NCBI GenBank assembly: GCA_964016885.1
Contig: OZ024745.1
Coordinates: 113,584,001 to 113,648,000 of the forward strand
Reading direction: 5' to 3'
Length of the DNA: 64,000 nucleotides
Source: Eledone cirrhosa
Lineage: Eukaryota
The notes below the pieces were generated by a model. It was not told the origin of the DNA, searched no databases, and saw nothing but the letters and a program-made list of their open reading frames with translations. Both the position numbers and the translations under genes were made by a program. This document shows, piece by piece, positions 1 to 64,000 of this stretch. Position 1 is the first letter of the stretch. Every line of letters begins with the position of its first letter.

Positions 1-40
<40 letters not shown>

Positions 41-198
41 ACATATGTATCTACACATATATATATATATATATATATATTTATTAAATAACAGATTAAA
101 GTTTAAGCAAAGAATCGCTACGCTTCTTATATATTTCATATATATTTATCCTTATCGAGCCCTCTTTGGATTTTAGTCTTCAAATTTATTATTATTAC

Positions 199-395
<197 letters not shown>

Positions 396-1279
396 CTGCA
401 AGCCTGGCTTAGTAAAGATAAAAATGACAATTGATTTTCAACGATATGCTATAGTGAAATATTATATACATGACAAACAAATTGATATATATGTAAATAC
501 AATATATAAATTTTAAAATATATTCATAAATAATTAAAGAAATAAGTGAATACATCAATGAATATTGCATTATATTTTTCCTCCAATATGTTTCTAATGG
601 CAGTAAGAACATAAGAATTTACACACATACGGCAACGTCTTAAGTGGGCTACAGAAAGATTAGTTTGAGAATGTTATTGATTTTGTATACCTTGTTATAA
701 CACAGCATGTCTGTTTATGATGTAAATTGCTTATTTAATCAACAGTCAGGCGGTTAATTACCTTCTCCGAAGGAGCTTTAAATACGGAAACCGCCGAATT
801 TAAGTTTCCAAGACAGGTTACATATCACTACGAGTTTAATAGCAGGTAAAAACCGTAGACGTAGACATGGACATGGACTCTTATACATTAGTAGCTTATG
901 ACATAGGACGATATACGAAAGAAATCTAGCAGTGATATAATAGAATTAGCACAGTGAAAAGTACACAAAGCATACATTTCGTACGCCGCAAGAACAACCT
1001 CTATCATTATAGAATAGATGAATATGTCATTGAGAAGTTCACAAAACAAAACACCATGTATAACATTTAATGGCGAACTCCTAGCTAGAGTATATTACAA
1101 ACACACTTAAAAATGACAAAATGAATCAACTTAACCCCTGGAAAGAAACAATGCGGTTATTAATAAGAAGAGTTGAAATGAATACATGCAATATTTCACA
1201 GCTCTAGCATGACGCCTTTATATTCAGCCTATGAACTGTTCAGCCTCCCCTAGTATATATACGTGTTTGTGTGTGTGTG

Positions 1280-1327
<48 letters not shown>

Positions 1328-1391
1328 AATATAAGTATGTATAAGAGTGACTAAGAGTGAGAAATGAAATTTCGTTTCATTTTTTTCCATT

Positions 1392-1424
<33 letters not shown>

Positions 1425-1470
1425 ATATACATATATACATATATACATATATATATATATATACACACAC

Positions 1471-1651
1471 ATTGTCTTTGGCGGAATTTGAACTCAGAAA
1501 GCAGAAAGCCAAAACCGAATACCGCAACGCATACTATCCGACGTCATAATTGTTTCTGCTTTTGGCACAAGGCCAGCAATTACCCAGTACATTACTGGTA
1601 CTATCCGACGTCATAATGACTGCCAGTTCGCTGTCTAAAACAATATAACAA

Positions 1652-1729
<78 letters not shown>

Positions 1730-1751
1730 GTATATATACATATATATATAC

Positions 1752-1783
<32 letters not shown>

Positions 1784-2054
1784 GTATATATATATATGTA
1801 TATATATATATATGTATATATACATATATATATACATATATATATATGTATATATATATATGTATATATACATATATATTATATGTATATATATACATAT
1901 ATATATACATATATATATATATGTATATATATATATGTATATATACATATATATTATATGTATATATATACATATATATATACATATATATGTATATATA
2001 TATATATGTATATATACATATATATATACATATATATATATATATGTATATATA

Positions 2055-2121
<67 letters not shown>

Positions 2122-2289
2122 TTAGACAGCGAACTGACAGTCATTATGACGTCGGATAGTACCAGTAATGTACTGGGTAATTGCTGGCCTTGTGCCAAAA
2201 GCAGAAACAATTATGACGTCGGATAGTATGCGTTGCGGTATTCGGTTTTGACTCTCTGCTTTCTGAGTTCAAATTCCGCCAAAGACAAT
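1471..2289. repeat. Inverted repeat (~175-bp arms of SINE origin) around a ~465-bp (TA)-rich microsatellite
   Basis: 1471-1646 is the reverse complement of 2113-2289 with only a few mismatches. Confidence 0.95.
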
Positions 2290-2685
2290 TTTGCCTTTCA
2301 TTCTTTCGAGGTCTATAAAAACGTACAAGTCAAGGGTCATTTCTTCATCTATATCTTTTTCTCGCTTCCTTTCTCACCCTTTTCTATCCTTCTTGGGAGG
2401 AAATCTACTATGCTCAGACATGGAGAGGGATTGACTCCACCACCCTTAAAATGTCCACGAAACGCCGTGTGTCATTGCGGCACCCTTACGACTCAATCCG
2501 GAGTCACGAAACCATACCATACCTTACCATATTCTTTACATCATACACATTTTACTTCTATCAAACATTTTATATTTTATTCTAAGTTAATTCTGTTCAA
2601 ATATAATGTCTGAATATCGTTGTCCCATGTATCTAAGACTTAAGCTATCTATGATTTATGAAAATCCTGGCCTTCGTGTTAACTT

Positions 2686-2762
<77 letters not shown>

Positions 2763-4237
2763 TCTCTTTCTTACTTATATTTCGTCTGCATTTTCCTCTT
2801 CTCTTTTGTTTGTACATCCATTTTACTTCATTATTTTTCATGTCTTTTCTTATTCCCATTCTTTCTTTATCCCATTATTCTTTTCTTTTAAAGCTCGTGT
2901 CTTTGGCCTTTTTATGTCACTTTCACTCGGGCTTTATTGTTGTTCCTTATGTGGGTTCCTTTACGTTTTCCACACTCAAATACTCACAGACACAACACAT
3001 AATACACTTATATAGACACCATTTGTTTCAACATTAACTTTATTTATTTGATTCTATCAAAAAGATATTGAAATATTTTGTCAAATATATATTTCATTAT
3101 TCCTTATTTACTTATAATTATTTAACTAACAACTCCCTGATATTTACGCATGACTTACCCTGTTATTCCTATCCATATAGTATTTGTCCAGACTGCCACA
3201 TATATTAACTTCGTTACTATTTCCTACAAAATTTGTTGTGGTTATTGTTGTTTACCTCCCTGGTTTACAATCTAGTAGATTTATGTTAAAAGGCAATCCA
3301 ATCGGGCTTATCCTGTCTGTTGTTTGCAGACATAAGGCCTCTGTATCTGTATATCTGGTCTAGACTTCCCGATTTGTGGACGGTACGGTGTTATCTGATG
3401 TAGATTTTACCTCTATTTTTAGTAGGAGTCAAGTAACCATTTACAATGTTTCTCCTTCTTTTAGAAATGTATATATAAGTAAACAGGAAGAAGGAACAAC
3501 AAACTTTAGGCAATACAGTTCAAATTACACATAAATTGAAAACAGAATTGAAGTAAAATAAAACAACAGCTTACATCTAAAATTTATATTCCGTTTATAT
3601 TTCAAAAATCAAACAAATAGAAAAAAGAAAATGGAGTGTGATGGTGGTGTTGTGTTCGTCTATTTTGCACGCATATTTAGGAGTGGAAGTGGTGACATAT
3701 GCAGGCTGATATGGTTAAAATAATATATGCAAAAGTGTTAATATCTTTTGTATTATCAAACCTAAAACAATTTTTATGGTCTGTGCCCACCAGGAATAGA
3801 CAACGGGAAAACACTTCAATATATTGAATATCTGAAAATATAGAATATATTACATTTAAAGGTTTGCCAAAGATACGTGTCCATTGATGTTATCAATATT
3901 TTTGGTTTCCTTCCCATTTAAACACCTACATTTGTCTCTTCTTATCTCTCCTACACTACCATACACTGGCTGTTTCGTACGAATTCATCGTACATATTAC
4001 TTTAACCACATCGCTTTGCATATTTTGATGGTACCACATACCACTCTTTTCCTTGTGGTACCTAAAATAAGCTATTTGATGGTGCTCACACACTTCTATC
4101 CTGATTACATTTAAAAACAAATAGATTTTACATCTAACCGGGAAAATATACACAAAAAAATACATCGAATAATGGCGTATGCAATAACTTGAAAAGTCAT
4201 CCACCACCACTAACTCTCCTTTTTTACTTACATATAT

Positions 4238-4425
4238 AATTGTTTCTACTTTAGGCACAAGGCCAGCAATTACCCAGTGCATTACTGGTACTTTATTTTA
4301 TTGTCCCCGTAAGGATGAAAGGCAAAGTCAACCTCGGCGGGATTTGAACTCAGATCGTAAAGGGACGTAACTATGCTGGAAAGCATGGCGTCCGACCCTC
4401 TATCGATACTGCCAATCCACCGCCC
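4238..4425 (-). mobile_element. tRNA-derived SINE family A, full length
   Basis: Head GGGCGGTGGATTGGCAGTATCG...GAGTTCAAATCCC (A/B boxes). Central GCCTTTCATCCTTACGGGG..ATAAAATAAAGTACCAG (Meta-domain-like, from memory). Tail GGCCTTGTGCCTAAAGTAGAAAC. TSD CATATATAAT at 4231-4240 and 4428-4437. Confidence 0.92.
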
Positions 4426-5746
4426 TTCATATATAATATTATCAAAATTACATTATAAATACTAGAATTTTTTTAAAATGGGGAAGTACTTCAGACTTGA
4501 TCAGTTGCTGAATTTTACTATAGAAAGTAATATCTACGCTGAAGTACGTTCTCATATTAGGACGGAAGTGCTGATACATGCATACTCATTATAGAACTCT
4601 TCAATCAGAATGCTTCAGTTGACAATTACGCTATATAGCGTTATTTTTGCTGCATTTTCTACTGCACCTCCAACAACACGCGGTAAACAGTTGCAATCGC
4701 CTTTATTGTACTGTTCATACTGTACTAATGTCGTTATAAAGATTCTCAAAAGTGTAATTCAGTTATCAAATATACATTTAAAATTACTTTACAGTCAAAT
4801 AATCACAATTGTGCTGTTTCGAAAATGCATCAATAACATTCACTGCTCTTCTGAAATTATTATATACATAACATCTACTATCTCACCCTATGCCCTCGTA
4901 ATTCTTTCTCTGGTGAATCTTTATGTGCCTCACATCACAAAAGCAGCCCTAGTGATTTTGTCAAATCATTAAACCCTAGAATTTCATCCTTCTTGAATTC
5001 CTTTTTCCTCTACAGTTCTTTTACAAATGGTTATATGAAATATTAATGACACTAATGTCACTAATCGTTGACGATCTACTAAGACCATGTTTGTCACCAA
5101 TCCTTATCTCAATCAATAGTACATTTCTACTGCTTCTTTTGAAACTCACTTTCATATTTTTCGAATATCAATCATGAAACCGTAGACATTGCTAATAAAA
5201 TGAACAAAACAAAAATGATGTTTTAAATTAATGATATTTGCCTATTTTCAAAAGACATATACAACGAAAAAATAAATTTAATTTCAAAGTTTAAATATAA
5301 CATAGTATATAAAGAACGTTATTTCCATTTCAATATATCTTTTTTCGTCCAATTTATAAATTAAGAACATAATATTTAGAACAGACACAAACAATGGATA
5401 ATTTATATATATATTTTGATAATTTTCAGCTAAGCATATGTTCTATTTTCATAAAAAAGTAATAACAAACAAGCCATGATGTCTTCGCTCTTCATTAATC
5501 ATGGAAATAGAGGGTTTGTTGGCATTCATAAGATATAATGATATGATACAAAGTTTAGATATGTTGTTTAGCACAGAAATCTCAAAATAACAAATAGTTT
5601 ATTGATTATTTAATAGTTTTTGCATATAAAACCGTATGTACACTTTGGTGTGCACACGCATACACACACCACACACAAACATATATTCACACACACGCTG
5701 ATACACACACACACACATATATATGAATATATCCAAATTTGTCTAA

Positions 5747-5795
<49 letters not shown>

Positions 5796-5811
5796 TGTGT
5801 GTGTGTGTGTA

Positions 5812-5847
<36 letters not shown>

Positions 5848-5949
5848 CATACAACATTAAAAGAATTCATCTTTAAAGCGTATTTAAATAATTATTAAAT
5901 AAGTATTAAAATATGATACCATGCGTATATCACCATCAATACATATAAT

Positions 5950-8190
5950 ATATTTAGATCATTTATTACCCAAATTATTTTATTTAATTAGGATATTCTC
6001 TTTATAAAATCTTTACTATTCTTTAATTTTCATTTAATTCTTAGGATTAAACTGTAGTTATATTTACTCTCAAAAATGTTATTTCATTAATTTAATTAAA
6101 GGTTATATTTAGTTCTGTATTTACTTATTTTGATATATAGTTTCCTTTTAATGCTAGTCTATATATTATTAATCTACATATTTCATATTTAATATATTTT
6201 AGCAAAAAGAAAAGAAATTTTTACGGACAATGTAAATAAAAGGAAGATAATTCATTCACCATATACAAACATGTATAACTTATCTCTACTCTCACGTCCA
6301 GCGGTATTTCGAAAGCCATAATCATCATAATTGATGTCTAATTAAATATTGAACTGTCCTAATCAAAGCATAGGATAACGAGACTCTTAATGAAATTATT
6401 CTAATACATATAAATAAATTATTACCACAATAAGGCAAAACTTATATATATATTTAAATTATTGATTGTCAATATTTTTTCGAAACTTATACATTGCCTG
6501 GAAAGTTTTACCAATTTTATGGTGACAACTACTAAATAATTCATTTTTTTTTGTTGATTAAATTGTCATAATTTGTAATTATCTGTAGAATCTCAAGGTT
6601 ACAAAGATTGCAAATTTGCCAAATTGTTGAGTTCTGATAGGAAGCAACATTCTTTAATTTCGTTCAAGAGATGGAGTATTTAATATTATTGTCCTTTAAA
6701 GACCATACTAATTGTGAAAGTGAAGTTGAAAATTTCTTATCTGGTTTATTGAAATAATGTCTATGATTATCCAACGTTCCTTAAATTTAGATGAAGTGGC
6801 ACCTATGTAGTTATATATATTATTATTTTTCTTAATGGTACATATATATACTAGATTCTTATCAAGGCAATTATTTTGTAAAGGACATTCAGACCTCTTT
6901 CTACAATTACATTTCTTCGCAATGTTATTTACAGACCTTAAACTATTCACATTATTATTTAAAGGTATTCTACTATTATTCGTGTTTAAACTATTATTAT
7001 TGTTATTCCCATTAACTAATGTATTGTTATTATTATTGTTATTATTGCTAATTATAGGTTGGTTCAAATTAAGATTTTTATTATTTATTTTTGCTATATT
7101 TTGAGCAATATTCATAGTTGTGGAATAAGAAAGTTTAACTGTGTGTCTATTGAAGATAGAGTAATATTTATGTGACTTAGGGAAGCATTTATCCAAAGCT
7201 TAAAAGATAAATGTGCTACAGGTGTTTTAATAGCTAAAGATGCTGGCGGAGCATACCAAATTATAGATCTAGTTCTTATTTTTTTCCTCGATTTATTCAT
7301 CAAGTTGTTGTTTTTATATTCATTTTTATTATGATTACTGTGATTATAATTAATTTTATTTTCAGTATTCTTTTCTATATACTCAATATTATTGTTATAT
7401 CCAGCTTTATGTAATGCTTCATTATAATACAACCTTACTATTAAATATGGATCTATTAGCAGACAGCCTGGATATTCGCTGTTGTATACTGTTGACTATT
7501 ACATTCTTAACACTTTTAGGATGATTAGAATAAAAACTAACATAATTTAAGTTCTCATTGACTTTATGGAAAGGACAATAAAGGCCTGAGTTCAAATTTA
7601 AAGTCACATCTAAAACATTAACTATTTTATTATTATTTTCTACTTTTAATTTCAGGTCGTAATTTTAAAAAAATTCTATAATTACTTTCTTTACTCTATT
7701 TAATTCGCTATTGTTATGTTTTTCTACAATAAATAGTATGTCGTCCCTATATAAACCTCCGCTAATCTCCGGCAGTTTTCTATTTATCATGTTAAGGATA
7801 AAAGTTCCCACAAGATCTGTAACTTGCGCCGAATCTGACGACCCATAGTAATGTTAAAATTCTTCTGTCTACCCGACCTGGTCCAAAGATCATCCCGCCG
7901 AGGTTGACTTTGCCTTTCATCCTTACGGGGTCGATAAAATAAAGTACCAGTAATGCACTGGTTAATTGCTGGCCTTGTGCCTAAAATAGAAACAATTATT
8001 AAAATCAATCAAAGTTCGCTTTGCTGTTAACATAATATGTATCTCATCACTAGATAGGTCCGTGTGTTTATATGCATATGATAGCGCCTTATTTAATAGA
8101 TTAGGAGTTATCGAGGAATAATAACTCGCTTTATCCATTTGAATAACCTTATAATTATTTTTATTTTTGATATTATTATTTTAAAAATTA
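5950..8190 (-). mobile_element. Decayed Penelope-like element (RT + GIY-YIG), interrupted by a SINE
   Basis: Frameshifted minus-strand pieces: IQMDKASYYSSITPNLLNKAL, FNITMG..DSAQVTDLVG, GGLYRDDILF (RT), NYVSFYSNHPKSV, IIWYAPP, and CNCRKRSECPLQNNCLDKNLVYIC...YIGATSSKFKERW (Cys motif plus GIY-YIG). Boundaries approximate. Confidence 0.9.
7893..8000 (+). mobile_element. SINE family A, 5'-truncated, inserted in the Penelope RT
   Basis: Matches the 3' half of family A. Penelope coding sequence resumes on both sides. Confidence 0.9.
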
Positions 8191-8194
8191 CGAC

Positions 8195-8308
8195 CATAGA
8201 TACATACATGATGGCTGCCCCCTCGTTATCGAGTATGGCCATTGCACGAGAAAAAGAAGAAAAAACATAATAATAACAATAATAATAATAACGACAACAA
8301 CAATAATA

Positions 8309-8345
<37 letters not shown>

Positions 8346-8670
8346 CACACACGCACATAAACATATCTACACACACGATAGCAATTAACAGCGCTGCGAT
8401 CGAATGTGGCTTTTTAGCCCAGCCAATGATCTAAAATTACAACCAAAACATTCATAGTGAATAGCCGGCTGTGGTTGGAGTTCATGTATTTTTGCATGTC
8501 GTTTGAGCCCTCCTGCTGATTTACATTCTCTACCACATACTTGGCAAGCATGATGAGTAGCATCTCCAAAAGCAGTCAACCACTGGTCAACCACTTTATG
8601 ACTGCGAAGATGACTTTCGAGTCCAGCTTTGCTTAGGCAGAGTGTCGCACAGACGCTGCATGTCAGCGCC
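8195..8670 (-). mobile_element. RTE-like LINE 3' end with three C2H2-type fingers and (ATGT)n tail
   Basis: CSVCATLCLSKAGLESHLRSH, CQVCGRECKSAGGLKRHAKIH and CFGCNFRSLAGLKSHIRS. Stop at 8385, then a 3'UTR ending ...CTCGATAACGAGGGGGCAGCCATC-ATGTATGT. Confidence 0.7.
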
Positions 8671-8671
8671 A

Positions 8672-9130
8672 TACATACATACATACATACATACATACAT
8701 GGTGATTGCTTCATCTTTGGAGATGATTGCCGTCTCCCTATGCATCCCCATCAACCGTCACCAACTTCAAACGTCCGTTCATAGCCTCTTAGTCCAACAT
8801 TAGATTTTCATAGCCTCTTAGTCCAACATTAGATTTTCATAGCCTCTTAGTCCAACATTAGATTTTCACGGCCTGCAGCAAATGTGACAGACAAAAGATG
8901 TGCCCTCTATTGGATTGATTGGGTCAGTTTGTGGGATGTCATCCTTATGTGCCCTCATATGCCTTTTAAGACCAGAGATTGATTTGCAGATCTGTTTGCA
9001 CGCCACACATGTTGTCTCACCTAGCATTAGAGGGATAGAGTTGCATACAGTTGGCTTTTTATGTGATTTTAAATGAGTGATGTACCCATATTTAGAGAGC
9101 AGTAGACGACCACATACTTCACAAATCCAG
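8672..9130 (-). mobile_element. Second RTE-like 3' end (related subfamily) with three C2H2-type fingers
   Basis: CEVCGRLLLSKYGYITHLKSH, CVACKQICKSISGLKRHMRAH and a broken CHICCRP*KSNVGL. (CATA)n tail at 8672-8700. Contains a 29-bp x3 tandem repeat at 8778-8868. Confidence 0.65.
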
Positions 9131-9134
9131 CATA

Positions 9135-9600
9135 CATACAGACATATATGATAGCTGCAAACTCTGCTAAGAGTATTGCAATCGCTTGTCAGATTACCGA
9201 AAGTGGTGCACTTTTAGGCTACGGCCAGCCACACAAACCTGTAACATATCCTGAACAAGCAATGCCTGTGCTTTGAAGGTTTTTGAAGTGGGGAAAGGCC
9301 TTGCACTCGACCAATCCCACTCTCTGAGCATTGAAAACACTACCCGAAAAGGAGAACTGGTCAAAAATCCTTTGATGCTTCCGAAGCCTCGGGGTTTTTT
9401 TCAGAGTTTCCCTCTCCTAGAAAGGTGTTGTAATAACAACCGGGGGCCTTTCACTCCCAGGTGGAAAAAGAAAGTACTATTTGGATGGCCGTTGACTCTG
9501 CTGAGTTTTTTCGACCTTTGCCGGTTTAGGCGCCGCAGACCCGACCATGAGACTGTTGTACTGGGTTACATGTTACCAGTAGCACTCGAGAGCGACCTGA
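9135..9600 (-). mobile_element. Putative non-autonomous RTE-related element
   Basis: (CATA)-bounded. Shares motifs AAGCAATGCCTGTGC..TGAAG, CCCACTCTC and AGAGTTT.CCT.CTCCTAGAA with the 9667-10080 element. No coding capacity. Confidence 0.5.
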
Positions 9601-9666
9601 TATACATATATACATATATACATACATGCTTACATACATGCATACATACACACATAAATACATACA

Positions 9667-10080
9667 TGGTGGCTGCCTACTCGTTATCGAGTACGGACAC
9701 TACTTTATATCCATGTAGGAGAACCCCTACCGATGCGCTGAACAAGTGTGACTTTTTAGTCCAGCCAGCGACTTGAAAACCCTGGTACAAACACTACACT
9801 TGTGACAATTATTGACACATAGTCCTGGGCCCATGGTACCATGTGACGACAAGTGCAGAGAGATCTCCAGATATAAAGCAATGCCTGTGCCGTGAAGCTT
9901 TTATAGTGAGCAAAGGCACTGCACAAAGCCAGTCCCACTCTCTTAACCAAGATGATATTTACCAAAAAGAAGAACAAGTCAACATCATTGGATACCATCA
10001 GGGTTGCAGATGTTATATGAGAGTTTTCCTTCTCCTAGAATTCTGCCTTGACAAAGGCTAAGGAGTCATCTCTCCCGATG
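9667..10080 (-). mobile_element. Putative non-autonomous RTE-related element; second copy at 49714-49956
   Basis: 9667-9910 is nearly identical to 49714-49956. The end next to (CATA)n (TGGCTGCC..CTCGTT.TCGAGTA) matches the RTE end at ~8210. Confidence 0.65.
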
Positions 10081-10613
10081 ATTTGTATGTATGTATGTAT
10101 GTATGTATATATCTATGTATGTACATACGTACATACATACATACATATGACAGACAGAAAACACGTGCTTTTTTCTCCAAAAAATATTTTTCTGTTTCTT
10201 CCTCTTTTCTCATAATGGTTTAATTTGATTAGAAACTAGTCCGGATTAAGTTTTGATCCTCATAAGAATACAAAAATAACACGCAACCTCCTTTGGAATT
10301 CTACAATACGACGTTAAATGACATGATTATTAAAAACATTTAACTCTAATTTTAAATCATTACAATATTGCTACGATTGCAGAATTGAGTAATCCATCAT
10401 GTCAGTCCTTCTGTGCTATGAAAATTAAACGAACCAGCTATAAGGTAATAATAACATCTCTGAAAAGAGACGATGTGTATCCTCTTTGAAAACAGCCCAA
10501 CGAGATTAAAAAAAATTATTTTGATGGGTGACTGTCTTTGTTCAGAAAAAGTTAAAACCTGTTGTGTAGTCACAGATTTTATATGCATCTTCGTATGTCT
10601 GTATGCCTGTATG

Positions 10614-11022
<409 letters not shown>

Positions 11023-11039
11023 GGGGGTGGGGTAAAAGG

Positions 11040-11252
11040 TAAACAGAAATAACAAAGCAAAAGACACAATACGGTGAAGTAATATATTAGTTTAATGCTT
11101 GAAATAATAGGAAAAAAGTATTAATGTTTCTCACACTCATATGTCATCAGAAAATAGAATAAGGAATAAAAGATGAAATAGAAAGATAGAGAGTTAGAAG
11201 AGGAAGGAACGGAAAGAAAAGAAAAAATGACCACGTGCGTATTCAATCAACC
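11040..11252 (-). mobile_element. Short interspersed element (same family as 54390-54600) with CTGATGA...GAAA motif
   Basis: Shares GAATACGC..GTGGTC.TTTTT, TCTATTTTCTGATGA and ATTTCAAGC.TTAAACTAA with 54390-54600. Flanked by (TA)n. Confidence 0.6.
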
Positions 11253-11260
11253 ATTATATA

Positions 11261-11296
<36 letters not shown>

Positions 11297-11350
11297 TGTA
11301 TGTATGTATGTATGTATGTATGTATGTATGTATGTATGTATATATATATT

Positions 11351-11384
<34 letters not shown>

Positions 11385-11755
11385 TGCGTGTGTGAGTGTG
11401 TATGTGTGTATAGGTGTGTGTATATATGTGCGTGTATGGGTGAACTGTTGTGTAAGGGTATGACTGTAAAAATGTAGCGACTAATATGGCACCGTTTCAA
11501 ATCACGTATTAACATATGATGGCATCATAAGTGTGTATGATTTTGTATATATTACATGAGTGTTGTCTGCTCTGCGTGTATGTGTGTGTGTGTTGGAGGG
11601 GGGGGGGTCGTGTGTGTAGATGTGTAGAAAACTGTTATAAACACTTAAACAAATCGATAAATGCTGTTGGACTCAAACCAAAAGAAAATGCATTGAAATC
11701 TTCCGAAGAATAAGAAATGGCCAATTGCCAGTAGTTTTTGTTGTTTATATTATTA

Positions 11756-11788
<33 letters not shown>

Positions 11789-11800
11789 GTAGTATTATTA

Positions 11801-11846
<46 letters not shown>

Positions 11847-12692
11847 GTTGTTTTTGTTGTTGTTTTTGTTGTTGTCGTTTGCGATAAGAGGACTTGTGGG
11901 TTAGAGCTTTAAACAAGAATTAGATTTTACCACGTTCATTCGCGGAAATTTTTTATATTTTTCCCAAAAAGGCCTTTAGAAAACTTCTACTCTTGGAGTG
12001 GAAAAATAAGGTTTGTTTTAAATAATGTGTAGTCTTTAGTATTGATTGAAATTAACCACGATTGGAACAACGAAAAGAGGTGCTAGCCACAGGCATAGCA
12101 CCATCGAATAGGCCATTTAAAACATAAGAATTTATGAGAAAAAAAAAGAAAAAAAAACATTGTATTAAAAGATAAACAAAAACACATGACAAGTGAACAT
12201 GTTTTTGTAAACACATACACAGGTATCGAAAGCTTAAACTTTACTCAAATACCAGTAACGAAAGCTCAAACATTAACAACGAAAGCAACAAACGCAACAA
12301 CACATGCAGTTGCTAATAATTTCTGAAAACCTCAAGAATATTTCGATGCTCTATTCCACTTCGATGCTGGAAAGAGAGAGCTTGTTTATTTCCTCAAATG
12401 CTGAGTCTAATAAAAAGAACGAAATATTAGCATGATTGAGGAGGAGAAATAGGGCTTTAAATAATAGATGGTTGATAAAGAACAAGTCAGAGTTCAATGG
12501 TGCTAGAGTATATTGGGTCATTCGCGGACCGACTGAAATTGAAATTGCTCAAAAGCAATTTTGTAGAATTGTGTTTGTATAACGTGATGAGAACAGAAGT
12601 TGGTCATAGTCATGTTGGTATATGCTATACCTGCATAACGGCTTCTCACTAGTACATGTGTGGAGTTTTATTATTAATATCCATCCATCTCA

Positions 12693-12906
12693 GGGTGGTG
12701 GATTGGCAGTATCGGTAGAGGGTCAGACGCCATGCTTTGTAGCATAGAGTTACGCCCCTTTATGATCTGATTTCAAATCCCACCGAGGTTAACTTTGCCT
12801 TTCATTCTTACGGGGTCGATAAATAAAGTACCAGTAACGTATCGGGGTCGATTTAATCGACTTTCCCCTTCCCCAAATTACTGGCCTTGTGCCTATACTA
12901 GAAATC
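12693..12906 (+). mobile_element. SINE family A (longer variant)
   Basis: Full head, central domain and tail, with an extra GGGGTCGATTTAATCGACTTTCCCC hairpin segment. Approximate TSD TTATTA.TATCCATC. Confidence 0.9.
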
Positions 12907-12985
12907 ATTATTAGTATCCATCTCTAATTATTTTGTGTAGAGAATTTTCTAAATAATTGTTCATATTCTTATTTCAATTTTATAG

Positions 12986-13193
12986 GTCAGCATTCAAGAC
13001 CAAACAAAAAAACGAGATGTTGAAGAGGGCTTCCTTTAACATACCGTCTTTTGTTCTACATTATGTCATCAATGGTCAAGATTGGCCTGAAGGTGATGAG
13101 GTATATCACAGCTGGATTAGCGTCCCCACATTACTTATAAATGGACGAGATGATACATTTGCCACGTTAGAGGATGCTAAGCTAATGAAAGCA
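12986..13193 (+). CDS. ABHD8: Internal coding exon of ABHD8-like alpha/beta hydrolase
   Basis: Acceptor tttatAG at 12984-85 and donor GTAAGT at 13194. Translation SAFKTKQ...FNIPSFVLHYVINGQDWPEGDEVYHSWISVPTLLINGRDDTF closely recalls ABHD8 (FNVSSFVL..M.GQYWPEGDEVYH...VP.LL..G..D.F) and includes the likely catalytic Asp. Ends in phase 0. Upstream exons were not found in the window. Confidence 0.88.
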
Positions 13194-13679
13194 GTAAGTA
13201 TTCTTCTATTAAAACAAATTTGAATTTAAATTTGATTGGTTGAAATTAAAAAGAATATTTGGAACGATATTGTTGAATTTTAAATATTGATCACGTTGAG
13301 ATGAACCTCAAACATGATATCACTATACATACGTTTTCTTAGAACTTATATAAGCTAAATGTCAATAATTTATTCATGTATTTCGAATATATTACCTTAA
13401 CGTCACTAATATGTTCCTATTACTACCGTAAATTTCTTTATCATAGCCATTGAGTATAAAGGAATTTGCGATATTATATCATCAAATTATATCATGAAGC
13501 AATAGTATTTTACATCTCTTTCTTGAAAGGAAATAGAAAACTCGCACCAATTTAGTCTAAGTGTAGTTTCTTTTTAATGAGCACAGGAAATTATTATAAG
13601 TTCCATTGCTCGACATGAATTGTTTTTAGAATATACCTGGCCAAACTTCTTCGGCTCTTTAGAACAGAGGTGATCCTGT

Positions 13680-14030
13680 CAAACATTCTTGTGACGCTAA
13701 ACTCCGCCAGTTGCAGACTGCGTATTAATATGTGATATCACTCTCCACAAAGTTCGATCACCAACAGCAGAGTTCAAAGAGCAAAGATCAAGTCCCTATA
13801 TTGACCTCGTTTAGCCATCGTTTTGGTTGCCGGCCCTTGCTTCTCTTACCAGCCAACCTTCCTTCCTGGCATAACCTACTCACACCACGAGTTGATCTTT
13901 TGATATGGCCGTATAGTTTGAGTATTCTTTACTTGACAATTGATGTAATTGGTCTAAGTTTGGTAATGTTGAGCAGTTCACTGATACAGATACGGTCGCT
14001 GAGCCGCTTGCCAGTCATAAGTCAAACATT
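13680..14030 (-). mobile_element. Degenerate RTE-clade LINE 3' fragment in the ABHD8 intron
   Basis: Minus-strand translation ILKLYGHIKRSTRGVSRLCQEGRLAGKRSKGRQPKRW matches the typical RTE C-terminus (L.Y/FGHI.R....EG...GKR..GR...RW). Confidence 0.7.
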
Positions 14031-14139
14031 ACAGTACTTTCAATTAATTGAAATATTCAAATATATAATCAGTTTATATGTTCATCAATCACTGTTTAAA
14101 ATGTTACTAATATCATTATTTTACTCTCATTGTTTTCAG

Positions 14140-17100
14140 ACTATCCACGGATCGAAGCTGGAAATAGTAGATGAGGCTAGCCATATGGTTATGTTGGAAG
14201 CGCCGGACAAAGTGAATAAACTTATCTTGGAATTTATTTGCTCACGTGGATCCCACAAACTACCTGATGTCAAAGAATTGGCAGAGGAAGGAATAGAAAC
14301 ACCACAAAGATCAACAGGGAACGACAGACAGTTGGAGCCATCACATGGAGGCAATGAGCAAGCACCATCTCCCGAAACCTCAACGCACAAATGGACCTCA
14401 GTACATACAGAAGCCACACCGGGGTATGCGGAAGAGGAAAGGGTGGAAGACAGTGAACATGAGGAGGACGAAGAGGAGGAAGAAGAAGAGGAATACGAAG
14501 AAGATAAAGATAACGAGGATGAAGGTGAAGTGATTATCACAATTCCGTCTAAATCAAGTCCCAGTCAAAAGGATGTAAATAACATTGGAAATACTGCAAG
14601 ATATAGGTGCAAATTAAAGAAAGGTGTTGTCACCGGTTACGACAATGCGAGTTATGATTTTGAAGAGTCAGAAGGAGGTTTTTATATTTATAGAGACCAG
14701 TATGGTCAGAGTCATTATGTGAGTGCAGAAGAGTTCCACGAACTGTTTGATAAATCCAACAAGCAAACGAACCGTACGGATGAAACAAAGGATGTGAACA
14801 ATATTGAGATTAGAAGTATGACTATACCATCATTTGGAGATATAAATATATTTGAAAATTGCAAAGAAGCTTATGTTAAAGAATCTCAAATAAATGACCC
14901 GAGAGCAACTACCATAGGTAAAACCAAAGCCATTGATATTAATATCTTACCGCACAATCTCTCGCAAAATAGCTCGAAATCTTCGAACGTAGTTAGATGT
15001 GAAGGACAAATTGAAGCGCATGCTTTATATCCAAATAACATGTCCTCTTTGGACGTAAAATGCAAGAAAAGCATGAATAAACAAGAAGTAGATATCAATA
15101 GTACGCGCAACCTTGGCAGCCGTACTGTAAACCCGCATCCATCTGTCACGTTGGCCTTGGGACGCAAACGGACTGACTCACTGGATTACCTTGGTGAAGA
15201 AGAGTTAATTATCATCACATCAACGAAAGACAAGGAAAACAATTCTATGTTTTTAAAAGAATCTTCCCATGACCGTGAGACATCATCAATAAATAATTCC
15301 TCTCAAAATTCTATTTCAAAAAAAGGCATGTTGCAACAAATACCAAACAAAAAAGGTGGCAATGAATCGGACTACAGTTCGTTAAATAATTCAAGATCAA
15401 AAGAGGTGCCTATTAAATGTCAGTCATTACATTCAGAATTAGTTCAAAAACTCAATGCAAAACTGAATGTGCAAGAAAGAAGACATATCCCGGAAGCAAA
15501 TGCTGGAACTAAAAAATCACACTCTCTAATATCTGAGGAAGAGTCTGTTGGGGTTCCTCATAGGGGTTCCTCATTCTTGGAATCCAGAAAGCTGATGGAA
15601 GAACATTTTTCAAAATCAGCGTTCAAAATGAGAATTGGTGGTCGTCCAGTTATTCCACCTCTTGGGGCCCCGATCTCTCAGTATAGATCGTCGCACGCTT
15701 CCCCAAGGACAACCCAAGAAGCTTTTACATTAGCTAGTAATTCGGAAAATGCGAAATATTCAAGAGATTCTAATAAGAGGTCCCCTTCATGTTGTGGCGA
15801 GTCAAGCGTTGTCACGAGTAGCCCATCTTTCTTACAATCGAAGAAAGCTATCAATGAACATTTTAGCAAAGTTGGTTTAAGAAATCCACATTTATCATCT
15901 CCTTTACCTGAGATTAAGCACTCACGAAATAGCTCTGATAACAAAACACCTCCAGTATTTAATTCAAGAAAGAAATCCAATGATATGAAATTATCGCCCA
16001 GCATTATACAACCAAATAATGAAAATATTAATATTGACGAAACAGAGAGTCCGTCCAAATCCGGTCTTAATCTAACTGAATGGGTAGAACATCATTTACA
16101 CACAATATCAGAAATTGGTTTACCAACTGATTCGAATCCACAAGAACGTAGTCCACAAATTAGGCGTAAAATGTCTTCAACAATAAACGATAAAGAAAAG
16201 AAAATTGAAAGGCAAATGGGTCTTAGTGGTTGGGCAGAAAAGCATCTAAAATTGATTTCCGACATCATTACACCACCAACAACTCCAGAGAAAACGAATT
16301 CTCGTAAAAGCAGTGAAAGTTCTTCTGTTGATAATGATGACAAAAATACTGACAATAGACTTCTATTAAGTCGATGGGCGGAAAAACATTTAAAATTGGT
16401 TTCAGAGCAAACTCCTGATATTGCTTCCTCTAAACATACGCCTAGAGCTACTTTAAGAAAAGTTACATGTAGTCAAAATGAAAATGATACGAATAAACCA
16501 TTGAGTGTGAGTGAGTGGGCAGAGAGACATGCTCGAAGAGTTTCCAGCATGGCTACTAATTCGCCAGGTGTTGCTACACCAAATGCAGAACAAATAATAA
16601 AGGAAAGTAAACCAGAACAGAAAAATGTACATAGTAATCTCAGTGTGAGTGAATGGGCGGAGAGACATGCTAGAAGACTTTCCAGCATGGCTACTAATTC
16701 GCCAGATGTTGCTACACCAAATGCAGAACAAATAATAAAGGAAAGTAAACCAGAACAGAAAAATGTACATAGTAATCTCAGTGTGAGTGAATGGGCGGAG
16801 AGACATGCTAGAAGACTTTCCAACATGGCTACTAATTCGCCAGATGTTGCTACACCAAATGCAGAACCTGAAAGAATGGAAGAAAGAAAATTTGAATTGC
16901 AAGATGTACATAGAAATATTAGTCTGAGTGAATGGGCGGAAAGACATGCCCGAAGAATTTCCAGCATGAATTCTAACTCTACAACCAGCTCTACACTTGA
17001 TTGGCCTCAAAATAATGATGAAACAAATATATGTGAATCTACTTCAACTATAAAAATGGCACAAAAGAATCTCAGTATTAAAAAGTGGGCAGAAAAACAT

Positions 17101-18864
17101 GTGTCTATCGTTTCTGAAACAACTTCTAATTTGAATTCTGGATCCAGTCGTAACTCTGTTGAGGGGAATAGTGAAGAGCCAAACCAACACACTGTCTCGG
17201 ATATAGAAAATAAACAGAAACCTATAATCAAAGAAATGGAAAATAAACAAGGTGTTTCTAATCTGACTTCTAATTTATCTGGTGAAATTATACATCACGA
17301 TTCAGTAGCGACTAAAGACCAATTGGAGGTGGAACAGAAAATTGGGACGAATATATCAAATAATCAAAGATTTCTAGCTGACATAGCAATAGCAGACAAA
17401 GCCGAACACGTTAGTTCAGACGGTGATTCGAATTTGGAACGTCATCATAAGACTATATCTATAGAAAATAAGCATGATATAGATACTTATGGCGTTGCGT
17501 GTCTTCCGGAATGTGAGCGTAATGTCTCACGGACGATCGATAAAAGATCTAAAGATGAAGATAATAGTAAAGGTAACGACATAAATGATCAAACAGAAAA
17601 AAAAGAATTAGTCTTACAAGAACAAAAGAACATCCCTGTCAATAAACAAGAAAATGTGGATGCTGTAGATAAATCAGAACTGAAACCAGATATACATCCC
17701 ACGGAGGAAGAAATCGGTCATATGGAAGCTAAGACTTCAAAACAGAAGCTACATGGCACATCTAGCACTATTTCTGAAATATGTGAAGTAACTGAAATAC
17801 CACATCTTAGCAATACAGATCTCAATAGGTGGGCAGAAAAGCACTTTCAAAAGATTCTAAATGCCCATTCACAATCTGATCCACAGAAGCAAACTACACA
17901 AATTCAATCAACGCACCCAATTTTCGAAGATGATGAAAGGCGAAATATAAATACGCATTTAAGCCAAGAGAATACCTCTGAAATTACATCTGAAAAGCTA
18001 GAGATTGCTTCAGCAAATAATCAAAATGAAATAAATCAAAATGAAAATAAACCACAGGCTAAGAAACTGAAGGCAAAAAGTCTTGAATCAGAATCTGATT
18101 CCAGTTCGGATATGTATTTTGAATCTTGCTCCGAACACATCCCCGAATCTTCATCCAATTCTCAAATTAACGAGTTTTGTAACCAGTCATTTGATAACGA
18201 TACAGGTGATATAATAAGTTTAGCAGATAATTCACTAGCTTCTGATATGACAGGCAGCAGATTAGTTTTCGATGACAATAGCAATATAGTTGATTCTGAT
18301 ACAGATATATATAATGATCAGTTTAACACGGACGAAATTAACATAAAACAATACGAGCCAAATCCAATATTAAAACACGAATCATTCACAAATCCGCAGT
18401 CATCCAGATCTGCTGCATCAAAGTTGCGTTCGGCTTGTACACAATTTAATCCTAATGAAAATATAATATCTAGCAGCAAACTCCAAACATTAGATACTGA
18501 AAATAGTCAGAAACTCTTAGAAAGTGGAACTACTGAAGCCTCCATAACAAATCAAACTGTGTTTCGCTTATATAAAAATGATAGCAATGCTACTTTAACG
18601 TCTAGCCATAACCCTAATCTTTCTTTAGAGGATGTAGATAACTTGAACACTACACAACGAAAACTTACACTCCCCTCTGAATGTGGATTGGACGCCTCAA
18701 ATTCTACCCAATCTCAAGCTACATCATTATCTGGAAACAATTTCGACAACACTGAGATAATACAGTGTCAGACAACATTGTCTTTTAGAGAGGAAAATGT
18801 TATCGAAACAGACAATGACAACAATCTGATCGATAATTCTGAAGACAAGAGTCACATTCGATAA
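14140..18864 (+). CDS. ABHD8: Giant terminal exon of the ABHD8-like gene: end of hydrolase fold plus ~1,540-aa low-complexity C-terminal extension
   Basis: Acceptor tgttttcAG at 14138-39 in phase 0, matching the previous exon. TIHGSKLEIVDEASHMVMLEAPDKVNKLILEF matches the ABHD8 catalytic-His segment (GSHMVMLE.P..VN.L..EF). The frame stays open for 4,725 nt to TAA at 18862-64, which is very unlikely by chance in such AT-rich DNA. Confidence 0.85.
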   Translation, partial: TIHGSKLEIVDEASHMVMLEAPDKVNKLILEFICSRGSHKLPDVKELAEEGIETPQRSTGNDRQLEPSHGGNEQAPSPETSTHKWTSVHTEATPGYAEEERVEDSEHEEDEEEEEEEEYEEDKDNEDEGEVIITIPSKSSPSQKDVNNIGNTARYRCKLKKGVVTGYDNASYDFEESEGGFYIYRDQYGQSHYVSAEEFHELFDKSNKQTNRTDETKDVNNIEIRSMTIPSFGDINIFENCKEAYVKESQINDPRATTIGKTKAIDINILPHNLSQNSSKSSNVVRCEGQIEAHALYPNNMSSLDVKCKKSMNKQEVDINSTRNLGSRTVNPHPSVTLALGRKRTDSLDYLGEEELIIITSTKDKENNSMFLKESSHDRETSSINNSSQNSISKKGMLQQIPNKKGGNESDYSSLNNSRSKEVPIKCQSLHSELVQKLNAKLNVQERRHIPEANAGTKKSHSLISEEESVGVPHRGSSFLESRKLMEEHFSKSAFKMRIGGRPVIPPLGAPISQYRSSHASPRTTQEAFTLASNSENAKYSRDSNKRSPSCCGESSVVTSSPSFLQSKKAINEHFSKVGLRNPHLSSPLPEIKHSRNSSDNKTPPVFNSRKKSNDMKLSPSIIQPNNENINIDETESPSKSGLNLTEWVEHHLHTISEIGLPTDSNPQERSPQIRRKMSSTINDKEKKIERQMGLSGWAEKHLKLISDIITPPTTPEKTNSRKSSESSSVDNDDKNTDNRLLLSRWAEKHLKLVSEQTPDIASSKHTPRATLRKVTCSQNENDTNKPLSVSEWAERHARRVSSMATNSPGVATPNAEQIIKESKPEQKNVHSNLSVSEWAERHARRLSSMATNSPDVATPNAEQIIKESKPEQKNVHSNLSVSEWAERHARRLSNMATNSPDVATPNAEPERMEERKFELQDVHRNISLSEWAERHARRISSMNSNSTTSSTLDWPQNNDETNICESTSTIKMAQKNLSIKKWAEKHVSIVSETTSNLNSGSSRNSVEGNSEEPNQHTVSDIENKQKPIIKEMENKQGVSNLTSNLSGEIIHHDSVATKDQLEVEQKIGTNISNNQRFLADIAIADKAEHVSSDGDSNLERHHKTISIENKHDIDTYGVACLPECERNVSRTIDKRSKDEDNSKGNDINDQTEKKELVLQEQKNIPVNKQENVDAVDKSELKPDIHPTEEEIGHMEAKTSKQKLHGTSSTISEICEVTEIPHLSNTDLNRWAEKHFQKILNAHSQSDPQKQTTQIQSTHPIFEDDERRNINTHLSQENTSEITSEKLEIASANNQNEINQNENKPQAKKLKAKSLESESDSSSDMYFESCSEHIPESSSNSQINEFCNQSFDNDTGDIISLADNSLASDMTGSRLVFDDNSNIVDSDTDIYNDQFNTDEINIKQYEPNPILKHESFTNPQSSRSAASKLRSACTQFNPNENIISSSKLQTLDTENSQKLLESGTTEASITNQTVFRLYKNDSNATLTSSHNPNLSLEDVDNLNTTQRKLTLPSECGLDASNSTQSQATSLSGNNFDNTEIIQCQTTLSFREENVIETDNDNNLIDNSEDKSHIR
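16504..16970 (+). repeat. Coding tandem repeat, 138-bp (46-aa) unit, about 3.4 copies
   Basis: Units start at 16504, 16642, 16780 and 16921 (the third unit is 141 bp). Protein unit: SVSEWAERHARRLSSMATNSPDVATPNAEQIIKESKPEQKNVHSNL. Confidence 0.95.
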
Positions 18865-19339
18865 GCTTCAACGTACAGCACTATGACTGCTAATAGTTGT
18901 ACAACAACATCCACAGTAACACAACTTGTGGCCAACGATAGCCCGCCAAGCATAAATGCATTTAAAGCGGACATAATATTAATATAAAAGAAACCTATGA
19001 GATTGCTTCTGTCTTAACGTACATTATTATCAGCATTTATTTATATAATTATTATTATTTTTATTATTATCATTATTACTGTTGTTATTATTAATGTTGT
19101 TGTTGTTACGACACTGGACTAATTCCAAAACTATCCTTCTTGTTACAATGTAATTATTATTTGTGGTGTCACAAGCATTCCATGTATATAAAAACAAATG
19201 TTATTATTTATAATAATAATAATAACAATAAATTATTTATTTATTTTGCCATATTTGGCGACGGATGAATGGACATTTGAGGACAAATTACAAAGCAGTA
19301 AGGCTTTTAGAAAATATAATATGATAAAAACAAGCATGA

Positions 19340-21440
19340 AAAACAACAGCTCAAGTATAAGGAAAGAAGACGACCCAGTAGCGGAACAACTACCATTCAG
19401 CAATCTGAAGAATCCTATGATCATGTATTACCCTTACGGCCAAGCGAAAATGGTCCCTCGTATATTTATTCTATGGTGAATGCTGAGTATAGGCCTCTTC
19501 CTTCCAGCCGTAACCTCCATTCACACCGACCTTTCAGCAAATATGCGAGAGGGCTGTGCATCTCTTTCTATGTATACTCAAGTTTCTCTCAAAGTGGTAC
19601 ATGAAAAAATTGATAACATGTAGACTGAGTAAAAAAGTATCTTAATCTCAGTCATTTTAATCTCCTCCAGTGGAAAAAATTGTTTTCCCATTCTGCTGCC
19701 AGTTGCTTTAAACGTTTGCCAAACTCTCAGCAAAGCGTTTGATATTTACTTGTAAATCGCAAAGGGGAGACTATCTAAAGCCGTCGATTTTTCCCTTGCA
19801 CAACCACTCAGTGCCTCCTGTATCTCAACTGTAGTTTAAAGTGCCGGTGAATCGATAACTCCACCGTTTCTAACTCGCCTGGAATCAAATAGCTCACGCT
19901 AATTATTATCTGTTAAGGTCCATCTTGCATTGGTTTTTCACCGTGGATCAGCCATACAGAATCGTGGAACGACATTCGCTCCCTAGTATCTAAATGCATG
20001 CTGCTTCCCGTCGAGGAAATAATCATATTCGTCACTGTCAAGTCAATGGCGATACCTACCCTCGTCTGATCTACTGACTCTCTCCCCTCTAATCTATTTT
20101 TCTCTATTATTTACTTTTTATTAAACTCTCTTTATTCTAATAGCTCTCTTCAAGGTTATCCTTTTATTGGCTGTTGGCGATCGCCCACCTAGTCATGTTA
20201 CTGTAGATTTTCATTGTCTTCCTAACCGACATCGCATCTATGTTTAGTGACTTCGGGTTCTTACACAAATAGCCCTTCTTCCCAACTGACTCCAGATCAG
20301 GTGTATTTATGTAACCTAAATTTAGGGGGAAAGGGATATGATAAGCGGAGCGAAGGTATTCTTACTATTCATCCAAGGATAGGGGCTAATCTGGTTTTCG
20401 ACATTTCTCAAGGGTTGGTTTTAACATTATGTGGATGACTTTCGATTTGAAATCCCCACATGAATAATTTCTGATGTCGTTCTTGAGATAAACTCATCGA
20501 TAATCTCGACTTGTATGCGTATGTCCTTTTCTTTCTCTAAGTTCTACGTAAATTTATCGTTTTATTACATCATTGTAGTTGAGAAGACTTGTAGTTGAAA
20601 TCGTTCATGTCCTTGCTCTTATTGTTGTTTCTGCATCCGTTTATGTTATGATCGGTGTACTTGTGGGCTGCTTTTTCTTTATTTGGGGTTTCAATTTTAT
20701 TGATTTTGTTTTTATGTATAAATGGTTCCTTGTTTCTATACTTTGTAGTTTTTCAGCTGTCAGTTTTACACCCTTGTCGTTGGTTTTCCTTTTATTCTTC
20801 TTCGCTCGTAGCATGATTATTTGTTTTTATCTTTCATTTCGACCTAGTTATGCGGGGGAAAATCAGAGTTAGATAGTTTGGAAATTGAGAATGTCAGCTG
20901 TATGCCATGCATGTTTGTTCTGTTGTGTTTGCATTACTCTTCTTTGTGTTGTTAGTATTGTAAATAATCATTACTTAGTTGGTGTGGAAGACGATTATCC
21001 GATGTCACTCTGATCGGTTTTAATGCCCCTTAGCCTGCTCTCTTACTGTGTTGCTTGGAATCACTGTTGCAGTTGTGCTTGCTGCCGTAGTTGATGTTAT
21101 GTTTGAAGTGTTAGACGAAAAGGAAACTTTTGCTGCTTAGCTTTTGTTGTGAGAAGGTGTTACCACATATGTAACCTGAGAACTCTATCACCCACAATGA
21201 GATACAGACGAAGATGATTAAGATGTAGGAAATCTTGTCTAAATCTGTTGTAGCTGGATAAGGATTTTATCCAAATTTCGATTTTACTTAGTGGTACTTG
21301 TTCACGTTCGGTATTCAGTCGCATTTCTCTCGGATAACATTACGATGGCAGCCATCAAATTTTTTTCGGCACATTCAACACCTTCACTGTCACTACTCAC
21401 TAGCTCCTGTATGTGCAATCGATGTCCCATATTACTTGTT
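19340..21440 (-). mobile_element. Heavily decayed Tx1-like LINE (ORF1 and ORF2 remnants)
   Basis: Minus strand near 19760-19830 reads ~VEIQEALSGCA..KSTALDSLPFAIY (cf. GKSPGLDGLPYELY in the better-preserved copies). Lys/Thr-rich ORF1-like remnants lie near 20600-21400. Confidence 0.6.
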
Positions 21441-21444
21441 GGGC

Positions 21445-22740
21445 TTTATGTGCTCTGGAGGTAGATGACATCAAGAACAAAAAGATGAAGGAATTGATAA
21501 GATCTGAATACATAAGAAGAGTAAGGAACATATTAAAATCACATCTAAATAGAAGGAATGTCATAAGTGCAGTAAATTGCCGAGTTGTGTCTATTATTAG
21601 GTACAGTGCGGGAATTCTGAAATGGAATGTTGCTGAACAAAAAGAAATGGATAGGAAGACTAGGAAGCTATTGACTATCTACAACATGTTCCACAAGAGG
21701 AGTGATGTCGATAAGACTCTACTTAAGGAGCTCTGAAGGTGGAAGAGGTCTTATCAGCATAGAGGACTGTGTTCAGATGGAGAAAAACAACCTGCACAAA
21801 TATGTTGCTGACAGTAGGGAGCCAATACTCAGAATTGTACGGAAGGAGAAGACAATAGACCAGGGGATGTCCAAGGAGGAAATAACAACAAGAAGGAAGA
21901 GCAACCTTCATGAAAAATCCCTTCATCGCACCTTCTTTAATAAATGGAATTTAGCGATCCACAGACATGGAACTGGTTAAAAAGAGGAAACCTTAAAAAA
22001 GCTACAGAAGGAATGCTAATGGCTGCACAAGAGCAAACCCTCAGAACGAAGTGGGTGAACCACCATATTGACAAGGAGGAGGCTAGCTCACTGTGTAGGA
22101 TCTGTGGAGAGAGAGAGAGGATACTGTGGCTCACATTGTATCCGAGTGTAAACATCTAGCCCAGACTCACTATAAAGGCTGGATACATGATGTGATAGGC
22201 AGGGTGATCCACTGGCACCTATGCAAAGTAAACAATTTACCACATTCTTTGAAGTGGTATGAGCATAAGCCAGAGTCGGTGATAGAAAACAATCAGGTGA
22301 AGGTGCTATGGGATTTTAAGATACAGACGGACAATAAATTAGAACACAATAGGCTTGACCTGGTGGTTTTGGAGAAGTAAAACTGATCGTGCCTGATTGT
22401 AGATGTAGCCTGCCCATTTGACACGAGAGTGCAAGAAAAGGAGAAGGAGAAAATTAACCGATACTAGGATTTAAAGTGGGAGTTAAAAAGAATTTGGGCC
22501 TGTCAGGAAATAAAGGTCGTCCCGATTGTCATAGGCGCACTAGGTACTATCTCAAAGCGTTTTCAAGAATGGTTAAAGAAGATTAGTCCAGCCCCGCTTT
22601 TTGGAACATTTCAAAAGGCATGCTGAATATCTGAGGTGGTGGCTTGATATTCATTTCAGCAAACCTTCCAGTTAAATAACATCAATGACTGAGACTCAAA
22701 GAATAATAATAATAATAATAATAGTAATAATAATAATAAT
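21445..22740 (+). mobile_element. 5'-truncated R4/Dong-like RLE non-LTR retrotransposon with (TAA)n tail
   Basis: EYIRRVRNILKSHLN, RLYL...EGGRGL, EGMLMAAQEQTLRT, CRICGE...HIVSEC...HD (zinc knuckle), LWDFKIQTD...NR.D.VV (RLE). Several frameshifts. (TAA)n at 22703-22740. Confidence 0.88.
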
Positions 22741-23095
22741 GATGATTTCATTTATTGGTCACAAGGGCCGACATGTAGAGTACAATACAAAGACACGGAC
22801 AGTGGGGTTTACAATAAGGTCGAGTAAAAGAGCACAATGGCAAGACTAATTTAACAATGAAGATATAAAAATATAAAATAAACTACGCATAAATATAACA
22901 AAATAAATTCACCTATAGGGGGGGGGACTCAGGGGTGACTCAGGTACCCCACCAATTCTGAACCACCCTGCGCTTCTAGGGCACCTAGGGAGAGCACCCA
23001 TCTCCTCCTCAAATTAGCTATCCTATAGGCGCATGGTCAGATTAGGCCCATTGACACGGGCCATTCTAGCTACATTCATCCACCTTTTAGCAAAT
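22741..23095 (-). mobile_element. 5'-truncated Tx1-like 3' end inside a (TAA)n tract
   Basis: FAKRWMNVARMARVNGPNLTMRL* matches the C-termini of the 43-46 kb and 57-62 kb elements. 3' end GGCCCTTGTGACCAATAAATGAAATC. Confidence 0.85.
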
Positions 23096-23127
<32 letters not shown>

Positions 23128-23132
23128 TATTA

Positions 23133-23167
<35 letters not shown>

Positions 23168-23494
23168 AAAAAGATATGCAGCAGAAAAATACAGAACCCA
23201 AACCCAGAGTTGCAACATACAGAGAATACGACCCACATTACATAAAATACTGCTAATAAACTAGAAAATATAAAAGAAATATGAACATTGCACAGACCCA
23301 AGGCACACATAGATTCATTCAGTAGTGCTTTGAAAGCACTCATTAAAACAAGATTATTGAATGATCACCTTAATAAGTATTCAATAATTATTATGATGAT
23401 CTGTTACTACAATTGTATTCCTGCTTTCTTGAAAACAACAGACGTCAGTGATTCAGAGATAATAGACTAATACATATCGTTATTGTTCAGAATT

Positions 23495-23570
<76 letters not shown>

Positions 23571-23599
23571 GTATGTATATATGTATATGTATGTATATG

Positions 23600-23656
<57 letters not shown>

Positions 23657-23944
23657 GTATGTATATATGTATATGTATGTATATGTATGTATATATGTAC
23701 ATATATACATATAATTATACATCCATATATACATACATGCGTATATATATATATATTAATCTACCTACGTATCGTATTTGTTGCAGAAGAAAAGGCAAAA
23801 GAAGTATTACAATATTCCAAAATGCACAAACGCATGTAATCTGGGGGTTTTGCGTGACTTTATATGTACATATATATAATTGTACATACATTTGACACAT
23901 CAATGATGTTCTGTGTTTATATATGTTCACACTCACACAAACGC

Positions 23945-24079
<135 letters not shown>

Positions 24080-24129
24080 TAATGAAATGACAGGAGGCTG
24101 GATTTGTGTAAATCCTTGAAAGGTTTATT

Positions 24130-24187
24130 ATACTATGATCATTTCAATGACCGGGTTCCGTATGAATCCGGTAATATCATCAGGTAT
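24130..24187 (-). ncRNA. Hammerhead-ribozyme-like motif (type I, minimal helix III)
   Basis: Minus strand ATAC-CTGATGA-TATTACCGGATTC(ATACG)GAACCCGGTCATT-GAAA-TGATCA-TA-GTAT: stem I, intact core, imperfect stem II, palindromic ATGATCAT, followed by AATAAA. Confidence 0.6.
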
Positions 24188-24245
24188 TCGAAATATAATA
24201 CGTGAATGTAATAGATAAAATCCATGGGGCTGAAATTCGAGGACC

Positions 24246-24293
<48 letters not shown>

Positions 24294-24327
24294 TATATAT
24301 ATATATATATATTCATATATATATATT

Positions 24328-24360
<33 letters not shown>

Positions 24361-24471
24361 ATTCATATATATATATTTATATATATATATATATATTCAT
24401 ATATATATATTTATATATATATATATTCATATATATATATTTATATATATATATATATATTCATATATATA

Positions 24472-24511
<40 letters not shown>

Positions 24512-24536
24512 TATATATATATTTATATATATATAC

Positions 24537-24567
<31 letters not shown>

Positions 24568-24703
24568 CATATATATATACATATTTATATATATATACAT
24601 ATATATATACATATATATATATATGTATATATATATCTATATATATATTTATATATATATACATATATATATGTATATATATATATTTTTTTTTTCATAA
24701 ATA

Positions 24704-24748
<45 letters not shown>

Positions 24749-25472
24749 ATTATTATTATTATTATACTTGGAAAGGGTCATATTTGTGTAATAATATTGC
24801 GGGAATTAATAACAGAACACACTCACTGCTTGGTTGGTTTTCGCTTCTGTGTCTTTATATATATACTATTCCGTCTGTCCCCTCACCTTCTGATTCCTCT
24901 CTCTATATACTATTCCGTCTGTCCCCTCACCTCCTGATTCCTCTCTCTCTATACTAGTAAATACAATTCCAAATAAATGTTTTTCTCTATATATTAAGAA
25001 TTATTTCAAGAGTAACTTACTATTTTGAAAATTTGGACTGTGAACAACAATTATAATTGAGTGGCTGCTATTTGCAGTATAGCAATATAAGGTTGCACTT
25101 ACCAATGAAACGGTCGTAAATACCTGGATAAAATCCTTCTCTTAATGCTTACCTGTGTTTTCTCTTTTATACTATATACAAATATATACATATACACACA
25201 TATACATATATATATATTTGTGTGTGTGAGTGTGTGTTTGTGGGCATGTGTGTGAGTGCGTGCGAGCGTGTGTCTATATTTCATACATACACACTCTAAC
25301 ACATGACGGGGGATGTTACAATTAATATCCTTCACTACTAAAACTTTTCGGCATTAACATCATTGATTTGATGAAGGGAGTTCATTTAAAGGAATACTAA
25401 TATCTGTAATAAAGAAAAAAATAGTAAAAAATCCACAATTAAAGATTAGAAGAGGCAACACCTACAATGGGA

Positions 25473-25618
<146 letters not shown>

Positions 25619-25661
25619 TATATACATATATATATATTTATATATATACATACACACACAC

Positions 25662-25692
<31 letters not shown>

Positions 25693-25725
25693 ATGTATAT
25701 ATATAAATATATAAATATATATATG

Positions 25726-25756
<31 letters not shown>

Positions 25757-25757
<1 letters not shown>

Positions 25758-25974
25758 AAGGCGTGTGGCTGAGTGGTTAGAGAATTGGATTCGCAATCGT
25801 AAGGTTGTGAGTTCGATTCCTGGACCATGCGATGCGTTATGTCCTTGAGCAAGACACTTTATTTCACGTTGCTCCTTCTACCTGGAGTTGCGACCGATAG
25901 ATAGTATTAGCAATTGGAAAGACCAACGGAAACATTGTTCCCTCGGTCCGATTTGACGAATGTCGATCGTTCCT
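25757..25974 (+). mobile_element. tRNA-derived SINE family B
   Basis: GAAGGCGTGTGGCTGAGTGGTTAG...GAGTTCGATTCC head and CORE/V-like TGTCCTTGAGCAAGACACTT. Almost identical to 33222-33444. Confidence 0.9.
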
Positions 25975-26015
25975 GTATATATATGTAAATATGGATACGT
26001 ACATATCTATATATG

Positions 26016-26057
<42 letters not shown>

Positions 26058-26208
26058 AAGTAAAATAACGGAGCAAAGGACTCGCGTATAATCCATTAAT
26101 TAAATGAGTTCAACGGAAAGAGTTTTCCTGGACACTTTAAAATAGAATATATAGAGGGAAAAGACACAGAAGAGTAAAGAAAAACACACTCTTATGTGTC
26201 TTTCCCCC

Positions 26209-26244
<36 letters not shown>

Positions 26245-26471
26245 GTGTGACTGTGTGTGTGCGTGTGTGCGTGTGTGTGTGTGTGTGGGTATGTGTACGT
26301 ATACATTCTTACATTTATATATATATATATATATTAGAAAGTGAGGTTTTTTTTACAAAATGAAAAATAACCGAGGTGTCCTACACGAGTGGAAGTATAA
26401 AGAAAAAGGGTTGAAATCGAAAATGCAACTGAAGTCTTATTTTTTTTTTAAATATATATATTTATTTGGTT

Positions 26472-26509
26472 CCTTTACCGGTTTCGCAGTTCTTCTGCTT
26501 TTCAAAAGG
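26472..26509 (-). ncRNA. Degenerate minimal hammerhead-like motif
   Basis: CCTT-TTGAAAA-GCAG(AAGAA)CTGC-GAAA-CCGG-TA-AAGG: perfect stems I and II and palindrome ACCGGT, but two changes from the CUGANGA core. AATAAA downstream. Confidence 0.45.
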
Positions 26510-26587
26510 TGAGTTGAGATGGAGGGTCTGTGGTTTTTCTCACATCTTTTTCTCACATCTTTTTCTCACATCTTTTTCTCACATTTT

Positions 26588-26624
<37 letters not shown>

Positions 26625-27511
26625 ACGGTGCCCCGGCATGGCCTCAGCCTGTCGGCTGAAACACGTAATGGAGTAATAGAGTAATAGAGAGAAAGAAAGT
26701 GTAAGTCTTTGACAAAGAGAGGGGGAAATAAAGACTCAGTCTTGTTGTCAACTCAGACAAGCAGCTTCTAGTTGAGTTATGCTATACCACCTGGTTGAGA
26801 CACATGCAAATATTTTGTTTCGTATACCGACATGAGGTGGGGAATGTTGAATCGGTGGAAGCCGTAGTTTCTCAAATGTATTACTTTCCATTTTTGAAAA
26901 AGGTGGATTATTAGTTGAGGGAGATTTGTCAGTCAATTATAGCAAGTCGTGCGTACATAGAGGTCTGCTTCATTGCAGCACCTGTACATCTATTGATTAC
27001 GGGCCGGTCTTTGTGGATGTGAGAGGTGTAAACGTTGTCAAAGAATGACAGTTGCTATTCCTTGTTGGTAGCAGGCATTGATTTCCTACTCGCAATATCT
27101 TCTTTACATTCCAGCAGAAGGACAACAATAAATAACTTTTACCATTAGTGGCCAACGTTTACTTAAATTAATACTTATCTTGAATAAATAGAGTCGACGT
27201 GGCGGTACTAATATAATATGAGCAAATCAAAGAATATACTCATGATTAATATGATGGATGGTTAAATAACATGTTAACGCTGTATCCTTTTGGACAGTAT
27301 GTCCTTGATTTTCCAAAGTAACAGAAAATGCCAGGATAGAATTTTAAACGATCATCCATCAAAATAGCATTACGGAAATGCAAGTGATTTTGAGTTGTTT
27401 AAATTTCATTTCTAAATTCTCTATTATTTCAAGTCATTGTTGACTTTCACGTTTCTCTTTTTCTTCCTGTTACAGTTTTATTTGATTTGATTTTTATTAT
27501 TTGTTTGTCTT

Positions 27512-27728
27512 AGGGCGGTGGATTGGCAGTATCAATAGTGCATCGGACACCATGCTTCGCAGCATAGAGTTACGACCTTTTACATTCTGAGTTCAAATCC
27601 CACCGTAGTTAGCTTTGCCTTTCATCCTGACGGGGATCGATGAAATAAAGTATCAGTCACTCACTGGGGTCGATTTGATCGACTTTCCCCTCACCCAAAT
27701 TGTTGGTCTTGAGCCTAAATTAAAAATC
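27512..27728 (+). mobile_element. SINE family A (longer variant)
   Basis: Colinear with 12693-12906. Confidence 0.88.
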
Positions 27729-28927
27729 ATGTGTTTGTCTTCGTCTGTAAATGTTCGCATATGTATAATAAAAAGGTGTAACTTGATTGACTGATAAAGA
27801 AACATTATAAAAGACACAATATATCGTGATAGAAAAAGGAGTAAACGAAAATTTAGAGGGGCATTGAGTAAGAAAAAGGGACGAGGCGGAGAGGAAGGGG
27901 TACTGATAATTATTCTCGGGTTGGTGTTGAGATAAACATTAATCTTATTATAACAGGTGCCAAATCTATCCATATACCTCACCAATTCTGGCAATGTAAC
28001 TACATAGTTCTAAAATGTTTTCATTGGCGCTAAAATTGAGATTCCACTACTAACATTGTTATCTCTATCTATACATCTATATCCCTCTCTTTCTTGCTCA
28101 CTCACTTCTCTTTCTTTCTCGCCCTCCCACTCTCAATCTGTATATGTGTGTATGTCTATTATTAAGGATAAGGTTTTTAAAAAATAAGGTTTTTAAAAAA
28201 TAAGGTTTTTAAAAACATCCTCCTATGTGTGTATGTCTGCATTTATGTACAAACACGCACACAGATAAATATTTTTCGTTATTGGTACATTAAGTGACTA
28301 ATTTTCTGTAAATTACATTTTTTTTTATCTCGTTGTGTGTATGCGTGTATATTTTACATTATTTATAATCGAGAATATGAATAATTTCATTATGGAAATT
28401 TGAAGACTAAACGGGGAGAAATTCTCCCGCTCTTCCAATACTTATACATATGAATGTAAACAGTGAATTTTAAATGTTAACGGATTGCTTTTTTTCTCAC
28501 TTGTTTATGAGACTTCAATACTGTCATGTCGTCTGCCATGCATTACTAAACTTATAGGAATACAGCCTTGTTTCAAAGATATTTATCGCCGTCAGTACAT
28601 ACGTATGTCTGTATTAAAAGAACGAATGCATTCGATTTTCAACGGTATTCCATAATAAAAGTACTTACATTCTTGATTTTATTTTAGATATCGTTCCATT
28701 ATTCATCCTTTGCCTACGCCAGCCTCTTGGTCCGATACCTACCCCACTACACACTAATAATCGACATCAGAAGCAAGTAGGATCCTTCTTAGTAGAAATG
28801 AGAGTTACAAAGTCTGGCCAAGTATTAAGATTATAAACCGAATGTGCCTGCTTTGTTTGTATTACTGAGTTAGTTTTTATTGCTGATTACTACGATCACT
28901 TAATGAGAAATTCACTTACCGCTCCTT

Positions 28928-28960
<33 letters not shown>

Positions 28961-29515
28961 CTGTCTATCTCTCACTCACTCACTCTCTCTCTTTCTTTTT
29001 TCTTTCTTTCCCTCCTCCTTTCTCCCCCCCCCCCACCTCTCTCTGTGATATTTGTTTGTGTACGGGTGTGGAGGTCTTTGTTAATATATATATATATATA
29101 TTAAAATTCAAATGTTATTGAAAACAAAATAGTGAACTCAATGCATGTAGCGGAGAGAAATATTTATTGTTTTAAAGTATTTGTATTTAACAATTTCTTT
29201 CATAACGAATCTCTTACAGTAATCATCAGGTGCAATTATCTTGAGGAGGAGTTATTTTAGGCATTCAATAATCTCAAAAACTGTTACCTTCCTTTTACAG
29301 TTCCCCATTATAACTATGTCAGTGACCATATCACCAACAAAATGACAATTTTGACACTAAGAAGGAAATGACAAATGTTTTGTGTTTTTTAATGGCCCAA
29401 AACACATTTGATTCTATACTCTATCTCAGATCAAGTTACTCGCCACATAAGTACAACTGCAAAATCATATATTTTGATATTATTACACAACGACATGCAT
29501 ATATATACACACACT

Positions 29516-29610
<95 letters not shown>

Positions 29611-30280
29611 CATATATACAGGTGTCTGTGTATAAGAGTATATAGATTCACGTTCATGTGAGATCTTGGGCATTCTGAACGAATACAGTAGCACACTGAG
29701 ATCCATTATAATATCTGATATTAATTCATGAGATGATAAATTCACTATAACTACACTAACACAATATACAAAAGGAACAGAAAGAAGAGAAAGGATAAGA
29801 AAGCATTAGATTATCAGAATGGACAAAAGAAACAATATTTCCTTTGATCTTTCCATTGCTGACACAATCTACCGGTCGCAACACATGACAGAAATCGAGT
29901 TTGAACCCAATACGTACAGAAGTGCATCAGATGCCGCAAAACATCCAGTCCGCCTCTTTAATATTTCCACTAAACCACCACCCTTGAATTGGTGTATATT
30001 TGATCAGTACCATTAAAATAAATTTATTTACATATCGACCCCGATTGAATTTGAACTCATAAAGCGGTGAACAGAAGAAAGCATGGTTTGTCAACTCCCT
30101 AATGTCATTAATTTACTAACTACAGCACACACATATACGTAGATATTATATATATATATCTATGTATATATATATACATTTTATTAAGGATAAATAACCT
30201 ATTAATGACCTATAAATGACCTATTAAAACTCTACTTCGGTATTGAGTACTCTTTTCTCTCAGCCGTCAACCACATACCG

Positions 30281-30311
<31 letters not shown>

Positions 30312-30757
30312 ATATTTTTTGTATATTTTTCCTGTTTGCTTCTAATTATTCTTTATCTCCTTTTATTGAACCTTTTTTTATTTCTTCATTCATTTTTCTA
30401 ATAATCTAATTCATTTTGTTTTTCTGATACACGTGAACAGGTCCATTATAGAGAGAGCTGTCCCTTTTTGTTTATTCAGAAATAGTTTCCACTTAACCAA
30501 ATCTTTTGGGGTAAGGTTAATGAAAATGCGCTTGTGGGGTGGGGGGGGGGGGGGAGTTATTTTCAGAAGAATGATAGTGCAAAAAGAAGTAGGTGATACT
30601 TCCTTTGTGTTCAAAACAAAATTATTTGTTGTGGAAGGCGGTCGGTGGTTTGTCGATATGTAATCAACCAGTTTGAACGTCTTTGAAACTAATTATTATA
30701 TTAAAAGATAATTATTATATTAAAAGATAATATTATATTGAAAAGATTCTATAATTG

Positions 30758-30806
<49 letters not shown>

Positions 30807-31721
30807 GTGCCTGTGTTGTGTGTGTTGTATATGTGTGCGTGCGTGTGAGTATATGTGTGAGTATGCATAAGTATATATAAAAATAAATGCATATGTGTTT
30901 GTGTGTGTGTGCGTGTGTGTGCATGTATGTACTATGTATGTACGTATGTACGTATGTATGTATGTCCGTGTATATGCGTACGTTTATGTATTATGTAAGC
31001 AATGCTTCCAGACAAAATTATTATTATTATTTGTACAAAGTTTACTATTATTATTATTATTAAATTCAAGCTTGCTTTAATTATTGAAAATGGGAAAATA
31101 CATTTTAAATATATTTTCGGCATATTTATTTTGTGCTTTTAAAAAATATTTTATGTCTTCTCAAGAAATTTGACTTTGGTTTATTAACTCACTACTCTGA
31201 TACTTTCTGAATTCTATATTTTCTGGTACCTTGATAATTATTTATAGTAATTACGTGACTGCAATGATTTTAGTGAATATGTGATTGCTCTTGGGGTTCA
31301 GAATGTAAATATCACTCACGTAGGCTGTGTAACACATACGATTTAACAACATTCCAACAAATAATAAACTACTTACTATTTGCCATCTCCATAAATTAAC
31401 TAGTCTATATATATAATACTCTTATTTATACGAATGAGCTGGAAAATTGACCGTGAATATGACAAAAACTATATAATAACCATAATGGCAAAAACTCTTG
31501 ATATATTTATTCAGGTTGAAATGTGATGTGATGTGATTGGATGGGATGGCGTTCCTTAACACTCGTTGCACATTGCAGAGTTTTGAGGAACATGATGATA
31601 TTTTAAATATTCCATTTATTGAACATAAAGAATGAAATAAACAAAGCTTTTCAATAGTGTTGAACTGTTATTGTTCTTTTATTTGCGTTGTTATTATTAT
31701 TTTTATTATCATTATTATTAT

Positions 31722-31886
31722 CGGTAGAGCGTCAGACACCATGCTTTGCAGCATAGAGTGATGACCCTTTACGTTCTGAGTTCAAATCCGCCGAGGTTAA
31801 CTTTGCCTTTTATCCTTAGGGGGTCGATAAAATAAAGCACCAGTAATGCAATGGAATAATTGCTGGCCTTGTGCTAAAAGTAGAAA

Positions 31887-31888
<2 letters not shown>
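31722..31888 (+). mobile_element. SINE family A followed by (ATT)n
   Basis: Colinear with other copies; the tail runs into (ATT)n at 31887-31940. Confidence 0.88.
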
Positions 31889-31938
<50 letters not shown>

Positions 31939-31941
<3 letters not shown>

Positions 31942-32535
31942 GGCGTCTTACTTAAGAAGACGTTTTATTATGAGCTCCGAAGGTTGTTTTTGAGTTGTTT
32001 TGAATTGCTATTTGTGGAAAATATTTGTTGTTAACTGTTGATAAGTTCATATATATTGCTTTCTAAAAAGGATACACCACCACCACCACCACAACAACTG
32101 AAACAAGAAACAAAATTAAAACCAACACATACAACCGCGAGAACATACAAAATAAGAACATAGATACTAACAACCACACCACCAACAATGCAATAATAAA
32201 TATAACAGAAGCAAACATTAAAAATAACAGCGCAAAAACGACAATGCAAATGGCAACAACAATAACATAAACAACAACAACAACAATAGCAGCGCAAGAC
32301 CAAAAGTTTCTTTTACGAGAGCTGCAAACAAAAATCAAACGGTCACTGTAACCCACCAGGAAATGGATGAGGCCAGGCCAATGGATAAATAAAAATTGAT
32401 GCAGGATCAGCCTCACTCCTTCATCAAACATCATGGAAGACCGGCAGCTATGTACGGTATCATGCCATACAATTTACACAAAAACACCTCGGGTGGAGCG
32501 TGCATCGGAGGGCAGGGGCAAATAAACAATAAAAC
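31939..32535 (+). mobile_element. Tx1-like 5' end or internally deleted derivative after (ATT)n
   Basis: Starts TTGGCGTCTTACTTAAGAAGACG...GAGCTCC like 43078. An A/C-rich ORF1 start ending VSFTRAA recalls VSFAEAA at ~43572. Confidence 0.55.
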
Positions 32536-32751
32536 TTTCATTAGAGTAATCGACATATCGACTGACTTCTAACCCTCGCAGTATGTAAAGAACTATGAAT
32601 TAACATTATTCCGTGATAAATTGTTATTCACTTTGTCCTTATCTTTTTCTTTTGTTTTATTAATTTTAGGTACGAAATTTTTCTTGGTATTTCCATAAAT
32701 ATTCGAGCTTTAACCCACCATATGATCAATTTCATATAATTAGTATAAAAG

Positions 32752-32859
<108 letters not shown>

Positions 32860-33221
32860 TACTTATGAGATTGACTTGTTAAGTCTATTATTCTTTGAAA
32901 AAATTAATGTTTGTAGATCTACATGTAATGCGTGCTATTTAGAGATAATTTTTTATCGATTCCTAATCAGATGCATTTATCTACCAGTGATTCACTCTAT
33001 TAACCCCAGGAGAGCATGTATAAAATATGAGGAACGCTGGAATTCGAGTGGGAAATTCGTCGTCCATGAAATATGTAGCAATTTTTCAATTGTCACAATG
33101 TGGAATTATGGCGATATCTAATTTGTACTAAGATGGAATAGATGAATTTGAGATAAGATTCATATACATAGACACATCCCTCTGTTGACGAACGGATATT
33201 ATAATTCCTCACACTAGCTCT

Positions 33222-33444
33222 GAAGGCGTGTGGCTGAGTGGTTAGAGAATTGGATTCGCAATCGTAAGGTTGTGAGTTCGATTCCTGGACCAGGCGATGC
33301 GTTATGTCCTTGAGCAAGACACTTTATTTCACGTTGCTCCTTCTACCTGGAGTTGCGACCGATAGATAGTATTAGCAATTGGAAAGACCAACGGAAACAT
33401 TGTTCCCTCGGTCCGATTTGACGAATGTCGATCGTTCCTAACTA
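33222..33444 (+). mobile_element. tRNA-derived SINE family B with TSD
   Basis: TSD ACACTAGCTCT at 33211-33221 and 33445-33455; short CTAA tail. Confidence 0.93.
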
Positions 33445-33977
33445 ACACTAGCTCTATTAAATTGATCAGTTGCAACAACGTAACTTCGTAAAGTTCTCTA
33501 TAAATGTTGTTCATGTTGTGAGATTTATAGTCAGGAAAATTAGTAATGCGATAATAACTATAAAATAAGGAGCAGAAATATCATTTCTTTTTTCCTTTTT
33601 TCAAAATTCAGGTTTAACATATAATACTACGAACAAATAGTAGCAGAGAATCATTAGTGTTTCCCTGCAGCTTGTAATGAAGAATACCGACGAAAGCGCA
33701 AGGAAACTAGTGGTGGTCGGTGTCGACAAAATTCATTTAGTACAGTTTCTACATTTTGATAAGTTGGTATGAAGCTGGAAGACAAAACTCCTGCTAAGAA
33801 AATGATTAAAGCATTAGAATGTCTAGATATAAAATGTTTGAACTTGTCTGAAAGTTTATCACAAATAAAATTAAATATAAAAATAAATACACTAATGCAT
33901 AAATAATACAGAGCGTTTTTCTGCTAGTTTACACCATAGATTTCTATAAAATAAATCTCGAATTATTATTATTGCCA

Positions 33978-34292
33978 CTAGCAGAAAAACCACCGTTCGG
34001 GTGGTTTTCTGCTAGCATTTGTAGTGTGTATATTGATATTATACGCAAGTATATATACATGTAGATATGATACATCAAATAAAATCGTAATTGACAATAT
34101 AAACAGAAATTGAACGAAGACGTTGTTACACTGTCTTATGTAATCAGTAACGTAATCCATGATACATTAAAAAAAGACGATATTATATATAAACAGCATT
34201 AGGAGAAAATTAGTGACAGAAAATTAGTATGTTTATTTAAGTGATCGCCACCGGAAGTGTTGACATCACTCACTCTATCTTTCTATATATAC
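33978..34292 (-). mobile_element. Possible non-autonomous Helitron-like element
   Basis: Hairpin ending CTAG at 33978-34015, and ATATATAGAAAGATAGAGTGAGTGA at the other end, resembling Helitron 5' ends. Confidence 0.35.
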
Positions 34293-34427
34293 GGTAGTTG
34301 AAGTGGTAGTGGTTGCAACGATATACCGGAAGTGCAACTTTGAAAAGCAGTCAATTTTAAATTATTTATTTTTACGAAATTATTTTTGTTTACGAAATTG
34401 AGTAGATAAATTATGTAATATTCATTC

Positions 34428-34927
34428 ATTATTTATTCAAAGTCGATAAAATAAAGTACCAGTAATGTACTGGGTAATTGCTGGCCTTGTGCCTAAAGTA
34501 GAAACAATTATTTATTCAAAGGTGGTGAATTGGCAGTATCGATAAAGGGTCGGACGCCATGCTTTCTAGCATTTACGGTTTGAGTTCAAATCCCGTCGAG
34601 ATTAACTTTGCCTTTCATCCTTACGGGGTCGATAAAATAAAGTACCAGTAATGTACTGGGCAATTGCTGGCCTTGTGCCAAAAGTAGAAACAATTATTTA
34701 TTCAAAGTACTCCAACTTATTTTATTAACGGGATAAAAAAAATAATAAACCGTACACAATCCCGCAGACCTTCCTTTATTATAGTTTAGATTATCGTCCC
34801 TTTACGATCTGAGTTCAAATCCCGCCGAGGTTGACTTTGCCTTTCATCCTTACGGGGTCGATAAAATAAAGTACCAGTAATGAACTGGGTAATTGCTGGC
34901 CTTGTGCCTAAAGTAGAAACAATTATT
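34428..34927 (+). mobile_element. Cluster of three SINE family A copies (34443-34506, 34522-34692, 34796-34927)
   Basis: Three family A tails. The first two are bracketed by three copies of ATTATTTATTCAAAG. Confidence 0.9.
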
Positions 34928-35254
34928 TTGTTTGTTTTCTTTTTTTTTCTAACTTGCATCTTTTGCGTCACTCGAAGATAGCAGAATATGAGTTGCAAGC
35001 AATAAACATGTCATCACTATCATTATTGTCATCATCGTCTTCGTCGACGGCGTTGGCGTCGTCATCATCATCTTCATTAACATTATCATCATTACCACTT
35101 TAGCCATCATCCCCTTCATCATCATCGCAGCATAGAACGAAATCATATTCAATATAATGTAGATACAAAATATCATGTAAATCGTTACAGCACATAAAAA
35201 CAAGATGGTGGAGACACAAAATAAGAAATCAGTCACTGATGAGGTCACAGATCA

Positions 35255-35712
35255 TCTATATATCTAAAACAGAGAATGTATGTATATCTGTCTGACTCCC
35301 TAAAACTCAAGAACCACCCAACCGATTGTTTTTTCAATTTCAAATTTTCGATGCTCTAGGGACCGCATTAGGCGATTTAACGATCTCTCTCTATAATTCT
35401 AAGTCTTTCTTTTTAGATATATACATAGATATAACGTAGCGCCCTTATAATATCTGTCTGTATGTCTGGCTGTCTGCATACGACATTATGATCCTATATG
35501 TGTGTGTATATATGTATATATAGTGTGTATATATAGTGTGTGTATATATACAGTGTGTAACATTTTTCGAAATATTTACTTCTGCATTGACAGATTGATT
35601 TTTTTAGTTTCAGAAGATCCCGTTAAGGGTGAAAGCAGCTATTCTTTGCTTAAACTTTCATCTGTTACTTTAATATACACTAGCAGAATGGCCCGGCGTT
35701 TCTCGGGATTTG
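35255..35712. mobile_element. Helitron-like terminal fragments
   Basis: TCTATATATCTAAAACAGAGAATGT..CTGTCTG...CAACCGATT (5'-end-like, + strand), and minus-strand CCCGAGAAACGCCGGG..CTGCTAGT (hairpin plus CTAG 3' end) at 35679-35712. Confidence 0.5.
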
Positions 35713-35825
35713 CTCTAGGGTTCTTATATATTTGATATATATTTATCCTCATCGAGCCTCGTGAAATAAATATGTTTGTTTATATTTTGTTATTGTGTAT
35801 GCAAAAATATCTGTACACAAATATA

Positions 35826-35880
<55 letters not shown>

Positions 35881-35882
<2 letters not shown>

Positions 35883-36331
35883 CTCAAGCCGTTTCGGAGG
35901 CTAATTCTGGAGAATTAGCCGTCGAAACGGCTTGAGCTCAGCCGTCGGGGTCTTACTTGTTCCTATTACCCACTCTACTACCCTAAGTATTGAGTACTTT
36001 GGTGCGTTATGGTCCACCTAGTTCCTTACCACATTTCCTTCGTTATCTAGCTCCTATCCCCGTAGTAGAGCACTTTCCGACCTTACCACGCCGTATCCAG
36101 TCTTTTCCGCAAAGCTCATTTTCTTTCACCCGCACCATGCGAAAACACAACATCGACTTCTCTACCAAGAACATCCCAATCCCACCGAAAAAACTCTCCA
36201 GAATTAGCCGTCGAAACGGCTTGAGCTCAGCCGTCGGGCTCTTACTTGTTCCTATTACCCACTCTACTACCCTAAGTATTGAGTACTTTGGTGCGTTATG
36301 GTCCACCTGGTTCCTTACCATATTTCCTTCG

Positions 36332-36335
<4 letters not shown>
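35881..36335 (+). mobile_element. Penelope-like terminal structure: partial tandem pLTR, ORF start and inverted 5' piece
   Basis: Direct repeats at 35911-36046 and 36200-36335. Between them ATG 36137 begins MRKHNIDFSTKNIPIPPKK, resembling the 'YS.KNIPIP' N-terminus of many Penelope ORFs. Inverted segment at the left end. Flanked by (TA)n. Confidence 0.7.
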
Positions 36336-36382
<47 letters not shown>

Positions 36383-36491
36383 TGCCAATGTACAACTCAA
36401 CGTAAATACATAAAGTTAGACACAAAGAACCTCCTCAGTGTCAAATAACAAGACATCTCTGAGTATATAAAATTGAAGGTAAATTAAACTA

Positions 36492-37027
36492 GCACGCCGC
36501 CAGTTACAACAACGAGTATTCCAGTTGATAGAACAAGGGCAGAGCCTGTTCATGAAATTAACGTTCAAGTGACTCAGCATTCCATAGACACTCATGCCCT
36601 TAACGTAGTTCTCAGGGAGATTAGGTGTAACACAGAATAGAAAAAGGCTGAACCTTCGAATTACAGCTGCAACTTATTTTTGCCAGCTGTAAGCAACACA
36701 TTTTTGCCAGCACTGGAGCAACATGAAATAATTGTTTCTACTTTTGGCACAAGGAGAGCAATTAACCAGTGCATTACTGGTACTTTATTTTATCGACCCC
36801 GTAAGGATGAAAAGCAAAGTTAACCTCAGCGGGATTTGAACTCAGATCATAGAGGGTCGTAACTCTTTGCTGCAAAGTATGGCGTCCGACCCTCTACCGA
36901 TACTGCCAATCCACCGCAACATGAAATAATGTTCCCTGCTTAAGGACACAATGCTCCACCAGGAATCGAACTTATGACCTTCCGATCATGAGGTAAATAT
37001 CCTTACCATTATGCCACTAGCCTTCAC
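36492..37027 (-). mobile_element. Older tRNA-derived SINE (family C; head and core shared with family B)
   Basis: Minus-strand head GAAGGCTAGTGGCATAATGGTAAG...AGTTCGATTCCTGG...TGTGTCCTTAAGCAGGGAACATTATTTCATGTTGC, interrupted by the family A copy, then a different 3' body. Confidence 0.75.
36730..36917 (-). mobile_element. SINE family A nested in an older SINE
   Basis: Full-length copy. TSD GCAACATGAAATAAT at 36718-36732 and 36916-36930. Confidence 0.92.
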
Positions 37028-37124
37028 AAAATATAGAAGATAGGCTGTCAATATCTCCTATTTGTTTTCGAATCAAATACACTGTAAACTGGACAGAGTA
37101 ATATTTATATGAAATGCAGTTGTT

Positions 37125-37548
37125 TTGTTTAATTCAGGTCAGCCGTGCTCAAGCAAATCCATGATCACTCCATTCTATTTTCAGACAATGTTACCAGGAC
37201 TACTTTCCAATCTGCCTTTTTTCTTTCTTCATTTGATGGCAGCATGTGATTTAAGGAGGATTCGGCTATTATTTCTACAAGATCAAACAATCCCATAGAA
37301 GCAATGATTCCAGATGGTACGTACATGAAGCTCCTTTCAAGTCAATTGGAAATGCTCTACGTGGTCACTCGCTTTCTAGAAAAACAGTCAGATTGACAAC
37401 AAATCGAACACTACTGTATTCAAACCAGAAAGTAACATTTGGCATTGTAATTCCAACTACATTTTGTCTGGAGATAAAATGGAATGAAAACAGGTGGAAT
37501 GTCTCTGATCATAGGTTTATTTGATCAGAGTTGAACTTCGAAGCTAGA
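37125..37548. mobile_element. Degenerate MITE-like element
   Basis: ~50-bp imperfect inverted termini: CAGGTCAGCCGTGCTCAAGCAAATCCATGATCA versus TGATCATAGGTTTATTTGATCAGAGTTGAACT. Confidence 0.35.
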
Positions 37549-39192
37549 TAATTGTTTCTATATATGACACAAGGCCTGTAGTTTAAAGGCAAGATGAAGC
37601 TCGATACTGCCAATCCACTCCTCTTCCGAGACTAAATAATAATACCAACAGCAATAATTTTCTTGGTGCTAGGTGAACTACCTTTAAGTAATGTTATAAA
37701 GTAATGATATTTGACAGTTTAAAACACTTCGTAGAATCGAACCAAAAGATAAATCCCCGCGGAATGCTCTTTATTTTAATGGTTAACACGGCTGACATCT
37801 CTCACATGCAATTTTCTATTAATATTCCAAATGTGGGAACACTGTAGTTTCCATACTAGATTCAATTGCACTTAGAGATATTTACGAAAGTAGATTTTCC
37901 AGGAATGCGGTATATACTAATGAAAAAAATACATCTTCGTCGACTACATGTTAACAGTTTACATAATAGTAAAAATGCATTGGGACAATACCACAGAATG
38001 AACTAAAACTATATTACTGAAATGTATCTTATCGACGTTTAGATCAATAAAAGGCAAAACCTACGCTGTGAGATTTTAATTAGGTATTTAAAGGGCTGCA
38101 ACTAAGTATATTCTTTTGGATCACTATCGATTCTGATGTCCTAATACGAATTATATCATATATTTTACAAGGTTATAAATTTGAATAGCATTTTGAGTTC
38201 TGAAGGTGTAGAGGTGTTAACATCTATTGTTATTTATTACATTGGATCTATAAATTATGCACTTGTTTCACCAGATAATATATTATGTAATCAATTATGT
38301 ATATGTAAACATACTTAGTCATGCTCTGGAAAGTGTTTTGTCAAGACAACATGATTAGCCCCAGTTGCTTTTTATAAAACAATACAGTACTCTCTACTTC
38401 ACAGAATGGGTTGCAGTTAAATAAAAAAGAATGTGATGTTAGTATAATAAGAAAAAATATTCAAAATCTTAATAGTTTATTTCTTGATTTCCCGTACACC
38501 TTAAATTGGATTTTACTTTCGACAGTAAATTCTAGGTGAATGTAGTTTTAATTCAATTACATCAGCATCTAAGATCATTAGCTATTAGTACCAGTAAGTA
38601 ACTGGTAGTGAATTATTCATTGATCTTTACAGCTGAATAGATCAACAAGCTCAATATTTCAAAGAATAATTTTATCTTTTTTTAGTTTTATTTTAAAATA
38701 TTTTATGATCAAAGACATTATTCGACGCAAATGTGCAGTTCCAATATGTAGAATCACGGAAGATGTGTCAGCATTTTATATCCAGTCACCAGATCTGCAC
38801 AGTATTCTTGAACAGCCTACTTAAGCTCCCTGAACGGCTATCATAATGGGTTGGAGTTTATTGCTGTAGGCAATGATTGGTTTCTTTGACTTGAGATGAA
38901 CTCAAGCACTACAGAACGTGTGTAACTTCAAGAGCACACCCGTTTGATGAATAGAATGGATTAGTAAAACCCCAGTATCTATATAGTTATCTCACACAAT
39001 TAATTAAAAAATATAACTTGATTAATTTAATAAATAATATATCTCTTAAAATTTGAATCAATTTTTCAACTGATATTCAAAGCCGATGTTTAATCAGTAA
39101 AGAACGAAATACAGTAACGAATCAAGAAAAACCTAATTTCCTATTTAATACGTAAACCTGTAAAACGCATTTTAATTATTTATAAGTAATGG

Positions 39193-39410
39193 ATGGTGTG
39201 TTTGGCAGAATTGTTAGACTATTGGATATAATGTAATTGTGGTATTTGTTCTGGTTCATTATACTCTGAGTTCACCTCCTACGGAGATCAGTTATGCCTT
39301 TCATCCTCACTGGGTCTATAAAATAAAATACCAGTCAAGTACTGAGGCTTATTTAATTAACTTTGCCTTTCCCCAAATTGTCTGGCCTTGTGCTTAAAAC
39401 AGAAGTCAAT
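39193..39410 (+). mobile_element. Old, diverged SINE family A copy
   Basis: TTGGCAGAAT..CTGAGTTCA..GCCTTTCATCC..AAAATACCAG..CTGGCCTTGTGC. Further remnants at ~29890-30060, 37550-37620, 38020-38130 and 46716-46830. Confidence 0.7.
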
Positions 39411-40483
39411 TATTTATGAATAGTTTTAAGCATGACAAACTTCCTTGTCTTCACAGCTTGTCTCCAACTAAATAACGAAGCTATTCAGTAAAATTACAGT
39501 AAAACTAATCAACCATCAATCGAAGTGTTAATAACTGAACTCTGAATAATGGATGAACCCGCTCAGCAAGTTTGAATGTTGATATACTACAAAATATAAT
39601 ATGTAAAGTTCGACACTATCCACGCTCAAAGGAAATGAAAACATGAACACCTCTCTGAGTATGTAAACTGCCAGTGTTTCTAGCCGACGAAAAGCTTTCA
39701 CTTCACATACGCCTCTAGTTTAGGTATACTATTAAGAAGGCTGTTAAGAAGTTCATTTGAAATTACGTTTTTCTGTATCCGATCACATTACGCGGCATCT
39801 TCACAAACCTATGTTTTATGAATATAATTGGGTAAACAAAATGGTGCTCATCGAATGAAATGCACCTACTCTTGGCTGGTAGATATATCTTCTGGAATTT
39901 ATATTTAAAACATTCCATGAATAATTCAAATACGTTGCTGTTTCTGTGAATTAATAAGACTTGGCAATACATAATTCGTGTAACAAAGGGAAAATGTTTT
40001 GTTTTTGTTTCATGTTTTTCAGGAAATAATATTGCATTATAGAATCCATTTGTTCTGTTTTAAATAAATTTGCTTTCATTAAATTCCATTTTAGAATCGT
40101 AAATGAAGTCAAAAGTATTTTAGCTCCAACAGCATGACATGTCATTTGCTATTGTTATTGACATTGTTGTTAACGTTGCTGTTGTTATTGCTGCTAAAAT
40201 GGTTGCTGTTTCTACATATTATTTTTTCATCGTGGTGAAAAGTTCCAGAACTGATGTTCGTGTGAAGCAGCCATTACAAAAAGAAAAAAAAATCCCCAAT
40301 CTTATTTTATTCTCGATTGCAGCCATTTGACCTGACGTCAAGTGGCTGTAATGATTATTAGAAAGATATGATTATATCACAATATCCATTTTCAACAGTA
40401 AATCTAAAACATATTACTCTAATGTAAAAAAAACAAAAACATATACGACTGATATTGGAAATGACAATGCTGGCGTTCAATAT

Positions 40484-43010
40484 TATTAATATTATTATTA
40501 TTATAGTTGCATTTATCTTGCTTTATGTTCATACGAGTTATCACCAAGTCACAACCAGTGACCTCAAGAGACAACAAGGTCCGCCATGTTCAAGAAAGAA
40601 CATACATACTCACACATGCATCTTTAGTGTTTAGACTTGTGATGTACTTATATTGACAGAATCTTCCTTAGTATATGGGCAGTTCCCATTAGTACTATCT
40701 TTTGTATTTCTCCTATACGTGGGTTTCCTGGGATTTGCGATAAGTAATCATTAGACCCCTTAGGTATCATTCCCAGAGCGCCTACAACCACTGGTATTGT
40801 TTTAGTTCTCAATTTCCACATTTTTCCAATTTCTATCTCCAGGTCCTTATACTTGCTCAATTTTTCAAATGTTTTTATAGATACATTCTTATCTATTGGA
40901 ACAGACATATCAATTAGCAGGCATACCCTCTTTTTAAAGTCCTTCAATATTATATAAGGTCTATTTGCATCTATTTTTCGGTCTGTTTGGATGCTAAAGT
41001 TCCACAAGATTGAGATGTGATCTTTTTCAAGTATGGGAGGTGGTTGATGCTCCCACCAATTCTTTTGATGGGGCAGGTCAAAATGTTTACACATTATCCA
41101 ATGTATGTATTGTGCAGCTCTGTCATGCCTGTTTAGGTATTCGGTTGGAGCTATAGGACTGCACATTGAAATTATATGGTCAATGGTCTCTGGTTGTTTT
41201 TTGCATACACGGCATAATGGGCTGCATCCATTTTTTATTATGTTGGCTTGGTAATTTTTTGTTGGCAGACACTGATCTTGTGCTGATATAATCAGTCCTT
41301 CAGTCTCCGATTTCAGTCCAGAGGATGCCAACCACCGATGGGTTAAAGTTTTGTCAACATCAGGATTGTTAGCTCGCTCTGGGTATTTTCCATACAGAGG
41401 CTTTTCTTGCCATTTCTTAGCCAGTTTCTGTAGCAGTTCTTTCTTTGCAGTTACTTTTACCTGCTTTGCTTTTTCTGTGTTTTCCATTTCAGCAGTAAAT
41501 GGGACTTCTGAAATTTGTATTCCATTACTGTATCTTTGTGCATCTTTTGTAATGGAATATGATCTGTTGATGCTTTCGTGTTTCCAAACGAGTTTGATCA
41601 TCCAATCATGTGATTCCCTTAGATATGTAGATAATCCAATTGTTGCAGTTTTCAACGCAATGTCTAACTGGATTAACCCACGTCCTCCTTCTTTCCTAGG
41701 GAGATATTCTATCTATATCTGCCTTAGGGTGATGCATTCTGTGCACGGTTAAGAATTTTCGAATTTTTGTATCGAGCCTACGGATCTCTGTGCTTGACCA
41801 GTTGATGACATTGTAACTGTAGGTTACTACTGGTATGGCAAGCGTGTTTATGGTATCGATCCTATTCCTTGCATTCAATTCCGTTCTTAAGATTGCTCTT
41901 ACTCTGCGGTAACATTCCTTCCTTATCCTTTCCCTCATTGTCGAGTGCTTGATTCCGTCTCCTTCACAAACACCTAGATATTTGTAAGTTTTTTCTTGAT
42001 CAAGTTCTCTTATCACGTTCCCCCGATCAAGATTAATGTCTGAACTCTTCAGCAGCTTTCCTCTGGTGAACGTTGCTTTGGCGCATTTATCTAGTCCAAA
42101 CTCCATTTTAATGTCATCACTGAACTGCTCCACAGTGGATAATAGACCTTGCAATTGTTCATCATTTTTTGCAAATAGTTTCAGGTCATCCATGTAGAAC
42201 AAGTGATTAATGGTTTTGTCATAGACTTTATATCCATGTTTTGTTTCATTGAGCATTTTACTTAATGGTATAAGTGCGATGCAGAATAAAAGCGGTGATA
42301 AAGAGTCACCCTGAAAAATTCCACAATTAATATTAACTTCTCCAGCTTCCAGTGATTTTGTTTCACTTTTCAAAAGGAGGGTTGTTTTCCATGTCTTCAT
42401 ACTGAATGACAAAAACCTCCTGACAACGGGGGATATTTTGAAAATCTCTAAACATTTTTCAATCCAACTGTGTGGCAAACTATCGAATGCTTTTTTATAA
42501 TCTATCCAAGCAATCGATAGATTTTTGTGTCTATTATGACAATCTTCCAGTATCATTTTGTTAACCAAAAGCTGATACTTACAGCCATATGAGCCTCGTT
42601 TACACCCTTTCTGCTCAATGGGAAATAGGTCATTTGTTATCAGGTGGTCATATGTGTATTCAGTTAGGACTGATGTTAAAATTTTATACATTGTAGTCAA
42701 GCAAGTTATCGGTCTGTAATTTTTGGGATTGTTTGTCTCATCATTCTTCGGAAGCAGGAATGTAATGCCGTTAACTAGCCATGATGGTATCTTTTCTGGC
42801 CCCTTAACTATTTCATTGTAAAGTTGGGCTAACAGCTCATGAGACTCTGTGAAGGCATTTATCCAAAAGTTTTGTATTTTGTCTTTTCCTGGGGATTTCC
42901 ATTTGCTGGTTTTTCTTAGAGCCAAGCGCAACTGTTCAACTGTTATATTTTCCCATATTTGTTCCTCAAGGTGAGCTGTATCTTTCATTTGTCTGTCTAT
43001 CCATGGGGCA
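40484..43010 (-). mobile_element. 5'-truncated R4/Dong-like RLE LINE, young (one frameshift)
   Basis: ORF 42988-41696 is RT (KWKSPGKD, NYRPITCL, WIDYKKAFDS, GIFQGDSLSPLLF, FYMDDLKL). ORF 41655-40648 has the CRVC..ETIDHIISMC..RHD knuckle and RLE domain. (TAA)n-type tracts at both ends. Confidence 0.93.
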
Positions 43011-43024
43011 TGTATGTTATGAAC

Positions 43025-43077
<53 letters not shown>

Positions 43078-43079
<2 letters not shown>

Positions 43080-46000
43080 GGCGACCTACGTAGGAAATCG
43101 TATTATCGTGAGCTCCACAAAGGTTTGTTGTTTTCGTTTGTTTAAAATTGCCATTTATGGAAAACTTTTGTTTTTAAGTGTTTATAAGGTCACAAAATTT
43201 GCTTTCAGAAAAGGACACTCAAAAAGATTGGGCCACACCTTCCTCACAAACTAACACCTCACACCGACACCACCATTGTAAATATTACTACGTTTGCCAA
43301 CACTAAAAATATAAGCAGTAGCAATAATTTAAATTTATCTCATGCAGACATTCATTTTCCGACATTACCAATGACTGCAGGTGTTGAAGCCGCCACCCCC
43401 ACCACCACCACAGCGACAACAGAAACAAAAAAAATTAATATCTCGTGACATCGAAATAGATTCACCCAAAATCGACTCTTCCACACCGAACACCACAACT
43501 GAAACTAAAAATAACAATAACAAAAATAACAATAACAACAACAGCAACAACAACAATGAGAATAACCACACCGTGTCCTTTGCCGAAGCAGCCAAAATAT
43601 GCGAAGCAATACAGGTAACTCAGGAGGAATTAGATGAAGCCAAAAGAATGGTAAAGAAAGATGGGTACAGGGTCATCTTCACCCCCACCTAATAAAATGG
43701 AGCATCGGCGCCTATTAAACGTGTCTTATCGCATGATTAACGGCAACAAAGCCACGATCCGGTCTTTGGTGGACCACGACGGGCGCATGCTACTCGATCC
43801 CGGGCAAATGTGTGAAGCTTTTCAGCGACACTTCGCTCAGCTCTTCGGGGACAGCGGCGGCCCGGGTCGAGGGATGGACTTTAGTGTCTACCTCGACGGA
43901 CTGCCGTGGCTCTCGGCCACTGAGGCGGAGTATTGCGAAAAGCCGATAACAGCCGCTGAAGTACGGGAGGCAATGAATGGCTGCACAAGGGGTAAATCGC
44001 CTGGTTTGGATGGTCTGCTCTATGAACTTTACGTACAGATGCCAGACTTGTTCGGAGGCCTCTTGGCGGACGTCTACTGCAACTGGCAAGAGAACGGGAG
44101 AATTCCCAGCTCTGTGAGCCGAGGAGCTGTGGCGCTGCTGAGAAAGGATCCGAACAAGGGGGATAACATAGATAATTTCAGGCCCATAACTCTGCTAAAC
44201 ACAGAGTTCAGGATTTTGGCCAAGGTGCTAGCAAAGAGGTTGGCGCTTGTCGTTTGTGGTCTGGTGGGAGAGGCGCAGACATGTGCCATTCCCAACAGAT
44301 CCATCCACGACAACCTCCACCTCATGCGATACATTGTGGAGAGGGTAGCTAGGGAACCTGGCATGGGTGGGTCCTTGATCAATTTAGATCAGTCGAAAGC
44401 TTTCGATTCGGTCGACCATCGTTACCTAGCGGCAGTCCTGAGGGCGGCTGGCTTTGGGCCCGTCTTCAGAGGCTGGATCGCTGCCATGCACAGCGACATC
44501 TGCTCTGTGGTGAGAGTGAACGGTCACCTTTCGGAACCGTTCAACATCATGCGCTCGGTCCGCCAAGGATGTCCCCTCTCGTCCCTCTTGTACGTATTGA
44601 CTCTCGAGCCATTACTGCACAAACTGGAGACGTTGAGGGGAATCCCGCGCGAACTAGGATGCGGAAGATCCGTGTCAGCATATGCGGACAATGTCACCGT
44701 AGTGGTGTCGAACGCCAAACACATCGAGGCGATCGGCACTACACTAAGAGAATACGAAGCGGTGACAGGGGCAATGATCCATCTGGAAAAATCAGTGGGT
44801 CTGCAGCCAGGCACCTGGAGAGGCAGGTCCATGCCGTCGAACAGCGTCGTCGGGCGCTGGACGGACGGTCCGGTTAAATTGCTAGTGGTCTGGTTCGGTC
44901 CGGACCTCCAGACGGACAAAAACTGGGACGAGGTGACGAGCAGGGTGGCTTTTCTACCCAGAAATGGGCGGAGAGGAAGCTATATCTGAAAGGTCGAGCG
45001 GAGGTGGCTAACGCGTACATCGCGTCCGTCATCTACTACCGCCTGACCGTCGTACCTTGTCCTAACCCACGCCTGACTGCGCTGGAGCGTTTGCCCTTTT
45101 GCTTTTTGTGGAAGGGACGCGCTCCGATGGTCAGGCGGTCCATCTGCTGTCAACATCCGCTACGTGGAGGGTTTGGCATGCCGTGGCTGATGATGCGCAG
45201 ACATGCGCTCAGGCTACGACATCTCCACCTCTTCCTCGACAGTGATCAGGTGTGGTCGCCATTTGCTAGACGCATCTTTCCCCAGCTCGTCTCCTTGACG
45301 GAACTGCAGTCCTGGGTCAAGCGAAGACCGAGAGGGAGCGCTTGGAGACTGGCGCTCACAGCCCTCGAACAATCGGGCAATGTGATCGGTGGAAACTCCA
45401 CCTTGGCGTTCTATAGAGGATTGGTGGAGGGGAAGAGCGACGGCGTACTTGGGGAAACTCTAGGCGTCGACGAAAATCAACTAGCCAATCTCTTCGGAAG
45501 AACTTTCGGGCCAGGGCCTATGGACAACTTCCAGAAATCCCTAGCCTGGCAGTGCTACCGAGGAGCTTTGCCAGTTCGGGATAAACTCTACAGGCATGGA
45601 GGTGCTGTCAGCCGGGCATGTCCGAAATGCGTGCAGGGCGACGAAACCGTCCTGCACGCACTCGTCCAATGTCCGAGTATTGCTGACTTGTGGGTTTATG
45701 TCGAACACCTGCTGTCGCGTGTAGGACGGATCCAGCTATCAGCTGAGTTCATCGTGAGGATTTCCCCACCCTCTTCCTTTAGCCGGGAAGTTTTTATCTG
45801 TCTGGTGGCCATGGCGAAAGAGATAGTATGGTGGATACGTTTGAAAGGGCTGAAGACGAGCACTTACCTCTTCGGTGATGCCCTGATTAACTTTTTCAAA
45901 TTTCATTTGAAAAGGAAAATCAGGGTAGAGAGGGAAGTGCTCTCTTCCCAGCATTTTGTTGAAAGATGGGTGAGAGAAACAAGTATGGCCCGAGTGAATG

Positions 46001-46265
46001 GGCCTACACTGAGTATGTGTCTGTAAATTAAAGGTTGGAAAACTTCGAGAGGGCACTTGCCCTGGTGGTCAGGGTCACTGTGGCCTTTTAATGGGCTTTC
46101 TCCACAAATGTCCCTCGGAGGTCTGGGGAATTTTTCATTGTTATTTTTTGTTACATCCTGTTTTTGTTTTTTACACGCAGAAATGCCCATTTGTACCGTC
46201 CTGTATTTCCTGTACTGTCCTTAATTTCTACTTTATGTAAACCCTTGTGGTTAATAAAGAAAACA
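43078..46265 (+). mobile_element. Tx1-like LINE with large internal deletion (most of ORF1 and the whole APE lost)
   Basis: 5'UTR plus ORF1 start, joined near 43735 to the middle of ORF2 (GNKATIRSL.., GKSPGLDGL, NFRPITLLN, LDQSKAFD, RQGCPLS, AYADN, CPKC..ETVLHAL..C). Ends CCCTTGTGGTTAATAAAGAAAAC then (ATT)n. Confidence 0.9.
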
Positions 46266-46287
46266 TTATTATTATTATTATTATTAT

Positions 46288-46350
<63 letters not shown>

Positions 46351-46662
46351 AAGTAGTGTCTATTGAAGCTGTTCCGGCTTCTGCAGTTGCAACTGCAGCT
46401 GATAATAGCGGCTTACTGACTGTTATTGCTTGCTAAGGCCTAAAAATTGGTGCTAATTCAGCGAGTGTAATGCTATTTGCAGTCGAATCTACCATTGCCT
46501 TTTTGTCTTCTTCTGGTTGCTAAGTGACAACGACTGTCTACTTTCTTTTCCTTCTTCTGGCTTTCGGTTTCTTTCTATTTTCTTGTGTATACATGTGACT
46601 GAGTGCCACACGCATTCACACTTTCTCTGATGCACAATCTCAAAATATGCATATGCATATGC

Positions 46663-46715
<53 letters not shown>

Positions 46716-47571
46716 TATTGCAGAGTCATTGAGACGTCAGTTAGAATGCTTTACGGCATTCCTACCACCATATTGCGTGCTCTTAGTTCAAATCCCGCCT
46801 TGGTCAACTTTGCCTTTCATCCAGTACTGGGGTCAATTCTTCCGCTATAGAAATATCAGTTGTGTTCAGACCTGAAGAGGGTTGGGCTCCGCCAGGTTTA
46901 ACAGTGTCCTAGACACGCCGTATGACGGTGCCTCTATGAATCTACAGGGAGTTATAGGAGCTTTTCTTTTCATATATATATATATGTATGTGCGTGTGTG
47001 TGTCTGTGTGTGTCTCTATATATGTGTGTGTGTGTGTGTGCGTGCGTTATTTATGTTCATATGTATGTATGTCACCAATTTATTGCCTCTTCATAACCAG
47101 GTCAACTTTACATTTCTCTCTTCTTAAATCAAAAATATGTACCGGACAAAGTAGATTGGTGAATATAACTGACCAAATACCTTTTGTTGGCTAAAGATAA
47201 AAATAAAGGAATAGAAAGAAGAATGCTGGTAGACAGAGGCATATGTCTGATGTGCACACACTGTGTATTGGCAGAATATCGGTTAGAATGCTTTACGGTG
47301 TTCGTCCCAGCACATTGCTTGTTCAAGATATTTTACAGGTTGGTGTGGCTGACCGTAGCCTAAAGTGCACCAAACTCTATAATCAGACAAGCGATTACAA
47401 TACTCTTAGCAGATTTTGCAGCCATCATTTTCTCAGCTTTCTTTATCTTTTTTTTTGATAAAGGACTAATGTCGAGACAATATGTCACTTTTACTACTAC
47501 AAAAAACGTTAAACTAATATATTTCTTCATTGCACTGTATTGTTTGCTGTGTTTTTCCCATTTTCTTTTCT

Positions 47572-47624
<53 letters not shown>

Positions 47625-47689
47625 ATGTATGTATGTATGTATGTATGTATGTATGTATGTATGTATGTATGTACGTGCGATTAAATGAA

Positions 47690-47727
<38 letters not shown>

Positions 47728-47736
47728 TTGAATGAA

Positions 47737-47786
<50 letters not shown>

Positions 47787-48080
47787 TTCATTTAATCGCA
47801 GGTACATACATACATACATACATACATGCATACATACATACATACATACATACATACATACATACATACATACATACATACATACATACATACATACATA
47901 CATACATACATGCTTGCATGCATACCTAATACATACATGCATGCATCCATCCATATATATGCATGCTTGCAATACATACGTGTATTCCTACATACATACG
48001 TATGTCCATACATACATGCGTACATACATACATACATACATACATACATACATACATACATACATACATACATACATACA

Positions 48081-48112
<32 letters not shown>
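47572..48112. repeat. (TA)n/(ATGT)n/(CATA)n compound microsatellite with internal inverted symmetry
   Basis: Directly visible. Confidence 0.95.
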
Positions 48113-48114
<2 letters not shown>

Positions 48115-48599
48115 GTCAACACGATCAGTCGCATATTTTGGCGTGGGAGACTATTTATTAAATTTAAGATGAATACTATCTCCGACAGTAATGCCACAAC
48201 TACAGTCATGTTGAATAACTGGTTATTCTTCTAACTATATCTTCTGAAGACACCTTTTATTCGAATTCGTAGAGATATCCGACTAAATACATAATTCATT
48301 TTAAGGATTTGCTACAAACAGCTGAACACATCAACAACAAAATTAAGGAAGTATCGAAGACAACCAACAAGAAAGGTAAACAAACTTTATTCAGTTGTAG
48401 CTACAGAAGAGACCGAAATTATAAATTACATTTCTCTTGGAGTTGCGAACTTAATAATGATTTATTTAATTGGTATAATATGGCAAAAAACAATCCCTCC
48501 ATTGGCTATATGAACAGAATGAAGCTACACTGGGACGAAATGCACCCAGAGCTAAATTATTTCACAGCGAAACAATTAAGCCAACAAGCGACGTTTGTT

Positions 48600-49430
48600 G
48601 AACGTAAAAATAAGATGCAGTGTGGCTAAGAGAAATCCGAAAGAACTATTGCTCCTACACAACAACAAAAACATACGAAATAAGTGAGGGTACCCTTGAG
48701 ACTGTGATAGGAAAACTCAAAGATAAGAAAACACCAGGAAGAGACATGATTGTCGGCTACTGGTACAAAAAAATTATTCTATCGGAGGTATCTTACTGAC
48801 CTCTACCAACAAGTTCTTAAGGGAGATACACTTATACTAGAATGGTTGACATTAGCACAAACATTACTGGTCCCCAAAGACAAAAACACCCACTTGGCAA
48901 AAATCTACCGACCCACTGCATGCCAGAACCTGATGTATAAGATGTATACAGCCTGCCGGAATCTATTCCTCCAAGATCACTGTGAAAATAATAACATCAT
49001 CACAGATGAACAAGCAGCTGGAAAGAAAGGGGTTAGGGGATGTGCTGAACAACTCCTAATCAACAAAATTGCGATGTAGGTGCGACAACTTAGGAGGAAT
49101 ATGGCTACAGTCTGGCTGGACTACAGGAAAGCTTTCGATTTTGTTGATTCTTGGATGATAGAGGCCCTCCAGCTTGCTAAAGTCCCAGACATTATTGTCA
49201 GATCCATAGAGAGGCTGTCTTCTTCTTGGGCTACTATCCTAAGGTCAAAGACAGAGAGGGAGGACTCTATTTCCACTGATAAAATTAAATATTGCAGGGG
49301 TATATTTCAGGGGGACAGTCTATCTGTGATATTATTCATCTTGTCATTAAACCCCTTGTCCTTTCTGCTCAAGAAGTGTGAGGGATACATCATTGCCTCA
49401 CAGGAGGACAGAAATACGAATCTAACACAT
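48600..49430 (+). mobile_element. R4/Dong-like RT fragment
   Basis: KTPGRD, IYRPTAC, EQAAGKKG..GCAEQLLINK, WLDYRKAFD, GIFQGDSLS, with stops and frameshifts. Confidence 0.8.
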
Positions 49431-49713
49431 AACATTCCAAAAAGTTTGCATATACACATGTACAGATACAAAGCATATACACATGCACACATACAACTCA
49501 AAACATACACATCCACACATACAATAACATCCATATCTACACATGCAGACATGCAGACATAATTTACCTAGTTGATGTGTAAATTCCAATGAGAGAGTCT
49601 TGTGTCTGTGTTAGAAACCGACTCTCTCTCTATTGGGAAAAAATTTGTGAAATTATAAAACCAGAACATACATACATACATACATACATACATACATACA
49701 TACATACTTACAT

Positions 49714-49956
49714 TATGGCTGCCAACTCGTTTTCGAGTACGGCCACTACTTTATATCCATGTAGGAGAACCCCTACCGATGCGCTGAACGAGTGTGACTT
49801 TTTAGTCCAGCCAGCGACTTGAAAACTCTGGTACAAACACTACACTTGTGACAATTATTAACACATAGTGCTGGGCCCATGGTACCATGTGACGACAAGT
49901 GCAGAGAGATCTCCAGATATAAAGCAATCCCTGTGCCGTGAAGCTTTTATAGTGAG
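49714..49956 (-). mobile_element. Truncated copy of the 9667 element embedded in (CATA)n
   Basis: Near-identical to 9667-9910 and flanked on both sides by (CATA)n. Confidence 0.7.
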
Positions 49957-50030
49957 TATACATACATACATACATACATACATACATACATACATACATA
50001 CATACATACATACATACATACATACATACA

Positions 50031-50062
<32 letters not shown>

Positions 50063-50559
50063 GGGGATTATGTCAATAGAAAATATCAAACCCAGCCGCG
50101 CTGAATCAGACACTGTACATTAAGATTATGTGTAAGAGAGACAATAAGCTCACCATACATTGATTACATTTCATAATAAAATTGTACTCAGATTCTATCC
50201 TACTATCGTTGGCGGACAATTAATACATCTAAGTCTTATCTGATAATGCTGTTACCAAGATCGAAATCAAAGGACCTTCATTCACAAGATTGCCTCTAGT
50301 TCACGAGACGCAATAAAGAGGAGGAAATATAGTATTATTACTGTAAAAAGAATCCCGTTTCACAAAAAAAGAAAATTAAAAACTTTTCGATCTTATATTT
50401 AGAATGAAAAGAAATATTCCGACTTCACTGTATCATGAATATAATCATGAAGAAATTCAGAGCTACTATCGACTACAAAACTCTGCATGGGTATGTAGAG
50501 CTGCATAATTAGAACACCATGGGAAGAGAATTAATTAATGGGTAGAGATGTAGGTATAA

Positions 50560-52010
50560 CATGTGAAAGTTCGACTGAATGCACTTATATGTGTATTAAA
50601 TCAACTAGAAAAGCTAAATTGACACATCACTAGCGTTTCATGGGTCAGATGAATCTAGTAAATAACACTGACTTGGTAGAAAATTATAGGTCTCTACTTT
50701 ACCTAAAGATTATGTATACGCTTTACACTCACTCTTTTAATCATTTTCTTCAAGAACATTGCGAGTACAGAATAGTAATTAATGAGCAGACATCTGGAAA
50801 GAATAAAATATTAGTTTATATTAAATAACTGTTTCTACTTTTGGCACAAGGCCAGCAATTATCCCAGTGTATTACCTGTACTTTATTGTATCGACCCCTT
50901 GAGGATGAAAGGCAAAGTTAACCTCGCCGAGTTTTGAACTCAGCTGTGCTGCAAAGCATGGCGTCCGACCCTCTACCGATACTACCAATCCACCGCCCTA
51001 GTTTATATTAAATAACATTTGGTTAATATATCTGTGTTGCTGAAAGTAAAAAAAAAAAATACAAGAAGACTTGAGATAGTACGGTTTCATTACAAAAAAT
51101 GTTTGATTCACTGCATTTGACAAAATTTACTTCTGCCATATTTGCTGCTACAGAAAAGCCAACAAATGCATGGTAAACCATCTTCACAGCTGTGACTGAA
51201 AGCATATCGATTGTCTTTGAAGGTGTAAATCTTTCGAAGGAAATATTAAAGGAAAACAGTCTGCTTGTGCTTTTATTTACTTTCGTAATAAATCGTGTAC
51301 CCTGCAATCTTATTTAAGAACAGCTCACTGTTTATATGCTCGGATAAACACTATTTACACTAGAATTATCTAACATGCTGTAAAACATCTAGATATACAT
51401 TTACGACTAAGAAATCGATGTCATTTTATGAAAATGAATGTCCATGCTTATTAATTGAACCCGAGGATTTCACTTTCCAAACCTTAAATTAATATCAAAC
51501 CCCATTTCCATTCAAGAAAAGCTAATATCCATGTGTTTATAAAAATATTTCAAATAAAGATGGTATGAACAAATATTCACACGAGCTAATAAGATTTTGT
51601 TTCATGTGATGCCAAACCTGCTTCATGAACATACATCAACAAAAGCTTTCAGGAGTACAATTCTGCATGCAAATAAACATTTATACATTTGTACGTGTAT
51701 ATTTCATGGATACATGAAAATGGTACCAACATCATGTGTAGATACTCTTGGACTCTTGACCGTCAAGCTACTGAACACTTTGGTGTTTATCCTTTAGGAA
51801 TACAAGTACAAAAGGTAGCTGCTAAATATTTGTTTAAAAAAAGGAGACGATGATATCTCGAGGAAGCAAGCAAAAATAATGTTTACGTCACATATTTGTA
51901 AAAGGCATTGTACATTGAACATTAAATCCGCAACTGCATAAATGTGCTATCAAAATATTCTTCTGGGGGAAATCTATATATGTCATCTGCAGGAAGAACT
52001 GTCTTGTGAC
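50560..52010 (+). mobile_element. Very decayed R4/Dong-like RT remnant split by a SINE
   Basis: NYRSLLYLKIMYTLY..FLQEHC...INEQTSGK resembles MYKMYTAC..FLQDHC...DEQAAGK of the 48.9 kb copy. Extent approximate. Confidence 0.45.
50826..50998 (-). mobile_element. SINE family A
   Basis: Copy with an internal deletion. 18-bp TSD TAGTTTATATTAAATAAC on both sides. Confidence 0.92.
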
Positions 52011-52679
52011 AAATACAAGAAAAACATATTACTGATGAATATACATTTCCACGAAATGAATATTCTCATATATTAACAATGTCTATATTTTTAACATCCT
52101 TATAAATGTAACATGGTATTTCATTTTGGTGGATAATATCTACTTCTGTCGTCTCTCGAAATGTCACACCGTGACATTTCGCAAGTAAATTAAATTTTGA
52201 GAAACTAATTTTTAATTTCTTTTTTAATTATCTCACCCTTGTTTCTGAGTGTCTAAAATGGCCGCAAGAGTTTCTACTTCTAAATAAATTGCAATTAATT
52301 AAGAATATTTGCCTACGTCCTTAAATATTCGCTTTATATCTTTGATATATTTTAGTTATTTTTCTTGTCATACATTAATTTTAACAATCCCTTGCCTGCA
52401 AACAATTGTAAGATTTTCCTTCCTCTGAACATGTAAATAAATTTAATAATTGAAACTATCTATCTTTTAGAAGACATTCACTAAGTAAAACCTTTAGGGC
52501 TTGATTTTCTTTATGCAACTAAGGGAGTAATTTTAAATAATTAATTTTTTTTTGCGCTCTGCATTCAGTACATCACTCCTTACCGTAATTATGTGAAATA
52601 AAACATCATTATGATATGTAATCAAAGAAAACATTGAATTTAATATAGTTGTTAGCACTGATGTTGATATCGTACCCTG

Positions 52680-53090
52680 TATGTATGAGCGTTGGATTAA
52701 AATACTCTGCAGTATGTATTCCGAATCTCTTATTTATATGCCTCATATATTTCCATTAGTGACTCTGATCCCGATTTCCGTTGTACCATGTATACTTATG
52801 GATATCTGTGTGTTATAAGGTGTCCATAATAGAGAATCCATTACAACAATAGAAGTCTATAAAGGCCTCTCCGATTGTATTTTGATCAAGATTGCCGTTG
52901 CCTCCAATCATCCCATTCCGTATTATGTGGTCAATATCCACATACTCACTGAAGACTCTCATTAAGATATATGGTTCAATCGTAACTACATCTAACGCTG
53001 CATAGGCTTCATAAGGAAAGGATCAGTATCTAGACTCTTTGTTAGGTCATGATATGATATTACTTAACTCGTCGGAAGATATAATATATG
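52680..53090 (-). mobile_element. Decayed AP-endonuclease fragment of an RTE-like LINE
   Basis: GMIGGNGNLDQNTIGEAFIDFYCCNGFSIMDTL*HTDIHKYTWY fits the APE pattern G..N.NG..L..FC..L.I.NT.F.H..IHK.TW. Confidence 0.6.
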
Positions 53091-54389
53091 TAATTCGAAG
53101 GTTGCGACAATGAGAAAGGTGTTACTTGTTCTTTATTGAAATACAGAAGTCAAAAACCTTAGAAAATAGAGAACACGTTTTAGATTGTATGTATCGTCGT
53201 TTCTTTCTGTTTATGTCTTTACTAACCGGAAGTTTTTGTGTGTGCGTGCGTGTGAATACGTCTGTGTGCGTGTGTGTGAGTACGTGTGTGTGCGTTTTTT
53301 TCCTTTCTTGAATTTAATATTGTATCTGTTAATTTACTTATATTATTTTATATATTTCTTATTATTACTTAATACATGTGTCTGGCATAAAGAATGCAGG
53401 TATAATTCTATAATTGGTATTGCGTTGTTATGCAATGGGTATTTTGTGTGTAATATAGTTCTTGCATATATACATGCACACACACACACACACATAGACA
53501 CACACACACACACACACACACCTATATATAAGTCAAGGAACGATGCATGGACACACAAACACACCTCTAAAACAGTCAAGGAACGATGCATGCACACACC
53601 TGCACACATGCAGGCTTATGTGTGTGTCATACGCTGTTACTAGCCGGAGGCGGTGTTTTGCGTCAAATTCTGATAAGCAAACGGTTGCCTTGTGCCGGGC
53701 TGCGGCTTGCCGTTAGTGTGCTGTGTGTTTTCATCTTTAATGTGTTGCGTGTTTAGTGTTTTGTTTGTGTTGAGCTCATTTTCCATCGAAATCAATCATA
53801 TTCGTGCCACATAGAATTCTTCAACCGATTACTATTCATTCAGTACAAACATACATAGAAATTACCGATTAATGGGCAAAATATTATTGCCCTTTCTCTT
53901 TATTACCATCAGTAATGCCATAAAGTTTTCGATTTATCTTTTTGAAATATATAACATCTTCCTCTGATAAATTGTTCAATCGATGTTAATAAATGAAATT
54001 CAAATAATAATTGTTGCATATAAAGTAATATTTCTATTAACCATTAATTCTCCCTTAAATTTTTATAGATTTTCATTTCAAAGATTTTTTTCCAATAACA
54101 AACCTAGAAAAGAAGGGAGCCTGTACGTTAAACATCAACGTATAAGATGTTTCTTATAAGTGTTTTCACTTGTTTGTTTTCACTTTCTACTATAATTTTA
54201 GAACGCTTTATTTCAACTACTCTGTTTAGTTGGATGATAATTCTAAATAAGACCTTTCAATCAGATTTCCCTTGCACTTAATACTTTTGTATGCATTTGA
54301 TTTCAGCAATTCGATTTCATCCTTTCATAGTTTTGTGTATAATCCGAACCCTAAAGAGCGAGGAAAATAACTACAAGACTCACGATGGC

Positions 54390-54600
54390 CGAGTGAATAC
54401 GCGCATGTGGTCTTTTTTCTCTTATAACTCTTTACTTTCTATTTATCTTCTGTTTCTAACTCTATTTTCTGATGAAGGACTAGTGTCTGAATCGTTAAGA
54501 CTCTCTTCCTGCTATTTCAAGCGTTAAACTAACATGTTCTGTGCCATTTGTTTTATTATTTTTGTTATTTCTTTTTACCTTTTACACTCAGATACACACA
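54390..54600 (+). mobile_element. Short interspersed element, probable Penelope pLTR derivative
   Basis: Homologous to 11040-11252 (-). Contains CTGATGAAGGACTAGTGTCTGAATCGTTAAG, a degenerate hammerhead-like motif. Confidence 0.6.
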
Positions 54601-54632
<32 letters not shown>

Positions 54633-54757
54633 GCGATGAAATGCCCAGGACGGTTGGAGGGTCACTGATGAAGGACTCACTTTTTCATATGTATCCCATT
54701 TGCAACGCCGCAGCTCCATTATTATCATATTTACATATATATATATATATATATATA

Positions 54758-56064
54758 CAGGCCGTCCATAAAGTCCGTGTGCAATTTTAAATACTTATAC
54801 CTTTTTAACTATACGTGATAGAAACAACCTGTAAAATAAGGGAAAAAGCTTGATGTATTTATTTGTTTTTGTCTTTGGAAATTTATTTTATTATTTTTTA
54901 CCTATTATTTTATTTCTTGAAATTTAAAAATGACTTATTTTTCAGAATACTAGAAAGGAAACAGCGTTCATTGGTTGGCTGGGCTAAAATCTACCGTCGT
55001 TGTCCGAAGAAGGTTTGGAACCCATTACAACAAAAAAGTACCCCACAGGAATTCCATATCCATGTGGATGAAGAAATTTAAAAAAATAGGTTCTGTCAAG
55101 GATAAGGCACGTGCTGGTAAACCACGTGTTTGTGAAGAAAATGTAGCATCTTAAGAACAAGCCTTAGTAGGAAGTGCAAGAAAAACTTCTTTAAAGATTA
55201 GGCTTTCAAATCTACTGTGCATAAGATTCTACGGAAGTAATTTCAAATGAAAGCAAGCAAAATCCCAAAACATCAAATGCTGTTAATAGAGGATTATCAT
55301 TCACGACTAACTTTCTGTCATCAATTCAATGAAAAAAATAAAATCAAACATTAATTTTTGAATAATTTAATGTTCCCCAATGAAGCAACATTCCACATTA
55401 ATGGCAAGTCAACAGGAATAATTTCCGTATTTGGGGTTAACTGAAAATCCAAGTGAATCTGTTCAACATGAAATAGATTCTCCTAAAATTAATGTCTGGT
55501 GTGCTTTGAGAAAAAATTGAATCATAGGACCATAATGTTTTGAAGGGCGTGTTGGTAATGGTGATAGCTATTTAGAAATGCTTCAAAATTACTTTATTCC
55601 TAAGCTTGACCAGTTAGAACTGATAGTGTGTTTCAACAAGATGGTGAACCTTGTTACTTTACCCCACAAGTTAGGCAGTTTCTAAATGAAATATTCCTTA
55701 ACAGATGGATTGGAAGAGGTGGACCATTATCTTGGCCTCCACAATCGCCAGATTTGACTCCACTGGATTTCTTCTTATGGTGAAAAGCAATGTTTACTCA
55801 ACCAAGCCTCGATCTTTAGAGGGCTTTAAAGCTAGGATAATTGATGGGGTTGAAGATAATACTGACAATAAGCTGGAAAATGTTTTCCGAGAATTTCAGC
55901 ATCGTATTACTCTTTGTAATAATAATGGTGGGGGAGATGTTGAAAATTAACATTTCCAATAAAAATGTAAATACTTCTTTCTTATCCACTTAACAGATTA
56001 TTTCTGCCAAGTATAGTTACAAAGCTAAAAATATTTTGAATTGGACGTGGACTTTATGGACACC

Positions 56065-56067
<3 letters not shown>
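54758..56067 (+). mobile_element. Tc1/mariner DNA transposon, DD41D (rosa-type), pseudogenised
   Basis: Imperfect TIRs CAGGCCGTCCATAAAGTCCGTGTGCAATT and (reverse complement) CAGGGTGTCCATAAAGTCCACGTCCAATT, in TA tracts. Transposase remnants: DSPKINVWCAL, FQQDG...RWIGRGGPLSWPPQSPDLTPLDFFL. About 41 residues between the second and third Asp by manual count across a frameshift. Confidence 0.88.
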
Positions 56068-56129
<62 letters not shown>

Positions 56130-56132
<3 letters not shown>

Positions 56133-56330
56133 ACGAGTAGGACCCCGACGGCTAAGCTCAAGCCGTTTCGACGGCTAATTCTGGACTAAAATTAGTCCAG
56201 AATTAGCCGTCTAAACGGCTTGAGCTTAGCCGTCGGGGTCCTACGCGTTCCTATTACCCACTCTACTACCCTAAGTATTGAGTACTTTGGTGCGTTATAG
56301 TCCACCTGGTTCCTTACCACATTTCCTTCG

Positions 56331-56335
<5 letters not shown>
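56130..56335 (+). mobile_element. Another copy of the same pLTR-like unit with a ~60-bp-arm palindrome
   Basis: 56199-56335 is nearly identical to 36200-36335. 56130-56251 is a near-perfect palindrome. Embedded in (TA)n. Confidence 0.75.
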
Positions 56336-56368
<33 letters not shown>

Positions 56369-56491
56369 AAAATTAAGATAAATCAAATGAATTTAATCTA
56401 AATCAAAATTATGGGTGTTATGCCAGAAAGACATGCGCCATATCACCCGCAAAATAAGCTCTAAGATTCTAACGAGTAGGTCCGAGCATTT

Positions 56492-56838
56492 TATAATAAC
56501 TAGAAATTGATTAACATATAAATAAACATGAATAATCGCAGGAGATAATTTTTACAAGAGTTTAAGCACACATAGCTAGGTAGGTAACTAAATAAAGTTA
56601 ACCAGAACTTCAAAAATAGATACCTTATAATATGATTAATCTTCCCTGTATATATTCCATTAAAGAAATATATTTCAAATATATCTACAGGGAAGATTAA
56701 TCATATTATAAGGTATCTATTTTTGAAGTTCTGGTCAACTTTATTTAGTTACCTGCCTAGATATGTGTGGTTACACACTTGTAAAAATTATCTCCTTTGA
56801 TTATTCATGTTTATTTATGTTAATCAATTTCTAGTTAT

Positions 56839-56842
<4 letters not shown>
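56492..56842. repeat. Long foldback palindrome (~165-bp arms, ~25-nt loop)
   Basis: TATAATAACTAGAAATTGATTAAC...CTTCCCTGTA pairs with TACAGGGAAG...GTTAATCAATTTCTAGTTATTATA, with scattered mismatches. Confidence 0.93.
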
Positions 56843-56870
<28 letters not shown>

Positions 56871-57131
56871 CCAGGGCTGGCGAAACTGGAGTGTGGAGGC
56901 AGAGAGGCCATACATCCCCCAATATTTATATTTTTCTCCCCAAACTACGAAAACACACAACTATTTGTATGTGTGCTACAATTTATGTACATGTTATGTA
57001 GAGATAGATGGGAGAGATAGATATAAATTTCTATTTATTTGCCACCAGGGCATCAAAGTTTGGGACAAATACAAAGGGGGGAGTTTACATACATTTAAAA
57101 AGACGTGTAAAAAACATATAACAAATTAAAT

Positions 57132-60100
57132 TTAACAATCGGTGTCCTCAATAGGGAGGGGCGTTGACATGGGTCGCACACACCCCCGAAAAAATGTGCA
57201 ACCCTCCTCTTCAGGAGCACAAAGAGCGGGTGCTTCCTTCCTCTTCTCATTCTTCTCCTCTCTCACCAACAGGCTGATATAGAGAGAAGGCCCATTCACT
57301 CGGGCCATTCTCGCTACTTTCACCCACCTTTCATAAAACTTGCTGGGGTAGAGCACCTCTCTCTCCATTCTGATCCTTCTTCTAAAGTGGTACTTGAAAA
57401 AAAAGACCAGTTGTTGGCCGGAGAGATAGGTGTCTGACCTCAGCCCTTTCAACCTTGTCCACCACACAACTTCTTTCGCCATGGCTATCACACAGAGGAA
57501 AACCGCCTCTCCTTCGTTTTTGAAAGGGGGAGGCGGTTTGATCGTGACAATGTTCTCGGTGGTCAACCGGATTTGTCCCACCCGCGACAGTAGTCGTTCT
57601 ACATAGCCCCACAAGTCAGCAACGCCCGGGCTGTGTACGAATGCGTGTGCGACGGTTTCCTCGTCACGCACGCATCTTGGACAGATCTTCTTCGAGGGGT
57701 CCCTACCCGGCGCCCGTGTCTATAGAGCTTGTCCCGAACGGGTAGAGCTCCTCGGTAACATTGCCAAACCAGGGACTTTTGGAAGTTGTCCATCGGTCAA
57801 ACGTCCTACCGAAGACTGGCCAGCTCATCATCCTCCATGCCCAGAGCCTCTCCGAGAGCGTAGTCGCACTTACTGCGCACCAACCCTCTATAGGATGTTG
57901 AGGTTGAGTCTCCACTGATTGCCGGATCCGCTTGCCAGAGGGCCGTGAGCGCCTGGGCACATTGAATGTGCCAGTTGCCCACTTTTCTCGGTCTTTGCTT
58001 GACCCAGGATTGCAGCTCGGTGAGTGAGAGGAGTCTCGGAAAGGCTCGCCTCACAAACAGGGCCCACACCGGCTGACCGGTGAGGAATATCTGGAGGTGC
58101 CGTAGCCTTAATGCGTGTCTACGCATCGTCAGCCACGGCATCCCCAGCCCTCCGTTCGAAGAGTATTGACAGCAGATGGATCTTCTCACCAAAGGAGCCC
58201 GCTTCTTCCAAAGAAATCGGAAGAGCGCGCGCTCCATTTTGGCGAGTGTCTTCTCTGGGCAAGGCACGACGGTCAAGCGGTAGTAGATGACGGACGCTAT
58301 ATAAGCGTTCGCCACCTCCGCTCGACCTTTCAGGGATAGTTTGCACTCGGCCCACTTCTGGGCAATTGCAAACACCTTGCCCGTTACCTCGTCCCAGTTT
58401 TTCTCCACCTGGAGGTCCGGTCCGAACCAGACCCCGAGCAGCTTCACCAGTCCCTCCGTCCAGCGTCCGAGGATGCCGTCGGAGGGCATCGGTTTGCCCC
58501 TCCACGTCCCGAGTTGCAAACCGACGGACTTGTCCCGATTCAGCTTGGCTCCTGTGAACCTTTCATATTCCTCCAGTAAGGTACCGATCTCCCCGATTTC
58601 CGAGGCGCACGACACCGTTACTGTCACGTCATCGGCGTAGGCCGACACCGCTTTCCGCAATCCCGTTTCCAAGGGGATGCCCTGCAACAGCTCCAACTTC
58701 CGCAATAGTGGCTCGAGAGCCAGCACATACAGGAGGGAGGAGAGAGGGCATCCCTGACGGATGGATCGCGTGATTTGGAACGGCTCCGAGAGGTAGCCGT
58801 TCACCTTGACCCTCGAGCAGGTGTTGCTGCTGTGCATTGCAGCAATCCAGCCCCTGAAAACGGGTCCGAAGCCTGCGCCGCGAGCACCGCATCCAGGTAC
58901 CGATGGTCAACCCTATCAAACGCCTTAGATTGATCCAAGTTGATCAGGGCCCCACCAAAGCCGGGTTCATTCCCTACCCTTTCTACGATGTATCGCGTGA
59001 GGTGGAGGTTATCGTGTATGGACCTGGACGGGATTGCGCATGTCTGCGCTTCTCCCACCAGGTTCCCGACGACACGCGCCAACCTCTTCGCTAACACCTT
59101 GGCTAAAATCTTTAACTCTGTGTTTAGCAGAGTTATGGGCCTGAAGTTATCTATGTCAGCCCCCTTGTTCTCGTCCTTCCTCACCAGCGTGACTACGCCC
59201 TTGGTCACAGAACTGGGAATTCTCCCGTTCTGTTGCCAGTTGCAGTAGACCGCCTCGAGGAGACCGGAGAACAAGCCCGGCATCGCTACATAAAGTTCGT
59301 ATGGCAGACCATCGAGACTCGGAGATTTGCGTTTGCCGCATTGGCTCAGCGCTTCCCCTATTTCAGCGGCTGAAATCGGCCTCTCGCAAGACTTCGCCTC
59401 CCCGTCCGAGAGCCGCGGCAGACCGTCGAGGTATGGACCGAAATCCATGGCCCCACCCGGCCCGCCGCCCCTCCCGAACAGTCGTGCAAAGCGCCGTTGA
59501 AAGGCCGCGCTCATCCGCTCAGGTTCAAGGATCACGCGTCCATCCTGGTCCTTCAAAGACCGAATCGTGGACTTATTTCCACATTTTGCCTCTGTGACTC
59601 GGGCCCAGCTAACAGCTTTGGCTCCCTCGTTACCCAGAGCACGTATTTTACTCCTGACAACGCAGCCCTCGTGCTTCGCATCAAAGAACTGGTCTAGGGC
59701 CGTTCTTAACGCCAGCACGCCAGCCACGTTGCCCCTCCTAATCGCCTCTTCTACACTATTTATTAACTCCCTTTCAGTTCTATTCCTATCTGATGCTAAT
59801 TCCCGACTAAAACCTATCGATTCTATTCTAATTTCTCTCTTGAGAGAGCTCCACCACCTGCTGTTGACAATTGCCCCCGTCAAACTCTGCTTAACTAGTG
59901 TGCTAATCCGCTTACTGTAAGCTTTGTTTGTCGGTAAAGACAAGTTTAGCTTCCAGTAACCGGGTCCCTGTCTATGAGTTCTATCAAGGTTGACCACTCC
60001 GGTCACCAACTTGTGATCCGAATAGTCAACCTTGAACATTCGTGGACAGCTTAATATGTCCCTATCCTTATTTCTAACTAGGAACCTATCTAGGTACGAC

Positions 60101-60699
60101 CTAGATGTTCCGCTGAGATTAGTCCACGTCCACAGTGGCACAGTCAGAAAATCTAGTCGATATCTATCGGCCAGATCAAATCGGCCGATTAATCGTTTGA
60201 GGCTGTTACACCCCCCTCTATCGGGACATGCCCCTACATAGTCCCAACGTGCATCCAGAATACCATTCCAGTCCCCCACTAAAAGCAAGGAACGAGATGT
60301 TCCCAAGAAATTCTCCAGGCGTCGGAAGTAGTCCGGTCGCGGTGTCCCAGATGGGGCATACGCTGCCACCAGCCTGAAAGCTCCACCTTCACCACTGCCG
60401 ACGTCTAAAACCACCAGTCGACCCTCCGGGTCCAGGTGTACCTTCTGTGTGGCAAGACCCAGGTATTTTCGCAGCAGAACGACAACCCCACCCCTCGGCT
60501 GACAGAGAGATGCGTAGATCTCAAAGTCGTCGAAGATGGGGGCCAGTTGGCGCTCGCTGCTGATCCTGGACTCGCAAATAACCATTACAACCACTCTGTG
60601 CGACCTGAGGTCATTTAAGAGTTTGCCCTGTTTCCAGGACATCCCCAGGCCGCGTGCAATCACACATCCAACTCTTATATTGGCTATGTTGGTGCTCAA
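57132..60699 (-). pseudogene. Tx1-like ORF2 (APE-RT), frameshifted
   Basis: ORF pieces 60699-58801, 58837-57806, 57793-57599 and 57671-57132 are colinear with ORF2 of the 43-46 kb element. Confidence 0.92.
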
Positions 60700-60728
60700 G
60701 AGTTAAAAGGAAGAGGAAAGGAAATTAC

Positions 60729-62522
60729 TTACCTCTTCGTCTCCTGGGGACCAGGCTGCACAATTTCCATGGGGGTGTTGGAAGGGTTGTTTGGTGGGGT
60801 GGTGGTTTGTGGTGGGGTGGGGACATCAGTGTGTGGTGGGATTAGGGTGTTTGGTGGAGTGTGGGTGCCTGGTGTGGGGGTGGGGAAACATCTCAATAGG
60901 ACGCTGTTAAGTGGTTTGGTGCAGGTGGTCCCCACATGCATTGGATGGTTCTTTTTCAAAGTTACATAGGTTTCCGTTGGGACCCTAATCATCATTAGGT
61001 GCGGTTTGTTCGTTGCGTAGGTGAAAGTGATCCCTTCGGTTTTCACCGAAGGGTTATTTTATATTGCTTTCATCAAAGTTTTATTGTTCTTGTTAATGTA
61101 TGTATAGAGTTTTTGTTGTGTTGTGTTTGTTTTTGTTTGTTGTTCTTGTGCGTGTTTGCGTTTTGTAGTATGTGTTATGTTTTGGGGAGGGGTGGGTTTT
61201 TTTGTTTGTGATGTTTGTTCTGTTTGTGCTGGTGGTTGTCTGTTTGTAGCATTTTTGTTAATGTGGTGCCTTTTTTTTTCCTTTTCACGTGTTGAAAGGG
61301 TTCTCTTCCGTGTTGTTGAGGAGGGGTATATTTTGGGGTTTTGTTGTGGTTTCTTTTGTATTTGTTTTAGGTGGGGAGGGTTGGGTGGAACAGTGTTTTG
61401 TGTTGTTATTTTTGCGTGTTGTTGTGGTTGTTGTTGTTGTTGTTGTGGTGGTGGTGGTGGTAGTGGTGGTGGTGGTGATGGTTGTGTTGTTGTGTTCGGG
61501 GTTGACAGAAGAGCCTTTTTTTTTTTACGCGTTAATTGAGGACAGGCAGCCCTCAGGTGACCCCTGCTTAAGCAGTGGTAACATGACGGCCGCATTCCCT
61601 CCACTGAAATGTTTATATAAGTTAGCCCGTCCAGAGGCACGCGTTGTGGGATATTCGCTATTCGTTCTGGGCTCATTTGCACCAGAACTTCTACGCTGGT
61701 CCCACCAAATACACCTCCGGGGGACTTTCCTATTGAAATTATCCTGTCTTCATCAAAGTCAGTGATTCCACATAGTATCCACCAAATATTTACATTTGGT
61801 GTGATACTCATGATTTTTATTCTTTGCGTCCTTTTTCCCCTGTATGTGGGGAAAAAAGTGAAGCGGGGTGACACAATGGGTGATACCGAGTATTTTTGTG
61901 CTGTTGACTGGTTATTCATTAGCACCGAAATGCTACCAAACAGTTTTCCTTTTTGTATGAAGGTTATGTCCTTCATTGCATCTTTTAGAACCAGGACAAT
62001 TTCATTTTGTGATAATTGAGCTGGTTTTCTTGTTTCGTTCGATATTGTCCTGAAAACCACAGTTTTCAGGACAGCCTCTCTACATAATTCCTGTGGAGAT
62101 TTGTTGCTAAAAGCACCGTTTTCGCCAAAAGTCACGAATTGTTTTGCGTCTTGTAGTAGTTGTTTAGCTTTTGTTATGTCAATTGGCGTGTATAGTTCGG
62201 TTTTTTTTTACAGTCTGTGCGAACGTTGTTTTGGTGTTGTTGTCTTTTTTGTTGCTGTTGTTGTTGTCACTGTTGGTAATATTGTTCATGTTTTCCTTGC
62301 TGTTGCTATTGTTGCAGTTGTTGGTTGTGGTGTTATTGTCATTGTTCTTGTTGTTGGTGCTGGGATTATTTACCGGGTTTGGTTTCGTGGTTTCAATATT
62401 TTCAACGTTTTTCGATAATGCGAGGGGGGAAGGCTGCAAGCTTTGTACTCCTACCTTCCCTCCACCATTTTCTTAGTGAACGTGGCACTCACGACAGTGT
62501 GCGAGGTTGAAATGGCATCCAT
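60729..62522 (-). pseudogene. Tx1-like ORF1 (gag-like, zinc knuckle), interrupted
   Basis: Candidate ATG at 62522. N/T-rich N-terminus, core 62135-61059 with CX2CX4HX4C, P/Q/K/T-rich tail. Confidence 0.75.
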
Positions 62523-62727
62523 TGCTGACTACCAAGTCTACACATTTTGAGATGAAAATTAAAATTTCGCGCCAGAAAGGGGCCAAAATTAGTTGACTCA
62601 ACGTCTGAAGGCCCAGGCAAGGGGTTAAACTAAACAATGCTATTAAATTGAGAAATGAACTCACAGTTCTTTTTACAATAATCCGTAAAAATCCGGAGCG
62701 AAGTAATTCACGTCTATATCAAGTGGT

Positions 62728-63030
62728 AATTGATATAGAGAAAAGATTGGAAAAGAGTTCCGTATAGTAGATATAGAGAGGGGGAGAGTTTAGTATTAAT
62801 TGATATAGAGAAGGGTATTAGAAGAGAGTTCCGTGTAGTAGATATAGAGAGGGGGAGAGTTTGGTAGAGGTTTATGGCGAGTGAGAGAGTGCATTAATCT
62901 TAGATTTAGAGAGTGGGATAAGAGAGGTGGTGTCGTGGTAGATATAGAGAGGGGTAGAGTTTGGTTTTAGTAGATACAGAGAGGGGGATTAAAAGAGAGT
63001 TTTGTGTGATAGATATAGAAAGGAAGAGAA
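62728..63030 (+). repeat. Degenerate purine-rich tandem repeat (GATATAGAGAGGGGGAGAGTTT core, ~70-bp higher-order duplication)
   Basis: The GATATAGAGA motif recurs from 62732 to ~63020, next to the Tx1 5' end. Confidence 0.75.
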
Positions 63031-64000
63031 TTCTGTGGCACTCTCGGTCCCAAATAATAGGAGGGGTGGCAATAATGTGTGGGTCTTGGGAAATCAGTAA
63101 TTGTATAGTGTACGTTTGGAAATATGGGATTTCTTGAAATGTTCTTCTTTTGTTATATAATGTTTTTTTAATGTAAAATAAAATTATTATTCGATTCTCC
63201 AGCTGCTGTGTCAATATGAATCAATTACAATAAAATTTCGCCGGAGATAGATAGGCAAGATTTAATAAGCAGGTGAGAGTGGGGTTTAATAAAAACCCGG
63301 GGGAGTTTGACAAATTAATAAGCGTGGGTTGGAGACGATTATTCAAGACCTTGAGTGCTTGAATTATTGACGGACGTAAGAATGAAAACTCAATACCGAT
63401 GTAGAGTTTAAATATTCATTTATTATGGCTAAGCCTTGTTACTCTGGTGACTCACTTACATACTCACCAGACAAGACTCATGACCCTGTGAATTTGATGC
63501 TTGATGTTGAATTGAGAATATTACTAGAAGACTCCAGATCCCTTACGAATTCTACTATCAGGCACTGTGCTTTCCAATCGAAATCATTTGCAGCTAATAT
63601 ATTCAGACAACTGATGATATATCTAATTGAAGCAACAATACTGACAGACTGCTTGTGTTTATTCCTAATCGAATTATCCTCAATAATATTCCATTTCACA
63701 TTGAAAAGTTGCGGTTCCCTGTGAATTCTAGTTTGCCGTGTCCATCAACGAAACCTAGGGGTCAACTTTAAAGGTAGCTGGATTATAAATGGAGTTTCCT
63801 GCATTTCCCATGGTTAATTCTATAAAGTTTCGTCATGGCTTGAAGCACAAAATGACTTGTTTATGTATACTACCAAATGGAAATTAGGAAGAAATGTTTG
63901 TAATAAAACCTTGCATTAATTCATTATCACATTAATGCCCTGATAAATGTATTCATACATTAGCTTACACGTTCAAAATTTAGCTTCAATAATGGTGAAA

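Follow-up and report, generated by a model that had tools for sequence, protein, structure and literature searches.

ABHD8, an alpha/beta-hydrolase, carries an extra tail of 1,250-1,600 residues in octopuses and cuttlefish, and in Eledone cirrhosa this tail is encoded by one open last exon, located at 14140-18864 of the window. The window is the whole stretch of DNA analysed here, 64,000 nucleotides (nts) of contig OZ024745.1 (113,584,001 to 113,648,000), and the gene lies on its forward (+) strand; positions without a contig label refer to it. The tail is built around a repeated W-x-E-x-H motif that is predicted to be helical and that probably works as a multivalent docking element.

Structure and expression of the gene

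ABHD8 is a single-copy gene of five exons. Exons 1-3, located by comparison with a full-length relative, lie 10.7-16.1 kb upstream of the window (G000:C5:113567924-113568263, 113569567-113569903 and 113573320-113573487), and intron 2 interrupts GHSYG, the motif around Ser224. Exon 4 (12986-13193) carries the catalytic Asp338 at 13152-13154 and stops before GTAAGT. It is followed by a phase-0 GT-AG intron of 946 nts (13194-14139), which harbours a high-copy repeat at about 13690-14023 and ends with the acceptor TTTTCAG. The last coding exon comprises 1,574 codons and the stop codon TAA (18862-18864); its beginning (14140-14235) encodes the end of the hydrolase fold with the catalytic His366 at 14182-14184. 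The probable 3′ UTR covers 18865-19600, with AATAAA at 19227, and its end is undefined because contigs of run X4 extend beyond 19600. All five exons are bordered by GT-AG, their phases match, and together they encode 1,925 aa with no internal stop. A search with exon 4 matched one locus in the 3.0-Gb genome (G000), and a genome search found no second copy of the tail in it.

The sequence-only reading of this DNA had described about 1,540 open codons after the catalytic-His helix, in a single 4.7-kb exon that is rich in S, N, E, K and T and has an acidic run near the start of the tail. These claims proved accurate: the frame is intact over 14140-18864 and is spliced to the hydrolase exons, 1,539 aa follow Glu386 (1,559 follow the catalytic His), and the exon translation past residue 40 contains S 13.7, E 10.3, N 9.3, K 7.3 and T 6.6%. 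The acidic run is a Glu run at about 14461-14504, which is present in octopods and absent in cuttlefish. The other five frames of the exon contain 38-201 stops, where composition predicts about 112, and no open frame in 2,000 shuffles exceeded 183 codons, indicating that the 1,574-codon frame is not due to chance. The 137 open codons upstream of 14140 were rejected as coding sequence, being intronic according to the spliced contig described below.

Transcript evidence from the species itself comes from one shallow run, X4, in pieces, in which uncovered stretches are uninformative. X4, whose type is unrecorded, is inferred to be an RNA run; unique intron sequence is without cover in X4, and intron and exon are covered alike in runs X1-X3 (one sample). 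In X4, a 256-nt contig passes from 13193 straight into 14140 across the GT..AG intron, its shorter side being 94 letters long; the join is absent from X1-X3. As for transcripts that would end or be spliced shortly after about 14260, this contig continues to 14301, and further X4 pieces cover 14331-14998, 15602-15775, 15856-16178, 17337-17546 and 17934-19600, the last running past the stop codon. None of the X4 pieces listed falls at about 16200-17100. In cuttlefish, the complete 1,647-aa protein is encoded without introns in each of seven Logan contigs, which are 5.4-6.8 kb long. Since genomic gene calls of the same clusters stop at the octopod intron positions, these contigs are spliced as well as tail-bearing. 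Stops in the tails of orthologues were looked for, and the tail stays open in all the full ones.

At 14717, X4 alone has A>G (A in X1-X3), which replaces TAT by TGT and gives Tyr544Cys at an H-Y that is conserved in the beta module described below. This could be A-to-I recoding, seen in one contig of depth below 3 from a different sample. Two other differences between runs, 17407 C>A (His to Asn; X3 and X4) and 18652 A>G (Thr to Ala; X3), lie in spacers and are allele-like.

The transposable elements around the gene had been described as having broken ORFs, and the scan of the window is consistent with this. Among 12 other long ORFs scanned, the four that bear a reverse transcriptase (RT) are partial or lie beside overlapping ORFs in other frames. 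LINE-type RT ORFs lie in pieces at 41696-46026 and 57132-62207, the latter element having an endonuclease and, split over two frames, an RT. A stretch at 21480-22630 (+) was judged by eye to be retroelement-like and decayed, and a TA microsatellite at about 1480-2290 is placed between inverted copies of one roughly 170-nt sequence. Elsewhere in the genome, armadillo repeats were seen in a 2,705-codon open frame (L020, G000:C1:196019552), which we take to resemble the giant APC exon, and another open frame (L018, G000:C1:203306158) has about 30 tandem GNHSP units and is possibly a simple repeat. One armadillo exon occurs, including its flanks, on two contigs (L033 and L034, G000:C2:356780679 and C4:193431653), either as a duplication or as an assembly copy.

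An ABHD8 core with a cephalopod extension

By each defining feature tested, comparison of sequences classifies the protein as ABHD8, with a new architecture. The closest named relatives in the similarity search were ABHD8, and PF00561 matched the cuttlefish orthologue P0004 with E 5.7e-22. With the cuttlefish protein as query, the core was 50-57% identical to molluscan and 38-47% identical to vertebrate ABHD8, and 228 of the 240 core positions are shared between cuttlefish and Eledone. S224, D338 and H366 do not vary among six aligned sequences, which include those of scallop, sea hare, amphioxus and a mammal. ABHD8 is described, in the available part of PMC13625376, as having no HxxxxD motif; the catalytic-His site here reads H-M-V-M-L-E, as in mammal, and HxxxxD is absent at that site.

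An early end past the His helix is typical of ABHD8 without defining it, and this is where the protein departs, with its 1,559 further residues. That the fold of vertebrate ABHD8 ends near the C-terminus, as the sequence-only reading stated, agrees with 79 vertebrate-type matches, in which a median of 41 residues (maximum 139) follows the His. The corresponding number is 1,272-1,621 in cephalopods versus 28-112 in 25 other molluscs. Total length is about 420-490 aa in vertebrates and 366-888 aa in bivalves, gastropods and chitons, compared with 1,925 aa here, 1,988 aa in Argonauta and 1,647 aa in cuttlefish; the Octopus sinensis model is a fragment. Other molluscs extend an N-terminal insert instead, so that the core starts at about residue 226-648 versus about 155 here. 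Six ABHD8s from scallop, chiton, abalone, oyster and vent snail (P0020, P0021, P0022, P0027, P0032 and P0036) have a 500-650-aa N-terminal region before the core.

None of the 25 named bivalve, gastropod and chiton ABHD8s, from which a partial Lottia record was left out, carries the tail, and 21 of them have a basic, KS-rich C-terminal end. A long tail is thus not standard in mollusc ABHD8, a point on which the proposal of a lineage-specific extension depended. The proposal stands in that the tail is cephalopod-restricted in the sequences examined, but it does not hold for this species alone, because octopods and cuttlefish share the tail. Nautilus and squid were absent from all search results. 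In the aligned tail, 754 of 1,373 positions are identical to P0003, an octopod-type protein, 625 of 1,351 to Argonauta hians and 332 of 1,099 to Sepia. Profiles of the tail, the repeat and the module gave no match at E<0.65 among 117 other matches of the similarity search with the cuttlefish protein (115 non-cephalopod). The tail profile found two proteins, both octopod-type, among 1.84 billion representatives, a search with gaps in its negative result, as the cuttlefish and Argonauta proteins escaped it, probably through being clustered under other representatives; a further search, with the same gaps, gave one match among 1,219 candidates.

In databases the tail ORF is known only as automatic models that are uncharacterised, truncated or misnamed. 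GAB1597344.1 (Argonauta hians, 'uncharacterized') and CAE1309496.1 (Sepia pharaonis, 'ABHD8', N-terminally cut) are orthologues with the tail, and XP_036356245.1 (P0138, Octopus sinensis, 'STAT B-like') corresponds to the last 842 aa of the tail, so that its name looks wrong from the alignment. No published description of the tail or repeat was found among the literature matches listed, nor is there one in the available parts of PMC13625376, PMC8744458, PMC11063763 and PMC8389839, and a term search of PMC13652810 gave no passage on either in the text accessible. We found no paper on ABHD8 in molluscs; the cephalopod papers among the matches listed do not mention ABHD8, and the string 'WAERH' returned only unrelated papers among the matches listed.

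Conserved blocks and W-x-E-x-H repeats of the tail

The tail consists, in order, of a Tyr-rich module, an RxRxxS block, two EHFSK helices, the W repeats and an FDDNSN motif, embedded in poorly conserved spacers. When the tail is aligned with cuttlefish P0004, four blocks selected from that alignment are identical at 77 of 100 positions, and the remaining tail at 204 of 896. The repeats and conserved blocks do not appear in the sequence-only reading, which had taken the tail for a disordered scaffold. This description fits to the extent that most of the tail is predicted to be unstructured, but not in the sense of mere low complexity, since an ordered array of motifs and one predicted folded module are present.

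The module (14596-14775) is predicted to form a small beta-sheet plus helix over 55 residues, with YDNASY and Y-x-Y-x-DQYG-x-x-HY conserved and 20 of 33 core residues identical to cuttlefish. Its model has a pLDDT of 73 and a pTM of 0.53. The best fold match has Z 5.6 (7s5j, rmsd 2.3, 57 aligned), SH3 and Tudor rows follow at Z about 4-4.9, and the best Foldseek E is 0.2; the modelled fold is thus weakly SH3/Tudor-like. The next block, VTLALGRKRTDSLDYLGEEELIIIT (15145-15219), is identical to cuttlefish at 21 of 25 positions and contains an RxRxxS site, possibly a kinase or 14-3-3 site. Helical motif A, SSFLESRKLMEEHFSK (15568-15630), and its paralogue, motif B, SSPSFLQSKKAINEHFSKVGL (15817-15879), are each identical at 18 of 21 positions to cuttlefish, P0004 in the case of B, and each is a helix in the model. 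The motif FDDNSN[ILV]V (18268-18291) occurs in all five other cephalopod sequences.

The repeat has the consensus [LVI]xxW-A-E-[RK]-H-x-x-x-[IV] and is present in nine copies here. Eight of them, spaced 46-51 aa, form an array at 16066-17115 with Trp codons at 16081, 16231, 16375, 16516, 16654, 16792, 16933 and 17086; the ninth, found in octopods only, lies apart at 17815-17859 (Trp codon 17830). Nine of the 11 Trp of the last exon fall within repeats. There are seven copies in P0003, at least seven in O. sinensis, 11 in Argonauta and four in cuttlefish. Argonauta copies lie 42-57 residues apart, and the intervals in cuttlefish are 54, about 2 x 50 and 58, so that spacers have 42-58 residues except for the double-length gap of cuttlefish and the distant last octopod copy. 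Positions outside the search pattern are nearly fixed: of 41 copies from six sequences (43 rows minus two non-repeat cuttlefish rows), all have L, V or I at -3, 38 have A at +1, 39 have E at +2 and 39 have I or V at +8, although the copies are not independent and many are young.

In an AlphaFold2 model of 842 tail residues, pLDDT was below 50 for 672, and helices were formed at motifs A and B and at all eight repeats included; the tail models are based on three-row alignments. The hydrophobic moment is 0.46-0.77 in all nine repeats, compared with a 90th percentile of 0.43 for the tail. No family or structure match to the repeat was found in Pfam or the PDB, nor did the profile searches give a match outside cephalopods. 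Pfam gave nothing above its cut-off for the tail, either with whole proteins or with 11 pieces, and the best E values in PDB sequence searches with the tail, 0.06 and 0.31, are at chance level. An Atlas search gave up to 0.83 for hydrolase fragments and 0.76 for the repeat region, under useful scores. An excess of kinase sites is absent in two of the six sequences (P0003 and P0138).

The newest copies come from an in-frame triplication of 138 bp (16504-16968, 3.3 units). Between young copies 1 and 2 there are five silent changes, all within the motif, and two coding ones (P = 0.005, with 0.204 as the share of silent sites). The other two pairs have 32-34 coding and 0-5 silent differences; the large number of coding differences arises because the spacer of the third copy is different.

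Function and origin of the tail

We judge it fairly probable that the repeats let one ABHD8 molecule bind the same partner several times over, with a valence tuned by duplication, and that the hydrolase is carried to the resulting complex. Fixed short helices in freely varying spacers are the pattern expected where a region offers several docking sites and folds when it is bound. Each repeat would begin with a helix cap, L-S-x-x-E-W, and continue as an amphipathic helix, one face of which would carry positions -3, W, A, H and +8. The short motifs would likely fold into helices upon binding, and avidity would provide the strength, tuned by a repeat number of four in cuttlefish and 7-11 in octopods; an [RK][RK]xS site closing the expanded octopod copies may add phospho-control. 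No substrate is known for human ABHD8, which is expressed in brain and testis (PMC8389839, available part) and is reported to be a scaffold or adaptor that recruits zDHHC12 to NLRP3 (PMC13625376, a review, available part). The docking reading fits this adaptor role, which the tail may extend by bringing the hydrolase domain to a partner complex. The tail itself likely arose when the old last exon was lengthened beyond its stop codon and then duplicated internally. Two signs point this way: no donor gene was found in the sequences compared, and SRGSHKLP shows a faint likeness to the basic KS-rich end of the 21 molluscs.

A more specific proposal, to which we give a low probability, is that the helices imitate the one by which Axin binds beta-catenin and that the tail is a multivalent beta-catenin binder, similar to the repeats of the giant APC exon. 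The tail repeats, predicted to be short amphipathic helices centred on a His, may share the register of the Axin helix (PF08833, PDB 1QZ7), and APC-type scaffolds have their repeats inside one very large exon. Octopus Axin reads ILEEHCSRI, and its register appears to recur in motif A (LMEEHFSKS), motif B (AINEHFSKV; VIQEHFSKV in cuttlefish) and the W repeats. These motifs are the top-scoring 9-mers in four of four tails, with uncorrected P = 0.007-0.04 from 300 shuffles, but the comparison was picked after the motif had been seen. The +8 position of the repeat aligns to V478 of AXIN1, an interface residue (PMC11063763, available part). However, PF08833, which finds Axin itself (E 5.5e-12, control), did not find the ABHD8 locus at E<=10 and matched none of the 11 tail pieces, and a profile comparison with hhalign gave a probability of 4%. 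Motif B has N or Q at the acidic position of Axin. Its predicted complex with three separate beta-catenin exon pieces scored 0.02, unlike the calibration, and counts neither for nor against the proposal. The tail also differs from Axin in being attached to a hydrolase. An 'Axin-like' pattern count in the tails was discarded as circular. A role as phospho-signalling platform, in which the repeats dock PP2A-B56 (LxxIxE-type) and carry PKA-type sites, is quite unlikely in our estimate. The B56-type pattern occurs 7-15 times in five full tails versus 1.5-2.9 times in shuffles, and LxxWxE and the following LxxISE both fit it; yet the excess stems from the repeat itself and is thus a single observation with a loose pattern, and only one of the four cuttlefish repeats retains the second motif. 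B56 binds extended peptides with acidic flanks, unlike the tail repeats, which are predicted helices followed by basic residues.

Binding to an actin or microtubule lattice, with the even 42-58-residue spacing serving as a ruler, is unlikely. The regularity seen in Eledone, Argonauta and cuttlefish also follows from tandem duplication; a helix followed by [LA][KR]x[VI] resembles, as we take it, the anatomy of WH2 or thymosin, but neither Pfam family matched whole proteins or pieces. We regard it as very unlikely that the tail began as an old gene of its own that was joined to ABHD8, or that it works alone after cleavage, although it has its own predicted folded module and ordered motif series and a free-standing 842-aa model of its end exists in O. 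sinensis. That model starts at an internal Met aligning within the repeat array, there is no intron or second start between the His helix and the tail, the junction between the two is highly conserved, and the profile searches described above found no relative outside cephalopods, nor was there a second copy in this genome. Least credible is that the tail is tolerated bulk without specific function or an annotation artefact. The spacers are only 23% identical to cuttlefish and three of three variants between runs alter a residue, but every full sequence keeps the frame open, the motif blocks of octopods and cuttlefish agree at 77% of positions, silent changes are in excess in the young copies and the 13193/14140 join is spliced, and we consider this reading largely refuted.

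Significance

Long disordered last exons are common in animals, which makes the tail less surprising; the presence of an unnamed and repeatedly amplified motif raises its interest. The enzyme core was kept 95% constant while one putative docking motif was added and amplified. In the broadest form of the docking reading, which is tentative and which we hold to be rather doubtful as a whole, the W-x-E-x-H helix would be a new class of docking motif, built in coleoids and still being amplified, by which an orphan, brain-type lipid hydrolase became a giant scaffold with a valence of 4 to 11, possibly gripping beta-catenin by Axin mimicry. A 15-residue repeat peptide with W and H point controls would be a bait for naming the partner and the pathway. 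The tail is a clear protein novelty of coleoid cephalopods, which gene-family counts miss and databases split or misname.

What the first reader, a model, noticed from the sequence alone, without database searches (positions are those of the whole stretch)
16066..17860. Nine copies of an unrecognised 'L-S-x-W-A-E-[KR]-H' helical motif in the ABHD8 tail
Seen: LTEWVEHHLHTIS, LSGWAEKHLKLIS, LSRWAEKHLKLVS, VSEWAERHARRVS, VSEWAERHARRLS (x2), LSEWAERHARRIS, IKKWAEKHVSIVS and LNRWAEKHFQKIL. Five copies lie outside the recent DNA repeat with unrelated spacers, so the motif is conserved at protein level. Many are followed by S/T-P sites (TPPTTP, NSP, TP). Inference: a multivalent short linear binding motif, perhaps phospho-regulated. 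I do not recognise it as a named repeat.
Basis: partly seen in the sequence, partly recalled or inferred. Interest (0 to 1): 0.75.

Follow-up and report, generated by a model that had tools for sequence, protein, structure and literature searches.

The report
Cephalopod ABHD8 tail with docking helices
This likely octopus version of the enzyme-like protein ABHD8 carries a roughly 1,500-residue extra tail, absent from the non-cephalopod versions examined, with nine copies of a short motif that cuttlefish also keep; the copies likely act as repeated docking helices for a partner that is still unidentified.

Summary
Nine W-x-E-x-H copies lie in the last exon of an intact five-exon ABHD8 gene (1,925 aa predicted); 20,000 shuffles give at most 2. 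Orthologous tails keep the motif: 7 copies in P0001, 7 in fragment P0016, and 4 plus one clear and one possible dead copy in cuttlefish. All 116 measurable non-cephalopod ABHD8s (of 117) end within 140 residues of the catalytic His and lack the motif. A profile search of 1.84 billion proteins found it only in ABHD8 tails. AlphaFold2 gives separate helices on a disordered chain. Best reading: a coleoid-specific multivalent array of bind-and-fold helices, about 50 residues apart, still gaining and losing copies. The partner is unknown. The best look-alike is helix A of filamin's first calponin-homology domain (post hoc, not significant proteome-wide); Axin, WH2 and thymosin fit worse. Phospho-regulation is only partly supported.

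The parts
12986..13193 (+). ABHD8 exon 4 (hydrolase domain, putative catalytic Asp in GRDDTF). Exons 1-3 lie upstream of the window at G000:C5:113567924-113568263, 113569567-113569903 and 113573320-113573487; the GHSYG nucleophile elbow ends at the exon 2/3 junction.
   Evidence: tblastn with cuttlefish P0002, 67-98% identity per exon; AG/GT ends read from the sequence, phases summed by hand
14140..18864 (+). ABHD8 exon 5: last hydrolase helices with the catalytic His (SHMVM), then a ~1,530-aa polar, acidic tail, stop at 18862-18864
   Evidence: open frame; contig joint 13193>14140 with GT..AG ends in run X4; composition
16066..16110 (+). motif copy 1 (LNLTEWVEHHLHTIS)
   Evidence: orthologue in P0001; W-to-S dead copy at the aligned place in cuttlefish
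16216..16260 (+). motif copy 2 (MGLSGWAEKHLKLIS)
   Evidence: orthologues in P0001, P0016, P0002
16270..16293 (+). TPPTTPEK after copy 2; the final S/T-P-x-K is kept in P0001, P0016 and cuttlefish (proline-directed kinase consensus; label recalled)
16360..16404 (+). motif copy 3 (LLLSRWAEKHLKLVS), 8 of 15 residues identical to helix A of the genome's own filamin CH1
16501..16545 (+). motif copy 4 (first unit of the recent repeat)
16639..16683 (+). motif copy 5 (recent duplicate)
16777..16821 (+). motif copy 6 (recent duplicate)
16918..16962 (+). motif copy 7 (ISLSEWAERHARRIS)
   Evidence: orthologues in P0001, P0016, P0002
17071..17115 (+). motif copy 8 (LSIKKWAEKHVSIVS)
   Evidence: orthologues in P0001, P0016, P0002
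17815..17859 (+). motif copy 9 (TDLNRWAEKHFQKIL), 248 aa after copy 8; present in P0001 and P0016, not found in cuttlefish
16504..16968 (+). recent 138-bp (46-codon) tandem repeat that multiplied the copy-4 unit
   Evidence: a 161-bp contig at 14, 18.5 and 15.2 depth against 6.6-12 for its neighbours in X1-X3 (these runs may be the assembly's own sample)
   Evidence: near-invariant in P0001, P0002, P0004; predicted helix 27-42
15829..15870 (+). second conserved helix type, copy B (FLQSKKAINEHFSK)
   Evidence: predicted helix 112-127

Best explanation
The nine copies sit in a long tail that cephalopods added to the last exon of ABHD8, and they are likely a multivalent array of short helices, each predicted to fold on binding the same site of a still unknown partner, which would let one ABHD8 molecule grip several partner copies or a polymer at once. 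Shown: the gene structure, the splice into the tail exon, the tail's restriction to cephalopods among the sequences examined, conservation of the motif over its spacers, ~50-residue spacing, and gain and loss of copies. Predicted: disorder, and isolated amphipathic helices with hydrophobic -3, W0, A+1, H+4, +5 and +8 on one face and E+2 and K/R+3 on the other. Inferred: binding, avidity, and recruitment of the hydrolase domain to where the partner sits. My leading guess for the partner class is the actin cytoskeleton (a calponin-homology-domain cross-linker or the filament itself), at about 0.15-0.2.
For: (1) Chance is excluded: 9 observed, at most 2 in 20,000 shuffles. (2) Selection on the motif: core against spacer identity is 63/84 vs 202/429 for P0001 (p = 2.4e-6) and 71/84 vs 186/402 for P0016 (p = 5e-11). 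For cuttlefish P0002 it is 43/107 vs 97/434 (p = 3e-4), although that alignment puts several copies out of register. Spacers of old paralogous units are mostly 13-37% identical (41% for one pair), while spacers of the four clearly orthologous units are 44-61% identical between the window and the other two octopus-like proteins. Among 7 of the 9 window copies (5 and 6 left out as duplicates), 43 of 101 same-residue codon pairs use different codons. (3) Positions outside my search pattern are also fixed: -3 is L/V/I in 27 of 27, +8 is I/V/L in 27 of 27, +1 is A in 24 of 27, +9 is S in 21 of 27 (W and H are fixed by the pattern itself). (4) AlphaFold2 on a 7-row alignment: mean pLDDT 41.7, pTM 0.17, one helix at each of the 8 copies in the modelled stretch, coil between most of them. 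Hydrophobic moments are in the top 8% of tail 12-mers. (5) Turnover typical of avidity arrays: 9, 7, at least 7 and 4 copies; the copy-4 unit was duplicated separately in the window (spacers 62-96% alike) and in P0016 (80%), with 24-40% between the two lineages; cuttlefish has a W-to-S copy scoring 17.7 bits. (6) The tail is in spliced form: X4 joins exon 4 to exon 5 and has pieces along the tail including copy 1. Seven cuttlefish Logan contigs of 5.4-6.8 kb each hold the whole 1,647-aa frame with hydrolase and motifs, while the five exons here span about 35 kb, so these contigs are inferred to be mRNA. (7) Human ABHD8 is reported to act as a scaffold that recruits zDHHC12 to NLRP3 (PMC13625376, passages read), so a scaffolding extension fits the family.
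Against: No partner is identified and no binding is measured. Only four independent proteins carry the motif, two of them from unnamed records. No protein-level evidence that the tail is made. The AlphaFold2 alignment is shallow (7 rows, some near-identical), so a folded repeat could be missed. The cytoskeletal guess rests on one look-alike chosen after the fact: 15.8 bits, P = 7.7e-7 per window, about 8 such windows expected in a 10-million-residue proteome, and its Asn and Glu mismatch the motif's E+2 and K/R+3. S/T-P enrichment is weak in orthologues.
Confidence: 0.75

Rival explanations
1. Specific form of the best reading: each copy mimics helix A (ABS1) of the first calponin-homology domain of filamin-type cross-linkers and would bind where that helix normally packs, against CH2, opening the actin-binding domain and tying ABHD8 to actin networks.
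For: The genome's own filamin helix A (L127) is the best of 26 candidate loci scored: 15.8 bits against a maximum of 7.6 in 33,322 control windows, with 8 of 15 residues identical to copy 3. ABS1 is described as hidden between CH1 and CH2, and CH2 as a negative steric regulator (PMC10046292, passages read). Trp of helix I is among the most conserved CH residues (PMC7240100, passages read).
Against: The family was chosen from memory before scoring; about 8 equal windows are expected per 10 million residues. The other 14 CH loci scored 6.2 bits or less, and the spectrin-like helix A 4.5 bits. The near-invariant E+2 (26 of 27) is Asn in filamin. I know no precedent (recall) for a free peptide displacing a 2,000-2,700 square-angstrom CH1-CH2 interface (sizes from PMC11883666, passages read).
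Confidence: 0.12
2. The copies are Axin-like helices that bind the ARM3-4 groove of beta-catenin, making the tail a multivalent beta-catenin sponge or scaffold.
For: The genome's own Axin catenin-binding helix (L009, PF08833, 57 bits) has acid-x-His-small-x-Arg-Ile in the same register as E+2, H+4, +7 and +8, followed by S/T-P sites. In human AXIN1, D472, H474, V475 and V478 matter for binding (PMC13364647 and PMC11063763, passages read). An Axin-shaped pattern that I fitted by eye matched 15 places in four tails and 0 in 55,066 control residues (circular, since it was built on the motif).
Against: Axin scores -4.5 bits on the motif profile (P = 0.01 per window). The position of L471 is Ala in 24 of 27 copies, and L471A is part of the binding-dead triple mutant. 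The position of V475 is Ala in 10 of 27, and V475A markedly weakens binding. The position of L479 is Ser in 21 of 27. PF08833 did not list the window among its genome matches.
Confidence: 0.04
3. The tail is a tolerated by-product of a repeat-prone genome (stop-codon loss plus slippage), and the motif is only the footprint of old tandem duplications.
For: The spacing near 50 residues suggests an origin by duplication of a ~50-codon unit; recent 138-bp duplication; large length changes between species.
Against: Spacers of old paralogous units have decayed to background while the cores are kept; a 4.7-kb frame stays open; other short islands are near-invariant between the window and cuttlefish.
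Confidence: 0.05
4. The helices recruit signalling enzymes or sensors: PP2A-B56 through the LxxIxE-like C-terminal half, PKA as an AKAP-like helix or R-R-x-S substrate, or calmodulin through the Trp anchor (consensus patterns recalled).
For: [LMFI]-x-x-[ILV]-x-E overlaps window copies 1 and 3, and R-R-x-S overlaps copies 4-7; E at +10 in 12 of 27 copies.
Against: Neither pattern covers the shared core W-A-E-x-H; the cuttlefish counterpart of copy 7 has Asp at the Ser position; several copies are near neutral in charge, unlike typical calmodulin targets (recalled). AKAP and calmodulin-target families were not scored.
Confidence: 0.1
5. The helices bind membranes or lipid droplets, or pack with each other or on the protein's own hydrolase domain, rather than on another protein.
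For: High hydrophobic moment; the host is a lipid-hydrolase-family protein.
Against: Near-fixed E+2 and a His on the hydrophobic face suggest a shaped site, not a bilayer (inference); mean hydrophobicity is low (-0.45 to 0.22); AlphaFold2 gave pTM 0.17 for the array. Docking on the own hydrolase domain was not tested.
Confidence: 0.1

Closest known systems
ABHD8 (alpha/beta hydrolase domain protein 8; Pfam PF00561/PF12697/PF12146); cuttlefish record CAE1309496.1 named ABHD8
   Same: Hydrolase exons 88-98% identical to cuttlefish ABHD8 (exon 1, 67%); cuttlefish domain 38-57% identical to other animal ABHD8s; GHSYG and SHMVM motifs as in 95 of 116 proteins counted.
   Different: About 1,560 residues (window) and 1,278 (cuttlefish) after the catalytic His, against at most 140 (median 51) in 116 of 117 non-cephalopod hits; none of those 117 has W-x-[ED]-[KRH]-H.
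Multivalent short-helix or short-linear-motif arrays in disordered scaffolds (as a class; e.g. APC's 15- and 20-residue repeats, PMC13364647 passages; WH2 arrays, recalled)
   Same: Repeated short conserved motif, divergent spacers, predicted disorder, variable copy number, flanking phospho-sites.
   Different: The sequence matches no described motif found here; partner unknown; fused to a hydrolase domain.
Helix A / ABS1 of filamin CH1
   Same: Same spacing of hydrophobic residue, W, A, H, L and V; 8 of 15 identities with copy 3.
   Different: In filamin the helix is part of a folded ~110-residue domain; here it stands alone in a disordered chain, and E+2 replaces Asn.
Axin catenin-binding helix (PF08833)
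   Same: Acid-x-His and a later beta-branched residue in the same register; S/T-P sites downstream.
   Different: Key hydrophobic positions L471 and L479 are mostly Ala and Ser here; profile score -4.5 bits.

Membership tests
ABHD8 orthologues | alpha/beta hydrolase domain whose closest named relatives are ABHD8 | tested here: met
   (similarity only; no tree was built)
ABHD8 orthologues | nucleophile elbow G-H-S-Y-G and His motif H-M-V-M intact | tested here: met
ABHD8 orthologues | enzyme activity or zDHHC-recruiting scaffold role | not testable with these tools
   needs assays; human role from PMC13625376 passages
Multivalent bind-and-fold helix array | repeated motif conserved above its spacers | tested here: met
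Multivalent bind-and-fold helix array | embedded in disorder as isolated helices | tested here: met
   prediction only: (pLDDT 41.7, pTM 0.17, shallow alignment); composition
Multivalent bind-and-fold helix array | binds a partner, with avidity rising with copy number | not testable with these tools
   needs pull-down and affinity measurement
Calponin-homology domain (PF00307) | full ~110-residue helical domain including the DGxxLxxL helix | tested here: not met
   no PF00307 match in the tail; the window is not among the 37 genome matches listed; only the helix-A pattern is shared
CH1 helix-A mimic (works-like claim) | sequence likeness to helix A beyond proteome-wide chance | tested here: inconclusive
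   15.8 bits, P = 7.7e-7 per window, about 8 expected per 10 million residues, chosen post hoc
Axin catenin-binding helix (PF08833) | hydrophobic L471, V475, V478, L479 with D472 and H474 | tested here: not met
   acid, His and V478 positions fit; L471 position is Ala in 24 of 27 and L479 position Ser in 21 of 27
WH2 / beta-thymosin (PF02205, PF01290) | amphipathic helix followed by L-K-K-[TV]-like strand; family profile match | tested here: not met
   no Pfam match; the 10 WH2 and thymosin loci of the genome score 1.2 bits or less on the motif profile; Leu at +5 in only 8 of 27 copies
AKAP helix / calmodulin target / PP2A-B56 motif | family consensus present in all copies | tested here: inconclusive
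   B56-like pattern in 2 of 9 window copies; AKAP and calmodulin families were not scored; consensus patterns are recalled

The most novel reading that the evidence does not exclude
Coleoid cephalopods evolved a free, repeated mimic of filamin's CH1 helix A on the tail of ABHD8: a multivalent key that pries open tandem calponin-homology actin-binding domains and ties a lipid or palmitoylation enzyme scaffold to the actin cytoskeleton, with copy number tuned lineage by lineage.
Probability: 0.1. Interest if true: 0.75.

Novelty: new variant of a known kind. Interest (0 to 1): 0.42.

Why it matters
ABHD8 is a small, poorly understood hydrolase-fold protein in most animals. In coleoid cephalopods it has gained a tail several times its own size with an undescribed, strongly selected, copy-number-variable motif and several other conserved islands. 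This is a clear case of a lineage-specific scaffold built on an old enzyme, and the W-to-A design makes the partner easy to find. If the partner is cytoskeletal or a signalling hub, it would point to a cephalopod-specific link between lipid or palmitoylation chemistry and cell architecture. Until a partner is found it is a well-supported but unexplained motif.

Tried and rejected
Pfam scans of the tail, the array and 8 of the 9 copies (copy 6 left out as a near-duplicate of copy 5): only sub-threshold hits such as Colicin_E5, DUF3579, Exc. PDB sequence searches with the array and the profile: no meaningful hit (titin, acyloxyacyl hydrolase, PVL lectin at E 0.08-1.3). Profile search of 1.84 billion representatives: 5 hits; P0016 and P0001 are ABHD8 tails, and P0017-P0019 lack the Trp and look like translated DNA repeats. 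The cuttlefish proteins, which score about 95 bits locally on a related profile, were not returned, so that library hides members behind representatives and absence there is no proof. ESM Atlas with P0004 parts: best scores 0.75-0.76, below what shuffled proteins often reach; leads only (DUF4592, LIMCH1 DUF4757). Complex prediction of a stand-in beta-catenin ARM1-6 (L045, 216 identities over the 253 residues of the genome's own exons) with copy 3: no answer, score 0.02, alignments not used, controls not folded, untested for peptides; no evidence either way. Sequencing runs: no RNA holder listed; X4 behaves like RNA (exon-only pieces, one splice joint) but has no cover over 16336-17219 and shows no joints for exons 2-3, which proves nothing. 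Own-genome search for a second array: the protein query found only this locus; a DNA pattern gave 233 matches, of which only the first 100 (contigs C1-C3) were listed; of two clusters seen, the one at C1:104.88 Mb is a non-coding satellite and the four alternating-strand matches at C1:275.70 Mb were not opened. A 46-residue predicted beta-sheet island early in the tail (pLDDT 66-75) gave no fold match at Z 5 or more (best 4.1). Maspardin, which by my recognition is fused to ABHD8 in several mollusc gene models, was not found in the 39 kb upstream or the window. An anchored window-to-cuttlefish re-count could not be run. Literature: 'ABHD8' (155 papers, 30 listed), 'cephalopod + ABHD8' (0), 'octopus + ABHD8' (0), 'cephalopod + intrinsically disordered + short linear motif + repeat' (3, unrelated by title). 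The primary ABHD8-NLRP3, Axin-beta-catenin crystal and filamin cryo-EM papers were not held. Most subscription papers and all supplements were not seen, so 'undescribed' holds only for these searches.
Full report
1. Observation. The region lies in one open frame, 13729-18864 on the + strand. All nine peptides are there, with Trp codons at 16081, 16231, 16375, 16516, 16654, 16792, 16933, 17086 and 17830, spaced 50, 48, 47, 46, 46, 47, 51 and 248 residues apart. Nine of the exon's 11 Trp belong to the motif. W-x-E-x-H appeared at most twice in 20,000 shuffles. A 138-bp tandem repeat (16504-16968, 3.3 copies) holds copies 4-7; five copies lie outside it.

2. The gene. The window holds exons 4 (12986-13193) and 5 (14140-18864) of ABHD8. 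Exons 1-3 lie 10-16 kb upstream of the window. From the splice sites printed I summed the exon lengths by hand: 340 + 337 + 168 + 208 bases give 351 codons in frame with exon 5, so the predicted protein has 1,925 residues. GHSYG, the Asp region and SHMVM are intact. A contig of run X4 joins 13193 to 14140 with GT..AG ends, and X4 has pieces along the tail, including copy 1. The organism is not given; I infer an octopus from the 3.0-Gb microsatellite-rich genome and from cuttlefish being the closest named relative at 30% identity over the exon.

3. Relatives. The tail search returned P0001 (1,459 aa, unnamed) and P0002 (1,647 aa), 2 hits among 7,979 candidates scored. P0002's cluster holds a record named ABHD8 of Sepia (Acanthosepion) pharaonis and seven Logan contigs of 5.4-6.8 kb that each carry the whole frame. 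As the exons here span about 35 kb, I infer these are spliced transcripts with hydrolase and tail in one frame. The motif profile against 1.84 billion representatives added P0016 (842-aa fragment); its other three hits lack the Trp. Copy numbers are 9 (window), 7 (P0001), 7 in the P0016 fragment, and 4 in cuttlefish, which also has one clear W-to-S copy (17.7 bits) and one doubtful one (-2.5 bits). With the hydrolase domain as query, the 905-2,883-aa search returned only P0002 itself; longer proteins were not searched. The shorter search gave 129 hits, 120 listed. After dropping three cuttlefish fragments, 116 of 117 could be measured: all end within 140 residues of the catalytic His (median 51), and none of the 117 has the motif. 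They include chiton, gastropods, bivalves, annelids, echinoderms, lancelets and vertebrates. Nautilus and squids were not among them, so the tail is coleoid-specific only as far as this sample goes. The octopus-cuttlefish split is roughly 270 million years old (recalled).

4. Selection. Core (12 residues) against spacer identity is 63/84 vs 202/429 for P0001, 71/84 vs 186/402 for P0016, 43/107 vs 97/434 for P0002 and 37/95 vs 112/427 for P0004 (p = 2.4e-6, 5e-11, 3e-4, 0.017). The cuttlefish alignments are partly out of register, which works against the test; an anchored re-count could not be run. Spacers of old paralogous units are mostly 13-37% identical (one pair 41%), those of the four clearly orthologous units 44-61% between the window and P0001 or P0016; the copy-4 unit is an exception at 24-40%. 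Over 27 copies, positions outside my search pattern are fixed too: -3 hydrophobic 27/27, +8 I/V/L 27/27, +1 Ala 24/27, +9 Ser 21/27. The copy-4 unit was duplicated separately in the window and in P0016.

5. Shape. AlphaFold2 on 557 residues with 7 rows gave mean pLDDT 41.7 and pTM 0.17, with a helix at each of the eight copies in that stretch, at two further conserved motifs, and at one spacer. The tail has 23% order-promoting residues against 42% in the cuttlefish hydrolase domain, and a net charge of -64. Positions -3, 0, +1, +4, +5 and +8 form one helical face. It shares the His register but scores only -0.9 to 2.7 bits on the motif profile, so kinship is not shown.

6. Phospho-sites. S/T-P follows 6 of 9 window copies (p = 1.4e-6, inflated by the triplicated unit), 3 of 7, 4 of 7 and 3 of 4 in P0001, P0016 and P0002 (p = 0.053, 0.026, 0.15). 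The cluster after copy 2, ending in S/T-P-x-K, is kept in all four. R-R-x-S covers window copies 4-7, but the cuttlefish counterpart of copy 7 has Asp there. Regulation by phosphorylation is plausible for single copies and not shown for the array.

7. Mechanism. Best reading (0.75): a multivalent array of helices that fold on binding one kind of site, giving avidity and carrying the hydrolase domain to the partner. Gene structure, conservation and turnover are shown; helix and disorder are predicted; binding is inferred. Human ABHD8 is reported to scaffold zDHHC12 and NLRP3, with no depalmitoylase activity reported (PMC13625376, passages only).

8. Look-alikes. I recalled four resemblances and scored three kinds with sequences from this genome, using a profile of 28 distinct 15-mers on 26 loci (1 Axin, 15 CH, 5 WH2, 5 thymosin). 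Filamin CH1 helix A (L127, named filamin from recall of its sequence pattern) scored 15.8 bits, above all 33,322 control windows (maximum 7.6), with 8 of 15 identities to copy 3. True copies score 32-44. Its chance is 7.7e-7 per window, or about 8 per 10 million residues, and I chose the family beforehand from memory, so it is a lead. ABS1 is described as hidden between CH1 and CH2 (PMC10046292, passages), so a free mimic would more likely bind CH2 than actin. Axin's helix scored -4.5 bits. It shares the acid, His and V478 positions but not L471 or L479, which matter in human AXIN1 (PMC13364647 and PMC11063763, passages); the mapping of human numbers onto the Axin of this genome is mine. WH2 and thymosin loci scored 1.2 bits or less. 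AKAP and calmodulin targets were not scored.

9. Novelty. No Pfam family or PDB sequence matched at threshold. Searches for cephalopod or octopus with ABHD8 found no paper in the held library; subscription papers and supplements were not seen. This scan holds no note on look-alike DNA. The kind of system, a repeated short helix in a disordered scaffold, is well known; the motif and its place on ABHD8 appear to be undescribed. Verdict: real, selected, lineage-specific, partner unknown; new variant of a known kind; interest 0.42.

Noticed in passing
window 14617-14754: A 46-residue island early in the tail, conserved to cuttlefish in its second half, is predicted as a small four-strand sheet plus helix (pLDDT 66-75); possibly a cephalopod-specific mini-domain.
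   Followed up: partly
window 15145-15216: Island VTLALGRKRTDSLDYLGEEELIII is near-invariant to cuttlefish and holds an R-x-R-x-x-S basophilic kinase or 14-3-3-type site (label recalled).
   Followed up: no
window 15427-15453: Short conserved helix LHSELVQKL (cuttlefish LHMELLAKV), reminiscent of the start of some WH2 helices (recalled) but without a following LKK-type strand.
   Followed up: no
window 16264-16293: IITPPTTPEK after copy 2 fits an Fbw7-type phosphodegron pattern (recalled) in the window, P0001 and P0016; cuttlefish has a Ser-Pro version.
   Followed up: partly
P0021, P0022, P0029, P0030, P0032, P0036, P0037, P0039, P0041, P0047 (C-termini): Non-cephalopod mollusc ABHD8s end in a short conserved S-x-[KR]-S-x-K-S-like basic tail that I did not see in the cephalopod proteins; the long tail may have replaced it.
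   Followed up: no
P0022, P0023, P0024, P0029, P0032, P0038: Gene models in a chiton, bivalves and gastropods fuse a ~300-aa second hydrolase (maspardin-like by my recognition) in front of ABHD8, suggesting an old neighbour or read-through; no such gene was found within 39 kb upstream here.
   Followed up: partly
window 40651-43102 (-), 43655-46023 (+), 57135-62207 (-), 49080-49559 (+): Retrotransposon reading frames (reverse transcriptase, endonuclease and ORF1-like) downstream of ABHD8.
   Followed up: no
L041:4534-4785 (G000:C3): The intron before the ARM3-4 exon of beta-catenin holds a decayed partial duplicate of that exon's start in the same frame.
   Followed up: no
G000:C2:356780679 and G000:C4:193431653; G000:C18:7.1-9.8 Mb: An identical ARM exon on two contigs (L027, L028) and six like-sized CH-domain exons clustered on C18: recent duplications or assembly redundancy.
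   Followed up: no
L124 (G000:C1:104886001-104896000): A ~30-bp satellite array that mimics the motif's codons by chance; no long open frame.
   Followed up: yes
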